This document shows, one piece after another, positions 1 to 64,000 of a stretch of 64,000 bases of DNA; within the stretch, counting starts at the first letter, position 1; every line of letters starts with the position of its first letter. The stretch covers positions 42,284,001-42,348,000 of the forward strand of contig OX597821.1 of the NCBI GenBank assembly GCA_951406725.2, written 5' to 3'. The notes below the pieces were generated by a model. The model was given only the letters and a program-made list of their open reading frames with translations. It had not been told where the DNA came from and searched no databases. Both the position numbers and the translations under genes were made by a program. The DNA comes from Octopus vulgaris. Taxonomy: Eukaryota.

Positions 1-29
1 CTTTGTGCCTATAGTAGAAAGGATTATTA

Positions 30-245
30 TTCTTTTCTACTCTAGGAACAAGGCCCTAAATTTTGGGAGAGGGAGCCAGTTGATTAGATCAACCCCAGTA
101 TGCATCTGGTGCTTAGTTTATCGACCCCAAAAGCATGAAAAGCAAAGTCAACCTTGGTAGAATTTGAACTCAGAACGTAAAGGCAGACGAAACACCACTA
201 AGTATTTCACCTGGCGTGCTAACATTTCTGCCAACTCGCTGCCTT
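30..245 (-). mobile_element. tRNA-derived SINE, family A (GGCGAGCTGGCAGAA...GAGTTCAAATTC...CTTTCATCCTTTCGGGGTCGA)
   Basis: Same sequence recurs at about 1457-1690(+), 2585-2790(+), 6950-7100(-), 9610-9810(-), 18378-18600(+), 31936-32125(-), 42200-42415(+) and 62765-62993(-). Pol III B-box-like GTTCAAATTC. Confidence 0.8.
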
Positions 246-259
246 AAAAGGATTATTAT

Positions 260-1372
260 TCGCTTTGATTCAGGTTCAATCTTATTTCTGGTAGGATTTA
301 TGTGAGTAGTGGGTTACTACCTGTATCTTTAGGTATCCACAAGTTTTCAGTAGTCTTTCAAGTGTTTAGAACCCTCTTGATAATCCTTGCTGTCCCTAAG
401 AGATAAACTTTCTGTAGGAACTCTACAGAGCATTCTATTCCAATCTCCTTCAGCCATTTGTCTATACCTTTGCTTACTGTTTCTAATGCATCAATTATTA
501 TAGGCACAACCTTTACAGTTCTCACACCCCAAATTCTTCCTATATCAAATTTTAAGGGATTGTATTTATTTTTGTTTTTCATCCTCTTTCTTTATGATCC
601 TGGAATGAAAAGGGCATGATGGGTTGGTTAGTAAACAACTTCGCTTTTCCTTATCTATAATTGTTATGTCTGGTCTATTATCTTTTAACTTGCTCATTTG
701 AATAGGAAAGGCCCACAAAATCTTACATTTCTCCAACTCCAGTACTCTTTCGACTTGATGATTGTATCATGAATTTCCAGCGTCAAATCCCCATTTCTGG
801 CAAAGTTTCCAGTGTAAAACTTTTACCACCTGGTCGTACCTCCATTTCTTATATTCTTCTTGTGCCAGCTTGGGGCATTCTTCCACAGTGTGTACCACTG
901 TCTTGTTCCAAGTTCCACAGACTCTAGATTTTTCTGACACATTCTCTCCATATATATTTTTTCTCAAGTTGTTTATTTTTATCACTTTTTATCAACTTGT
1001 TGTGGTTTGGGGCAAGTCTACAACTTTCGTTTGTGATATGGGCAAGGGTTTTGTCCACTCTTTAACAGATGCGGCTTCAGCAGAAACACTTGCTCATTCC
1101 TAAGATTGATCTTCCAATTCATGGACAAAGCTGGGTCTTGCACTGCCAGTATAGTGGTCTCAGTCTTTTTTTTCTTTTTTTCAGCGTTTCTTTCTTCAAC
1201 AAATCCCACCTATATTTTCCTCCAACTTCTGTTGTAACTATAGTTCCTTGTTGTGTAATGTTTCTTCATGTCCTTTTTGTACTTCTCCCTTTGTTTTTCC
1301 TTTTTTCTCTGCTTTCAATACTCCCTCATTCCTAACTGGCACCAGCAAGGTTTCCTTATCTTGGGATAGGTA
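260..1372 (-). mobile_element. 3' fragment of an RLE-type non-LTR retrotransposon (R4/Dong-like), decayed
   Basis: Disrupted frames give a CCHC-like motif (RVCG...ETVVHTVEECPKLAQEEYKKWR), RPDIT, KxxKY and LLGTARIIKRVL C-terminus. Flanked by (TAA)n tracts. Confidence 0.75.
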
Positions 1373-1374
1373 TC

Positions 1375-1435
<61 letters not shown>

Positions 1436-1754
1436 CATCATCATCATCATTATAGGGCAGCGAGCTGGCAGAATCGTTAGCACACCAGGCAAAGTGCTTA
1501 GCAGTATTTCATCTGCCATTATATTCTGAGTTCAAATTCCGCTGAGGTCAACTTTGCCTTTCATCCTTTCAGGGTTGATTAAATAAGTACTAGTTACACA
1601 CTGAGGTCGATGTAATCTACTTAATCACTTTGTCTGTCCTTGTTAGTCCTCTATATGTTTAGCCCCCTGTGAGCAATAAAGAAATAAATTATTATTAGTA
1701 TTATTAATATTATTACTCTCTAAAAATTTCAGGTCTTGTGCCTTTAGTAGAAAG

Positions 1755-1822
<68 letters not shown>

Positions 1823-1823
<1 letters not shown>

Positions 1824-2125
1824 TCTCTTTATCACATGTTTTGTTGGAGCTCCTGGAGTCTTATATGCATAGTGGGCTTGCTACCTGCAGCCTATGGTAC
1901 CATGCTATCCGTTCTTTTCAGCTAATACTTCCTTGATTATTCTGGCTGTGCTAAGCAGGCAAACCTTTTGTAACAGTTCTACTGGGCACTCTATCCCAAT
2001 TTCCTTTATGTTCCCCTTGATGCCCTCTGATACTGTTCCCAAGGATCTAACAATAATTGGCACTATCTTCACCTTCTTCATTTTCCATAGGTGGGCTATT
2101 TTGTTCTTACAAGGGTTGTATTTAT
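1823..2125 (-). mobile_element. Second short 3' fragment of the same R4/Dong-like LINE
   Basis: VKIVPIIV...IKEIGIECPVELLQKVCLLSTARIIKEVL is near-identical to 358-582; its 3' end abuts (TAA)n at 1757-1822. Confidence 0.75.
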
Positions 2126-3038
2126 TGTTGTTGTTGTTGTTATTATTTCCATAAAATAAATCATTACTATTTTTATAACCAGTAAACACAGGAAGAAAGT
2201 GTGATACTATGTACCTGTGTGTACCTCTATATTAACATTAGTATTTGAATATATTTTGTATTATTGACTATTATACTCTCCAATATGTGAAATATATTGT
2301 CATTACTATGTTACATACGTGTATGAATAAATATATTTATTTACATATGTAGTTATTTGGATATGTTTTGTACAATAATTATTATACTTATTAATACTGA
2401 CTATAGCTACTAATACTAATTGCAGCTGCCAATACTAATCATAGCCCCTAATACAAATTGTATCTATCAATACTAATTATATCCACCAATATTAATTACA
2501 GTCATCAGTTCTAATTACATCCACAAATATTAATTATAGCCACTAATGCTAATAATGGCCACCAATATTAATTATAGCTCTAGAGTGACAAGCTGGCAGA
2601 ATTGTTAGCATGCCAGGCAAAATACTAAGCAACATTTTGCCCATTTTTTCTGTTTTGAGTTCAAATTCTACTGAGATCAACTTCACCTTCCATCTTTTCA
2701 GAGTTGATAAAACAAGTACCAGTTGAGGTCTGGAATTGATGTAACTGACTTATTCTGCTCCCCCCAAATTGCTGGCCTTGTGCCAAAATTTGAAGCCAGT
2801 TTTTATTATAGTTTGAATAATAATTTTGGTTACCAGTAGTAATTATAACCATCAATACTGATTATAGCTACAAAAACTAGTTATATTCCCTATTGAAATG
2901 GCTGTCCTATACTGTCCACATGTCCTGCACGTCTCCATGCTAAGCAACTGATTGTTACAAAGAATGATGGTAGACATACACAATAACTTTAGAATTTCAG
3001 TGAAATGTTGAAAAAAGTGAAGATTTCATTGAACTTAC

Positions 3039-3162
3039 AGCAGAAAGGTCCTGTATCAGAAGTTTCCAAAAACATCTTTACATTGGTTTCTCCCTTTGGT
3101 GGTATATATTGATCAGCATGCAGTCCCATATGAGCTCCAGCCACTGGGGAACATTTCTGGGC
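3039..3162 (-). CDS. Pancreatic lipase-related protein, exon 8 (AQKCSPVAGAHMGLHADQY...MFLETSDTGPFC); gene continues leftwards
   Basis: ttccag acceptor, gtaagt donor, 124 nt. MGxxAD and LxTxxxxPFC mark the end of the catalytic domain. No stop codon is reached, and no further exon was recognised in 1-3038. Confidence 0.9.
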
Positions 3163-3191
3163 CTGGAATAGTAAGACAAGACAGAGAGTGA

Positions 3192-3225
<34 letters not shown>

Positions 3226-4629
3226 ATGGGAGGAGGGGTAAAGAGAAAAGCAAGAAACGTCAGCTGCTCTCAATGACAAGTATTTGAAACAAAATAAAAG
3301 GCATACACATTGAAAAAATATTTATGGTTCAGTCTGAGGTAGAGGAAGGACAGTGTCCCTGACAATTTTGTAGGGTCTCTGTGACTGATGGGAACTAATG
3401 GGTGCAGGTTTGGTTGAACAGCTGAGAAATTTAGTTTGCGACCACAATGGATCTGAGTTTAGTATCAATGTATGATATTCTGGACGATCTTCTACATTCT
3501 GAGTGGAATCAGTTAACAGGAATGGTCAGTTTGAGGTTTGTACCTGTTCATAGATGGTAGACTTAATCTGTTCAATTTAACTACCTGGGTTGTAGGGTGT
3601 CTTTAACAGAGCCTACTCTACTTCAAATATTCAGACCAGTTTGCTGGTTTGAGGTTATTTAATGAGGTTTGTTTCTTCTGTCATTTCCTGCCTCTTTGGA
3701 GGCTGTGAGAAAGATTAGGGGTGCTATCTTTCTTCCTTAAAGTAAGGCAGTAAAAAAAAAAGAAGATTAATTAAACATGTTTAGTGAGAGTGGTCACTAA
3801 TTTAAAGAATGAAAGCGATCATGGAAAAGTTCAGTAAATGCGCTTTTGAGAAGCATGTGTAATGGAAGACAGTTTTTAAACAAATAATTTAATTTATTAA
3901 ATTATTACAAGAGCTAACAAGTAAAAAGAGTGTAGCCTGTATGTGCATGAGTTAGAGAAAGCATTACAAGTTATGTTTGAACAATAGATTCAGTTGGAAA
4001 TCGTTAGAAGCTAATAGGAATGAAGCTAGCTTAAACGAAACTTTACAGTTCATTATGAGACAGAGTTGTGGCTGATGTCATCCAGAATTTCGCAGAGCGA
4101 AGTTAGCTTAAATGAAATAGGCTGTTCAAGAGGTGACAAGTCAAGAGCCGATATAACTCAGAGTTAGCTGCACAAAGCTGATGGGAGAAAACCAAGAGAT
4201 GTTGTTAGCCCACCATCTTTTCACCAATTGCTTAAAACTCCTGCTTCTCTTCATGGACAGAGAACTGCCTCTAGAATTCGTATGCACCAAGCTCTGATTG
4301 GCTGGCATATACCATAGCACAGCTGTACTATGATGCAGCAACAAAAATAGCTTTCCTGATTCACTACACATGCATCATATATATATATATATTAAGCTTG
4401 TATGAAGCATGATTCAAAATGTATCATGCATGTATTAAATGTATATGAAAATTGTGCTGACATTCTCTCAGATAAAATAATCAGCTTATTGTATACTATA
4501 CTCGGGTGCACTACAACTTGTCAGAAAAGAGTAAAAGAGAGGAGGAAAAACAGACATATTAGTCAAGTAATGAAAGACAGCAATGATAACCAAAAATACA
4601 TGCACGTTACACAGGATAAAGCACAAAAA

Positions 4630-5160
4630 ACTAAACAGTAAAAGAGCCATAAAGAGGAAAGGGTAGAAAGGCATGTCAGGAGTGGTGTTATTGAATTTCA
4701 GGATGCATGGAATTTTTTAACAATATTGTGTCTTAACAGCTGACGACCAATACAGGTAGTTTACTCCATGCTTCAACAATTCTAAGCATGATAAATGTTT
4801 TGGGGAGTATGGGTGCGGTACTTGTTTTTGATTTTATAAGTGCATCCATGCGTAGTAGAACTATTGAATTCAAAAAGGTGGTTAAAGTTGTTATTGGAAA
4901 GAGGGTAGATAATCTTGTGGATTTCTGTCAACTCACCTACACGAGATGTTAAAAATATGGTGAGTAACTTATGGTAGGTAATTGTCTGGTTGCACGTCTC
5001 TGGACATCTTCCAGTAGATTGAAATTCCAAACAAGATGGGATCTCAGACTGGAGATGCTGTAATTGTTAATGTACCATAACCATACATAACTTTAAACAG
5101 ATAGCTGGCTGGCAATGGTCATTTTGAGAGATGCAAAAGCACCTTCAGTCTTTTTGAGTA
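4630..5160 (-). mobile_element. CR1/L2-like LINE 3' fragment, decayed
   Basis: Similar to the better-preserved copy at 19430-19830; no open frame. Confidence 0.5.
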
Positions 5161-5330
5161 TTTTACAATAAATTTTTATTAAGCATGCATGAAACATGCT
5201 TTAAATATGCGTCAAGACTATAGCAAACTTGTATCAAACATGCACCAAACATGCACCAAACTTGCATTGAATTTATATCAACATTTATATAAAAATGTAT
5301 TGAACACACCAAAACATGCTTGAAACAAAC

Positions 5331-5446
5331 CTGAAAATCTTCATAGGTGTTACATTTGAAGCTGAGAAAACCACATTTACTGTTGATAGATTCACTAAAG
5401 TAATGGACAGCCCTCATATGGTCACAGGCCACAAATTTGGTCAAAC
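5331..5446 (-). CDS. Pancreatic lipase-related protein, exon 7 with catalytic His (GLTKFVACDHMRAVHYFSESINSKCGFLSFKCNTYEDFQ)
   Basis: ttgtag acceptor, gtttgt donor, 116 nt, CxHxRAxxYFxESI motif. Confidence 0.94.
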
Positions 5447-5499
5447 CTACAAAAATAGTAAAGGAAAAAAACAGCCATAAAAACAATCAAAAATACATA

Positions 5500-6400
5500 T
5501 CAGAGAAATTCAGTGGAAGCAGTGTTGTTCCTGTAGACATCAGCAAAGTTTTTGGCTGTTTCTGGCATAAATATAATAAGACTTCCCAATTACACACTGC
5601 ACCTATCTTTTAGCTCTTGAATCAGTAGCTTTCTGTCTGATCATACCATCATGGCATGTGTTGACAGAGTTCTTTTTGTCTTACACTCAGTCAACTCTGG
5701 TGGGCATCAGGGATCAGCTCTGTTCCCTAGTCTCTTCCTTCGATATGTCAATTACTTACACACCACTACATCCAACAACACTTACTCTAATGCAGATGAC
5801 ATGACCTTTCATTCCTTCTTAACTCACTCCAACCATACATCATCCACAAATGCCAAACCTGCATTGATTCCATAAACAGAGACCTTGAGAGAATTCTTCA
5901 GTTGATCCATATCAACTTTGGCTTTTTTAACAAAAAAACACTCCAAAAAAACTGAAGTGATACACCTGTCATGAAAACACCACTACACTGCAGCACCACT
6001 AAACATGAGCAGCACGCAGCTTGAGAGGACACACAGCTACACCAAATGCTAGGCCACAGCATTCCCAAGGATCTCTCCAAGTAGAAGTATATCCTTAGTG
6101 GAGTGAGAATGACCTTTCTCTTCAGAATTGGAAAATATTTCAGCCCCAACAACTTCTGACACTCTACAAAGCTAAGTGAGGCCCACAGCAGAGTACTGCC
6201 CCCACATCTATTACTCCCTACTACACACACATATATCCTGAACAATACCCAGAGAAGAGCCTCTCAACTAATTGCTGTTCAGTTACTAATGGACCTGCTC
6301 CAGTCTTTGGTCCACAGGCATACCGTCTCCTCTCTTTGTTTTTTATATCACTACTATAATGGAGTCTACTCTTTGGGTGCCCCCAATCCACTTGGTTTTC
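5500..6400 (+). mobile_element. LINE reverse-transcriptase remnant
   Basis: Degenerate DISKxF, SGxxQGSxLxPxLF and ADD motifs; related to 13860-14800. Confidence 0.6.
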
Positions 6401-6435
6401 CACTGCTCACCAAATAAAAATTAAAGTTTACTTAC

Positions 6436-6552
6436 CTCCCTCAATTCCATTAGTGACAAGAAATGTAACAGGATCTTTGCTACAACCTGGCTGATGATTT
6501 CCTCCATTTGGATAATAATCTACATGGCCACAAGCATCATCCATACCAAAAC
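6436..6552 (-). CDS. Pancreatic lipase-related protein, exon 6 (GFGMDDACGHVDYYPNGGNHQPGCSKDPVTFLVTNGIEG)
   Basis: Read directly; absent from the ORF track. tttcag acceptor, gtaagt donor, 117 nt, GHxDxYPNGGxxQPGC motif. Confidence 0.95.
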
Positions 6553-6636
6553 CTGAAAGACATGGTATTTGTACAGTAAACTACATAATCATTTATAAAA
6601 CGTTTGCCACTTACTAAAATATTAAATGATTACAAT

Positions 6637-6778
6637 TGCAGCATGGAAGGTGTTTATAAAGCTATTTAAGAAACACACAAAAACCATTAGATTCACTTCA
6701 ACATTTAAATTTAATTTGTCAAAATATTTTCGTCGCTTTGAGACCACGACCTGTTCACTGACAAAACTTCGTGCTGCA
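6637..6778. mobile_element. ~140-bp element with short terminal inverted repeats containing a hammerhead-like motif
   Basis: TGCAGCATGGAAG at the left end and CTTCGTGCTGCA at the right end; hammerhead fold at 6715-6765 on the minus strand. Confidence 0.55.
6715..6765 (-). ncRNA. Minimal type I hammerhead ribozyme candidate, G3-C8 core variant
   Basis: Minus strand reads TTTGTCA-GTGAACA-G-GTCG-(11 nt)-CGAC-GAAA-ATAT-TT-TGACAAA: 7-bp stem I, 4-bp stem II and palindromic AATATT stem III. Confidence 0.65.
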
Positions 6779-7778
6779 TCTAAATGATTACAGAAAACTA
6801 TAAAAATATGAAATATTTACAGCTTACAATATTGTCAAATAGCACATTTGATGTCTCAGTTCTTTGTTAGTCAGTTAGAGATTATATAATGCTTGCGCTA
6901 TATGATAAGATGACATGTTAACAGTACACTATATTATAGTAAACATATATATTCTTTTCTACTCTCGGCACAAGGCCCAAAATTTTGGGGGTTAGGGTGC
7001 CAGTCAATTAGATCAACCCCAGTACACAGCTGGTACTTAATTTATCAACTCCGAAAGGATGAAAGGCTAAGTCGACCATGGCGGAATTTGAACTCAGAAT
7101 GAGTAAACATATATATACAGTTTATTGATACTGTATATATACAGTTTATTAATACTGTACTGTGCAATGTACTACTCTGTGCAAGATACCAGTAAACCAG
7201 TTTGGTGGCCGTGGGAATTTGAAGTTCCTGAAATGTGATTATAAGAGGTTCCCGGTCGTCAGTGTTTGAAAAGTTGGTGTTGTACCTGTATGGCAAATAT
7301 TCTTTCTGGTGCTGGTGTTATGTCAAAATGCACCCAAAACATTCTATAAAGTTGTTGGTGAATGAGTGGGGACAACACAGAGTTAAAAGGTCTTTTCAGA
7401 GTTACTGGGGGTTCAAAAACCTCTCTAGAGCTGATGCTCTAGGAGGAGGGGGAGGAGGAGGAGGAGGTTGATGATGATGACGCTCACATGAACATGTTGA
7501 CATCACCTTTGCTACGGATAATGATGATGATAATAACACTGATCACAATGTCAGAAACATTGGTAATGCTGAAATATATATCTGAGGTATATTATGATAT
7601 AAAATACACTCTGAATACAATTTGAAAATAGTAAAAGCCAAGAGCTTTAGAAGAACTGAGATTTGATTTTATGATCACAGAGACAATAATTTACTTCTTT
7701 TAAATTCAGAAGGTACTTTAATATTTAAGTTACCTATTTAAAATCCCCTGTGTCTAAAAAATGGGAAATGTAAACCAA

Positions 7779-7881
<103 letters not shown>

Positions 7882-8553
7882 ATTAGTGGTGATGGTGGTG
7901 ATTGTGGTGCTGTTTAAATCCAGGCCATTTTTAATCAAGCAGATCTATGATCAAAGACACTCAAACTGTGACCATCACATTTGTTTCCTCAGATATAATG
8001 AGTCTTATTTATAACAGTGGAAGTGCAAAGGCCCAGTTAGGGCAGTGGACTCGCAGTCAGGATCACGGTTTTGATACCCAGACCAAGCGTTGTGAGTGTT
8101 TATTGAGTAAAAACACCCAAGGCTCCACGAGGCTCTGACAGGGGGTGGTGGTGAACCCTGTTGTATTCTTTCACGACAACTTTCTCTCACTCTTTCTTCC
8201 TGTTTCTGTTGTACCTGTATTTCAAAGGACCAGCCTTGTCACACTCTGTGTCACGCTGAATCTCCCCGAGAACTACGTTAAGGGTACACGTATCTGTGGA
8301 GTGCTCTGCCACTTGCACATTAATTGCACGGAACAGGCTGTTCCGTTGGTCGGATCAACTGGAACCCTCGTCGTTGTAACCAATGGAGTGCAATGATGAA
8401 TTTTAATAAATAAGGATATGATATGAGGTTGATTTGGCTATTATTTATTATAAGTCAAGCAAGCGGTGCTTGTGAGTTAGTGTCTCAGTATGTGTATGTC
8501 TGCATGCATGTGTGAGTGTGCATGTGTGTGTGTGGGTGTGTGTGGGTGTGTAT

Positions 8554-8585
<32 letters not shown>

Positions 8586-8660
8586 CTGTGTGTGTGTGTG
8601 TGTGCATGCGCATGTGTGTATGATGGTGATGTAGGTGCCTCAAAGAAAAGTACTTCTTAC

Positions 8661-8777
8661 CTAAACGCAAAATGTTCCGTGCATCACTGTGAATTGTGTC
8701 CACAAAAGTAGCATCTGAAGAGTCCAGCCTTACCATTTTAGGAGTTCCTTCAAAATAGGGTCCAGCAGGGTCAAGAC
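8661..8777 (-). CDS. Pancreatic lipase-related protein, exon 5 with catalytic Asp ([39 protein letters not shown])
   Basis: ccccag acceptor, gtaaga donor, 117 nt. LDPAxP and RLDxxDAxFVDxIH motifs. Confidence 0.95.
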
Positions 8778-8939
8778 CTGGGGGAAAACAAGAATGAATA
8801 ACAACAGTGATAGTGGTCAATAAACTTCAATTAGATATGATAGTCGTTAGACCTGTCAAGACATATACATCATTTACAAATTTATTCATAGACACACTGC
8901 CTCAGTACATTAATTAATATACGAATATCTACATTTATA

Positions 8940-9535
8940 AATATATACAAATATATATATATGCATACATGCATACATACATATATACATATATACATAC
9001 ATGCATGCATGCATTCATGCTTTCATGCATTTCATCTATGTATGTATGCATGCATGCATGCATGCACACATACATACATACATACATACGTACGTACATA
9101 CATACGTACATACATACATACATACGTACATACGTACATACGTACGTACATACATACATACATACATATGTACATACATACATTCGTACATATGTACATA
9201 CGTACATACATACATACATACATACATACATGCATGCATGCATGCATGCATGCATACATACATACATACATACATACATACGTACGTACGTACATAAATA
9301 CATACATACATACATACATACATGCATGCATGCATGCGTGCATACATATACATACATACATACATACGTACATACATACATACGTACGTACATACGTACA
9401 TACATACATACATACATACGTACATATGTACATACGTACATACATACATACATACATACATACGTATGTACGTACGTACGTACATACATACATACATACA
9501 CACATACACACATACATACATACATATATACATAT
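8940..9535. repeat. Compound (TACA)n/(CATG)n/(TACG)n microsatellite
   Basis: Seen directly; explains the HTYI/MYVC pseudo-ORFs. Confidence 0.95.
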
Positions 9536-9944
9536 AATGTGTTAATTGTTTTTTTGGAGCCAAAACAATGTAAGTTAGTGGAACCACTAGTATTAATACT
9601 GATTTCAAATTCTGGCACAAGGCCAGTAATTTTGAGGGAGGGGCTAAGTTGATTACATCGACCTCAGTGCTCAACTGGTACTTACTTCATCAACCATAAA
9701 GGGATGAAAGGCAAAGTTGACCTCAGTGGAATTTGAACTTAGAGCATAGACGCAGACAAAGCACTGCTAAGCATTTTGCCAGGCATGCTATAACAATTCT
9801 GCCAGCTCACAGCCAACCCACTAGAATTAATATTACCATCATCAATAATACCACTGATAAATATTTAATTACCACCACCACACTATCTGTAGTACCTCAT
9901 GAGACTCACTATCACTATCAGCACCATCACCAGCAGATACTGAC

Positions 9945-10053
9945 CTGTTATGCGTCCCAGTCCAGGAAGTCTAGCCCCTGCATAGCCAGCAATATGAGAA
10001 CCCAAGCTGTGCCCAATAACGTGGGCATCAGCTCTTTTGAATTTTGTAGTCTT
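9945..10053 (-). CDS. Pancreatic lipase-related protein, exon 4 with catalytic Ser (KTTKFKRADAHVIGHSLGSHIAGYAGARLPGLGRIT)
   Basis: Read directly from the reverse strand; absent from the ORF track. tttcag acceptor, gtcagt donor, 109 nt, GHSLG nucleophile elbow. Confidence 0.95.
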
Positions 10054-10236
10054 CTGAAAAAGAAAAAGGAAAAGAATATATGTATGTCAGTCATTATTCA
10101 GTTTATTTCAAGATTTCTTGCCAATAGAGAAAGAACCTGTTTCTAACCTAGATCCAAGGTTCCTTCATTGGAATTTCAACATCAACAACAGGGTATTTTT
10201 GTTTGTTTGTTTGTTTTTATGTATGTATGTATGTAG

Positions 10237-10560
10237 TGAAGGCGTGTGGCTTAGTGGTTAGGGCATTCAGCTCACGATTGTAAGGTCGTGAGCTCGATTC
10301 CAAGCGACACGTTGTGTCCTTGAGCAAGACACTTTATTTCATGTTGCTCCAGTCCACTCAGCTGGCAAAAATGAGTTGTACCTGTATTTCAAAGGGCTAG
10401 CCTTGTCACACTGTGTCATGCTGAATCTCCCTGAGAACTACGTTAAGGGTACACGTGTCTGTGGAGTGCTCAGCCACTTGCACGTTAATTTCACGAGCAG
10501 GCTGTTCTGTTGATCGTATCAGCTGGGACCCTCGTCGTCGTAACCAACGGAGTGCTGCTC
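10237..10560 (+). mobile_element. tRNA-derived SINE, family B
   Basis: A-box-like TGGCTTAGTGG and B-box-like GCTCGATTCC in the head; body shared with about 8018-8395; a related head at about 34705-35040. Confidence 0.75.
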
Positions 10561-10859
10561 CTATGTATGTATGTATGTATGTATGTATGTATGTATGTAT
10601 GTATGTGCAGATTTTTATGTTTTATGTATGAATTTTCATGCATATAGTTACATATCTAGACATGCTGATATATATTTAAATGATAAACTTCTGGAAAGTT
10701 TTACAGATTTTACAGTTCCACTCCATATCTTTAAGAGGTCTTGGGCCAACAGGTTTTGGGATCTGACAATATGCCATAAAGTTAGTCCCTTAATGGACAG
10801 GAAACCTAAGGTAATGCCATAAACTGACCATCCTCATTTTTAATATATATACATATATG

Positions 10860-10913
<54 letters not shown>

Positions 10914-11481
10914 TCTACATACATACATACATACATACATACATGCATACATGCATACATATACATGTGTGTGTGTGTTGGACAGCTTCTCAAAAATGGC
11001 AAGGCCAGGGGCTACACCAGGTTCCATGGTCTGTTTTGGCTTGGTTTCTACATCTGGATGTCCTTTCTAACACAAACCACTTCACAGAGTGTACTGGGTA
11101 CTTTTTACTTGACTCCATCACCAGTACTTCTTACATGACACCAACACCCACACCAATGCTTTTTACATGGCACCTTAGTCTTAAGATCAGTTCTGTTTTG
11201 TTGGGCAGGTCTTCTCAAGTACAGCTATGCTCTGCATCTCTCAGTCCTCTGTCAACTACTTTGTAAGGTTCAGTGTTTTGTATTCAACCTTCAAGTACTT
11301 CAACTCATGGCTTCCTAAATCTCCCTCTTCCACAAAAATTGATAAATATTTATAATAAGATAGATAGAGAAATAAAAAATACAGAAAGACAAAACAACAA
11401 GTAAAAACCTGTAAAAAATAACAACAAATAAACAGACAAGTCTCATAAATGACAAAGAAGGACAAAAATCATATGACAAAC

Positions 11482-11628
11482 CTCTAAAAATTTAACAAGA
11501 TAAGCAATTTCAGCACCGACCAGCCGAGTATTTCCAGTTGCCTGAACATATGGTGGCTTTGAGCCACTGCCCCAATCAACTATGAACACGTTCAAGTCTC
11601 CATACTTTAGAAATTCATCCTTCATATG
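11482..11628 (-). CDS. Pancreatic lipase-related protein, exon 3 (HMKDEFLKYGDLNVFIVDWGSGS...YVQATGNTRLVGAEIAYLVKFLE)
   Basis: ccgcag acceptor and gtttgt donor; 147 nt, phase 0 to 0. NVxxVDW and YxQAxxNxRxVG lipase motifs. Confidence 0.93.
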
Positions 11629-11832
11629 CTGCGGGGAAAAAAAAGAGTGAATTGATGTATATCGATTATAATTTATGAAGAATAAGTTTTAATTATTTGA
11701 AATGTTAAATACTGAAGGGAAAAATCCCACACATACTCAATAAAATTTGTTTCAAACATTCTAAAGAAAACTAATGTCACACACACACACATTACATATA
11801 TATATATGTACATACCTGTACATATCTAAACG

Positions 11833-11864
<32 letters not shown>

Positions 11865-12140
11865 TACATATATATACATACATATATATATATATATGTA
11901 TGTATATGTATGTATATATGTATGTGTGTATATGTGTGTGTGTGAGGGTGTGTGTATATGTATGTACACACACACACACACACAAGATTGATTTGATTGG
12001 TATTTTTAAAAGATTGGTCTGTCTTAACAGCAGGAAACAGATGGATTAATGGATTAGCTCACTCATCTTATAAGGGTTAACAATTAGAACAGGTGATGCA
12101 TTAATGTGAAGTGTCTCCTGTGTTAAGAGGGGTAACCTAC

Positions 12141-12403
12141 CAGCAGCCAGGGTTTGAAACCATTGTCTGTAAAACCATGTACAAGGAACTTTGTCGGTTT
12201 GCTATCATTGAAATGAGACACAGTCAACGTGAGAGGAAAATCAGCACGAACTAATGTATCTTCCGCCTTGTTCAGTCTGGTATACAATCGGAACTGGGTA
12301 TTGACATCTTTTCGAGACTGTGGAAGAAAGTTGATGGGTCTCCATATGCTGAAAAAACCATCAGTGCTCAAACAACCAAGCTTCCCATAGCAAGCACTCG
12401 ATC
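12141..12403 (-). CDS. Pancreatic lipase-related protein, exon 2 (SSACYGKLGCLSTDG...PTKFLVHGFTDNGFKPWLL)
   Basis: ctacag acceptor and gtaggt donor; 263 nt, phase 1 to 0. CYxxLGC, FRLYTR and the oxyanion-hole HGF motif are present. Confidence 0.93.
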
Positions 12404-12443
12404 CTGTAGGAAAACACAACAAAACAATAAACACAGAAATGTA

Positions 12444-12447
<4 letters not shown>

Positions 12448-12517
<70 letters not shown>

Positions 12518-12620
12518 TGTGTGTATGTATGTGTGTGTGCGTGTGTGTGTGTGTGCATGTGTGTGTGTGTTTGTGTGTGTGTGTAGTGTGTGTGTGTAGT
12601 GTGTGTGTGTGTGTAGTGTG

Positions 12621-12672
<52 letters not shown>

Positions 12673-12815
12673 TGTGTGTGTGTGTGTAGTGTGTGTGTGT
12701 AGTGTGTGTGTATAGTGTGTGTGTCTGTGTGTAGTGTGTGTGTGTGTGTGTAGTATGTGTGTGTGTGTATACGTTGCATATATGTGTGTGCATGTGTGCA
12801 CATATATATATATAT
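12448..12815. repeat. (TG)n microsatellite with TAG interruptions
   Basis: Seen directly. Similar (TG/CA)n, (TA)n and (TAA)n tracts at 1377-1450, 7781-7877, 17150-17300, 18103-18253, 36380-36650, 38055-38290 and 52180-52290. Confidence 0.95.
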
Positions 12816-13859
12816 TTTTTACCTTTTACTTGTTTCAGTCATTAGACTGTGGCCATGCTGGGGCACCACCTCAAAGAATTTTTAGCCAAATGAATCAATC
12901 TCAGTACTTATTATTTTAAAGCTTGATACTTATTCTATCAGGCTCTTTTGCCAAACTGCTAAAATACAGGGACATAAACACACCAACACCAGTTGTTAAG
13001 TGGTGGTGGGTGGGGTGACAAACACAAACACAAAGTTACATACACACACGCACACACACACACACTGCTTTCAGTTTCCATTTACCAAATCCACTCGCAG
13101 AGGCTGTAGCAGAAGACACTTGCACAAAGTATTATGAGGTGGGATTGAACCTGGAACCATATGGTTGTGAAACAAGCTTCTTACATACTACTCTCACCTT
13201 ACATCTTCCCTACAATATTTCTATATCTTTATCACTCACACCACACTCTCTTCTGAGTTACCTCTATTGTCTATCAACACCTTGCCTTATCTTTATCTCT
13301 TTCCCCACTTTTACACCTTTAAGGTGACTGCTAGCCTTTCTTTCTCTTGCTTCACCACCTACAATTTTCCTCCACCTCTCTTTGTACATCCTCCCCAATG
13401 CCTCACCATCTAGAATGCTTTCACAGTTTTCACATCCTGATCTTCTCCCTCCTACCTCTATTATACCATCCAGTATCTAGTTCTTACCCCTATCCTTGTG
13501 CCTCCTTTTCTTTTACTGCTCTTCCTTCTCTGACCTTCATCTCCAACCACCCTATACCTCTCTTTCTTTCAGTAACTCATTCAGGATTGCTCTCCACTCA
13601 AGTCTATTGCTCCCTTCCTGTGTCCTTCTCTTTGCACCTTCTATCCATACCCAATCTGTATAATGTTGGATAGCCCTAGAGTCCCTTACCTCATACAACC
13701 CACCCTATAACCTTTCCAACTCTATCTCTCCCTTTTTATCAACCCTATTACTAATCCCTTCCCCTCATCCCTGTTCCCTACCTTACTCCCCCATCCTCTC
13801 ATTTTACCATCCCTCATCCTTCAAGGCCTCCATTTATGGAATCATTACAAGTTTGGCTG

Positions 13860-14800
13860 CATGTGAATGATGAATGGCCAAGGAATCTTAGGAAAGAATG
13901 AAGGACCATGTAATCTGCATAAGGCACTCAAATTGGAAACTTCTGATACAAGATCTGAGAAAAAGGTAGAGCTTATAGGTGAGAAATATGAATAGATTTG
14001 CATGCCAGACACGGTAGAAGGCTTTGCTTATGTCTACAGCCACATCACTGCTTTCACTGAACTGGTGAATGACATAAGAAAGTAGGCCTGTAATGGCTCT
14101 GGTTCTGTGGAAACTGCTCTGTTTACTAAGGAGGAAGAGATCCAAGATGTTGGAGAAAGTCATTGCTAATGGCTGTCTCCATCACCTTAGAGATGTTACA
14201 GGTGAGAGTTATATGAAGATAGCTGCCTTGGTTGGAAAGGTTGTCTTTCTTTGGAATGGGATACACTGATGCCCACTTCCAGTTGTCAGGATATATTGTC
14301 TCACCCCTGTAGGGAGTGAGAGATTAAAATGTCAGTGAGTGTGGGTCCAGTGATTGAATGTAATGAAAGGGATATTGAAAGAGCTGGTAACTTGTTTGTT
14401 TGAGGCAACTGAGTGTATTTCTGCTCTTGTTTGTGAGAGCATGGTGAAGTAGAAAAGGTAGATTTGGAGGGGACTAACCAAGGATGTGTGGTGAGCAGTT
14501 GGATGTAGTGAAGGTGGAAGCTTTTTGCATGGGGGTATTGCTTATGGAGCTGCCATTGTTTAGAAGAGAAGTAAAAGAGGACTCCACAAAATTGGTAACA
14601 ATTCTTTTGGTTAGGAACCGAAAATATTGGCTGCAGTTTGAGAAGCAGAAAAGTGTGAGGGTCATGTGATGCATAAAGCCATTCTTTGTACACTGTAAAA
14701 CTGACAAGTGTTTTCTTAAGTGTTGTGTAGAATTCAACTCCTGTTGTGAATGGTCTTGATTGGAGAAGAACTATGGACTCTACCAAGCCTGACTTATCCC
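13860..14800 (-). mobile_element. LINE reverse-transcriptase remnant
   Basis: VAVDISKAFYRVWHANL motif; upstream PDNW...PIPK region is degenerate with stops and frameshifts. Confidence 0.65.
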
Positions 14801-15104
14801 TGGATATACCCTACATGGAGACAAGATATTCAGTAGTAATCTAGTGTCATGATGGTCTATCAAACTCACTTAATTAACTTTTAATTTTAAAAAAACTGTT
14901 TTATATATAATTTTGGTCATTGTCTCAACTCATTGGTTACTACCATAAATATTATGAGGTAGGGGGCATTGTCACTTAGATCAATCCATCGACTGACTTA
15001 TATGGGGTTGGTCATGTGAATGTGCAGCTATTAATCTAGTCATATAAACACTGTACAGTAAGTATGTTCAGATAAACACACTGTACTATAAAAATAAGTG
15101 TCCC

Positions 15105-16070
15105 AACCCTACCATCACCAAATTAGAATGCATTCTCTTCCACTTCTTGAGGAAAGGATGCGTACCGATGATCTGGCAATCCATTTGCTGTCAACACCCA
15201 TTAAAAGGAGGGCTGGGCATGCTGTGGTTGATTATACACAGACACGTGCTGAGACTGCGACATCTCCGGCTCTATGTAGACGACGGTGAACAGGTGTGGT
15301 TGCCATTTGTGAGGCACACTTTCCTCTACATGACCAAACTACAGTCATGGATCAAAAAGAGGCCAAGGAAGGGTGAGTAGCACCGTGGGTGTCGCATTGT
15401 GCTCAAGCAACTATGCTCTCCCAGGTTGACCTTAAGCGACTTCAACACAACCAAAGCATTCTATAGGGGATTAGTGGAGGGGAAGTATGACGACGATCTT
15501 GGGGTGAACCTGGGCATCGACGAGGAATATCTGACCCACCTGTTCAAGATGACTTTCAGGCCAGGACCTATGGACAACTTCCAGATATCCCTGGCCTGGC
15601 AGTGCTATCGAGAAGCACTACCCATTCGGGATAAGCTCTACAGACATGGCTCAAGAGACATGGGGCCGACCTGTCTGAGATGCGGTCAGAGCAACGAAAC
15701 CATCCTGCACGCACTCGTACAGTGTTCAACCACTTCCGACCTGTGGGCCTATGTCGAATGACTGCTATCGCATGTGGGATGAGTCAGTTTATCAACCAAG
15801 TCTATCGTGAATATTGTCATGCCTCCTTCCTTGAAAATGGAAGGAAGAGCCATTTTCATCGTACTTGTGGCTATGGCAAAAGAATGTGTGTGGTGGACGT
15901 GTCTGAAAGGTCAAGAGACAAAAAACTTCCTCTCTGGTCAATCTCTCATCAACTTCTTCAAGTATCACTTGAAGAGGAAGGTGAGATAAAAAAGGAAGTT
16001 TTGTCTAGTGAATGCTTCAAAACAAGATGGCATGTGTGAATGACGGAGCCAACTTGAGCATAATCTTATG
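15105..16070 (+). mobile_element. L1/Tx1-like LINE ORF2 C-terminal remnant (zf-RVT region)
   Basis: GGLGM motif, then LAWQCYREALP...CLRCGQSNETILHALVQC CCHC finger; frameshifted. Confidence 0.7.
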
Positions 16071-17189
16071 AACCACACAGTAATTAAAACAGAAATCACA
16101 CAGAGCAAGAGATACACATACCACACAAGCCAGCAGTGCAAACAGCACCAAAAGTTACCAAGAACAAACTGACGTATTTGGCGCTTGCACACAATATGTC
16201 AGCGCCATCTATTGCTAAACTGAATAATGAACTTTCTCGTTTGTTTTATTGCTGTTATTTCTTTAATTTTGGATTAAGACTGCTTTCATTTTAGCAAATT
16301 TTATAATATGGCCTATATCTAGCCGAAAGTATAGTTATAATCTTGTGCATGGGCATAACTCAAAATCCTGACATGCTAGAACAATTCTAAGTGAAGATTC
16401 GGAATCATCATCCTCAATTTAGTCTAAAACACATACTTTTACCCCAGTAGCAAAATCTTTGTTGTCCAGTGTAATCAACTATAACCTATGATGCCAAAAG
16501 TTGAGAATATTTCAAGCTGCAAGTCTTCTTTTATGGTTATATTTCTTTAATGTTTACAAAAATATGCATCGGTTGACAGATTTTGTTTTATTTTGTTTTT
16601 ATTTTGATAACAATATCTGGTTTGTTGACAACAATAATTTTATCATTGTTGATACAACTATCACAAGGAAGGTTAAATATCTTGACTGTGGTTGATTCTG
16701 ACAGATGGTGATAGATCATTAGCTTACAGACATATTTCCTTATTTATTTTCATTGTTTATTTCTCATGTATTGCCACCATTATCATTGTTGTCTTATCAT
16801 CATCATTACCATCTTTATCACTGTCATTATCATCATGACAATGAGAATGTAAGAAAATTAGTTAATTAGTGTGAAATATGTTTCTTGAGCAAAATTTAAA
16901 TCAGTGTAAATTATATCTTGTTCATTCATTTTGGCATCCATATATTTATACTAGCATTGGTTTGATGAGTATATTACTTTGCAGCCAGATGCTCATTCTG
17001 TCACTAACTCTTATATGTTTTTCAAGTAAGAGATGTTTTATTCAAGGTGTCTTTGAAAGCACAGAACTAGCAGACAATTTGTCCACAGGTAAATATCGAC
17101 AATCTCACTGCTTGTAGATCAACAATTTGTGGAGAAGCTAAAAATTTAAACACAGACACACACACATGCACACACACACACTCACACAT

Positions 17190-17850
<661 letters not shown>

Positions 17851-18099
17851 ACAATAATAAAGATATGTTATGATGAGAGTGCAGATAATTTTTGACTTTC
17901 TATATGTGTGTACATACAACAGACTTTGTACTGTTACTCTCAACCAAATCCATTCACAAGGCATTGGTCAGTCTAGGGCAATATTAAAAAGCATGTGTCA
18001 AAGATGCTACACTGTAGTATTGAATTTGAAACCCTAAGGCTGTGAAGCAATCTTAACCAGCAGACCAATGACTACTCCATGTTTTTGTATATGAGAACC

Positions 18100-18154
<55 letters not shown>

Positions 18155-18168
18155 CATTATTATTATTA

Positions 18169-18254
<86 letters not shown>

Positions 18255-19429
18255 GTGTTCAGAGAAAAGTTAGCCATAAGAGGGATTAAATGTGGTATGC
18301 AGGAGAGGAGACTGCATTGGTTTGGACATGTGATGCATATGAGTGAAGACAGCTGTGTTCGGAAGTGGATGGTACCAAGGCGGCAAGCTGGCAGAAACGT
18401 TAGCATGCCGGGCGACATGCATAGACGTATTTCGTCTGCCGTTACGATCTGAGTTCAAATTCCGCCGAGGTCGACTTTGCCTTTCAGCCTTTCGGGGTAG
18501 ATAAATTAAGCACCAGTTACACACTGGGGTTGACCTAATCGACTTAATCCCTTGTTTGTCCTCTCTATGTTTAGCCCCTTGTGGGTAGTAAAGAAATAGG
18601 TACCTGTTGATGGTACCTCTCTCCCCTCCTCTCTCTCTTTCTCTCTCTCCCCTTCCCTCTCTCTCTCACTGAGTAACCATATACTGCCTCTATAGCAAGA
18701 CACCTATTTCTGCCTCTCTGTTTCCCTGTTACATTCTAACCTTTCTTCATTTGATACTGGATCACCTCTTCTAATGCCGCCTCTGTTGTAGCAAGACACC
18801 TACAGAAGTGTTAAGACTGATTCTTCTGATCGTGTAAAGCATTCATGGCAGTGCCACATAAAAGCACCTGTGTGCACAACACATAAAAGTGTTAGTGCAG
18901 TGCCACATAAAAAAGTCTGTGTGGTGCTATGTAAAGGCAACTGTACAGTGCCACATAAAATCCCCTGTGCAGTAAAAGCACCCAGCACACTCTGAAAAGT
19001 GGTCGGTGTTAGGAAGAGCATCCAGCTGTAGAAATCATGTGAAATCAGACTGGTGTCTGGTGCAGTTCCTTAGCCTGCCAGCTTTGGAATAGAAAAAAAG
19101 TCTATCTTAATTTCTTCTTTTGCTGGTGTCTCAAATTTAGGTTAAATCAGTGTTTTATTCACACAAATATGCAACCGAAGAGTTTAAAGTACCAGTAGTG
19201 ATAAGGCTGATGACTGGGAGAACACAAACATGGTTTAAGCAGTAAGCTTGGCAGGAAAGAGGTAAATCTAGATGGAAAAGCATGATGAATTTATGAGAAC
19301 ATACCTGGGACAATAAGTTTATCCAATAAAATATGTAGGAAATCGATTTGTTGTTAGTCCATGCCAAATTTTTTATATGATCACTTCCCTTTATGGTTTG
19401 TATATAATAATATAATAATGAAATTATTG

Positions 19430-19830
19430 TATACAGTGCTCAGGTGCACCACAACTTGTCAGAAAGTGCATATAAAGTACATGCAGTAATGTAGAAATGT
19501 CTGGAAAGTGAACATGCTTGTGTGTGTATGGAGGGGAGAAAATCAAGTGTAGTGTTGGCGAATCTCAGGAAGCATGGAAGTCTTGAAGGATGCAGTGCTC
19601 CGACAACTAACAACCGATGCCGGCAGTTTGTTCCACGCTTCAGCAACTCTCAGCGTGAAAAAATGTTTCCTGAAGTCATGGGAGCTGTGCTGTTTTCTTA
19701 CTTTGTAAATATGTCCATGGGTGGAGTTTGAAGAGGTGCTCAGTGTTATTGTTTGTGCGATGGTTGATAATTTTATGGGTGTCTGCCAGGTCAGCTGCCA
19801 GACGTCGGAGTTTCAATGTGTCCATGAACT
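19430..19830 (-). mobile_element. CR1/L2-like LINE 3' end
   Basis: Minus strand translates LKLRRLAADL...HKIIN...HDFRKHFFTLRVAEAWNKLP, a typical CR1-group C-terminus. Confidence 0.7.
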
Positions 19831-20415
19831 ATCATTGTACCCATGAACTATCTTCCCATTTAACTGAAAACTTTTTTAATATTTTGATCTTTTGATAAAT
19901 AGATTTTATCAATGCTCCTTGGGGAGAAATCTGTATCAGCTTTTGTTTCATACTTCTCCTCAAGTTCATTAACTATTTCAATTATGTTGTTGATTTCATG
20001 TTTGCAAACTTGGGCAAGATAGTTACTTTGGTAATCACAGTACCTTGATAATCCACCCAGGGTGGCATCAAAGACTTTCTGACAGTCCAGCCAAGTTTTT
20101 ATGGTTCTTTATTGTTCTTTTTTGCATCATTTTGTTAACTAGTAGCTACTCAACACATCACTACACTTCATTCTTTTCCCCAACCTTGTTCTGGGGTTAC
20201 AATATCATTAGTGGTACAATGATCTTACAGAAAAGGGTTGAGGCACCTAAAGTATATCTTATACATGATGCTTTGGCAGGCTGTTGGATGGTAATTTATA
20301 GCTTCAATGGTTTGGCTATTTTGAAGGATGGGCAGTGTGATGACTGTTGACAGCCATATGAACACATTTAAAGTAACCTTGATACACTTCTCAAAAAGTC
20401 TTATTAAATCCTGCC

Positions 20416-20878
20416 ATTAAAAATTGAGGTTCATAAACAATATCCTGTCATAAGACCTAGGCCTGGGAATTTCCTGTTTGGTATTTTTTTTAGAAATGTA
20501 TGTTTATATATGTATGTATACACACTCACATACATACATCCAAACATACATACATGCATGCATACATACATACATACTATAAAAATTGAGGCTTTTTAAA
20601 CCAATATCCTGTAATAAAGACCTAGGCCTGGGAATTTCCTGTTTGGTATTTTTTTAGAAATATATGTATATATGTGTATGTATACACACTCACATACATA
20701 CATACATCCAAACATACATACATGCATGCATACATACATACATACATACTATAAAAATTGAGGTTTTTTTAAACCAATATCCTGTAATAAGATCTAGGCC
20801 TGGGAATTTTCTGTTTGGTATTTTTTTTAGAAATGTATGTATATATGTATGTATACACACTCACATACATACATACAA
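20416..20878. repeat. Tandem triplication of a ~165-175-bp unit
   Basis: AAAATTGAGG...CCTAGGCCTGGGAATTT...TACATAC recurs at about 20418, 20580 and 20752. Confidence 0.85.
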
Positions 20879-20879
20879 T

Positions 20880-21932
20880 TCACAGGGAGTAAGATCGGGT
20901 GAATCAGGAAGGCAGGTAAGAGGAGTCATTTTTCATCATTTTTCATCAAAAACTGTCTCACACTCAAAGTGGTATGTGCAGGTGCATTGTCATGATGAAA
21001 CCACCACTCTCCACTTTAACACAGGTCGGGATGTTTTTGTCTCACTACATCTCACAAACACTTCAGAACTGCCAAGTAAAATGTCTGGTTAGCAGTTCGA
21101 CCAGGAGGAACAAATTCTGTGTGGGCAATTCCTTTTGCATCGAGGAAACAAATCAGCATCATCTTGACATTGAACTTCACTTGATGCACTTTTTGGGGGC
21201 ATGATAACATTGAATGCTTCCATTGACTTGATTGCTGCTTCATTCCCAGATCATAGCTTTCATCACCAATGATGACCTTTGAAAAAAGGTTCAGATTAAT
21301 TTCCAACTGTTTTTTTCAGTTTATGGCACATTCAGCTGTAACTGCTTTTGATTTTCCGTGAGCAAGTGAGGCACAAATTTTACTGCAACTCTTTTCATTC
21401 ACAATTCCTTGCTCAAAATTCATTGTCAAGAGCTCCAGGACATACCAGTCATATCAACAAGTTCGTCAATTGTAAGGCAATGGTCCTCCAAGTTCAGTTC
21501 ATGAATTTTCATGATATTTTCATTCGTTCAGGAGGTCAACAGTCACCCTGAACGAAGCTGGTCTTCAAGCAACAAGTAACCATTCCTAAAGTGTGAAAAC
21601 CACTCGTAACTTGTGTTTTGCTCATGGTAGCAGCCTTGTAAGCTGTTTGAAGCATGACAACTCTTTTGGCTGCCATTTTCCCCAGCAGAAAACAGGATTA
21701 CATGGACGCATGCTGTTCCTTTGTTTCAGCCATCACAAAAAAATCGACAAACAGGGAAGAAGCACTGCAAAACAAAGATGTCCCATGTGGCAGTACGACT
21801 TCACTCAGCAATGTTGGTTGGCAGACTGATGGCTGAGGGTCACATCAAGTGGTTTCTAGTGACAGAAGCCCGAACTACGACAGGCTTGTCCCACAGGGAA
21901 CGTTTCCAGTTACTTTTGGGTACCCCCTCATA
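20880..21932 (-). mobile_element. Mariner-family transposon, decayed
   Basis: IIGDES, YDxxxKQQSSQW, KMMLICFLDAKGI and HHDNAPAH motifs; TA-flanked terminus at about 21930. Confidence 0.8.
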
Positions 21933-22049
21933 CATACATACAAAAATACCCTGTTGATGTTGTTGAAATTCCAATGAAGGAGTCTTGGATCTAAGTTAGA
22001 AACCAGCTCTTTCTCAGTTTTATATTTGAGAGATGAGGAATTATGTACG

Positions 22050-23410
22050 CTGGAACCTATATATTTTAGAATCACTAGCAGAACTCGAGAAGAAATTTCA
22101 GGTGTAGAACCAAGGTTTAGAATCGAAGGGCCTTAGAGTCAATGTTGCAAAGACCAAAGTTCTAGTAAGTAGGAAGACAAACATAACACACCCCTTCAGG
22201 TAGGTGGCCCTGCTTGATCTGTAGAAAAGGTGTAGGTGGAAACTCCATAAGCTGTACCCAGTATAAGCTATGGACACATAAGTAGTGCAGCAACATCAAA
22301 GGAAGATTAACTGGGAAGATAGCTTTCATGTGTGTCAGATGCACAGGGGCAATAAACACCACAGATGCTCAGAAAACAGATTCCATCACATGCCAGGGGG
22401 AGAAACTAGAAGTAGTTGATAGCTTCCGCTACCTAGGTGACCAAGACTGTAGTGGGGGTAGATGCTAAGAGAGTGTTACCACTAGAATAAGAATAGCCTG
22501 GGCAAAGTTCAGAAAGCTCCTACCCCTACTGGTGACAAAGACCTCTCACTCAGAATGAAAGGTAGATTGTACGATGTATGTGTGTGAACTGCCATGCTTC
22601 ACAACAGTGAAACATGGGCCATGACTGCAGAAGACATGTGTAGGCTCGAAAGAAATGAAGCTAGCATGATCTGCTGGATGTGTCATGTCAGTGTGCACAC
22701 ACAACAGAGTGTAAGCACCCTGAGAGAAATATTGGACATAAGAAGCATCAGATGTCGCATGCAAGAGAGACATTTGTGTTAGTATGGTCATGTACTACTG
22801 ATGGATGAGGAGAACTGTGTGAAGAAGTGCCACTCCCAAACAGTTAAAGGAATCTGGGGTAGAGGTAGACCCAGGAAGATATGGGATGAGGTGGTCGAGC
22901 ATGACCTTTGAACGCTGGGCCTCACAGAGGCAATGACAAAAGACCAAGACCTCTGGAGATATGCTGTGACTGAGAAGACCTGGCAAATAAAGTGAGTTCA
23001 CAGCTGTAACCTACACCAGTGTCATATAACCAGCCCACTCAAAAGTACCTTGGATTGTAGGGTGACAGGCCATGCTCGAGGAGACATATTGAGTCAAGTA
23101 CATCAAAACCAAAATCAAATGGAAATTGTAGTTGTGAGCCCTGTGCCAGTGGCACATAAAAAGCACCATCTGAACATGGCTGATGCCAGTGTCGCCTTGA
23201 CTAGCTTCCATGTCAGTAACACGTAAAAAGCACCAACTGGCCATGATCATTGCCAGCCCCACTCTTGCCCCTGTGCCGATGGCATGTAAAAAGCATCCAC
23301 TACACTCTTGGAGTGGTTGATGCAGCCTCCTGGTTTCCCAGACCCCAGTCGAACCGTCCAACCCATGCCATTATGGAAAACAGATGTTAAACGATGATGA
23401 TGATGATGAT
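22050..23410 (+). mobile_element. RTE-clade LINE 3' portion with (GAT)n tail, decayed
   Basis: GLRVNVAKTKV, Cys/His finger, FRYLGD, MLHNSETW and GRGRPRKxW motifs; the 3' UTR ends in GAT repeats at about 23392-23410. Confidence 0.8.
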
Positions 23411-23419
23411 ACTGATTTA

Positions 23420-23574
23420 CATTATTTACATTTGACAGATATTTGTCCTCATCTTGTTTGTTTCGGCTGATATACTCTCCAGCCTTCTTCAGGGGTCCTG
23501 GGGAAATTTCAAACTTGGGTTCTCATTCCTAAGGTATTTTTCGATGATTATGCTGATGATGTTGTTGTTGTTGC

Positions 23575-23619
<45 letters not shown>

Positions 23620-25018
23620 ACAAACTCAGAATCTTGGGGTTAGTACCCCATGCTCTTAACCATTACACCATATGCCCGTGGGTAATTATGGAGTAAATTT
23701 TAGGGCCTATCCTTCTATAAAACTAGTTTGTATATGCTACTCATATCTGCACTCGGTCTGCTTAGGAGGTTGTTGTGTCCTAGCATATGTGCTGCTTCTT
23801 TTAGTTTTCGTATTTTCCAGTGGTGCTCTCTGTCTATTATTTTAACTTCATCCCACAGTGGGAGGTGGTCTTTGATTTTCCATACATGCTATGGGTTTGC
23901 CATTATTACAGATAATAGCCAATATATACATGGAATACTCTGAGAATTTGGCTTTAGGATCAACACCACTAAAATCAACTCTATGGCTGTGATATATTGA
24001 TGACATCTTTATACTCTGGCCCCACCAGGAAGATGTCCAAGTGCTGTTAGATCATGTGAACTCAATAAAGCCATCAATACAGTTCACAATGGAAAAGGAA
24101 AAAGGCAATCAGCTGGCAATTCTGGACATATTAATAACACGTGCCAAGTATGGATTCAGGACATCCATATGCCGCAAGCCGACCTTCACTGGATGATACC
24201 TCAACTTCAATGCACACCATCCATACAGTGTAAAGAGAGAAATTGCTCAGTGTCTAAAACATCGAGCAAAGAATATAAGTAGCAAACCATGAAGAAATGA
24301 CCAAGCTAAGTAACGATCTATTAAGTAACAATGACCCCAAAAACATACTATCCACTCCAGTTATGAAGAGAGGATGAAACCCATAAACTGACCACAGTCT
24401 GTCTACCCTACGTAAAAGGCCTCTCTAAAAAGATACAAAAGATATGCACCCATTTGCCATCAGGATAGTATTCAAGAGTAATACAATACCTCACAAATAT
24501 CTCCTTTGAGTAAAACCACCAATAGAAGAGAATATGACCAAAGACTGCATGTCCTCCATCCAATGTAGCTGTGGTAGGTTATACAAAGGCGAATCATACC
24601 GGCCCCTCAAAATAAGGGTTGAGGAACATTGTAAAGCTGTGACATGAGGAGATGTTGATAAATCGGGTATAGCTAATCACGTTTGGAAAAATGGAGACCA
24701 CCTCTCCCTGTGGGATGAAGTTAAAATAATTGACAGAGAACACCACTGGAAAATACTAAAACTAAAAGAAGTAGCACATTATACTAGGACATAATAACCT
24801 CCTAAGCAGACCGAGTGCAGATACAAGTAACATATGGGAACCGGTATTAAAGAAGAATAGGAAAATATTAGATTTTTAAGCCTTAAAATTCACTCTATAA
24901 TTGCCCATGGGCATATGGCGTAGTGCTTAAGAGCACAGGCAATTAACCCCAAGATAAAATAATAATAAATCATTTTGGGAGTATATCAGCCAAAATATCC
25001 GTCAAATATAAATAATGT
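23420..25018 (+). mobile_element. Penelope-like element, 5'-truncated, with an inverted copy of its 3' end
   Basis: Plus strand: YIDDIFILWPH, SIQFTMEKE, RKPT and GIY-YIG-like (IQCSCGRLYKGE) remnants at about 23890-24860. About 23420-23890 is an inverted copy of about 24680-25018. Confidence 0.8.
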
Positions 25019-25652
25019 ACAGCTCTTTCTCTAAATAAAACTGAATAATGACATACATACACATCCACTCATCCATATATGTATATATCATTATCATCAT
25101 TTAACATCCATTTTCCATGCCTACACAGATTGGACAGTTTGACCAGAGCTGGTGAAGCCAGGGGCAGCACCAGGCTCCACTGACTGTTCTGGCATGATTG
25201 ACAACCAGTGTTGATGTGTTTATGTCCTTGTAACTCAGCAGTTCAGCAAAAGAGACCAATAGAATAAATACTAGGCTTAAAAAAAAGTCCTGGGATTGAT
25301 TTGTTTAACTAAAACCCTTCAAGGTGGTGCTCCAGCATGGCCACAGGCAAATGACTGAAACAAGAAAAAGATAAAAGATAAAAGATAGGTGTAGGTGTAT
25401 AATCCAAGCTGTGATCTCATATTATTTTTCAATCTTCATTTGAAGTACAGATAAAAGATTCTATACGTTTTTTCTAGATGTATACCTTCATAACTATCAA
25501 ATTCATTTCGAAGTCCTCTGATCGCAGGTTTCCTACCAAATATATTTTATCCTATCACCAATCTTCAACTGTTTTAAACCAAGGAAATTTCTCCCCATGA
25601 GTTCATGGAGCACAGGAAATGAAGGAAGATTGGAAATGAATGTGTGTATGTA

Positions 25653-26742
25653 CAAGGTGGGGCAGAAAGGATGGACGTTTTTGAAATGGCTGTCACTCGG
25701 CCCCAGGGGGTGAGACATATGTCCAACAGATACTATTCAGTCCATGGTATCTTAGCATTTTTTTTCTTCTTTTCAGGTGAAGCCATGGTGCTATGGACAA
25801 CAGAGCATTGCGTGTTTGCCTCCAATAGTTAAATGAAGATCAACGAGTCTGTCACAGCAGTACAACATGAGTCTCAGCACCACTTCAACATACACCGAAA
25901 TCAGGCTGTTCCCACCTGTCGCACAATCTTACGTTGGGTGAATGCACTTCATACACGAGGTACACTAATGAATAGGAGACTGGTGTGGCTGCCACGAACG
26001 GTTCAGACCCCAGAAAATGTGGAACACATCAGACAAGCTCTTGAAAATCTGAGCAAACTGCACAAAAGACCACTGCACGGCCCAAATGTGACGGTCTGGT
26101 GTGCTGTTGGAGAAGCTGCAGTCATCTGTCCTTACTTTTATGAAGACAATAATGGAAATGCTGTCACTGTAAATTCCAAGCATTACATCAAGATGATAAA
26201 CAACTTGTTTGTGTCTGAATTACGATGAAAACATAAGCCTGTTCAATGTGTATGGTTTCAGTAGGATGGGGTGACAGCCCATAGCCAGAACATTAATAGA
26301 TGTTCTTCACCCTCTCTTCAGTGACTGCTTCATTTCCAGGTTTGCTGACATTCTTTGGTTCCCCCCCCCCCGCCCTTAGTTCTCTGATTTGTCCATGTGT
26401 GATTATTTCTTATGGGGAAACCTCAAGGCATATGTGTATGTGCATACATTGGACGATTTGAAGGAAGAACCTCGTACATTGGACAATTTGAAGGAAGCTA
26501 TTTGCATGGAAGTCACCCAAATCAACAGAGCAATGTTGGAGAGAGAGAGGCCAACTTCCAAGAATGCCTTCAGAAATGCATCAATGAAAACGAACACCAC
26601 ATGATGGATATTGTTTTCCACACTTGATTTTGACAATTATAAATTCAATACAAACACACTGATGTCAATAAAATTTGTTTGCAGCTAAAATTAATGATTT
26701 TGTGAATTTTTCAAAAACGTCCATCCTCTCTGCCCCAACCTG
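25653..26742 (+). mobile_element. Tc1/mariner-superfamily transposon with TIRs, internally deleted
   Basis: ~34-bp TIR (CAAGGTGGGGCAGAAAGGATGGACGTTTTTGAAA and its reverse complement), TA on both sides; VTVWCAV, WFQxDG and DLSMCDYFLWG motifs. Confidence 0.85.
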
Positions 26743-26809
26743 TATATACACAATTGGTATATAAAGAATATGGATGGGTGTACACACACACATATATATG
26801 TGAACCATA

Positions 26810-27780
26810 AACCATAATCCATGCAAACACACTTCTCTCCTATAACATCACAATTTTCCATGGCACATTGTCTTGCAAGCTGAAACACTTCAAGCCTCTG
26901 GTCCTCACATTGTAAGACATTGGCAAACTTCTTCCTTTCTGCTTCACTCCTTGCTAAGTATACCAGCTTCCTAGCTTCCCTCCTAGCTGCTTGATATAAC
27001 TCCTTGCTCCCACCACCCTTCCAGTCTTTCCAAACCTGTTTCTTTGCTCTAATGTCCCTGTCAGCTACCCTGTTCCACCACCACATCATCCTAGGCTTGG
27101 ATGGGACTTTGCACCAGCCACAAATTTGGTCTGAGGCATTCAGCAAGTCCACTTATCCTTTTTGCTACAAGTCTGTAACTCCTCCTCCCTCTCATTATAT
27201 ACTTCATTTGGGATGTCTCTAAATCTCTGACTAATCAAAGGATCCTTAAGCTTCCATACTCTTCTTTTCTAAACTGGCTTATTTCTTGAAATCCTTCAGA
27301 CCAGAAGCTTCAAGTCCCCAGTGAGTAACCTATGCTGTGGAGTACATTCTTCTCCAGGGAAGACCTTTGCATTTATGAGCAACCATGAATCCTGCATGGT
27401 CGCAGGATTCATAGGTTATCAAGTGACTGACTGGCTTTCTGAAGTTAGTGTTGCAGATCATTATGTCATTTGTGTTACAGAATCCAGCAGCCTTATACAC
27501 TCCTCATTTCAGGAACCAATTCCATGTCCCTCATGCACTCCATAGAAGATACCTGGGTGCCACACAACATGTCCAATGAAATCACCAGCCACAAAGATAA
27601 GGTCACAGTCGTTTATCTTTGAAGTGGCTTACAGAAGAGTGTCATAGAAGCAGTCCTTCTCTTCATTTGGCAGACCCAGTTGGGGAGGTGCTGGAGTATA
27701 GGCTGAGATGATTGTTACTGTGCTACTCTGCAAAACTAGTCAAAGCTTAAGTACCCCATCATGTACTCTGACTACTTCAA
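26810..27780 (-). mobile_element. RTE-clade LINE endonuclease/linker remnant
   Basis: ISAYxP, GDFIGHV and WWWNRVADRDIRAKKQVWKDWK motifs. Confidence 0.7.
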
Positions 27781-27842
27781 GTAAGTTATTTTTTTATTAA
27801 ACATAACAAGTCCAAGAACCTTTTGATACTACCTCATCTATA

Positions 27843-29050
27843 TTGGATCATCCCATAAATTATGCGTATTTTTTATACTTTTATTTTTCAAAATTAAGAT
27901 AAACAAAGTTCTTTAATCTAAAATATACTCTCCTTCATTTTCTACAATGCTCTTCCATCTATCTGGTAGACTTGCAAGTCCCCACTTCTAAAATTCACTT
28001 GTCTGTGACAAAAAATACTTCTCCAGTACAGTTCTGACCTTGTCTACAGAATTCATATTTTTCTGTCCAAATGATTTTGAAGACTGCAGAATAAATGATA
28101 ATCAGATGGGGCAATGTCCAGTGAATACGGTGGATGGGGCATCATTTCCCATTCAAACTGCTCCAGTCATCCTCACTGCATATATAGCTGAGCGTTATGA
28201 TGATGGAAGAACATTTTCCATCTTGAAACTAAAGATGGTTGTTTTTCTTCTAGCACTGACTTAAGTCACTCAAGCTGCTCGCAGTAGATCTCCTTTGATT
28301 GGTTTGGGTTTAAAAGTTCAAAGTGGACTAAACCTTTCATATCCCATCAAACAGATAACAACACCTTACATGTTATCTCCTTTCCCTACCTACTGTCTTC
28401 GGTGTTTGACATTTTTATAGAGAACCCATTTCTCATCACCATCACTATTTGGACCAGACTGAAAAAAGATTCTTTCATGAGACATGACAGCAAAGAAGAG
28501 CACACATTCACTCTCCGTGTGCAATTAGACTCAGAAAGTTTGTGAGGAACCCATTGACTTAATTTGCTGACTTTTCCGATGGCATGCAAGTGTCTATGAA
28601 TGGTTGAATGACTAACTCCAAGTTTCTCTGCATGTGCCTCAACAGTTACAATAGGATTTTGCTCCACCAGGGTTTGAGGGATATCCTTGTCAAGCTCTAC
28701 AGATCTTCCAGATTGAGGCTTGTCTCCCAGGTTGTAGTTTCTGGCTTATGCTTATTGTCCGATCCCCATATACTGCATAAATATTCCTCACACTTTCCAT
28801 TGTGTTGTTGCCTTTTATTGAACTCATAAAGTAAAATAATCCAAATATGCTCCTTTGTCACTTCTATTACAGCTTTGAAAAAAATAACTGTTAATATTGA
28901 ATTGCACTCTTCGAAACTTGCACTAAGAATAAGGACAAGGTAAAATTACTGCCTGCTTTTATAGCAAGTTAATGCGGGTAATTTATCCCATCCCCCTCCG
29001 ACTTTTAATTCATGCAATTGAAAAAGTTGCAGTAGTTATGGGATGACCCA

Positions 29051-29051
<1 letters not shown>
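27843..29051 (-). mobile_element. Mos1-like mariner transposon with TIRs, decayed
   Basis: TTGGATCATCCCATAA ... TTATGGGATGACCCAG TIRs flanked by TA; WVPHKL, GDEKW and HPPYSLDIAPSDYHLF motifs. Confidence 0.85.
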
Positions 29052-29103
<52 letters not shown>

Positions 29104-30829
29104 TACACACACAGATAGATAAATTGATAGATATACATATACATATACATGTATATCTGTTGCCAGCACTCAGCTGTTACTGAGCACATTGATATTTTCC
29201 CTGATATATATTTTTCATGGGAGACTAGGAACAAACAACATGCACGTGAAACAAGATGTTTAACACCACAGTGACATGTATGCCTATAGCCACACCTGTA
29301 TGCGGTGTGTGTGTGTGTGTGTGTGTGCGTGCATGCATGTGTGTGCATGAGTGCACACATGTGTGTGTGTATGTGATGAGTGCATGTGTGAATATGTGTG
29401 TACACACATGCACACAAACACACACACACACACATGTATATATATTGGTCAACAAATATGCATATTTAGATATGCAAAACAAATACATATATAAACTAAA
29501 ATCCCACTTGGAACCACTATGCAAGAAACCCAGTTAAAAAAATGTAAACATATTCTTGGTTCAAACCTAAATAAAATCTGAGTTAATTATTTTGTTTACT
29601 TGTTTTACTTTAATGTTTAAACTTTCTTACTTTATCAACTGTTCTTCCCAATAACATATACAAGAACAGCTGTTTTTTCTCAGATAAATATCGGGGCAGT
29701 TATATTCCCACATGTATAATATAGCAGTGTGTCTACATTCCCATTAGGTTGAAGTGGCTAGGGTAGATACAGGGTGGGCGAGGTATTGAAAACTGTTACT
29801 AATGTTGTTTGTTAAAATAACCTTTATAAAAGGATATAAAAGGAGAGGGTAATGTTTCTGTTCCTGTGCGTTAAAGGCTCTGGGGACTATGAATTTTGAC
29901 TGATTCATAAACACGGTGAATAATATTTCAACACAGTATATAGCAGGGCATGGGTTAAGCATGTGATTATATGGTAATTCCGTGCACCGGGTGCAAAATA
30001 TGTGGCAGTGAATGTTGAGTATGAAAAGTAGTGTGTAAAATGTTTGATGGTGTTGGGTAGGGAAACATGGATAGTGAGGACTATGATGCGGGTGTAACAT
30101 GCGTGAGGCTATGTAGTGGTGAAACATAAGTTGTCTGTTAAAATGTGCGATGATATATAGTAGTAAAACTACTATATATGGGCACTGAATATTGAAGACT
30201 ATATGTGGTGTGTAAGATGTTTGATGATGAGTGATGGAGAATGTAGAAGACTATATATGAAATACATGTAAGATACAGGTAGAGAAACATGAAGCACTAA
30301 ATGTAAATATAAAGTGTTTATTAAATGTAAATATAAAAGACTATAAAAGAATATAAAAGACTGTAAATATAAAAGACTCGTTTGACATCTGTTTTCCATG
30401 CTGGCATGGGTTGGACAGTTTGACTGAGGACTGGCAAGCCAGGAGGCTGCACCAGGCTCCAGTCTGATCTGGCAAGGTTTCTACAGCTGGATGCCCTTCC
30501 TAATGCCAACCACTCTGAGAGTGTAGTGGGTGCTTTTTACATGCCACCAGCACGGGGGCCAGTCAGGCAGCACCGGCATTGACCACGCTCGAATGGTGCT
30601 TTTTACACACCACCAGCATGGAAACCAGTCAGATGTATGCACAAAATAATAATTCTGTATGGCTGTTAAACACAACTAATGGATCCCAAATAATAAATTC
30701 ATTGAAATGGAGTCAAAGTAAAAGATAGCTTCAGTAATCAAGTTTTGAAACTGAAGTATTTAGTTATTTGACTGTGGCAGATTTGGGAGATAATCTATAC
30801 CCTTCCGAGTGGTCCTGGTACCAATATTT

Positions 30830-31933
30830 TATAGATAAACTGGAAAATGTATAACTGTGTCATTTCCAGGATCTATCAGAATGTTTCCATCAGTGTTGCA
30901 ATGATTGGACCCCATTGGTGAAGAAACTTTCATCTTGTTGGTCAAAAAGTCATCAACAACAGATATGACATCATCATCACTGCACTACTGGTTTCCAGCC
31001 AAGTGCTTTTTCATGTCAGGGAACAGATGATAGTCAGATGAGGCCAAATCAGAAGACTAGTGGGGGTGATCAACCAGCTGAAAGTCACAGCTGCACACAG
31101 CACCCATTGAAACCAGGGACTAGCGTGCTAGAGCATTGTCCTCATAAAACAAAACCCCTTTCATCAGTTTTCTTGGGTGCTTGGTTTTGATAGCCTTTCA
31201 TAACTGCCTCAGCAAGTTGGCATAGCACTCTCCATTGATGGTATGGTTATTTTGAAGACAGTCAATAAATCCAATGCTTTTGGCATCCCCAAAAAACCGA
31301 GGCCATCACCTTCCCTGCAAATAAAACAAACTTGGCCTTCTTTAGTGCAAGTGAGGAGGAATGTTTGCACTGCATGGTTTGTCTCTTTGTCTCTGGCTCA
31401 AAGTGATGAAGCCAACACTCATCCTAGGTCAGGAAACATTTGAGAAAACCAGTTGGATCTTCTTCAAACAATGTCAGATTTTTACTTGTTATGTGATCAG
31501 CTTGGTGTACTTTTGATCAGGCGTCAGAAGATCTGGCACCCACCAAGCAGAAACGTTCCTCATGTTATGTTCATTGGGAAAAATATCTTCGACTATCTCA
31601 CAGGATATTCTAATAGCATTGGCTATTTGATTTATGATAAAGCTAGGGTATCATCCCATAAAGTTGCAACCATGTTTGTATGAATGTCCTTGGTGAGATA
31701 AACCCTTTTTCTACAGGTACTTGATAACACCACAATGCCAAATTTTCTCCACTTTCAAGAAAAGCCACTACTAGTTACCTTGAAGTCTTCTTTTAACAGT
31801 CATATGCCTGTTTACCTGGCAAGAAATAATGCAGTTATTAAGAAGAAGAGATGAAATTAATGTATTCAAGATCTTGCAGCTCTAGCATCACATCTTCATC
31901 GTTAGCCAATGAACTTTTCAACCTACCCTTATA
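30830..31933 (-). mobile_element. Mariner transposon remnant
   Basis: HPHxSSDLASSDYHLFPDMKKHL, DNALAR and RWVPDLL motifs in disrupted frames. Confidence 0.7.
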
Positions 31934-33621
31934 GATAGGCACAAATCCTGAAATTCTAGGTGAGGTGAGCTAGTCCTCAGTACTCAACTGGTACTATTTT
32001 ATTGATCCTGGAAGAATGAAAGGTAAAGTTGACCTTGGTGGAATTTGAACTCAAAATGTAAAACTAAAAGAAATGCAGCAGAGTGTTTAGTCCACCATGC
32101 TAACAATTCTACCAGCTCACCACCTTCTGATTTCATAATGTAATAACAGCAGATATGTAAGGAAAAGGATAAAATCTTTATGCATCAAATTATTTCATTG
32201 TTTCCAATCCCATTGTATCTCAAGGATGTTGAATCAGATTAAGTCCTTCTTTAAAAAGGTCATTAAATGCTTTTAAAATGGCTCAAAACCTATGGTCGTT
32301 GCCATGAAATCTTGGATATTTATGACTTTTAGTCTTGAGGCTGGTAAAATAATGTACCAAACAAGTACTGGAAGTAGATTTAATCACCTTATCCTGCACC
32401 CCACCAGTTTGTCTTTGTGCTTTATTGTACACTAACAGAGTACCACAAAGTAATGATAGGCAGTACAAGGGGAAGGGCGAAAGTAAAGTGAACTGGGCAT
32501 AAGTGATCCAATTTAGCCACCTGTATATAGGCTTTAAAATGGGCCAGAGGGGTCAAGAGATGAGGGTGGTGGCAAGAGGAATGGTAAGTAGATGAGCCCT
32601 GCACTAGTGAATGGCACAAAGAAGTGTTGGGAACAGGCTCGGAATAGGTACAGAATTCTCCCTAGTTACATTGGAAGTAAAGTAACAGACAAGACTCACA
32701 GCCATCCCTGGTCACACAGGAAGCATTGTACAGTTGGAATTGAGAAGAGGTAGTGATTGAGAGTTGAGTAATAGGTGATGTATAGCAAACAGAAGACAAG
32801 CAATAAAGGCATGAATGAGAGAGTGCAATAATTGATGAACAGCAGAGATCCACTATCTTTCTTTCTAAGACAAACTGACAATATAGCGCAGTGATGTGGC
32901 TGTTAGAAAGGTGAAAGGTTATCAAAGAAACCGACTTGAGAGTTGGAAGATATAGATATGAATGCATGTATATGTGCATGTACATACGTACATATGCTAA
33001 GCAGTATATATCTGTATACATGCAAAATATACATAATTTAGCTCCTGTTTTGCCATGTCTTGATAAGCAAGCAGATCCCCTTCTCCCCTACCATGCATTA
33101 CCAGTCTTTACTTCATCTCAAGTCTCCCCCACTCTCCCTCTTCTACAGGTTCCATTTACTTTGACTGCACAGCACATCTTTACCCACCGGTCCTCCTTCA
33201 TATGCATCTTTCCAGCAATCATTGAAACACTCTTCTCTCTTGTACACTTCATCTGATTCCTCTTATGTTCAGTTCTTTTTTTACCTTCAGCTTTCTATGC
33301 TCTGCCTTTCATGCACACTAACATTACACATCCAGAAGAGCATGCTTACCTCATTTCTTTGTAGCCTACGTAGATCCTAGGCTCATGTACCCTACGCTTA
33401 TGTCTCATTATCATGCATCACACTTTGCACACAATCTGCTCTACGCTTTGAGGAAGAAACCCTTTGGAGCCAATAGTTCTAATTGGTCCTTGAACTTTTT
33501 CCTGCCAGTTCTAACTCTGGTTACTATATTCTAGATCTTCCACACCCACCACTATTTAGATTTTTTTAGGGAACAGAATCTATCAACCATACATACATAC
33601 ATACATACATACATACATACA

Positions 33622-33657
<36 letters not shown>

Positions 33658-33780
33658 TGCATGTATATATATACACACACACACACACATATATACATTC
33701 AAAGTCTGATCAATAATTAGATTTCTTAGGGAACAGAAGCTATCAACTATACATACATACATACAAACATACACACACAT

Positions 33781-33812
<32 letters not shown>

Positions 33813-33851
33813 GTATGTATATATGTATATACATATGTGTGTATATATATA

Positions 33852-33893
<42 letters not shown>

Positions 33894-34320
33894 GTGTTGC
33901 TACTATATTGTTAATTGTGTGAAATATGTATTGTTTTATTAGTAATGATGTTGTTAGTAGTAAGAATATTGATATTGATAACATTATTGTTATTGATAAA
34001 GGTATTGGTATTAACATTATTGACTTTTTGTAAAGTAACACAAATTAATATAATGCACTGTTTACTATATATGTCTGCATTAAGTATGAATATGTCTGTT
34101 GTAATTTCTTAATATTAGTTGAGGAACTGTAACATTCAATATAGAACATCATTATGTTTATTGATATATATTGATTTATATTATTTATATTATTATGTAT
34201 ATGTATATGTGTATATATATAAAGATATGAGTATATATGCACTCATATTTATATGTAAATGATTTTTGGGTATGTACTCATACTTATATAGGTATATGTG
34301 TAACTTGTTTTATACATTAG

Positions 34321-34436
34321 AATCTCCGAAGAGGCCGTAAGATATTTTTGTTAATGTCTCATTTATACCTGCAATATATGGCTAATATAGGTTAAATGAG
34401 ACATACTTATCTGCATGGCCGAAACAGCTGTCAGTT
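34321..34436 (+). ncRNA. Degenerate hammerhead ribozyme motif with long stem II (Penelope-type terminal-repeat remnant)
   Basis: CCGAAGA-GGCC...(hairpin ATGTCTCATTTA/TAAATGAGACAT)...GGCC-GAAA-CAGCTG-TC. U4 is C and stem I is weak. Confidence 0.55.
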
Positions 34437-35076
34437 ATAATGTATATGTATTTTTATATCTTGTTATATTTATTTAGTTATATCTCATTATATTGATTGT
34501 AATTATTGTACTGTATTAATGTCTAATCTTAATGCTCTTGTGTAGTGTTTTAATAAAGTATATGATTCGGTATTATCTGATAGTTGATGAATGATTTAGA
34601 TATATTTCTCCATTTTCTTATTTTGTATATATATATATATTTGTGTGTGTGTGTATGTATGTATGTATGTATGTATATACATATTTATATGTATATATAT
34701 ATATTGTGAAGTGCATGGCTCAGTGGTTAGAGCGTCAAGCTTACAATCGTGAGGTTGTGAGCTCGAATCCTGGACCAGGCTGCGTGTTATGTTCATGAGC
34801 AAAACACCTTATTTCACATTGCTCCAGTTCACTCAGCTGTAGAAATGAGTTGTGACGTCACAGGTGCCAAGCTGTATCGGCCATTGCCTTTCCCTTGGAT
34901 AACACTGGTGGCATGGAGAGGGGAGGCCAGTATGTATGGGCAACTGCTGGTCCTCCATAAACAGCCTTGCCCGGACTTGTGCCTGGGAGGGTAACTTTCT
35001 AGGTGCAATCCCATGTTCTGTGTCGTGACCGAAGGAGGGTCTCAGAATATATGTATATATATATGTATGTATATAC

Positions 35077-35128
<52 letters not shown>

Positions 35129-35182
35129 ATATAGACATATATATATACACACACATACACACACACAGACATATATACATAT

Positions 35183-36074
35183 GAGATCTGTTCAATAAGT
35201 ATCCAGACTGTTGCCATTGTAACGAAGCTAAAGCATGCAGAGTGAAGCCACTTGGCACAGATTGACCCTCGACTCTGCTATGCATGTGCACTAAGTTTTA
35301 ACGTTCTAGCTCATTTCCATTGTTTACAGCAGTGCTTGGAAGGAAGGTGTGTAATGTGTAATTGTTGTATTGAACATGACAGAAATTTATCATGCCAATA
35401 CCTGCTCAGAGGCCTACATAATGTTGCAGAAAGTATATGGAGAGGAGTGTATGAGCCACACACAAATGTACGGGTGGTTCACACTTTTCCAAGATAGCTG
35501 AAAATATGACGATAAGGACAAACGTTCTGGGAGGCCCACAACCAGTAGAACTGAGAAAAACATTGCAGATGTGCATGCAGCTGTGAGAGGAAATCATCAA
35601 ATCACCATCCGTGAGTTATCAGAGGATGTGCAGATTAGTTACAGTTCAGTTCAGTCCATTATCACTGATGATTTGGGTATGAGACAAGTGTTTGCCAAAT
35701 TTGTGCCCAAACTGCTTTCAGCTGACCAAAAAGACACTTGGGTTTCAGTTGCACAAGATCTCCTTGTTTGTGTCGAGAACAATGAAAACTTTTTGAAAAC
35801 TTTGCAAAGGCCTCTGAGCAGGCATTGCCAAGCTTTTGGCAAAATTTGATACAGATTCTCAGCTCAACTTTCTCTGTCATGGTCAATGCAATGACCACAT
35901 GCTACACACCTTCCTTCCAAGCATTGCTGTAAACAGTGGAAGTGAGCTAAAATGTTAAAACTTAGTGTGCATGCACAGCAGAGTTTAAGGTTAATCTGTG
36001 CCACGTGGCTTTACTCTGCATGTTTCAGCTTAACTACTATAGCAACAGTCTGGATACTTATTGATCAGACCACG
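35183..36074. mobile_element. Mariner-derived foldback element with ~200-bp inverted arms
   Basis: 35183-35390 is the reverse complement of about 35870-36074. The transposase N-terminus occurs on both strands (MTEKVELRICIKFCQKLG on minus; ITIRELSE...AKFVPKLL on plus). Confidence 0.8.
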
Positions 36075-36399
36075 TCTATATTTGTGCATGCATATATCAT
36101 CATCATCATCATCATCATCGTTTAGCGTCCGTTTTCCATGCTATCATGGGTTGGACGGTTCTACTGGGGTCTGTGAAGCCAGAAGGCTTCATCAGGCGAG
36201 GCTGGCAATGGACACGAAACGGGGCGGTGCTGGCAACGGTCGCGAAACGGAAAGTTCTCTTACATGCCACCGGCACTGGTAACACATCTGCAATTTCCAT
36301 TGATCGATTTGGTGGTGCTATTAAGTTAGACATGGCCTGGACCAATCTTTGGTTGAAACATATCTAAGTTTATCTAAGTTTATATATATATATATATAC

Positions 36400-36475
<76 letters not shown>

Positions 36476-38047
36476 GTGTATGTATGTATGTATGTATGTA
36501 TGTGCGTGTATGTATGTATATATATATATGTATGCATGTATGCATGTATGTATGTATATATATACATATATATACGTATATATGTTTGTATATATATACA
36601 TATATATACGTATATATGTTTGTATATATATATATATATATATATATATAAGTAAGGTTCAGTTAGATTAGGTACTTAAATTGAGGCACCATGTTAGGTC
36701 AGAAATACACACATAACAATATTATGTAAATAGATAAACCTAAGACTAATGGAGCCACACTTTACTCTTTTATTAGAAGTAGAGATAATTGGGTCACTGG
36801 ATGTCAATTATTCTTTCTCCCTTCTAAAAACTCTATTAACCTCTCAATTTTTGTGTTCTGATTAAATATACATTATTCGGATAATTCCATTCTGTCAACT
36901 GAAATAGTAGCAGAATCACTGTAATTGTTTTTGCTCCGTGGATTTTAAACTATGTCAAATTAATTTGAATGTCCTTAATTTTGAAGTTCATGAATTCGTC
37001 TGACAAAACCGGTTTCTTTGTAGTGATGAAATGTTTTCATTAATCAATTAAAGGAGTCGTTAGAAATGGCTGTAATGGACTGACACCTATACATCAACTG
37101 TTACTCCTTCACACACACACATATATATATATATATGTGTGTATGTATGTATGTATGTATGTATGTATGTATGTATGTATGTATGTATGTATGTGTGCGT
37201 GTATGTGCATCTATGTATGTATATGTGTGTGTGTAATCATCATCATCATTTAACGTCTGTTTTTCAGGCTGGCATGGGTTGGACAGTTTGACTGAAACTG
37301 ATAAGCTAGGGAACTGCACCAGGTTCCAGTCTGATTTAACATGATTTCAAAGACTGGATGCCCTTCCTAATGCCAACCACCCCAAGAGTGTAGTGGGTGC
37401 ATTTTACATGGCCCTGGCATGATCTGACTTGGCTTGACAGATCTTCTCAAGCACAACATATTGCCAAAGGTCTCAGTCACTCACCACTGCCTCTGTGAGG
37501 CCCAAAATTCGAACAGTGCTTTTTACATGCCACTAGTGCAGGTGCCAGTTATGTGACACTTACATCAACCATGACCACAATTTCACTTGGTTTGATAGAT
37601 CCTCTCAAGCATGGCTTATCACCCATTTGAAGGGTGCTTTTTATGTGCCAGTTACACGACTCTGGCATAAGCCACAACTATGATTTCACTTGACTTTGAC
37701 AGGTCTCCTCAAGCACAGCATATCATCAAAGGTCTCAGTCACTTGTCGTCCCTTCTGTGAGGGTCAACGTTCAGACATAATACCTCACCACCTCATCTCA
37801 TGTCTTCCTGGGTCTACCTCTTCCACTGGTTCCTTCTACCATTAGAGTTCAGCATTTCTTCACACAGCTATCCTCATCCATACACATTACATGACCATAC
37901 CAACGCTATCATATCTCTTGCACACCATATCTGATGCCTCTTAAACCCAACTTTTCTCTCAAGATGCTTATACTCTGTTGTGCATGCACACTGAAATTAT
38001 ACAACCAGTGAGGTATACAAGCTTCATTTCTTTTAAGGCTGTATGTA

Positions 38048-38129
<82 letters not shown>

Positions 38130-38183
38130 TGTATGTATGTATGTATGTATGCATGCATGCATGTATGTATGCATGCATGCATG

Positions 38184-38217
<34 letters not shown>

Positions 38218-38619
38218 TACACATACATATATATACATATTATACATCTAGATACACACACACACAAACACACACTCATACACACATATATACATACATA
38301 AAAATAAATATACAAGTATATTATTAATAATAAAATTAATAATATTAGTGGCTATTCAAAGCGTGAACTGTTCAGGCAAGTTTAAAAAATATAATGGTAC
38401 TGGAAGAGTACCAGTTTTGCTAGAGATAGAAGTCAAATGACCTCAGAAGCTACAGAGAACTCACTTTATGAATAAGCATGGTGAAAAATTGGGCAATGAA
38501 AAAGAATAAAAATTAGGGTCCTATCTTTGTGAAGGTCACAGAGGAAATGGCAGATAGCTTAATACTGGCTTCGGGGCTTTGAATTATATATTCTTTTCCC
38601 TTCCTTAGGTAAGCTTACC

Positions 38620-39915
38620 ACAAGAGAAGTCAAATTTAAGCATATTCCCCTCAACCATGCTTGCTTGCTTGTTTGATGGCCCATTAAGAATTTGGTGAGT
38701 GCTTCATCAGTTCCTTACTCATTCCTTGCTTTTTTTAGCACACACTTGAAAGTATCTATGAATCATTCTACTTACACATTTGACTTCGGGTGGTAGGGTG
38801 GGGTAAGCATGTGCTTGACTGCATGCATTTTGCAGAATTTCTTGAACTCGTATCCTGTAAATTGTGTTCCATTGTCTGATGCTATGGTGTCCGGAAAACC
38901 ATATTGAGCAAAAAGTTCATGCAGGAACTTTATTGTTGCCTTTGTGGTAGGTTGACTGCACCATCATACTTCTGGCCACTTGGTAAAGCTATCAACAATG
39001 ATCAAGTAGTACATACCATTCACTGGTCCAATGTAGTCTATATATACCCTGGGCCACAAACTATCCATCTCAGGCCATGATTGGTATTTCATAGGTGGTG
39101 CCTTGTCTGCTAGTGCACAACATCTGCATGATTTTACAAAATTTTCATTGTCCTTGTCTATTGCTGACCATTACACATAACTATTCATCAATGCTTTGAT
39201 TTTTGACATCCCCGGATGTCCACTATGAAATTCATGCGACATTTGTTTCTGTAGTGCAGTTGGTACTACCACTCTTTGTGCATACATTAATACATCATCA
39301 CGGAGTGAAAAATGGTTCACATTCAAGATTCCCTTTTGTTTATTTTTCAAGGTTTCCTTCATTTTTCTGATGTATTTGTCCTCTGCAGATTTACTTTTTA
39401 TATATTGTACAGTCACTGGCAACTCCTGAATGACATTACACATAACGTTTTTAATTTCCTTTTCTGATTGTAATGCAGCTATCACCATATCTTCCAGCAG
39501 TTTCACATTCTTCGCATGGCCAATTTTCTCAGAAGGAATGTACTCCATCTTAAAGTTGTAATTTAGCAATATTGAACCCCAGTGTTGTAATATGTAAGTT
39601 GTATGGGTAGGAATTCCTTTCTTCGATTCAAAAATTAATAGTAACGGTTGGTTGTCTGTCTGAAGCCGAAAACTTCTACCATGGAGAAATCTGTGAAATT
39701 TCTTCACAGCAAAAATAATTGCTATAGCTTCTTTCTCTATCTGACCGTAGTTTTTTTTTCTGCTGCAATCAGAGCACATGAAGCATGAACCACTGCCTTC
39801 ATATTATCATCTTTATATTTGTGTAGCAAAACTGCTCCTATGCTGTATTCAGAATTGTCAGAAGCTGCAACAATTTTTGCTGCAGGTTCGAAATGAGCCA
39901 GTGACAAATCTGAAA
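38620..39915 (-). mobile_element. Ty3/Gypsy pol remnant (RNase H + integrase), no LTRs seen
   Basis: NYGQIEKEAIAIIFAVKKFH...QTDNQPL, HSGHPG, VDSFTKWPE and SDNGTQF motifs. Confidence 0.85.
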
Positions 39916-40059
39916 TTAATATTTTTTTAATATCTTGAGATGCCTTTTGACAGTTATTTGACCAATTCCATTTGGCGTCTTTCCATTAACTGTTGCTGTT
40001 TTTCTTGTTACTGAAGTAGTTGTTTCTGCAATGCTTGTTGCTATTCTTGCTGCTTTAGG

Positions 40060-40735
40060 AAATGGATGCCATCGCAGACTTTCATTACAAAGGAGGAGGC
40101 CAGAGCCCATGAATTTGAGGTGTACAAAGATTGCATCACAGTTATAATGTGTGGAAATGCTGCGGGTTTTGTGATAAAGCCAAGGCTTATTTATAAGTCC
40201 CAAAACCCAAAGGCCCTCAAAAACAAAAATAAGAACCTGCTGCCAGTGTATTGGATGCGCATCCAGAAGGCATGGATAACAAAACCACTGACCTCTGATT
40301 GGTTGCACCAGTGCTTCATCCCCAAAGTCAAGCTTTATCTTGTTGAAAAAGGATAAGAATTCAATTTGCTTTTCCTAACGGACAATGCTGGAGGTAATAT
40401 GCTTGACTTGTAATATGAGGGCATGCAGATCGAATTCTTACTGCTGAACATCACATCACTGATCCAGCCCATGGACCAAGTGCTTTTAAGGCGCACTATA
40501 CGTGAAACTCCCTGCAACACCTGGTCGAGGCTATCGACCCAGATGACAACTTCTTGCTGAAGGAGTACTGGCATGGGTATACCATTGCAATGTGTCTCCA
40601 AAATATTCAGAGAGGCATAAAGGAGATGAAGAATGAAACTTTGAATGCCAGCTGGAAGAAATTGTGGCCAGAAGTAGTCTACGACTACAAAGGATTCTCT
40701 CCTGATGAAATCCACCACTCTGTGGTAGATAAGGT
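40060..40735 (+). mobile_element. Tigger/pogo transposase (DDE_1) remnant
   Basis: MPSQTFI, KAWITK, DNAG, TSLIQPMDQ and ASWKKLWP motifs; frameshifted. Confidence 0.8.
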
Positions 40736-40774
40736 GATAGTTGAGGAATTACTGTATATGTATTTTATGCATAT

Positions 40775-40812
<38 letters not shown>

Positions 40813-40923
40813 CATTAGGTAAATATATTCAATAAGAATATTATATACTGAATTTATATTAAGTGCTCCATTGTATTAAATAATATTAATACTATTAAAG
40901 TATTTATATATTTAATATGAGCA

Positions 40924-41189
40924 ATATACATATATTTTTTAATAATATATTATTATTATTAATATAAGGAAATCAGTATCGAATTTTTCACAAAGATATA
41001 CCCATATGAAAGACTTTTAAACTTTCAAATTTATTTTATACATCATATTATATTTTTAATATTTATTTATTTATTTATATATATTTTTAATACATAAAGT
41101 CTTTCATATGGGTATATCTTAGTGAAAAATTCGATATTGATTTCCTTAAATTAATAATAATAATATATTATTAAAAAATATATGTATAT
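40924..41189. repeat. Inverted repeat, ~93-bp arms with ~78-bp AT-rich spacer (MITE-like)
   Basis: 40924-41017 is the near-perfect reverse complement of 41096-41189. Confidence 0.85.
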
Positions 41190-42503
41190 ATATATATAAC
41201 GGGAAGGTTTACGAAAATAAACAAAAGACGAAGGCAGGTGGAGTACAAACAAACAAATGTATTAGTATGGCACTCAGGAATAGAAATAGAACAAGTCTTT
41301 TACGTTTCGAGCCTATGTTCTTCGACAGAAAGATACACAGAAAAAACAAGGAGAGAAACAAGAAGAGAAAAAAATGCATGTAGGAGCTAACAATCTATCA
41401 TATATATATATATATACACATACACACATATATATATGGGTGTGCATTTATAAGTATATGTATTTATGCACACACACTCATGCATTCATGTTTGTGTGCA
41501 TGTTTTTATACTGACTATAATGACTCTTACAGGACATTATTGTAGATACTATTATCTTCGGAATGTGATCTGTTACCATTGTTAGAATTACTTGTATTTT
41601 GGAAAAATGAATGGTGACATTCGTCTGGTGATTCATGTTGAGAAGATATCAGTAGGAAGAGGCAATCAGCTGTAATAATTATTAAACTGGAACCTAAACA
41701 TGATCAATAAAGCTGTTAGAAATAGCAACCAGGAATCATGCCTTGAAAATGAGAAGGATAATTTAAATAATACAGTCTAAGACATTCCCCCAAGTGTTGC
41801 AATCATTATAGGTTAAATACTGCTGATCATAGGTCTGCTTGATCAGTTTTACCAAGGGCTAAATAACAATTGCTTACAAGGGAGCCTCTACATTTTGTTG
41901 GGTCTGCTAGAAATAACAGCCAAATAACCCTCAAATCATACTCTTCCATTTTTAAAAGAACATTCTGTAACATGCACTATGCTTAAAAATATAAAAAAAA
42001 TATGGGGTGGTCATTCATGGAATGCTTTTGACCAAAGAACTAACCCATTAGAACTAACTTGGAGTTAAACAACAAGAATAACAATTACATTAACCCCTTT
42101 GGTGCCATATTTTTGTTAAAATGCTCAGCCTTTGTTTCAATTAATTTTGAAATTAATAAAGAATTTAGTAAAATAATTGCATTATTATTAAGCAGGTATA
42201 GACAGCAAACTGGCAGAATTGTTAGCACATGAGACAATGTATTTTGCAGCATTTTTCCACCTTTATGTTTTGAGTTCAAATTCTGCAAAGTTTGACTTTG
42301 GTTTTCATCCTATTGGGGTTTATGAAATAATTATCAGCTGAGCACTGGGGTTGATGCAATTGACTATCACCCTCCTCAAAAATTTCAGGCCTTGTGCCTC
42401 CAGTGTAAAGGATTATTAAGCAGATGTTTGGGACATAAATAAACCTGAAATTTTGAAGGCTGGTTTTAACTGAAATTACTTTAAAATAGAAAATTTATAT
42501 CAT

Positions 42504-42665
42504 AGGTGTAGGAGTGGGTGTGTGGTAAGTAGCATGCTTACAAACCACATGGTTCCGGGTTCAGTCCTACTGTTGGGCATGTTAGGCAAGTGTCTTCTAC
42601 TATAGCCTCGGGCTGACCAAAGCCTTGTGAGTGGATTTGGTAGACGGAAACTGAAAGAAGCCCAT
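42504..42665 (+). mobile_element. tRNA-derived SINE, family C
   Basis: GTGTGGTAAGTAGC...GGTTCAGTCC...GGCAAGTGTCTTCTACTATAGCCTCGGG; copies at about 13065-13190(-), 46620-46785(-) and 50188-50352(-). Confidence 0.75.
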
Positions 42666-42675
42666 CATATATATG

Positions 42676-42752
<77 letters not shown>

Positions 42753-43087
42753 GTATGTATGTATGTATGTGTGTATATTTTTGTGTGTCTGTGTTTATCC
42801 CCCCAACATTGCTTGACTAAAGGTGGTGCTCCAGCATGGCCACAGTCAAATGACTGAAACAAGTAAAAGAATAAAAGAGTAAAAGAGTCATAAGCCCAGA
42901 TGTAGTGTTGGGTGCATAAGTCTCAAAAGGGTTAACAATGTACTGAAAAAAGCAAAAGTCTCTGTAAAAGCAATTCTTGATCCATTCTGATCCAGTCATT
43001 TTAATCCCAATTTATACTAAAATGGAATGGAAAAAAAAATAAACATAAAGAATTGAAAAAAATTGACAGTTGGAAAAGCCTACTTAC

Positions 43088-43154
43088 GTTTTGAAATAAT
43101 TCTTGCTGAAGATAATACGCCAAAGAGCAAAATTATTGCAATAAATTTAAACAT
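43088..43154 (-). CDS. Pancreatic lipase-related protein, putative first coding exon (signal peptide MFKFIAIILLFGVLSSARIISK)
   Basis: ATG at 43154 opens a hydrophobic signal-peptide-like stretch ending C|GTAAGT (phase 1). It joins in frame to the exon at 12403 to give ...IISKRSSACYGKLGC, matching the usual pancreatic-lipase N-terminus. The link across about 30.7 kb is inferred. Confidence 0.75.
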
Positions 43155-43360
43155 TTCCTTTAGAAATTGCTTTTGGGATGATAAACAAAAAGGAAAAGAA
43201 ATTCTGTATATATGTATGTGTGTATATATAAGTATATATATAATGTGTAGAAGAATAAAGATAAGTGATGTCAATGTATACTTATAGCTGCTCTGATAAA
43301 ATTGCAGTTGCTGGTAGTTATTTATATAAGTTATAAAGTACTTAGCCAGTACTTAAAGTT

Positions 43361-43784
43361 GTAAGCTGATATCTTGTGTATAAATCGAAGATATTTCAGG
43401 GGGCGTGACAATTATTATGTAATAACAGATGTTGTTATTGTTTCCCCGAATGACAGTAACAACAGCAACAACTGAATATTACCATCCCCTCAACACCCAC
43501 CCACTCTTTGCCTTGATGTTTGTACCTGATACGGATCTTCACTTGATCAGCCATGCAAACTACCACAGTCACAGCTACCACCACCACAACCACCACTGCC
43601 ACTACCACCACCATCACCACCATATATATATATATATGTGGTGGTGGTGGTGATGGTGGTGGTAGTGAGGGGATGGTAATATTCAGTTGTTGCTGTTGTT
43701 ACTGTCATTCGGAAAACAACAACAACATCTGTTATTACATAAGAATTGTCATGACCTCTTCGATTTATACACCAGATATCAGCT

Positions 43785-43788
<4 letters not shown>
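43361..43788. repeat. Inverted repeat with ~130-bp arms just upstream of the lipase start codon
   Basis: 43361-43495 pairs with 43660-43788 (GCTGATATC...AATATTACCATCCCCTCA and its reverse complement). Confidence 0.85.
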
Positions 43789-43815
<27 letters not shown>

Positions 43816-44059
43816 TGAATTGTTTTTTGGTAAAATTTGAATTTAATTGTAATTCAAATTGAAATTATGGCAATGAAACGTACGTAGACTTTTTACTTAT
43901 TATATATGTTTATTCATTATTTTTGTAATTTTTGTGATCTAGTTATATGTTTTATAATATATTTTATTTTTTCTTTATGATTTGGTTTATGTCTATCATT
44001 GTTCGAATTACATAATAGTGGTTTTTCTCTAATTTATATATATATATATTATACATATA

Positions 44060-45248
44060 TCATCATCATCGTTTAACGTACGTTCTCCATGCTAGCATGG
44101 GTTAGACGGATCGACCAGGGATCTGGGAAGCCAGAAGGCTGCACCAGGCTCCGGTCTTATCTGGCAATGTTTCTACAGCTGGATGCCCTTCCTAATGCCA
44201 ACCACTCTGTGAGTGTAGTGGGTGCTTTTTACGTGCCACCTGCACTGGAGCCAGGCGAGGCTGGCATCGGCCACGGTCGGATTGGTGCATTTTACGTACC
44301 TCCTGCACGGAAGCCAGTCGAGGCGGCACTGGCTTCGGCCATGATTCGGATGGTGCTTTTTACGTGCCACCGACACGGAAGCCAGTCGAGGCGGCGCTGG
44401 CATCGGCCACGATTCGGATAGTGCTTTTTACGTATCTCCAATCCAGGGGTCCTGGCATCTGCCGGGTGCCAGTCATAGGATTGGTTCAATTTCGATTCCG
44501 ATTTCGATTTCACTTGCCCCAACAGGTCTTCGCAAGCAAAGGGGTGTTGGCATAGGTGCCTGTCGTCGGATGAGGTTCGATATCGACTTCGCTTGCCTCA
44601 ACAGGTCTTTGTGTGTCCAAGGGAGGAAAGGCATGCATAAGTGGGCTGGACTCACTTGTCCTCCTGGTCTTTTCACGCACAGCATATTTCCAAAGGTCTT
44701 GGTCGCAGGTCATTTCCTCAGTGAGACCTAAAGTTCGAAAGTCGTGCTTCACCACCTCGTCCCAAGTTTTCCTGGGTCTACCTCTTCCACGGGTTCCTTC
44801 CACTGCTAGAGATTGGCACTTTTTCACACACTTATCTTCATCCATTCTCGCCACATGACCATACCAGCGCAATCGTCTCTCTTGCACACCACAACTGATG
44901 CTCCTTAGGTCCAACATTTCTGTCAGGGTACTAACGCTCCGTCGAGCATGCACACTGACATTACACATCCATTGGAGCATACTGGCTTCATTTCTCGCGA
45001 GCTTACGCATGTCCTCAGCAGTCACAGCCCATGTTTCACTGCCATGTAGCATGGCTGTTCGTACACACGCGTCATACAGTCTGCCTTTTACTCTGAGCGA
45101 GAGCCCTTTAGTCACCAGCAGAGGTAAGAGCTCCCTAAACTTTGCCCAGGCTATTCTTACTCTAGCCATTACACTTTGAGCACACCCACCCCCACTACTG
45201 ACTTGGTCACCAAGATAACGGAAGCTATCAAGATAACGGAAGCTATCA
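44060..45248 (-). mobile_element. RTE-clade LINE, 5'-truncated, relatively young copy with (GAT)n tail
   Basis: Open frame DSFRYLGD...AMLHGSETW...ERRLRWYGHVARM...GRGRPRKTW. 3'-UTR-only copies at about 30380-30630, 36097-36280, 37236-37420, 49746-50170 and 51910-52095; a longer decayed copy extends to about 38030. Confidence 0.9.
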
Positions 45249-45269
45249 TATATATACACACACACACAT

Positions 45270-45307
<38 letters not shown>

Positions 45308-46574
45308 CTAATGTAGGATAATCTTTTTTTTTTTGAGAAAAAAATTTTATCAATGGAGGGAATGGAAACTAAAACAAGGTACAATAAATACGAGTTGACT
45401 CTCCTCCTTCTCCTCTACCTCTGACTTACAACAGTTAAGGTTATTGACTGAAGATATCTGCATTTGTTTATTTATTTAGGCTGTGTTAATAAACATATTG
45501 TGCCTGTTATGGCAGTTTATCTTTACAGTCTCGAGAAGGAAAGAGACAATGTTAACAGACACAGATTATCATTTACCTTGCAGGTGACTGACCACTCAGA
45601 TTTTCTGACAACCAATCTTCTTCTAAGACAGTGAATGAGCCAATGAGGAAACATCTGCATAGATTGCCTCTCCACCCCCCCACCCCTACCTCCTAGAAAA
45701 TAACAACCAAATCTCCTTTGGATCACATTCTACAAAATGGCAACAAAGCCGAAAGACTGGATAATGACAGTGACACCCAGATTTTTACAGTTCCAGATTT
45801 TTACAGTTCCAGAGATGAACTGGATCTGTAGTCTTCAAATTAGCTTTCTCCTTTCTGGTTTTGAGAAGCCTAATTTCTCAAGATTGGTATTTAGGCAGTG
45901 TGTTACATATACCACTACCACTAGCACCCCATCACTAGCACCACCACTATCATCAGGTTCATTAATAATTGATTGATAAGCTGGACATGATTGTCATATC
46001 CAATCTATGCTAATCTCTATATTTTTGGCCAGTTTCTGTATCTTTTGTTTTATTCAGGCCCCAGGTGACTGTGTTCCACAGTTTAAAACATGTTACAATG
46101 TTTCATATTTAATGCAAGTCATGCTGACCACATACTATTAGGTCAAAATTCTACTTTGTAATGTTTTAGGAATAATTATTCTCATACAATTTCCATGAAA
46201 ATGTATAGAAAATTTCTATCATGATGAATCTTGAAAATTTCCAAGATGTTCTTTGATAATGTATTGTGTATAATGTACATGCACTTAGTTAATGTATTTT
46301 GTCATTATTCTCTTATATTTTTTTTTGTCTTCAATATTTAGTTTTTCTGCTCATCCCTTTATTGATTAATTACTCTTTTACTTGTTTCAGTCATTTGAAT
46401 GTGGCCATGCTGGAGCACTGCCTTTAATCGAGCAAATCAACCCCAGGACTTATTCTTTGCAAGCCTAGAACTTATTCTATTGGTTTCTTTTTGCCAAACC
46501 GCTAAGTTACGGGGACGTAAACACACCAGCATCGGTTGTCAAGCGATGCTGGGGGGACAAACACAGACATACAA

Positions 46575-46611
<37 letters not shown>

Positions 46612-47899
46612 CATATATACGACAGGCTTCTTTCAGTTTCCGTCTACCAAATCCACTCACAAGGCTTTGGTCGGCCCGAGGCTATAGTAGAAGACACTTA
46701 CCCAAGATGTCCCGCAGTGAGACTGAACCCGGAGCCATGTGGTTGGTAAACAAGCTACTTACCACACAGCCACTCCTACGCCTATGTTTATTTTCAATAA
46801 TTTTGATATCAGACGTCATGGCTGATTCAACTTTTTTAGTAGTAACCAGCATTCCATCAAGACGTTTAATTATTTGATGCATTTTAAATCCAGATAAGAT
46901 ATACTTTTCATGACTTGCATCAAAATCATAACCAGGTTTGATTAGTAGTCTTGATAAGGCATCAGGCTTATTGTATTACTTCAAATCCTTATTTCATATT
47001 GTATGCTTGCAAGATGCCAGTAACATAGTCCTGAACTGCAGTCATTGATACTTCACCCTTTTAGCATTCAGATTAATCTGTCAAATATAATGCTTATTTA
47101 TTCACATTATTTTGAATTACTTATACATTATCTCATAGCTTTGAGATTTCAACGATGTGACTGTTTATTTTTAGTATGGTATTGTAGGATAAGTGTGAGA
47201 GGCTGGATCTGGTCAGTTTGAGCATTAAATAGATAGACTATTTGAGATATTTATGGCTGGATTAAATGCTAAAATGATATATTTTTATTTATCTAATGTG
47301 AGTATGTGTATTAGTAGTTTGTGATTGGTGAGTAAATCAAAATGCCATCCATACAGGAATTAATTGAATTTATGAAAACCAAATATGATTAATAATCTCA
47401 CTTTATCTATTTGCATGTATCACTGCTGATATACATTCAATGTTTTTGATGCATGAACCAATAGATGTTCTACTCTATTTTCATGAAGTCATTGAATCAT
47501 TCCAACACCAACTGGAGACACATCTGCAGCCAAAATTAGTGACAAATTTTCATTGTAAAGAGTAAGTTCTGAACCTCAATAACTTATCACAACTCATTGA
47601 AATTTCATTGACAATCATTTGACCATTCAAATACTACTCCATTTTTGGTTAAATTATACAAATTATAATAATGTATATTATTATACATGATTTAAATTAT
47701 ACATGAGATTTGCCATACTTTTAATGAATATGCAAAATCTGACTTTCAAAACAAATTCTAATAGCTCATTTACATTTTTGGGAATTAGGAATGTTTTTTA
47801 ATAACATTAGTATTCTTCTCAGATAACCTTATATAAGTTGCACAAATGATATTGCTAAGATATTTTTTTCACTGCTTTCACAGATTCCCATGACTTTCT

Positions 47900-49000
47900 A
47901 TAACCATCCAGTTCCATTATTATGAATTTGAATTTGGAACTTGAATCATAGTGAATTTTTCATTAGCTGATTATACAACCATGCACACCACCACTATGGA
48001 TATATTGCAGTTACTCTCTTTAGAGAGCTTGGTGATCCTAATCATTGATCTTCTAGGATTCCACTGCTCAGCATCAATGTAAGAAGCACTGATAGCTCAG
48101 TTGAACTCTTCCACTACCTCTTCACAATCTGCCATGCTACAGTCCCATGACTTCACCATATCCTTGGCAGGGTGGCTGAATAGGTGCTGTTATTGCTGCT
48201 GTTGGTGCTGCTGATGATGTTGATTCTGGTGGTGTTGGAGCTGGGGCTGTTGGTGGTGGTTGCGTTGATAGTGTTGCTACCTCTGTGTGTGTTGCCAGTG
48301 GTGCATGTGTTAGTGTTATTAAGCTCACCACTGTTGATGTTGCTGCTGTTGTTGTTGTTGTTTTTAAGCAACAAGACGGGTAAGGATGATTAGGTGATGG
48401 TCTAGGGCTTAGGGGCAGGAGACCCCAGACCTTGGAAAAAAAAAATACTTTGGTCGTCTTATTGTAGATGAGGGCTCTTCATTGATGCCTGACACCACTG
48501 GGAGGTGGCCCTCGAAGTTGCTGGAAATGGTGATCTCCAGGTCCAAATTTTGATGTTGCTGTCATCGATGCTGCTGCTGGGGTCGACGGAGCTGCTGCTG
48601 CTGTTCTTCTTGCTGGTGTTGTCATCAACAATGATGTTGTTCGAGCCATTGGTGTTGGCGTTGGAGAAGGCGGGGGTGGTGGTGGCATTGGTAATGTTAT
48701 TGCCGGATGTGGAAGGGGCGCTATCACTGTTACCACTGTAGCCAAAATTGTTACAATATGCTATTATTGCTATTATTGTTATCTTCCCCGGTGGTGGGGA
48801 TCCCCTACCGTTTACCCTCATAGCTGACAGGTGGCATGACTGAAGGAGGATGACTCAGCTGGAAACCGATGACCAGCACCAAAGGGAAATAATCCCTGTT
48901 TATAATCCTTGTTTATATTTGTAGCATTTCCCCCTCCATATTTTAAAGAGGCAATAAGCCATCAGGTCTTAGGGTTTGAAGATACGCCATAAAGGTACTC
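47900..49000 (-). mobile_element. Possible decayed LINE ORF1-like region with T/A/P/N-rich low-complexity linker
   Basis: Short disrupted low-complexity frames and a faint GRRPKxF knuckle-like remnant; no consistent splice structure. Confidence 0.3.
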
Positions 49001-49119
49001 TTTATGGTGAGAAACCCAGGGTAACTCTATAAACCAGCCTTCACCAATAATTAATATAGACTGCTCTACTTCTTAGAGTGTGCTTCTTCTCCAGATTTTC
49101 TAAAAAAACGATATATATA

Positions 49120-49499
49120 CACTACCGTCAGAAATTAATTAGCACCCTTGATTTGCTCTTCACTCAAGGTATGTGCTGTCACCTAGTGGCCATATCTCGA
49201 ACTATTGCTTTGTTGCGAGTTCACTGTTGCGCAGAACGATGATGTAACTTTGTTTGCAGAGCAGTTTGAGAGTCTACAGCCTTATGATGTTGACATAGCA
49301 GTGCAACAACAACTTGGAGTGCGGATGCAGACAAATCTTCCTTTGTTTAATAGATATAGGTAGCGCCTCGCAAGGACCGAAATCACACCATACTAAGTTT
49401 TCTCATCGCGTAAGACGTTTTGAACAGCTCATAGGTTAATTGATTTAACCTATTTAATGTAGAAATTTGAGAAGTGCTAATTAATTTCTGACGCAAGTG
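49120..49499. mobile_element. Tc1/mariner-type MITE, 380 bp
   Basis: 26-bp TIR (CACTACCGTCAGAAATTAATTAGCAC / GTGCTAATTAATTTCTGACGCAAGTG) with TA on both sides. Confidence 0.85.
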
Positions 49500-50351
49500 T
49501 ATACTCTTTTACTCTTTACTCTTTTGCTTGTTTCAGTCATTTGACTGTGGCCATGCTGGAGCACTGCCCTTTAGTCGAGTAAATCAACCCTAGGACTTAT
49601 TCTTTGTAAGCCTAGTACTTATTCTATCAGTCTCTTTTGCTGAACTGCTAAGTTACAGGGCCGTAAACACACCACCATCGGTTGTCAAGCAATGGTGGGG
49701 GGACAAATACAGACACAGAAACATATACACACATACATATATATATCATCATCATCATCATCATCATCATCGTTTAACGTCCGTTCTCCATGCTAGCATG
49801 GGTTGGACAGTTCGACCGGGATCTGGGAAGCCAGAAGGCTGCACCAGGCTCCAGTCTTATCTGGCAATGTTTCTACAGCTGGATGCCCTTCCTAACGCCA
49901 ACCACTCCGTGAGTGTAGTGGGTGCTTTTTACGTGCCACCTGCACAGGTGCCAGGCGAGGCTGGCAACGGCCACGGTCGGATTGGTGTATTTTATGTGCC
50001 ACCGGCACGGAAGCCAGTCGAGGCGGTGCTAGCATCGGCCACGAGTCGGATAGTGCTTTTTACGTACCACCAGACCAGGGATCCTGGCTGGTTCAATTCG
50101 ATTTCGATTTCGCTTGCCCCAACATGTCTTCACAAGCAAAGGGGGTTGGCATGGATGCCTGTCGTACGGTTGGATTGGAGTATATATACGACAGGCTTCT
50201 TCCAGTTTCCGTCTACCAAATCCACTCACAAGGCTTTGATCGGCCCGAGGCTATAGTAGAAAACACTTGCCCAAGATGCCACGCAGTGGGAATGAACCCA
50301 GAACCATGTGGTTGGTAAGCAAGCTACTTACCACACAGCCACTCCTGTGCC

Positions 50352-50384
<33 letters not shown>

Positions 50385-50622
50385 CATCATCCTCATTTAA
50401 TGTCCACTTTTGAATGAATGCATAGATTGAATGGAATTTAGTGAAACAGATCTCCTATGGCCAGTCACCAACACTTACTAGTTTTCAAGAAGCAAGATAA
50501 TATTTCTCTATGACCACAATTGTTTTCACAGAATATTGGAAATAAATGACACTACTTTTTATTTACAACTATCACAATGTATCCAGACAAAGAGACGCAA
50601 ACATACATACATTTACACACGT

Positions 50623-50665
<43 letters not shown>

Positions 50666-51010
50666 TACAAGTGGTTGACATTAGGAAGAGCATCCAGCCT
50701 TAGAAACTATGCCAAAATAGAAAGTTGAGTTTGGCACAATCTTCTGACTTTCCAGCTCCTCTCAAACTGTCCAACCCATGCTAGCATGGAAATCAGAAAT
50801 TAAATGATGATGATGTTGGGCTTCTTTCAGTCTCCATCAACCAAATCCACTCACAAGGCTTTGGCTGGCACAGGGCTTTAATGGAAGACAAGTGTCACAC
50901 ATGATAGGGAAGCAGACTTCTTAACCACACATCCATACCTGCACCTACATGCACACACATGCACACACGCATGTGTGTGTGTTTGCTTGTCTGCTTGTCT
51001 TGACATTACA

Positions 51011-51229
51011 TGATAGTTGTAAACAAGTGTCACCATCATACATGTGGTGTATTTCATTTCCAATTTTTCTTGGGAAAATGTCTAGCTAAGGGGAAATATT
51101 ATCTTGCTTGTAAACATGCGTGATAGTTGTAAACAAGTGTCACCATCATACATGTGGTGTATTTCATTTCCAATTTTTCTTGGGAAAATGTCTAGCTAAG
51201 GGGAAATATTATCTTGCTTGTAAACATGC
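51011..51229. repeat. Perfect tandem duplication, 110-bp period
   Basis: 51011-51119 is identical to 51121-51229. Confidence 0.9.
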
Positions 51230-51864
51230 AGTGAAAGTTGGTAGCAGGAAGGAATATGGACATAGAAAACCTACCTCACCGAATTCTGTCTTACTCAAAT
51301 CAAAGGATGTTAAAATGATGATGATAGTGATGTTAATATTAGTAGAGGTGTTAATGATGATGATGATTATGATGATGATAACAGTGACAGCAATGGCATC
51401 AACAAAATGAATATGGCAACAATGATAATATTATGATAACATATTAAATGCCTGACCCAATTCATTGAAATTAGATTTAACCCATTTCAGAATTGATTTC
51501 AACAGCTTTAAACTTTGTGATTATTTTGTTTTTGTATCCATTTCAATACGCTGTGGGAAATAAGTTATCAACATTGAATTTTCCCAGCTATGTGAAATTG
51601 AAGCTGCAAAAAGAGATATTTTTGGAATGATAAATGTGGGAATATAGACGAGATGCATTCAAAAAGCATCTGACTTTATTTTTTTCCTGTCAAAACTAAT
51701 GCCGAATGGACAAAATTCCTGTGCATGTGTGAAAATCTTTATGGCAGTAGGCCGCATCAGTTCAGAGTTCTTGTATCTAGAGTATAGGAATGTAGTGCCC
51801 ACTATATATATATATATATATATATATAAGATTGAAAAGTAACACACATGTTGATATGTATTTT

Positions 51865-51911
<47 letters not shown>

Positions 51912-52181
51912 CATCATCATCATCGTTTAACGTCCACTTTCCATGCTGGCATGGGTTGGACGGTTTGACTGATGACTGGCAAGCCAGATGGCTGCACCAG
52001 GCTCCAATCTGATCTGGCAGAGTTTCTACAGCTGGATGCCCTTCCTAACACCAACCGCTCTGAGAGTGTAGTGGATGCTTTTACGTGCCACTGGCATATA
52101 TATATATATGTATCAAGGACTCACCATTTCAGAGACTTTTGGTGCTAACACTCACACATAAGTACAAACACATTTATATAG

Positions 52182-52261
<80 letters not shown>

Positions 52262-54047
52262 GTGTGTGTGTATATATATATATATATATAGTTTTTGTAT
52301 AGATATTTCACTGTGAACCAATTAAACATTGGTGCATAAAACAAGGCCAAAATCCTTTTCTATTTCTTTTTTTTTTTATCAGAGTGAAAACTTACAGCTG
52401 TTCATGTGTATAGGACAATCTTCACTAATATTCAAATATATTTTTTGATAAGATTAAAGACAAAAATCAATAGTAGCTAAGCAGAGCTTCTACATATTGT
52501 ATAAAATTATCAAGTTAAATTGATATTAATTATAGACAATAAAGGAAATATTTTTTTCTTTCGTATTGGCAAATCATCTGTGGACTGGAGGTGGTGACTA
52601 ATGGAAGATGAAGTTCTTGGCACGACTGGACTAAAAGAACCTTTCATCTTCCTTTTTCCTCTACTTGCTAACCAATCACTCTAGGAAGTGCACTAGAGGA
52701 GGAAGCCTTTTCTTGTAGTGCTAGCACAGAGTGGGCAGGGTTATTTCATGAGTATAGAGAGTAGTACAACCCTAAATATGTATTTTTTACAGAAGGTAGT
52801 CTTACAAAAGAGAGATATAGGAGACAGAAGAATGAAAGAAGAAAGGCTTGAATGGGTTGTTAAAAGGAGTTGAGGAGTATGGTTGTAGATATGGAGTAAC
52901 CGAGTTTGAAGACAGTGGTAGAGTGACAAGCAACAGCAGAGGTGTATAAGGGCAAGAGTAAGTGAACCAAGGTGTGCAAGTGCATGTATGTATGTGAGAA
53001 TGGTGTGTGTGAGTGTGTGTGTGTGAATGGGGCAAGTGTGGGAGTACATATGTGTGGGCGAGTGTGTGTGCTTATAGAATGTGTATATGTGTATGCGTAT
53101 GGATGTGTGCATATGTGTGAGGCGAACGTGTGTGTGCATGTGTGTGTAGCAGTTGGTGTGTGCTTGTTCAGGTGGTGTGTGCATGTGGGTGTGTTTGTGA
53201 CCAAATAGTGTGCATGCATATAGTGTATGTTTGTGGGTGAAAGTTATCTGTGTCTATGTATGTGTGTGTGTTGTGTGTAGCAGTTGTTGTGTGCTTGTTC
53301 AGATGGTGTGTGCTTGTGACCAAATAGTGTGCATGGGTATAATGTATGTTTGTGGATGAAAGCTATTTGTGTCTATGCGTGTGGCATGTGCTAATGCTTG
53401 TTGCATGTGTGTATATATTGTCTCTGTTCAGGTATTATGTGCTTGTGTGGGTATGGGAATGTGTATGATGGTGTGTGATGTGTGTACTGAGTTAAGCAGT
53501 GTGCAGAGCTGCTCATATAATGGTATGTGTGGTGATGCTATTGAAAACTGTGTGTAGATGTGTGGATAATGGTGTGTGTTGTGGGTGCTGAGAAGGGTTT
53601 GGTGCTAGTGTGTGTGGAGTGGGAAGGTGTTTACGGGTGTGTGTGTAATGGCGTGTGAAGTGAGTAATGAGTTGAATAGTGTGTATGGATGTATGTGTGT
53701 GGTGAGGGTACCAAGGTAGGCAATATGCAGGTGAGTAGGTGGAGGTGGGGCAGTTGAATGTGGGAGGTGTGTGGAATCCATGTGGGGTTGGTGTCAGATG
53801 AAGAGAGGTAGTGAGTTGAGCCCTTATGGCACAAAGGAACAAAGAGAGAAGATTAATTCCTGTTGGTGGTGAAGGCAAGAGTCAAGGTGGCCCCTTTACA
53901 GAGACAGTCTGAACACACAGATGTTGTAGCAAATGACCAGTAGAATGTAAGTGGTGTGAGACCAGGGTATCATTGCCTATTGTGATGTTTCAGAGGTGCT
54001 CTGCAATCCAGTCAGCCAAGCAGCATTCTGTTTGACCAATCTATCTA

Positions 54048-54099
<52 letters not shown>

Positions 54100-54102
54100 T
54101 AT

Positions 54103-55349
54103 TATCAGGCTTTGCAAAAGTCCTGTTACACTTGGTTCTGATCTTTTGAGAGGCTTATGTGTGTGATAAAAAAAAAGTGCCAGCAAACATACTTAAAATT
54201 CTACTTTTCCAGCACGTCATTAAAACGTCTTTCCCATTGTTTGTGAGTGTATCAAGATGGAAGCAAAAAGAATCAAGGTCTCTGCTTTCCTGTGCACAGG
54301 TTACAACATTGCCAAGTGAATAACTGTCAACAGAGTTATGGAGAGACTCAAGAATGGATAACAGTCCACAGAATCATGGAGAGACTCAAGAATAGGAAAA
54401 ACCTCAAAGATCAACCACAATCAGGCAGACTTTAAGTTGTCAGTCATTTGGCTGTGAGAAAGGCCTTTGAAAGTGATCCAAAGCTCAAAATGGTTGTGCT
54501 CACAAAGAACACCATCTCAGTGGCCAAGATCATCAAGGTGGAGGGTGGCAAGAGCTTGAAATGCATGGAAAGGCACCGACTGTGAGAATAATGTCGGGAG
54601 TGCTGTTGTTGCCTTCTCAATGACCTGAAATGTCATGGCAATCAAATTCTAATTTTTTCTGATGAAAAAACCGGTCATCAACAAGCAGAATGACCACATG
54701 GTCAGCTTCGTCCAGGATGTCTCCAAGGTCTGCTACTAGTCCATGACCAAGCACCCAACCTCCGTGATGATGCTCAGTATTGTGGCTTTGAATGGTGAGA
54801 TGTTTCCAGCATGGTTCGCAGCCAGTTACAGGCTCACCATGGCTGACTACAGGGACATCTTAGTCACAAAAGTTCTGCTCTAAGTGAGAAAGATCATGAC
54901 GAAGGTGGACTACATCTCTCAGCTGGACAGTACCCCAGCTCACATAACCAAGGCCATGCAAGAGTGGTTGGGGGTTGAACATAAACTGGGTGAAGGACTT
55001 TTGGCCACTGCAATTGGCCAACCTTAACCCCACTGACTACTGCATGTGGGTGCATGTCGAGGGTAAGGCCTGCAAGGTCTTCCACAGCAACGTCAACAAA
55101 CTGAAGTTCATCGTCAACCACTTCTGAGCTAGCATAAGGAAGAACTTCATCTGCAACATGTGCATAGCCATCAGGTCTCCTCTGGAATGCATACTCATTG
55201 CCAAGGGCAGCCACATGGATTGATACTAATACTGAACACATATTTATATGTTAAAACAATAAAGACATGTCTACTTGCATCAAACTATCATTGTGTCCTT
55301 TGTTGAGAGTATTGTAACAAGTGTAACAGAACTTTTGCAAAGCCCAGTG
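54103..55349 (+). mobile_element. Tc1/mariner-superfamily transposon with TIRs, decayed
   Basis: GGCTTTGCAAAAGTCCTGTTACACTTG / CAAGTGTAACAGAACTTTTGCAAAGCC TIRs; IFSDEK, KHPTSVMM, QLDSTPAH and LNPTDYCMW motifs. Confidence 0.8.
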
Positions 55350-55355
55350 TATATA

Positions 55356-55419
<64 letters not shown>

Positions 55420-55480
55420 GTTCCATAAAGAGCACTGAATTTGAATTTTGCAAAGCCCAGTGTATATATGTGTGTGTGTA

Positions 55481-55528
<48 letters not shown>

Positions 55529-55593
55529 GTTCCATAAAGAGCACTGAATTTGAATTTTGCAAAGCCCAGTGTATATATGTGTGTGTGTGTATA

Positions 55594-55642
<49 letters not shown>

Positions 55643-55647
<5 letters not shown>

Positions 55648-57111
55648 GTTCCATAAAGAGCACTGAATTTGAATTGGGCAACACTTTTGTGTTTTGAAGT
55701 TTGAAGGCATGCTTTTATCATGTTTGCTATCTCTCTTAACTCCGATTAATAGTTTTTTGTTTGTTTTTCAGAATAGTATGCAGTGTGTCATGGAGTAGTT
55801 TACAACTGAGTAACGCGTTCTCGTCATGAAGACATTTTACCAAAACGGAGAAAGTACGACACAAACAGCTTGAGTACTTTGTATCATTTTGGGGAGAAAT
55901 GAAGCACCCAATGAGTCTGCAGTACGCAAACTAATGACAAAGTTTAAAATAACTGGTTCAGTTGCAACAACCAAATCACCTGGGCAGAATTGTTCTTATC
56001 AGGCAGAGCAACAAATTGCTGTTGTGCAAGAGTGCCATTCTGAGTTCAGGAAAATCAATTTGCCGACGTTTTGTAGCTGTTGGACATCCTGAACACTTCA
56101 TTACATTGAATTCTGCATAAAGATCTCCATATGCATGTGTACAAAATTCATCTTATGCAGCATCTTCAGCTACTTGACCACAGGAGGCAGAGGAAATTTG
56201 TTGACTGGGTTGTGGAGAGACTTGCAACTGATGAGAATTTTGCAAAAAAAAAATCATCTTCAGTGACAAGGCCCAACTAGTGTAGCTAGAGTGTATGCCG
56301 CCAGGGGTAGCCCTTATGCTTGCCACCCCCAGACACCACAAAAAACATACTGCCTACAGCAGACCCAAAAGTAGTGCCCCTTGGGGCAGACCGCCCCCTA
56401 CCTGACCCCTAGCTATGCTAGAGTGAGGCCCACTTCTGCTTGAGTGGATTTGTCAATAAACAGAACTGCTGGAGTTAGGGAAATGAAAATCCTCAAATAA
56501 TGCAAGAGCATGAGATGCATCAACTGAAAGCGATTGTGTGGTGTGGTTTTTGGGCAGGCGGAGTACATGGACTGTTCTTCTTTGAAAATGAGGGGGGGAA
56601 TGCAGTTACCATTAATGGAGAACATTACTGAGACATGATATCCACTCAGTTATGGCTGAACTTGGAAGATACGGAGACTGACGACCTCTGGTTTCAGCAG
56701 AATGGAGCAACCTGTCACACTTCGTGCCAAACACTTGCATCATTCCACAAAAAATTTCCACAATGAATGATGTCCTTGCAGAGTGACCAGCAATGGCCAT
56801 CAAGGTCTTGTGATTTCTTCTTATGGGGGTATGTGAAATCACAGGTATACGTCAAGAAACTATGCACAATTCCTGAACTCAGGCTTATGAGTGGAGGCAT
56901 TGGGCCACACATCTGTGAGAGAGTTATCAGAAACTTCGAGGAGCGCATACATGTATGTGGACTCAGTGCAGCTGGACATATGACTGACATTATGTTCCAT
57001 ATCTAAACAGGAGACATAATTCATTAGAAATATGCAGAATATATCCATGTTTATAAGAATTTGTTTTAACTATTCACCTTTCAACTTCAGCGCCCTTTAC
57101 AGAACACCATG
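55643..57111 (+). mobile_element. Tc1/mariner-superfamily transposon with degenerate TIRs and a nested MITE
   Basis: GGTGTTCCATAAAGAGCACTGAATTTGAA / TTCAACTTCAGCGCCCTTTACAGAACACC TIRs; IIFSDxAHF, VNKQNC, WFQQNGATCH and CDFFLWGYVKS motifs. Confidence 0.8.
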
Positions 57112-57268
57112 TATATATATATATAAAGTTTTTTTTCTCTCTCTGTTTATTTCCTCATGTTCCTTTCTATTGAAGAGCATAGGCTCGAAACATAAAAGAC
57201 TTTCTCAGCATTAAACTAATACACCTGTTTGTTGTTTATACGCCTGTCTTTGTCTTTCTGTAAATTCC

Positions 57269-57312
<44 letters not shown>

Positions 57313-58208
57313 CAAATCCACTGACAAGGTTTTAGTTGGCAAGAAAACACTTGCTCAAGGTACCATGCATTGGGACTGAACCAGAACCATACCTATATAT
57401 ATGAATATATAGGTATATATTGTGAAGGTTAACTTGAATGGAACTTCAAATTTTGACTCTACTCTCAGTATAAAGTCTCACTAGCAGTAAATGCTCAGTT
57501 GCAACTTTTGAAAGTGCTTTGAAATAATAGTATTATTTTAACATTCAAGTTTGTATGTGTGCATAAATACACAATCCTGTATTTTAGCTTTTATAACTCT
57601 ATCTACTCTTCCAACTCTACTTCATCTTCCATCTGCTGGAACCTTGGCCCCAGCAACATGTTGTCCTGTATGTCATAAGTCAATTTCCCATGTATGTCAT
57701 AACTCTTTATGTCCTCCCCACTTGAACCTCTCTTAATCTATGACTGACCAAGAGTTTATCTATTTTTTGTTTTGGTCTTCCTTTTCCAGATTGCCTTTTG
57801 CCTTTGATTCTATCTGGCTTTTACTCTGAAGTCACTAATCACTTACCTACATTAGATAGTACATTCCTTACCAAGGAAAAACTTAGCATCTACAACCATT
57901 TTTCTATCATATCTCCAGGTAAGAATAAAGAGTATCTGGCTTGTGTGTTCACCTGACGGATGACAAGGGCATGAGGTGATGGGTGACAGTAGAGTAAAGG
58001 TGAAGTTAGACTGCACTAGGTCCAAATGGCTTGATACACTCTCTTATACATAGATGTAGCAATGAGTGAAAGAATTAGTGTGATGAAGATGGTCCATGTA
58101 TGCAGACCAGTGATGGACAAGAGATGCAGAAGATGAGTAGCAAGTAAATGCAAGTGGGGAGAGGAGATCAAAGAATGCAAAAAAAAAAATGTAGGCTTGG
58201 TAGGATAT

Positions 58209-58496
58209 TGTAGTGAGTGTGCGATTTGAATATAGAGGCACCTACCTTCTCTTCGTGGCGACGGAGATCCTCCAGAGATGACTGGTCCTTCCTCACCCTA
58301 CCCGAACACTAACGATAACAGCTGCTAGCCCCAAACCCTTAGCGTCGTCCACGCACGTCTTGTCGCCAGCATGACCCACGTTGGAAAGGTCAATTTTCGC
58401 CCCCTGCGCACGCTTGACAGCTGACCCCATCCGCTTACCCCAGCTTCCGGTCAACGCACCCTCCTGCTGACGTCCGGCTGCTGACGTCATCCCACA
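58209..58496 (-). repeat. 3' LTR (288 bp)
   Basis: Direct repeat of 62139-62412; preceded on the minus strand by purine-rich AAGATCAGGGTGGCG (PPT-like). Confidence 0.95.
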
Positions 58497-58509
58497 CGCC
58501 ACCCTGATC

Positions 58510-61382
58510 TTAAAGATCACAATCTCTCCGCTCCATGTTGTAGTCTACCATCCAACCGGGAGAGCGCCTTACTCGTCGAGATCTTCTCAAGCTGGGCTCC
58601 TCATTCTCCCCCTCTCCCGAATCATCGTCCGTCGAAGCAACAATCCTGCGAAGGTCCAAGACATGTCGTGGTGTGCCATCTACGGATACGTTGCTTCTGG
58701 AATTGATCGCCGTCACCGTTCCTCTGCTCCATTGAGACGTACAGCGCGCCTTTGGTGGCTTGGCCCAGACTTCCTCCCCTATTTTCACGCGAACGGGTCC
58801 CTTCTCTTCCTCGTGACCCTCCGGCGCTTTGCTCGGGTGCCTCCATTCATATTTGAACACAGCTCTCTGCGGCACAGATTCCTCAGCTTGTCCGGATCGG
58901 GGAGACAAGTTGTACCAAAAAACTGCTTCAAGCGGCGAAATGTGCCCTCTTTCCGCTATGGCCTTGACTGTCCGATGGTGCCTCTCCACGATCCCGTTAC
59001 CGCCCGGCCTATACGCTGCTCTGAACAAGCGTCGCACGTTCCACCGATCAAGCATAACCCTCAATGCTTCCGAACGAAACGCCGCCCCGTTGTCCATCAG
59101 TAGTTCTTCCACGGGACCTCTCTCTAAAAATATCCCGTTCAGGATCTGCACGATCTCGTCAGCAATGCCCGATCTCAACTCCCTCCAAATGGCCAGCCGG
59201 CCCGGCCCACAGTCGACCATGGAGAGGTACATTCGCTGGCGGTAGTGTGTCACATCCACAGCTAGCCTTTTCCAGTTCTGCTCCACGGAAAGGCTTCCCT
59301 GTTCATGCCCACACGGAGCAGGGTCGATGGACTGACACCTGTCGCAGCTCCCGACCACCTTCCAGACGCTTCTCCTGGTGACGTCAGCATCAATTTTTTT
59401 TTTGCCAGATACAGGGTCCTGTCCACACCCAGGTGATGCATAGCGTGCAGTTTCTTCAGTTCAGAGTCATCCAACCGACACGCCGCAGCTATCCCTTTCC
59501 GAGCCTCCTCCGGTTCTTCCAACCACGCCCTTTTCACCCTGGTCAGTACGTCCGCCTTGTTTTTCTCCGAAGGCACGAAAACCACGTTCAGCTTCAGTCC
59601 GAATTCGGCGATCAATTCACCTAGAACTCCTAGACGGCGCTTCACTAACATCTCCGCAGCACCTTTCGTCCGCACTCTCCTGTCACCGGTGATCACCGAT
59701 CCTACCCAGCCAAGCACAGTGGCCGAATCCGTCCGCATTTCAATCGTGCGCAGCCCCCATTTCAAGGCCAAGTTCACCCCTTTCAGCAGCGCGTCTAATT
59801 CGGCGACATTGATGTGGTTGAAATCATCTGCTTTCCGAAGCCAGGCCGCGTCCTCCACCGCAGTGCCTTCGATTGCCAACACCACCCCTATCGCTATACT
59901 GCTAGCATCACACCAGACGGTCCCGCATTTCGTCTTGGGCACGTACCAGTTCCCCCTGACCGGGTCTTCCGCTCTTGTCCTCTCTAGGATCTCCTGCATC
60001 ATCGCCACCATCCCTTCTCCCACCTTGTCGCCCCACCTCTCTCCTTCTGCTCGTCTCTTGGTGTAGCTACAGGCCGTGCGCAGCCATCCAGCGATCGGGT
60101 AGTGACCGACCAACTTCCCACACACCGACAACAGCTCTCTCCTGCTGACGCTGGAACTCAGCTCTGGGATTTCATTTCCTCTCCGGAACACCAATTCACC
60201 TGATCTATCTCTTCGCAGCTTCAGCCCCAGCGCGGCTCCCCCTTCAATCGACTCCGGTGGCTTAGCAATCAGTCCGAACTTCTCCAGATGTCTAACTACC
60301 TCGTCGGCTGGCACTACAGTTTCGTCCACCAAAATGTCGTCAATGTAGGAGCTGGTGGCCTTTCTAATCTAGCCGTCTTTCCCTAGGACGGACCTAAGCA
60401 CTGCTGCCATGATCTTCGGAGCGGAATTCAGCCCGAAACCCAGCCTGGTTAGACAGTACGTCCGGCCCTTGTACCGCACCAGCTGATATCGCCATAGTTT
60501 GTCGCTCACATGGAGCTGCAAGTATGCCGATCTCAAGTCGACAATCGTCGCTGCCTCAGTCGACTGTCTCCACTTACGTAGTGCCTCACCACAAACGTCT
60601 GTCGTCTCACCTCCCGTGTGACACGATATGTGCTGGTTTAGCTCCCTGAAGTCCAGCACCGGTCTGACTTTTCCCTTCGTAGGCTGCACCACCGCCATCA
60701 GGGGTAGCACTCCGCCCGCTACCTCCTCCTTCCAAGGGACAAGGACTCCTTCCTCGATCCACCTCTCCACCTCGTCTTCAAACTCAACCCTGGCGTGGCC
60801 TTTCAGGGTATGCTGGTAACAGCTCACCCTGTTCTCCAGTGTCGGGGGCTCGTCCTTCCCTTTCCACTCTATCGTCCACCGCTGACCATCGAACGCCGCC
60901 TGAAAGTCTTTGTCCTCGATGGTGTAAGCGGCGCAGTCCCTCGCGGGGCTCTGCTCCCTCTGGCGATCCTGACTCGCAGTGCACGACGCCCCCACGCTTC
61001 CGAACGTGACCTCATTTCCCACAACACTGACGCCACCGAGGCAGTTGATGGCGTCCATCCCCATCACCACATCAACTCCATTTATCACGCGTTCGGCCAC
61101 AATTGCCTGTAGCCTTAGCGTCGCGCCGAGCACCACTATCTCTACCTTGCTGCTGCCTCTGCAACGGATTTCGCTGCGGTCGACCGCCCAGACACTACAC
61201 ACCCCGTTCCATTCCTTCGTCACCCTCGAAGTCACCAGGGTGGTCGTACAGCCCGTATCCACAAGGGCCTTGAACGTCTCCCCCTCGGCCTCCACGTCAA
61301 TCAATGGCAGCGTCTCCAATAGCGCCTCTACTCGTTTGAGGGGAAAGTTCGAGAGGCAGCAACTTCCCCGCGGTCGTTTCCC
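58510..61382 (-). pseudogene. pol: Pol (protease, RT, RNase H, integrase) with one in-frame stop and one frameshift
   Basis: LVDTG, RPVLDFRELN, VDLRSAY, GFGLNSAP, TAG at 60369-60371, SYIDD, WCDAS, HINVAE, TDS, frameshift in an A10 run near 59394-59403, then HHCC, AVD, MDNG and IVERH. Confidence 0.92.
61321..61382 (-). promoter_or_regulatory. -1 ribosomal frameshift signal (G GGA AAC plus pseudoknot)
   Basis: Slippery heptamer at 61382-61376 in the gag frame, 6-nt spacer, stem GGGGAAGTT/AACTTTCCCC, and loop GCCTCT complementary to downstream AGAGGC. Confidence 0.8.
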
Positions 61383-62092
61383 TGGCCGCAATCACGGGCA
61401 ATGTGCCCTGTCTGCCTGCATCGATAGCAAACGGGCCCCGGCTGCGTACAGTCCCGCGCCATGTGCGGTCCCTGGCATCTAAAACACCGTCCTGAGAACG
61501 GCCGCTCACGTTGCACGGTGAGCTTTTGTACCTCTTTCTCGGGACGTCGTCCGTCTTTACGCGCCTCCGTCACCGCCATCGCTATCGCCTTCCGCCCAGA
61601 GTGTCTCGTCAACGCGCGAGCATGAGTTACAAGTTCACTCAATGGCATCTTTTTGACCCCGGGCAGTCGTTGTAGGTGAATCCCTACATCGTCGGGGAAC
61701 CCATTCACGAACGCCAGTCGGGCTGCTCTCTCCAGTCCTTCTCCGGCAAACCCGGCCAGAGTCGCTAGCCTTCTAGCTTCCGATGCAAAATCATCCACCT
61801 GGCCTCCCATCCACCTGATTGCACCTAGCTTAGCGAAAGCTGTGTACTCGCATTCCGTGTATGCGTTACACAAGCGTCGCTCTATATTCTCATCGCAGAG
61901 CCGTTCCTCTTCATCCATCTCTAGGTAAAGCGACAACGCACTCCCTTCCAAATACAGCGCCATAAGACTCGCCACGTCGCTTATGCCCTGCAGTCTCGCC
62001 ACCAGCCTGATTTTCCGAATCCAGGCCACTACATCGCCTTCGCCGTTAAAAGGTCTGACGACGTCACTGGCGATCCTAATTTTTGCAGACAT
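61328..62092 (-). CDS. gag: Gag of the LTR retrotransposon (254 aa, two zinc knuckles)
   Basis: Open ORF from ATG; CFRCQGPHMARDC and CYRCRQTGHIARDC knuckles. Confidence 0.9.
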   Translation of the reverse strand: MSAKIRIASDVVRPFNGEGDVVAWIRKIRLVARLQGISDVASLMALYLEGSALSLYLEMDEEERLCDENIERRLCNAYTECEYTAFAKLGAIRWMGGQVDDFASEARRLATLAGFAGEGLERAARLAFVNGFPDDVGIHLQRLPGVKKMPLSELVTHARALTRHSGRKAIAMAVTEARKDGRRPEKEVQKLTVQRERPFSGRCFRCQGPHMARDCTQPGPVCYRCRQTGHIARDCGQGNDRGEVAASRTFPSNE

Positions 62093-62126
62093 CGTGTTGA
62101 AAAAAAAACGAGAATGTTTACGAACT

Positions 62127-62138
62127 GCCGAAATAGCT
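62127..62138 (-). promoter_or_regulatory. Non-canonical primer-binding site AGCTATTTCGGC, complementary to tRNA-Phe nt 1-12
   Basis: Directly abuts the 5' LTR. The plus strand reads GCCGAAATAGCT, the recalled 5' end of metazoan tRNA-Phe(GAA). No TGG follows the LTR. Confidence 0.75.
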
Positions 62139-62412
62139 TGTAGTGAGCGTGCGATTTGAATATAGAGGCACCTACCTTTTCTTCGTGGCGACGGAGATCC
62201 TCCAGAGATGACTGGTCCTTCCTCACCCTACCCGAACACTAACGATAGCAGCTGCTAGCCCCAAACCCTTAGCGTCGTCCACGCACGTCTTGTCGCCAGC
62301 ACGACCCACGTTGGAAAGGTCAATTTTCGCCCCCTGCGCACGCTTGCCAGCTGACCCCTTCCGCTTACCCCAGCTTCCGGTCAACGCACCCTCCTGCTGA
62401 CGTCATCCCACA
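62139..62412 (-). repeat. 5' LTR (274 bp)
   Basis: TGTAG...CCACA; differs from the 3' LTR by 6 substitutions and one 14-bp indel by manual comparison. Confidence 0.95.
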
Positions 62413-63416
62413 GATATATTTATTCATATAAAGAGGACAGCTTATAAAAGCAGTCCTCTTCATTTGTCAGCCCTGTTTGTGGTATATATATGAAGATAAT
62501 TGTCAATGTTGTTTTGTCTATGATTGGCCCAATCTTAATTATTCAAGTAACTAAGGCTGAATATACATTCAACCCCAGTTACTTTAACAATCCTACTCCC
62601 TAATAATAACACATGAACTCCACTCATCCCAACACTACTAGCCATCTAGAATTTATACCTTTGTTCTTTGCTTGTGAGGAGTTTGGATGAAGCTCCCTTC
62701 CATTTTACTCATCAGTACAGCACACAGCCACTTACCTTCAACAGTTCTGCAATCTCTCCTAACCTATTTCTCTACTACCCACAAGGGGCTAAACACAGAG
62801 AGGACAAGCAAGGACAGACAAACGGATTAAGTCGATTATATCGACCCCAGTGCGTGACTGGCACTTATTTAATCGACCCCGAAAGGATGAAAGGCAAAGT
62901 CGACCTCGGCGGAATTTGAACTCAGAACGTAACGACAGACGAAATACCGCTAAGCATTTCGCCCGGTGTGCTAACATTCCTGCCAGCTCGCCGCTGTACA
63001 TAGCATTTACAACCATTTTCTCCTAACCTACCTTTGACTGTGCTGATATCTATGGTGGCAGTCCTAACATTATGAACCTGAAAGAAAGAGAGGGCTATCA
63101 TGCACGTAGTGTGGAGCGACTGACCTCCCTTGTTCGAAGGTTATATGGATACAGTTTGTGTATCAAATAGCTAACTTAAGGTGATGGCCTCATGGAGCTA
63201 ATAAGCAGACAGCTTTATTCTTATTTTTATAAGAATGCCATATTAGTATGGCGATAACTATTATTTTCCGGAAACGCTGCCGTTGTTCTCTTTTAGAGAG
63301 ACTTAGTAATTTTAATATTTCTATTATTGAAAACAAGTGGATGTATTCCACCGAAGCTAGGTAAATAAAACCTTTGAACAGAGATTGTCAGAAGCGACAC
63401 CTACTGGTCTGGCTAC

Positions 63417-63458
63417 GCTACATTGAAAAGGGGCAATACCCCGAAACGCGTCTGTAGC
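63417..63458 (+). ncRNA. Minimal type I hammerhead ribozyme, U3-A8 core variant (copy 1; predicted cleavage after C63452)
   Basis: GCTACA-TTGAAAA-GGGG-CAATA-CCCC-GAAA-CGCG-TC-TGTAGC. Confidence 0.8.
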
Positions 63459-63779
63459 TGCCGGTCAAGTAGTGTGGAGCAACTGACCTCCCTTGTTCGA
63501 AGGTTATATGGATACAGTTTGTGTATCAAATAGCTAACTTAAGGTGATGGCCTCATGGAGCTAATAAGCGGACAGCTTTATTCTTATTTTTATAAGAATG
63601 CCATATTAGTATGGCGATAACTATTATTTTCCGGAAACGCTGCCGTTGTTCTCTTTTAGAGAGACTTAGTAATTTTAATATTTCTATTATTGAAAACAAG
63701 TGGATGTATTCCACCGAAGCTAGGTAAATAAAACCTTCGAACAGAGATTGTCAGAAGCGACACCTACTGGTCTGGCTAC

Positions 63780-63821
63780 GCTACATTGAAAAGGGGCAAT
63801 ACCCCGAAACGTGTCTGTAGC
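63780..63821 (+). ncRNA. Minimal type I hammerhead ribozyme, U3-A8 core variant (copy 2; predicted cleavage after C63815)
   Basis: Same as copy 1 except stem III reads GAAACGTGTC. Confidence 0.75.
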
Positions 63822-64000
63822 TGCCGGTCAAGTAGTGTGGAGCGACTGACCTCCCTTGTTCGAAGGTTATATGGATAGTTTGTGTATCAAATAGCTAACT
63901 TAAGGTGATGGCCTCATGGAGCTAATAAGCGGACAGCTTTATTCTTATTTTTATAAGAATGCCATATTAGTATGGCGATAACTATTATATATATATATAT

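What the first reader, a model, noticed from the sequence alone, without database searches (positions are those of the whole stretch)
63417..63458. Hammerhead core is a compensatory U3-A8 variant (UUGAAAA) with a palindromic stem III, implying dimeric cleavage
Seen: the core is TTGAAAA instead of CTGANGA, so positions 3 and 8 are both changed while U4, G5, A6, A9, GAAA and GUC are intact. Stem III is only ACGCGT (palindrome) in copy 1 and ACGTGT in copy 2. Known: positions 3 and 8 form a Watson-Crick pair in the active fold, and minimal hammerheads with palindromic stem III cleave as dimers. Inference: the double change is covariation rather than decay. The two adjacent copies could form a 6-bp inter-unit stem III with one G-U pair, so cleavage would need a multimeric transcript. 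Standard CUGANGA searches would miss this motif.
Basis: partly seen in the sequence, partly recalled or inferred. Interest (0 to 1): 0.75.

Follow-up and report, generated by a model that had tools for sequence, protein, structure and literature searches.

The report
Dimer-cutting U3-A8 hammerhead retrozyme
This is one copy of an abundant 363-base protein-free jumping repeat whose hammerhead self-cutting RNA motif has a swapped core base pair, and paired changes among its relatives suggest it likely cuts well only when two neighbouring copies fold together, a known behaviour that here has unusually clear support from the genome itself.

Summary
Observation confirmed. 63417-63458 and 63780-63821 are type I hammerheads in a 363-bp tandem retrozyme (63103-63988). 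U3-A8 is the family state: 1,204 of 1,207 exact-context matches, none C3-G8, and 683 further matches belong to older subfamilies (first 100 all U3-A8). A distant sister family has C3-G8, so the pair covaries. The stem III hexamer stays palindromic while its two adjacent middle bases change together (CGCG, CATG, CTAG; CCGG in the sister). In 100 listed C-W-W-G copies: 75 CATG, 25 CTAG, 0 CAAG, 0 CTTG. Adjacent bases cannot pair within one ribozyme, so this supports a double hammerhead. Corrections: the ribozyme is canonical-sized, not minimal, and copy 2's G-U is a private mutation. Natural U3-A8 cores and dimeric cleavage are both published; cleavage and expression were not tested here. Insertions show Penelope footprints (TA targets, two fixed ends), which this scan already reported for other retrozyme families in this genome; it also noted a U3-A8 palindromic hammerhead in another genome. 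An intact Penelope-like element here also carries a U3-A8/ACATGT hammerhead. New variant of a known kind.

The parts
63103..63988 (+). Whole insertion: about 2.4 tandem units of a 363-bp non-LTR retrozyme, 5'-truncated, one-armed
   Evidence: units 98-100% identical
63453..63815 (+). Monomer from predicted cut to predicted cut (363 nt); predicted highly self-paired RNA and likely circle
   Evidence: (z -8.0; that call folded 63454-63816, one base off)
63417..63458 (+). Hammerhead 1, type I, canonical size; predicted cut after C17 at 63452
63423..63429 (+). Core UUGAAAA with U3 (63423) and A8 (63428)
63446..63451 (+). Stem III palindrome ACGCGT (one A-U pair plus CGCG loop as monomer; 6 bp as dimer)
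63401..63472 (+). Extended stem I (63401-13 with 63460-72) and UAC bulge (63414-16) opposite U63459; likely partner of loop 2 CAAUA (tertiary contact inferred)
   Evidence: compensated between subfamilies, bulge TAC/TGC kept
63780..63821 (+). Hammerhead 2; hexamer ACGTGT with private C>T at 63812; predicted cut after 63815
63474..63763 (+). Rod arms 63474-63509 / 63728-63763 (72% complementary) that extend the monomer's end-to-end stem, the inner helix of the double hammerhead
63621..63627 (+). CTATTAT, first fixed 3' end site of the family (about 175 nt after the cut)
63684..63690 (+). CTATTAT, second fixed 3' end site (about 238 nt after the cut); the 63 nt between the sites is the Penelope-type tail
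63982..64000 (+). 3' end of this insertion at site 1 (63982-88) joined to a (TA)n target that runs past the window end
   Evidence: L001

Best explanation
The motif is the type I hammerhead of a 363-bp non-LTR retrozyme whose core pair is U3-A8 throughout the family, and it likely cleaves as a double hammerhead in which two copies pair their palindromic stem III hexamers. Shown: tandem 363-bp units; family-wide U3-A8; a C3-G8 sister family; a palindrome kept through double changes of its middle bases; fixed 3' ends in (TA)n; an intact Penelope-like element in the same genome. Inferred: a tandem copy is transcribed through; the monomer's end-to-end rod brings stem I 3' of copy 1 onto stem I 5' of copy 2, nesting the 6-bp inter-unit stem III; both sites are cut; the released monomer is circularised by a host ligase; as a lone circle it has only one half-site and so resists re-cutting; a Penelope-like RT/GIY-YIG protein cuts (TA)n DNA and reverse-transcribes the circle or multimer from two fixed internal sites, one per DNA strand.
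For: Core: 1,204 U3-A8, 2 C3-A8, 1 U3-G8, 0 C3-G8 in this exact context. 683 matches in AGGG/CCCT subfamilies with positions 3 and 8 left free, first 100 all U3-A8, 74-89% identical to the window unit where aligned. Sister family CTGACGA-GAGG..CCTC-GAAA-CCGG-TC in 63 of the first 100 of 157 matches (counted by eye); its spacer is similar to the window's at z 4.4-4.8, 0 of 300 shuffles, reverse-complement control z -0.2. Palindrome: 89 of the first 100 are palindromic (68 CATG, 17 CGCG, 4 CTAG; the 11 others are single-base departures); first 100 of 703 C-W-W-G matches are 75 CATG, 25 CTAG, 0 CAAG, 0 CTTG (both counted by eye). A spacer-only tree places CTAG (97/91) inside the CATG copies and needs at least two double changes. 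In 13 hand-picked representatives, 98.4% of cells pair, 9 of 14 pairs change on both sides, and the middle stem III pair occurs as G-C, A-U, U-A and C-G with no mismatch. Folding: local A15.1-U16.1 probability about 0 in a single copy; the double hammerhead beats two single ones in 15 of 15 window constructs by 2.1-16.4 kcal/mol and is the MFE in 7 of 15. The same one-pair-plus-palindromic-tetraloop architecture in axolotl gives 6% cleavage as monomer and much more as dimer (PMC7229834). Mobility: 78 of 85 outward 3' ends fall at two sites and 74 of those 78 abut (TA)n; 35 of 50 insertions are two-armed inverted, 29 of 35 pairing site 1 with site 2 (29 of 30 with typical ends, p 6e-8). A 781-aa RT + GIY-YIG frame is present in 10 of 12 loci fetched.
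Against: No cleavage or expression data. The double hammerhead is not the MFE in 8 of 15 window constructs: in all 5 starting at 63103 it lies 9-10 kcal/mol above a fold with local stems I and no stem III; in other natural tandems the inter-unit stem III is in the MFE in only 3 of 15 constructs. These energies ignore tertiary contacts. Fixation in a young family reflects descent from few masters, so 1,204 copies are not independent evidence; the number of independent palindrome changes is small (two within the family plus the sister), and CGCG/CATG could be CpG-driven. Sister homology is only about 50% by global alignment with no BLAST hit outside the ribozyme. Most invertebrate retrozyme hammerheads cleave well as monomers (PMC7229834). 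In an anole Penelope element, ribozyme mutants did not affect insertion in vitro and cleavage needed the protein (PMC11167929). No DNA similarity links the retrozyme unit to the intact Penelope-like element found, so that element is a candidate driver only.
Confidence: 0.7

Rival explanations
1. The ribozyme cleaves adequately as a monomer, stabilised by loop 2 / stem I bulge contacts; dimer pairing only speeds it up, and the palindrome is kept for that boost.
For: Canonical helix sizes, conserved loop 2 and bulge; invertebrate retrozymes usually cleave as monomers (PMC7229834); the full 886-nt transcript's MFE keeps stems I local.
Against: Only one pair can close stem III locally, predicted probability about 0; adjacent middle bases covary, with CAAG and CTTG absent from 100 listed copies; the like-built axolotl ribozyme is poor as a monomer.
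Confidence: 0.18
2. The structure is selected but self-cleavage is protein-assisted or dispensable: the Penelope protein binds or folds the motif, and spread uses uncut multimeric transcripts rather than circles.
For: Anole Penelope ribozyme needed protein to cleave and was not needed for insertion in vitro (PMC11167929); insertion ends lie far from the cut and arms run across it, which fits an uncut multimer as well as a circle.
Against: All catalytic positions and the 3-8 pair are kept across subfamilies 11-26% apart; comparable animal retrozymes give circles in vivo (PMC7229834).
Confidence: 0.1
3. U3 and A8 are two independent decay mutations of a C3-G8 ribozyme in a dead copy.
For: Both are transitions; copy 2 carries one private decay mutation in stem III.
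Against: 1,204 of 1,207 matches and the first 100 of 683 older-subfamily matches are U3-A8; young, 95-100% identical copies carry it.
Confidence: 0.02

Closest known systems
Metazoan non-LTR retrozymes (Cervera & de la Pena 2020, PMC7229834; passages and parts 3-4 of the text read; Li, Clavereau & Pollet 2026, 10.64898/2026.07.22.740005; part 1 and passages read)
   Same: Tandem 170-400-bp non-coding units, low GC, one type I hammerhead per unit, strongly self-paired monomer, co-occurrence with Penelope-like elements.
   Different: U3-A8 core; stem III of the amphibian kind in a genome whose other features I take for an invertebrate's (host not named by any tool); fixed two-site ends in (TA)n, which the passages I read do not describe for retrozymes.
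Axolotl HHR_Amex1 / newt satellite-2 double hammerheads (PMC7229834, part 3 read; PMC4209133, parts 1-2 read)
   Same: One-pair stem III capped by a palindromic tetraloop, canonical helices I and II, tandem arrangement; dimer-dependent cleavage shown there.
   Different: No core variant is reported for them in the text read; here U3-A8, with three palindromes interchanged inside one family. Dimer dependence here is inferred only.
U3-A8 minimal hammerheads of Schistosoma Cercyon Penelope-like elements (PMC4209133, about 1,300 hits) and natural U3-A8 variants (Perreault 2011, PMC3088659; passages read)
   Same: Same compensatory 3-8 change; palindromic 15.2-16.2 region.
   Different: Those are heterogeneous, mostly single, minimal motifs with long helix II and short helix I; this one is canonical-sized and sits in a young tandem retrozyme.
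Penelope-like elements: insertion structure and two-site internal RT initiation (Craig 2021, PMC8557442, passages read; Frangieh 2024, PMC11167929, main text read)
   Same: Partial tandems, inverted 5'-truncated arm, tail at one end only, (TA)n targets, two RT start sites.
   Different: No ORF; tail is 63 nt rather than 30-40; both start sites end in CTATTAT, which matches the TA target, whereas the anole element starts at sites not homologous to the target.

Membership tests
Type I hammerhead ribozyme | Three helices around the conserved core (U4, G5, A6, A9, G12, A13, A14, A15.1-U16.1, H17), open end in stem I | tested here: met
Type I hammerhead ribozyme | Watson-Crick pair between positions 3 and 8 | tested here: met
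   U-A in 1,204 of 1,207; C-G in the sister family
Type I hammerhead ribozyme | Match to an Rfam hammerhead model | tested here: not met
   no hit at gathering score or E<=10; expected for a variant core with a 1-bp stem III, so it lowers only the Rfam label
Type I hammerhead ribozyme | Site-specific self-cleavage after H17 | not testable with these tools
   needs an in vitro assay or raw RNA reads
Minimal (PLE-type) hammerhead | Long helix II (7-8 bp), short helix I (4-5 bp), extra nucleotide between 9 and 10.1, no loop contacts | tested here: not met
   helix II 4 bp, helix I 6 bp plus extension, no extra nucleotide; definition from PMC4209133
Double (dimeric) hammerhead | Self-complementary stem III hexamer kept under change | tested here: met
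Double (dimeric) hammerhead | Tandem transcript folds into the double form | tested here: inconclusive
   better than two singles in 15 of 15, MFE in 7 of 15 window constructs
Double (dimeric) hammerhead | Dimer cleaves faster than monomer | not testable with these tools
   bench test
Non-LTR retrozyme | Dispersed tandem 170-400-bp non-coding units, each with a type I hammerhead | tested here: met
   (no frame of 150 aa or more in the element)
Non-LTR retrozyme | Highly self-paired monomer | tested here: met
   z -8.0, 0 of 100 shuffles
Non-LTR retrozyme | Expressed as linear and circular monomer RNA | not testable with these tools
   only contig-level runs of uncertain kind were offered
Penelope-mobilised element | Partial tandem plus inverted arm, tail on one end, microsatellite target | tested here: met
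Penelope-mobilised element | Identified autonomous partner sharing sequence | tested here: inconclusive
   intact RT + GIY-YIG element with U3-A8/ACATGT hammerhead and TA target exists but shows no DNA similarity to the unit

The most novel reading that the evidence does not exclude
The palindrome is a selected partner code: this retrozyme is an obligate double hammerhead, so monomer circles cannot cut themselves and families with different palindromes (CGCG, CATG, CTAG, CCGG) cannot activate each other, and the U3-A8/ACAUGU ribozyme was taken from the pLTR of the genome's own Penelope-like driver.
Probability: 0.3. Interest if true: 0.65.

Novelty: new variant of a known kind. Interest (0 to 1): 0.45.

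Why it matters
PMC7229834 notes that animal retrozyme circles are abundant although their ribozyme is predicted free to fold, and leaves open what blocks re-cutting. Dimer dependence would be a simple answer, and this family supplies natural matched and mismatched palindromes to test it. Covariation of two adjacent bases is phylogenetic evidence for a pairing between two ribozymes. It also shows that C3-G8-only descriptors and Rfam miss at least 1,887 ribozyme copies in this one genome, so retrozyme surveys may undercount.

Tried and rejected
Expression: no RNA holder listed as such; the runs laid were contigs of guessed or unknown kind, which cannot show ends, strand or circles. In one search (4 runs, four organism labels) no difference at positions 3 or 8 was listed at 2% or more; one search's table was cut, so I draw nothing from it on this. 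Rfam gave no hit. Search for a shared stretch between the retrozyme unit and the intact Penelope-like element: none beyond a neighbouring retrozyme copy in L128. Sixteen old dispersed U3-A8/TGCA or C3-G8 motifs were fetched to see whether they sit in Penelope pLTRs: they are related to each other (65-79% around the motif) but showed no recognisable RT frame by eye and no similarity to the unit. I considered TGCA as a CpG-decay artefact of CGCG; among 28 U3-A8 rows there were 12 TGCA, 0 TGTG, 1 CATG, 2 CACA (by eye), which argues against it, but I do not use that family as main evidence. Folding results for L055 and L075 with long flanks are artefacts (a forced non-canonical pair; an inverted arm) and were set aside. 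Lunse et al. 2017 (PMC5785218) is not held; I saw it only as cited in PMC6765202 (passages). Paper searches for octopus or cephalopod with hammerhead ribozyme listed no paper on this family; searches for the 3-8 swap listed PMC4209133 and three papers I did not open; one search gave nothing useful. No supplementary files were read; those of PMC7229834, PMC4209133 and the 2026 preprint may list related invertebrate retrozymes. Searches of earlier scan notes by sequence found nothing.

Full report
Observation. The sequence is as described. Stem I GCTACA/TGTAGC, core TTGAAAA, stem II GGGG-CAATA-CCCC, GAAA, hexamer ACGCGT and C17 lie at 63417-63458; a second copy 363 bp on has ACGTGT. The two sit in about 2.4 tandem units (63103-63988, 98-100% identical) followed by (TA)n. 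The monomer folds far better than shuffles (z -8.0). Rfam reports nothing. The host is a 2.8-Gb genome that no tool names; I take it for a cephalopod from a recalled repeat and from wording in earlier scan notes, unverified.

Is U3-A8 fixed? With stem II held exact, the genome has 1,204 U3-A8 matches (control 0), 2 C3-A8, 1 U3-G8 and no C3-G8. These patterns miss copies mutated elsewhere: one further C3-A8 copy with a stem II change turned up among 82 copies in hand. Older subfamilies with stem II AGGG/CCCT give 683 more matches; positions 3 and 8 were free in that pattern and the first 100 listed are all U3-A8. They are 74-89% identical to the window unit where BLAST aligned them (two rows gave no hit). 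Fixation alone shows descent, not covariation. Covariation comes from a sister family: 63 of the first 100 of 157 matches (control 29) to a C3-G8 pattern are one 359-360-bp tandem family, CTGACGA GAGG..CCTC GAAA CCGG TC. Its spacer resembles the window's (about 50% identity; z 4.4 and 4.8, 0 of 300 shuffles; reverse-complement control z -0.2) and it has the same insertion ends, so it is likely a distant relative. Natural U3-A8 is already published (PMC3088659, passages; PMC4209133, about 1,300 Schistosoma motifs).

What kind of hammerhead? Not minimal. Helix I is 6 bp with a UAC/UGC bulge and an extended, compensated helix beyond it; helix II is 4 bp with loop CAAUA, or CAAAUA in older subfamilies. 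From memory, that loop and bulge match the Schistosoma tertiary contact; this was not tested. On 13 hand-picked representatives, 98.4% of cells pair and 9 of 14 pairs change on both sides; slid controls give 24-56%. The rows are related and chosen, so this is descriptive.

Dimer evidence. As a monomer, stem III is one A-U pair closing a CGCG loop, predicted at about zero probability. This is the architecture of axolotl HHR_Amex1, which cleaved 6% as a monomer and much better as a dimer (PMC7229834). Within the family the hexamer changes but stays palindromic. With the four bases free, the first 100 rows are 68 CATG, 17 CGCG, 4 CTAG and 11 single-base departures. With C-W-W-G, the first 100 of 703 rows are 75 CATG, 25 CTAG, 0 CAAG, 0 CTTG. 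Both counts are by eye on the listed rows. A tree from spacer sequence only (69 rows, 61 distinct, midpoint root, bootstrap not settled) nests CTAG among CATG copies and needs at least two double changes. CATG to CTAG is two transversions with no amplified intermediate. The two bases are adjacent and cannot pair within one ribozyme, so pairing between two copies is the simplest reading. The number of independent events is small, and CGCG/CATG could be CpG-driven. Folding agrees in part: the double form is nested, with the monomer's end-to-end rod as its inner helix; it beats two single active folds in 15 of 15 window constructs (2.1-16.4 kcal/mol) and is the MFE in 7 of 15, but lies 9-10 kcal/mol above the MFE in all 5 that start at 63103; in other natural tandems the inter-unit stem III is in the MFE in 3 of 15.

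How it spreads. Among 50 distinct insertions (chosen by similarity or motif, so each has at least one ribozyme), 78 of 85 outward 3' ends lie about 175 or 238 nt after the cut, both ending CTATTAT, and 74 of the 78 abut (TA)n. Thirty-five are two-armed inverted; 29 pair one end of each kind, 1 pairs like with like, 5 have an atypical end (p 6e-8 for 29 of 30). Older subfamilies give 13 mixed, 1 like-with-like and 6 atypical among 20 two-armed loci of 37; the sister family 10 mixed of 11 two-armed (by eye). Inverted arm, one-sided tail and TA targets are Penelope hallmarks (PMC8557442), and two internal RT start sites on both DNA strands were shown in vitro (PMC11167929). The genome holds an intact 781-aa RT + GIY-YIG element (148 GIY-YIG matches; 10 of 12 loci fetched; RVT_1 E 1e-6, just under its cut-off, and GIY-YIG E 3e-6) that ends in (TA)n and carries a pLTR hammerhead TTGATAA...GAAA CATG TW in 13 of 32 loci scanned: the same core and palindrome as the CATG subfamilies, without other DNA similarity. 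Earlier scan notes describe the same footprint for other retrozyme families in this genome.

Mechanism. Shown: anatomy, fixation, covariation, insertion footprints, presence of a candidate driver. Inferred: read-through transcription of tandem copies, double-hammerhead cleavage, ligation to a circle by a host ligase (by analogy with PMC7229834), protection of the lone circle, and copying by a Penelope-like protein from two sites. Ends far from the cut fit a circle or an uncut multimer equally. I found no promoter evidence and did not test for one.

Verdict. What is added is their combination in a young, abundant, canonical-sized retrozyme and within-family covariation of the palindrome's middle pair. 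My paper searches listed no description of this family; the key paper on dimeric Penelope hammerheads was not available and no supplements were read, so prior description cannot be excluded. New variant of a known kind; interest 0.45.

Noticed in passing
window 58510-62227, minus strand: Broken LTR-retrotransposon-like frames: zinc knuckle, aspartyl protease, DUF7047/RNase H-like, integrase core; GC-rich against the surroundings. Another RT-RNase H fragment at 39171-39803.
   Followed up: partly
window 12123-12818, minus strand: Open frame with a Pfam Lipase match (E 8e-8), probably an exon of a host lipase gene.
   Followed up: no
window 62766-63000: Dispersed SINE-like repeat just upstream of the retrozyme; 8 further hits in the window and hits in 33 of 181 sequences held. 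Class is recalled, not tested.
   Followed up: partly
L065-L093 (e.g. L069:1495-1536): Sister retrozyme family, 359-360 bp, C3-G8 core, ACCGGT palindrome, loop 2 variants CAATA/CGACCA/CGATTA, ends at 179-181 and 223-228 into (TA)n.
   Followed up: yes
L130-L141 (e.g. L135:2239-4584): Young intact Penelope-like element, 781 aa, with a U3-A8/ACATGT hammerhead about 880 nt after the stop and an A/U-only stem I; many copies keep the full frame.
   Followed up: partly
L094-L109 and one search list: Old dispersed hammerhead-like families (305 matches, control 5): U3-A8 mostly with ATGCAT, C3-G8 mostly with ACATGT; first 100 rows 28 U-A, 41 C-G, 21 C-A, 10 U-G (by eye).
   Followed up: partly
L012, L143, L149, L173 stem I: Stem I position shows A-U, G-U and G-C states across subfamilies, a stepwise compensatory path through a wobble pair.
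   Followed up: partly
one search list, e.g. G000:C2:103262413: A few C3-G8 motifs ending GAAACCCGT with GGGT stem II recur; possibly another old hammerhead family with a non-palindromic stem III.
   Followed up: no
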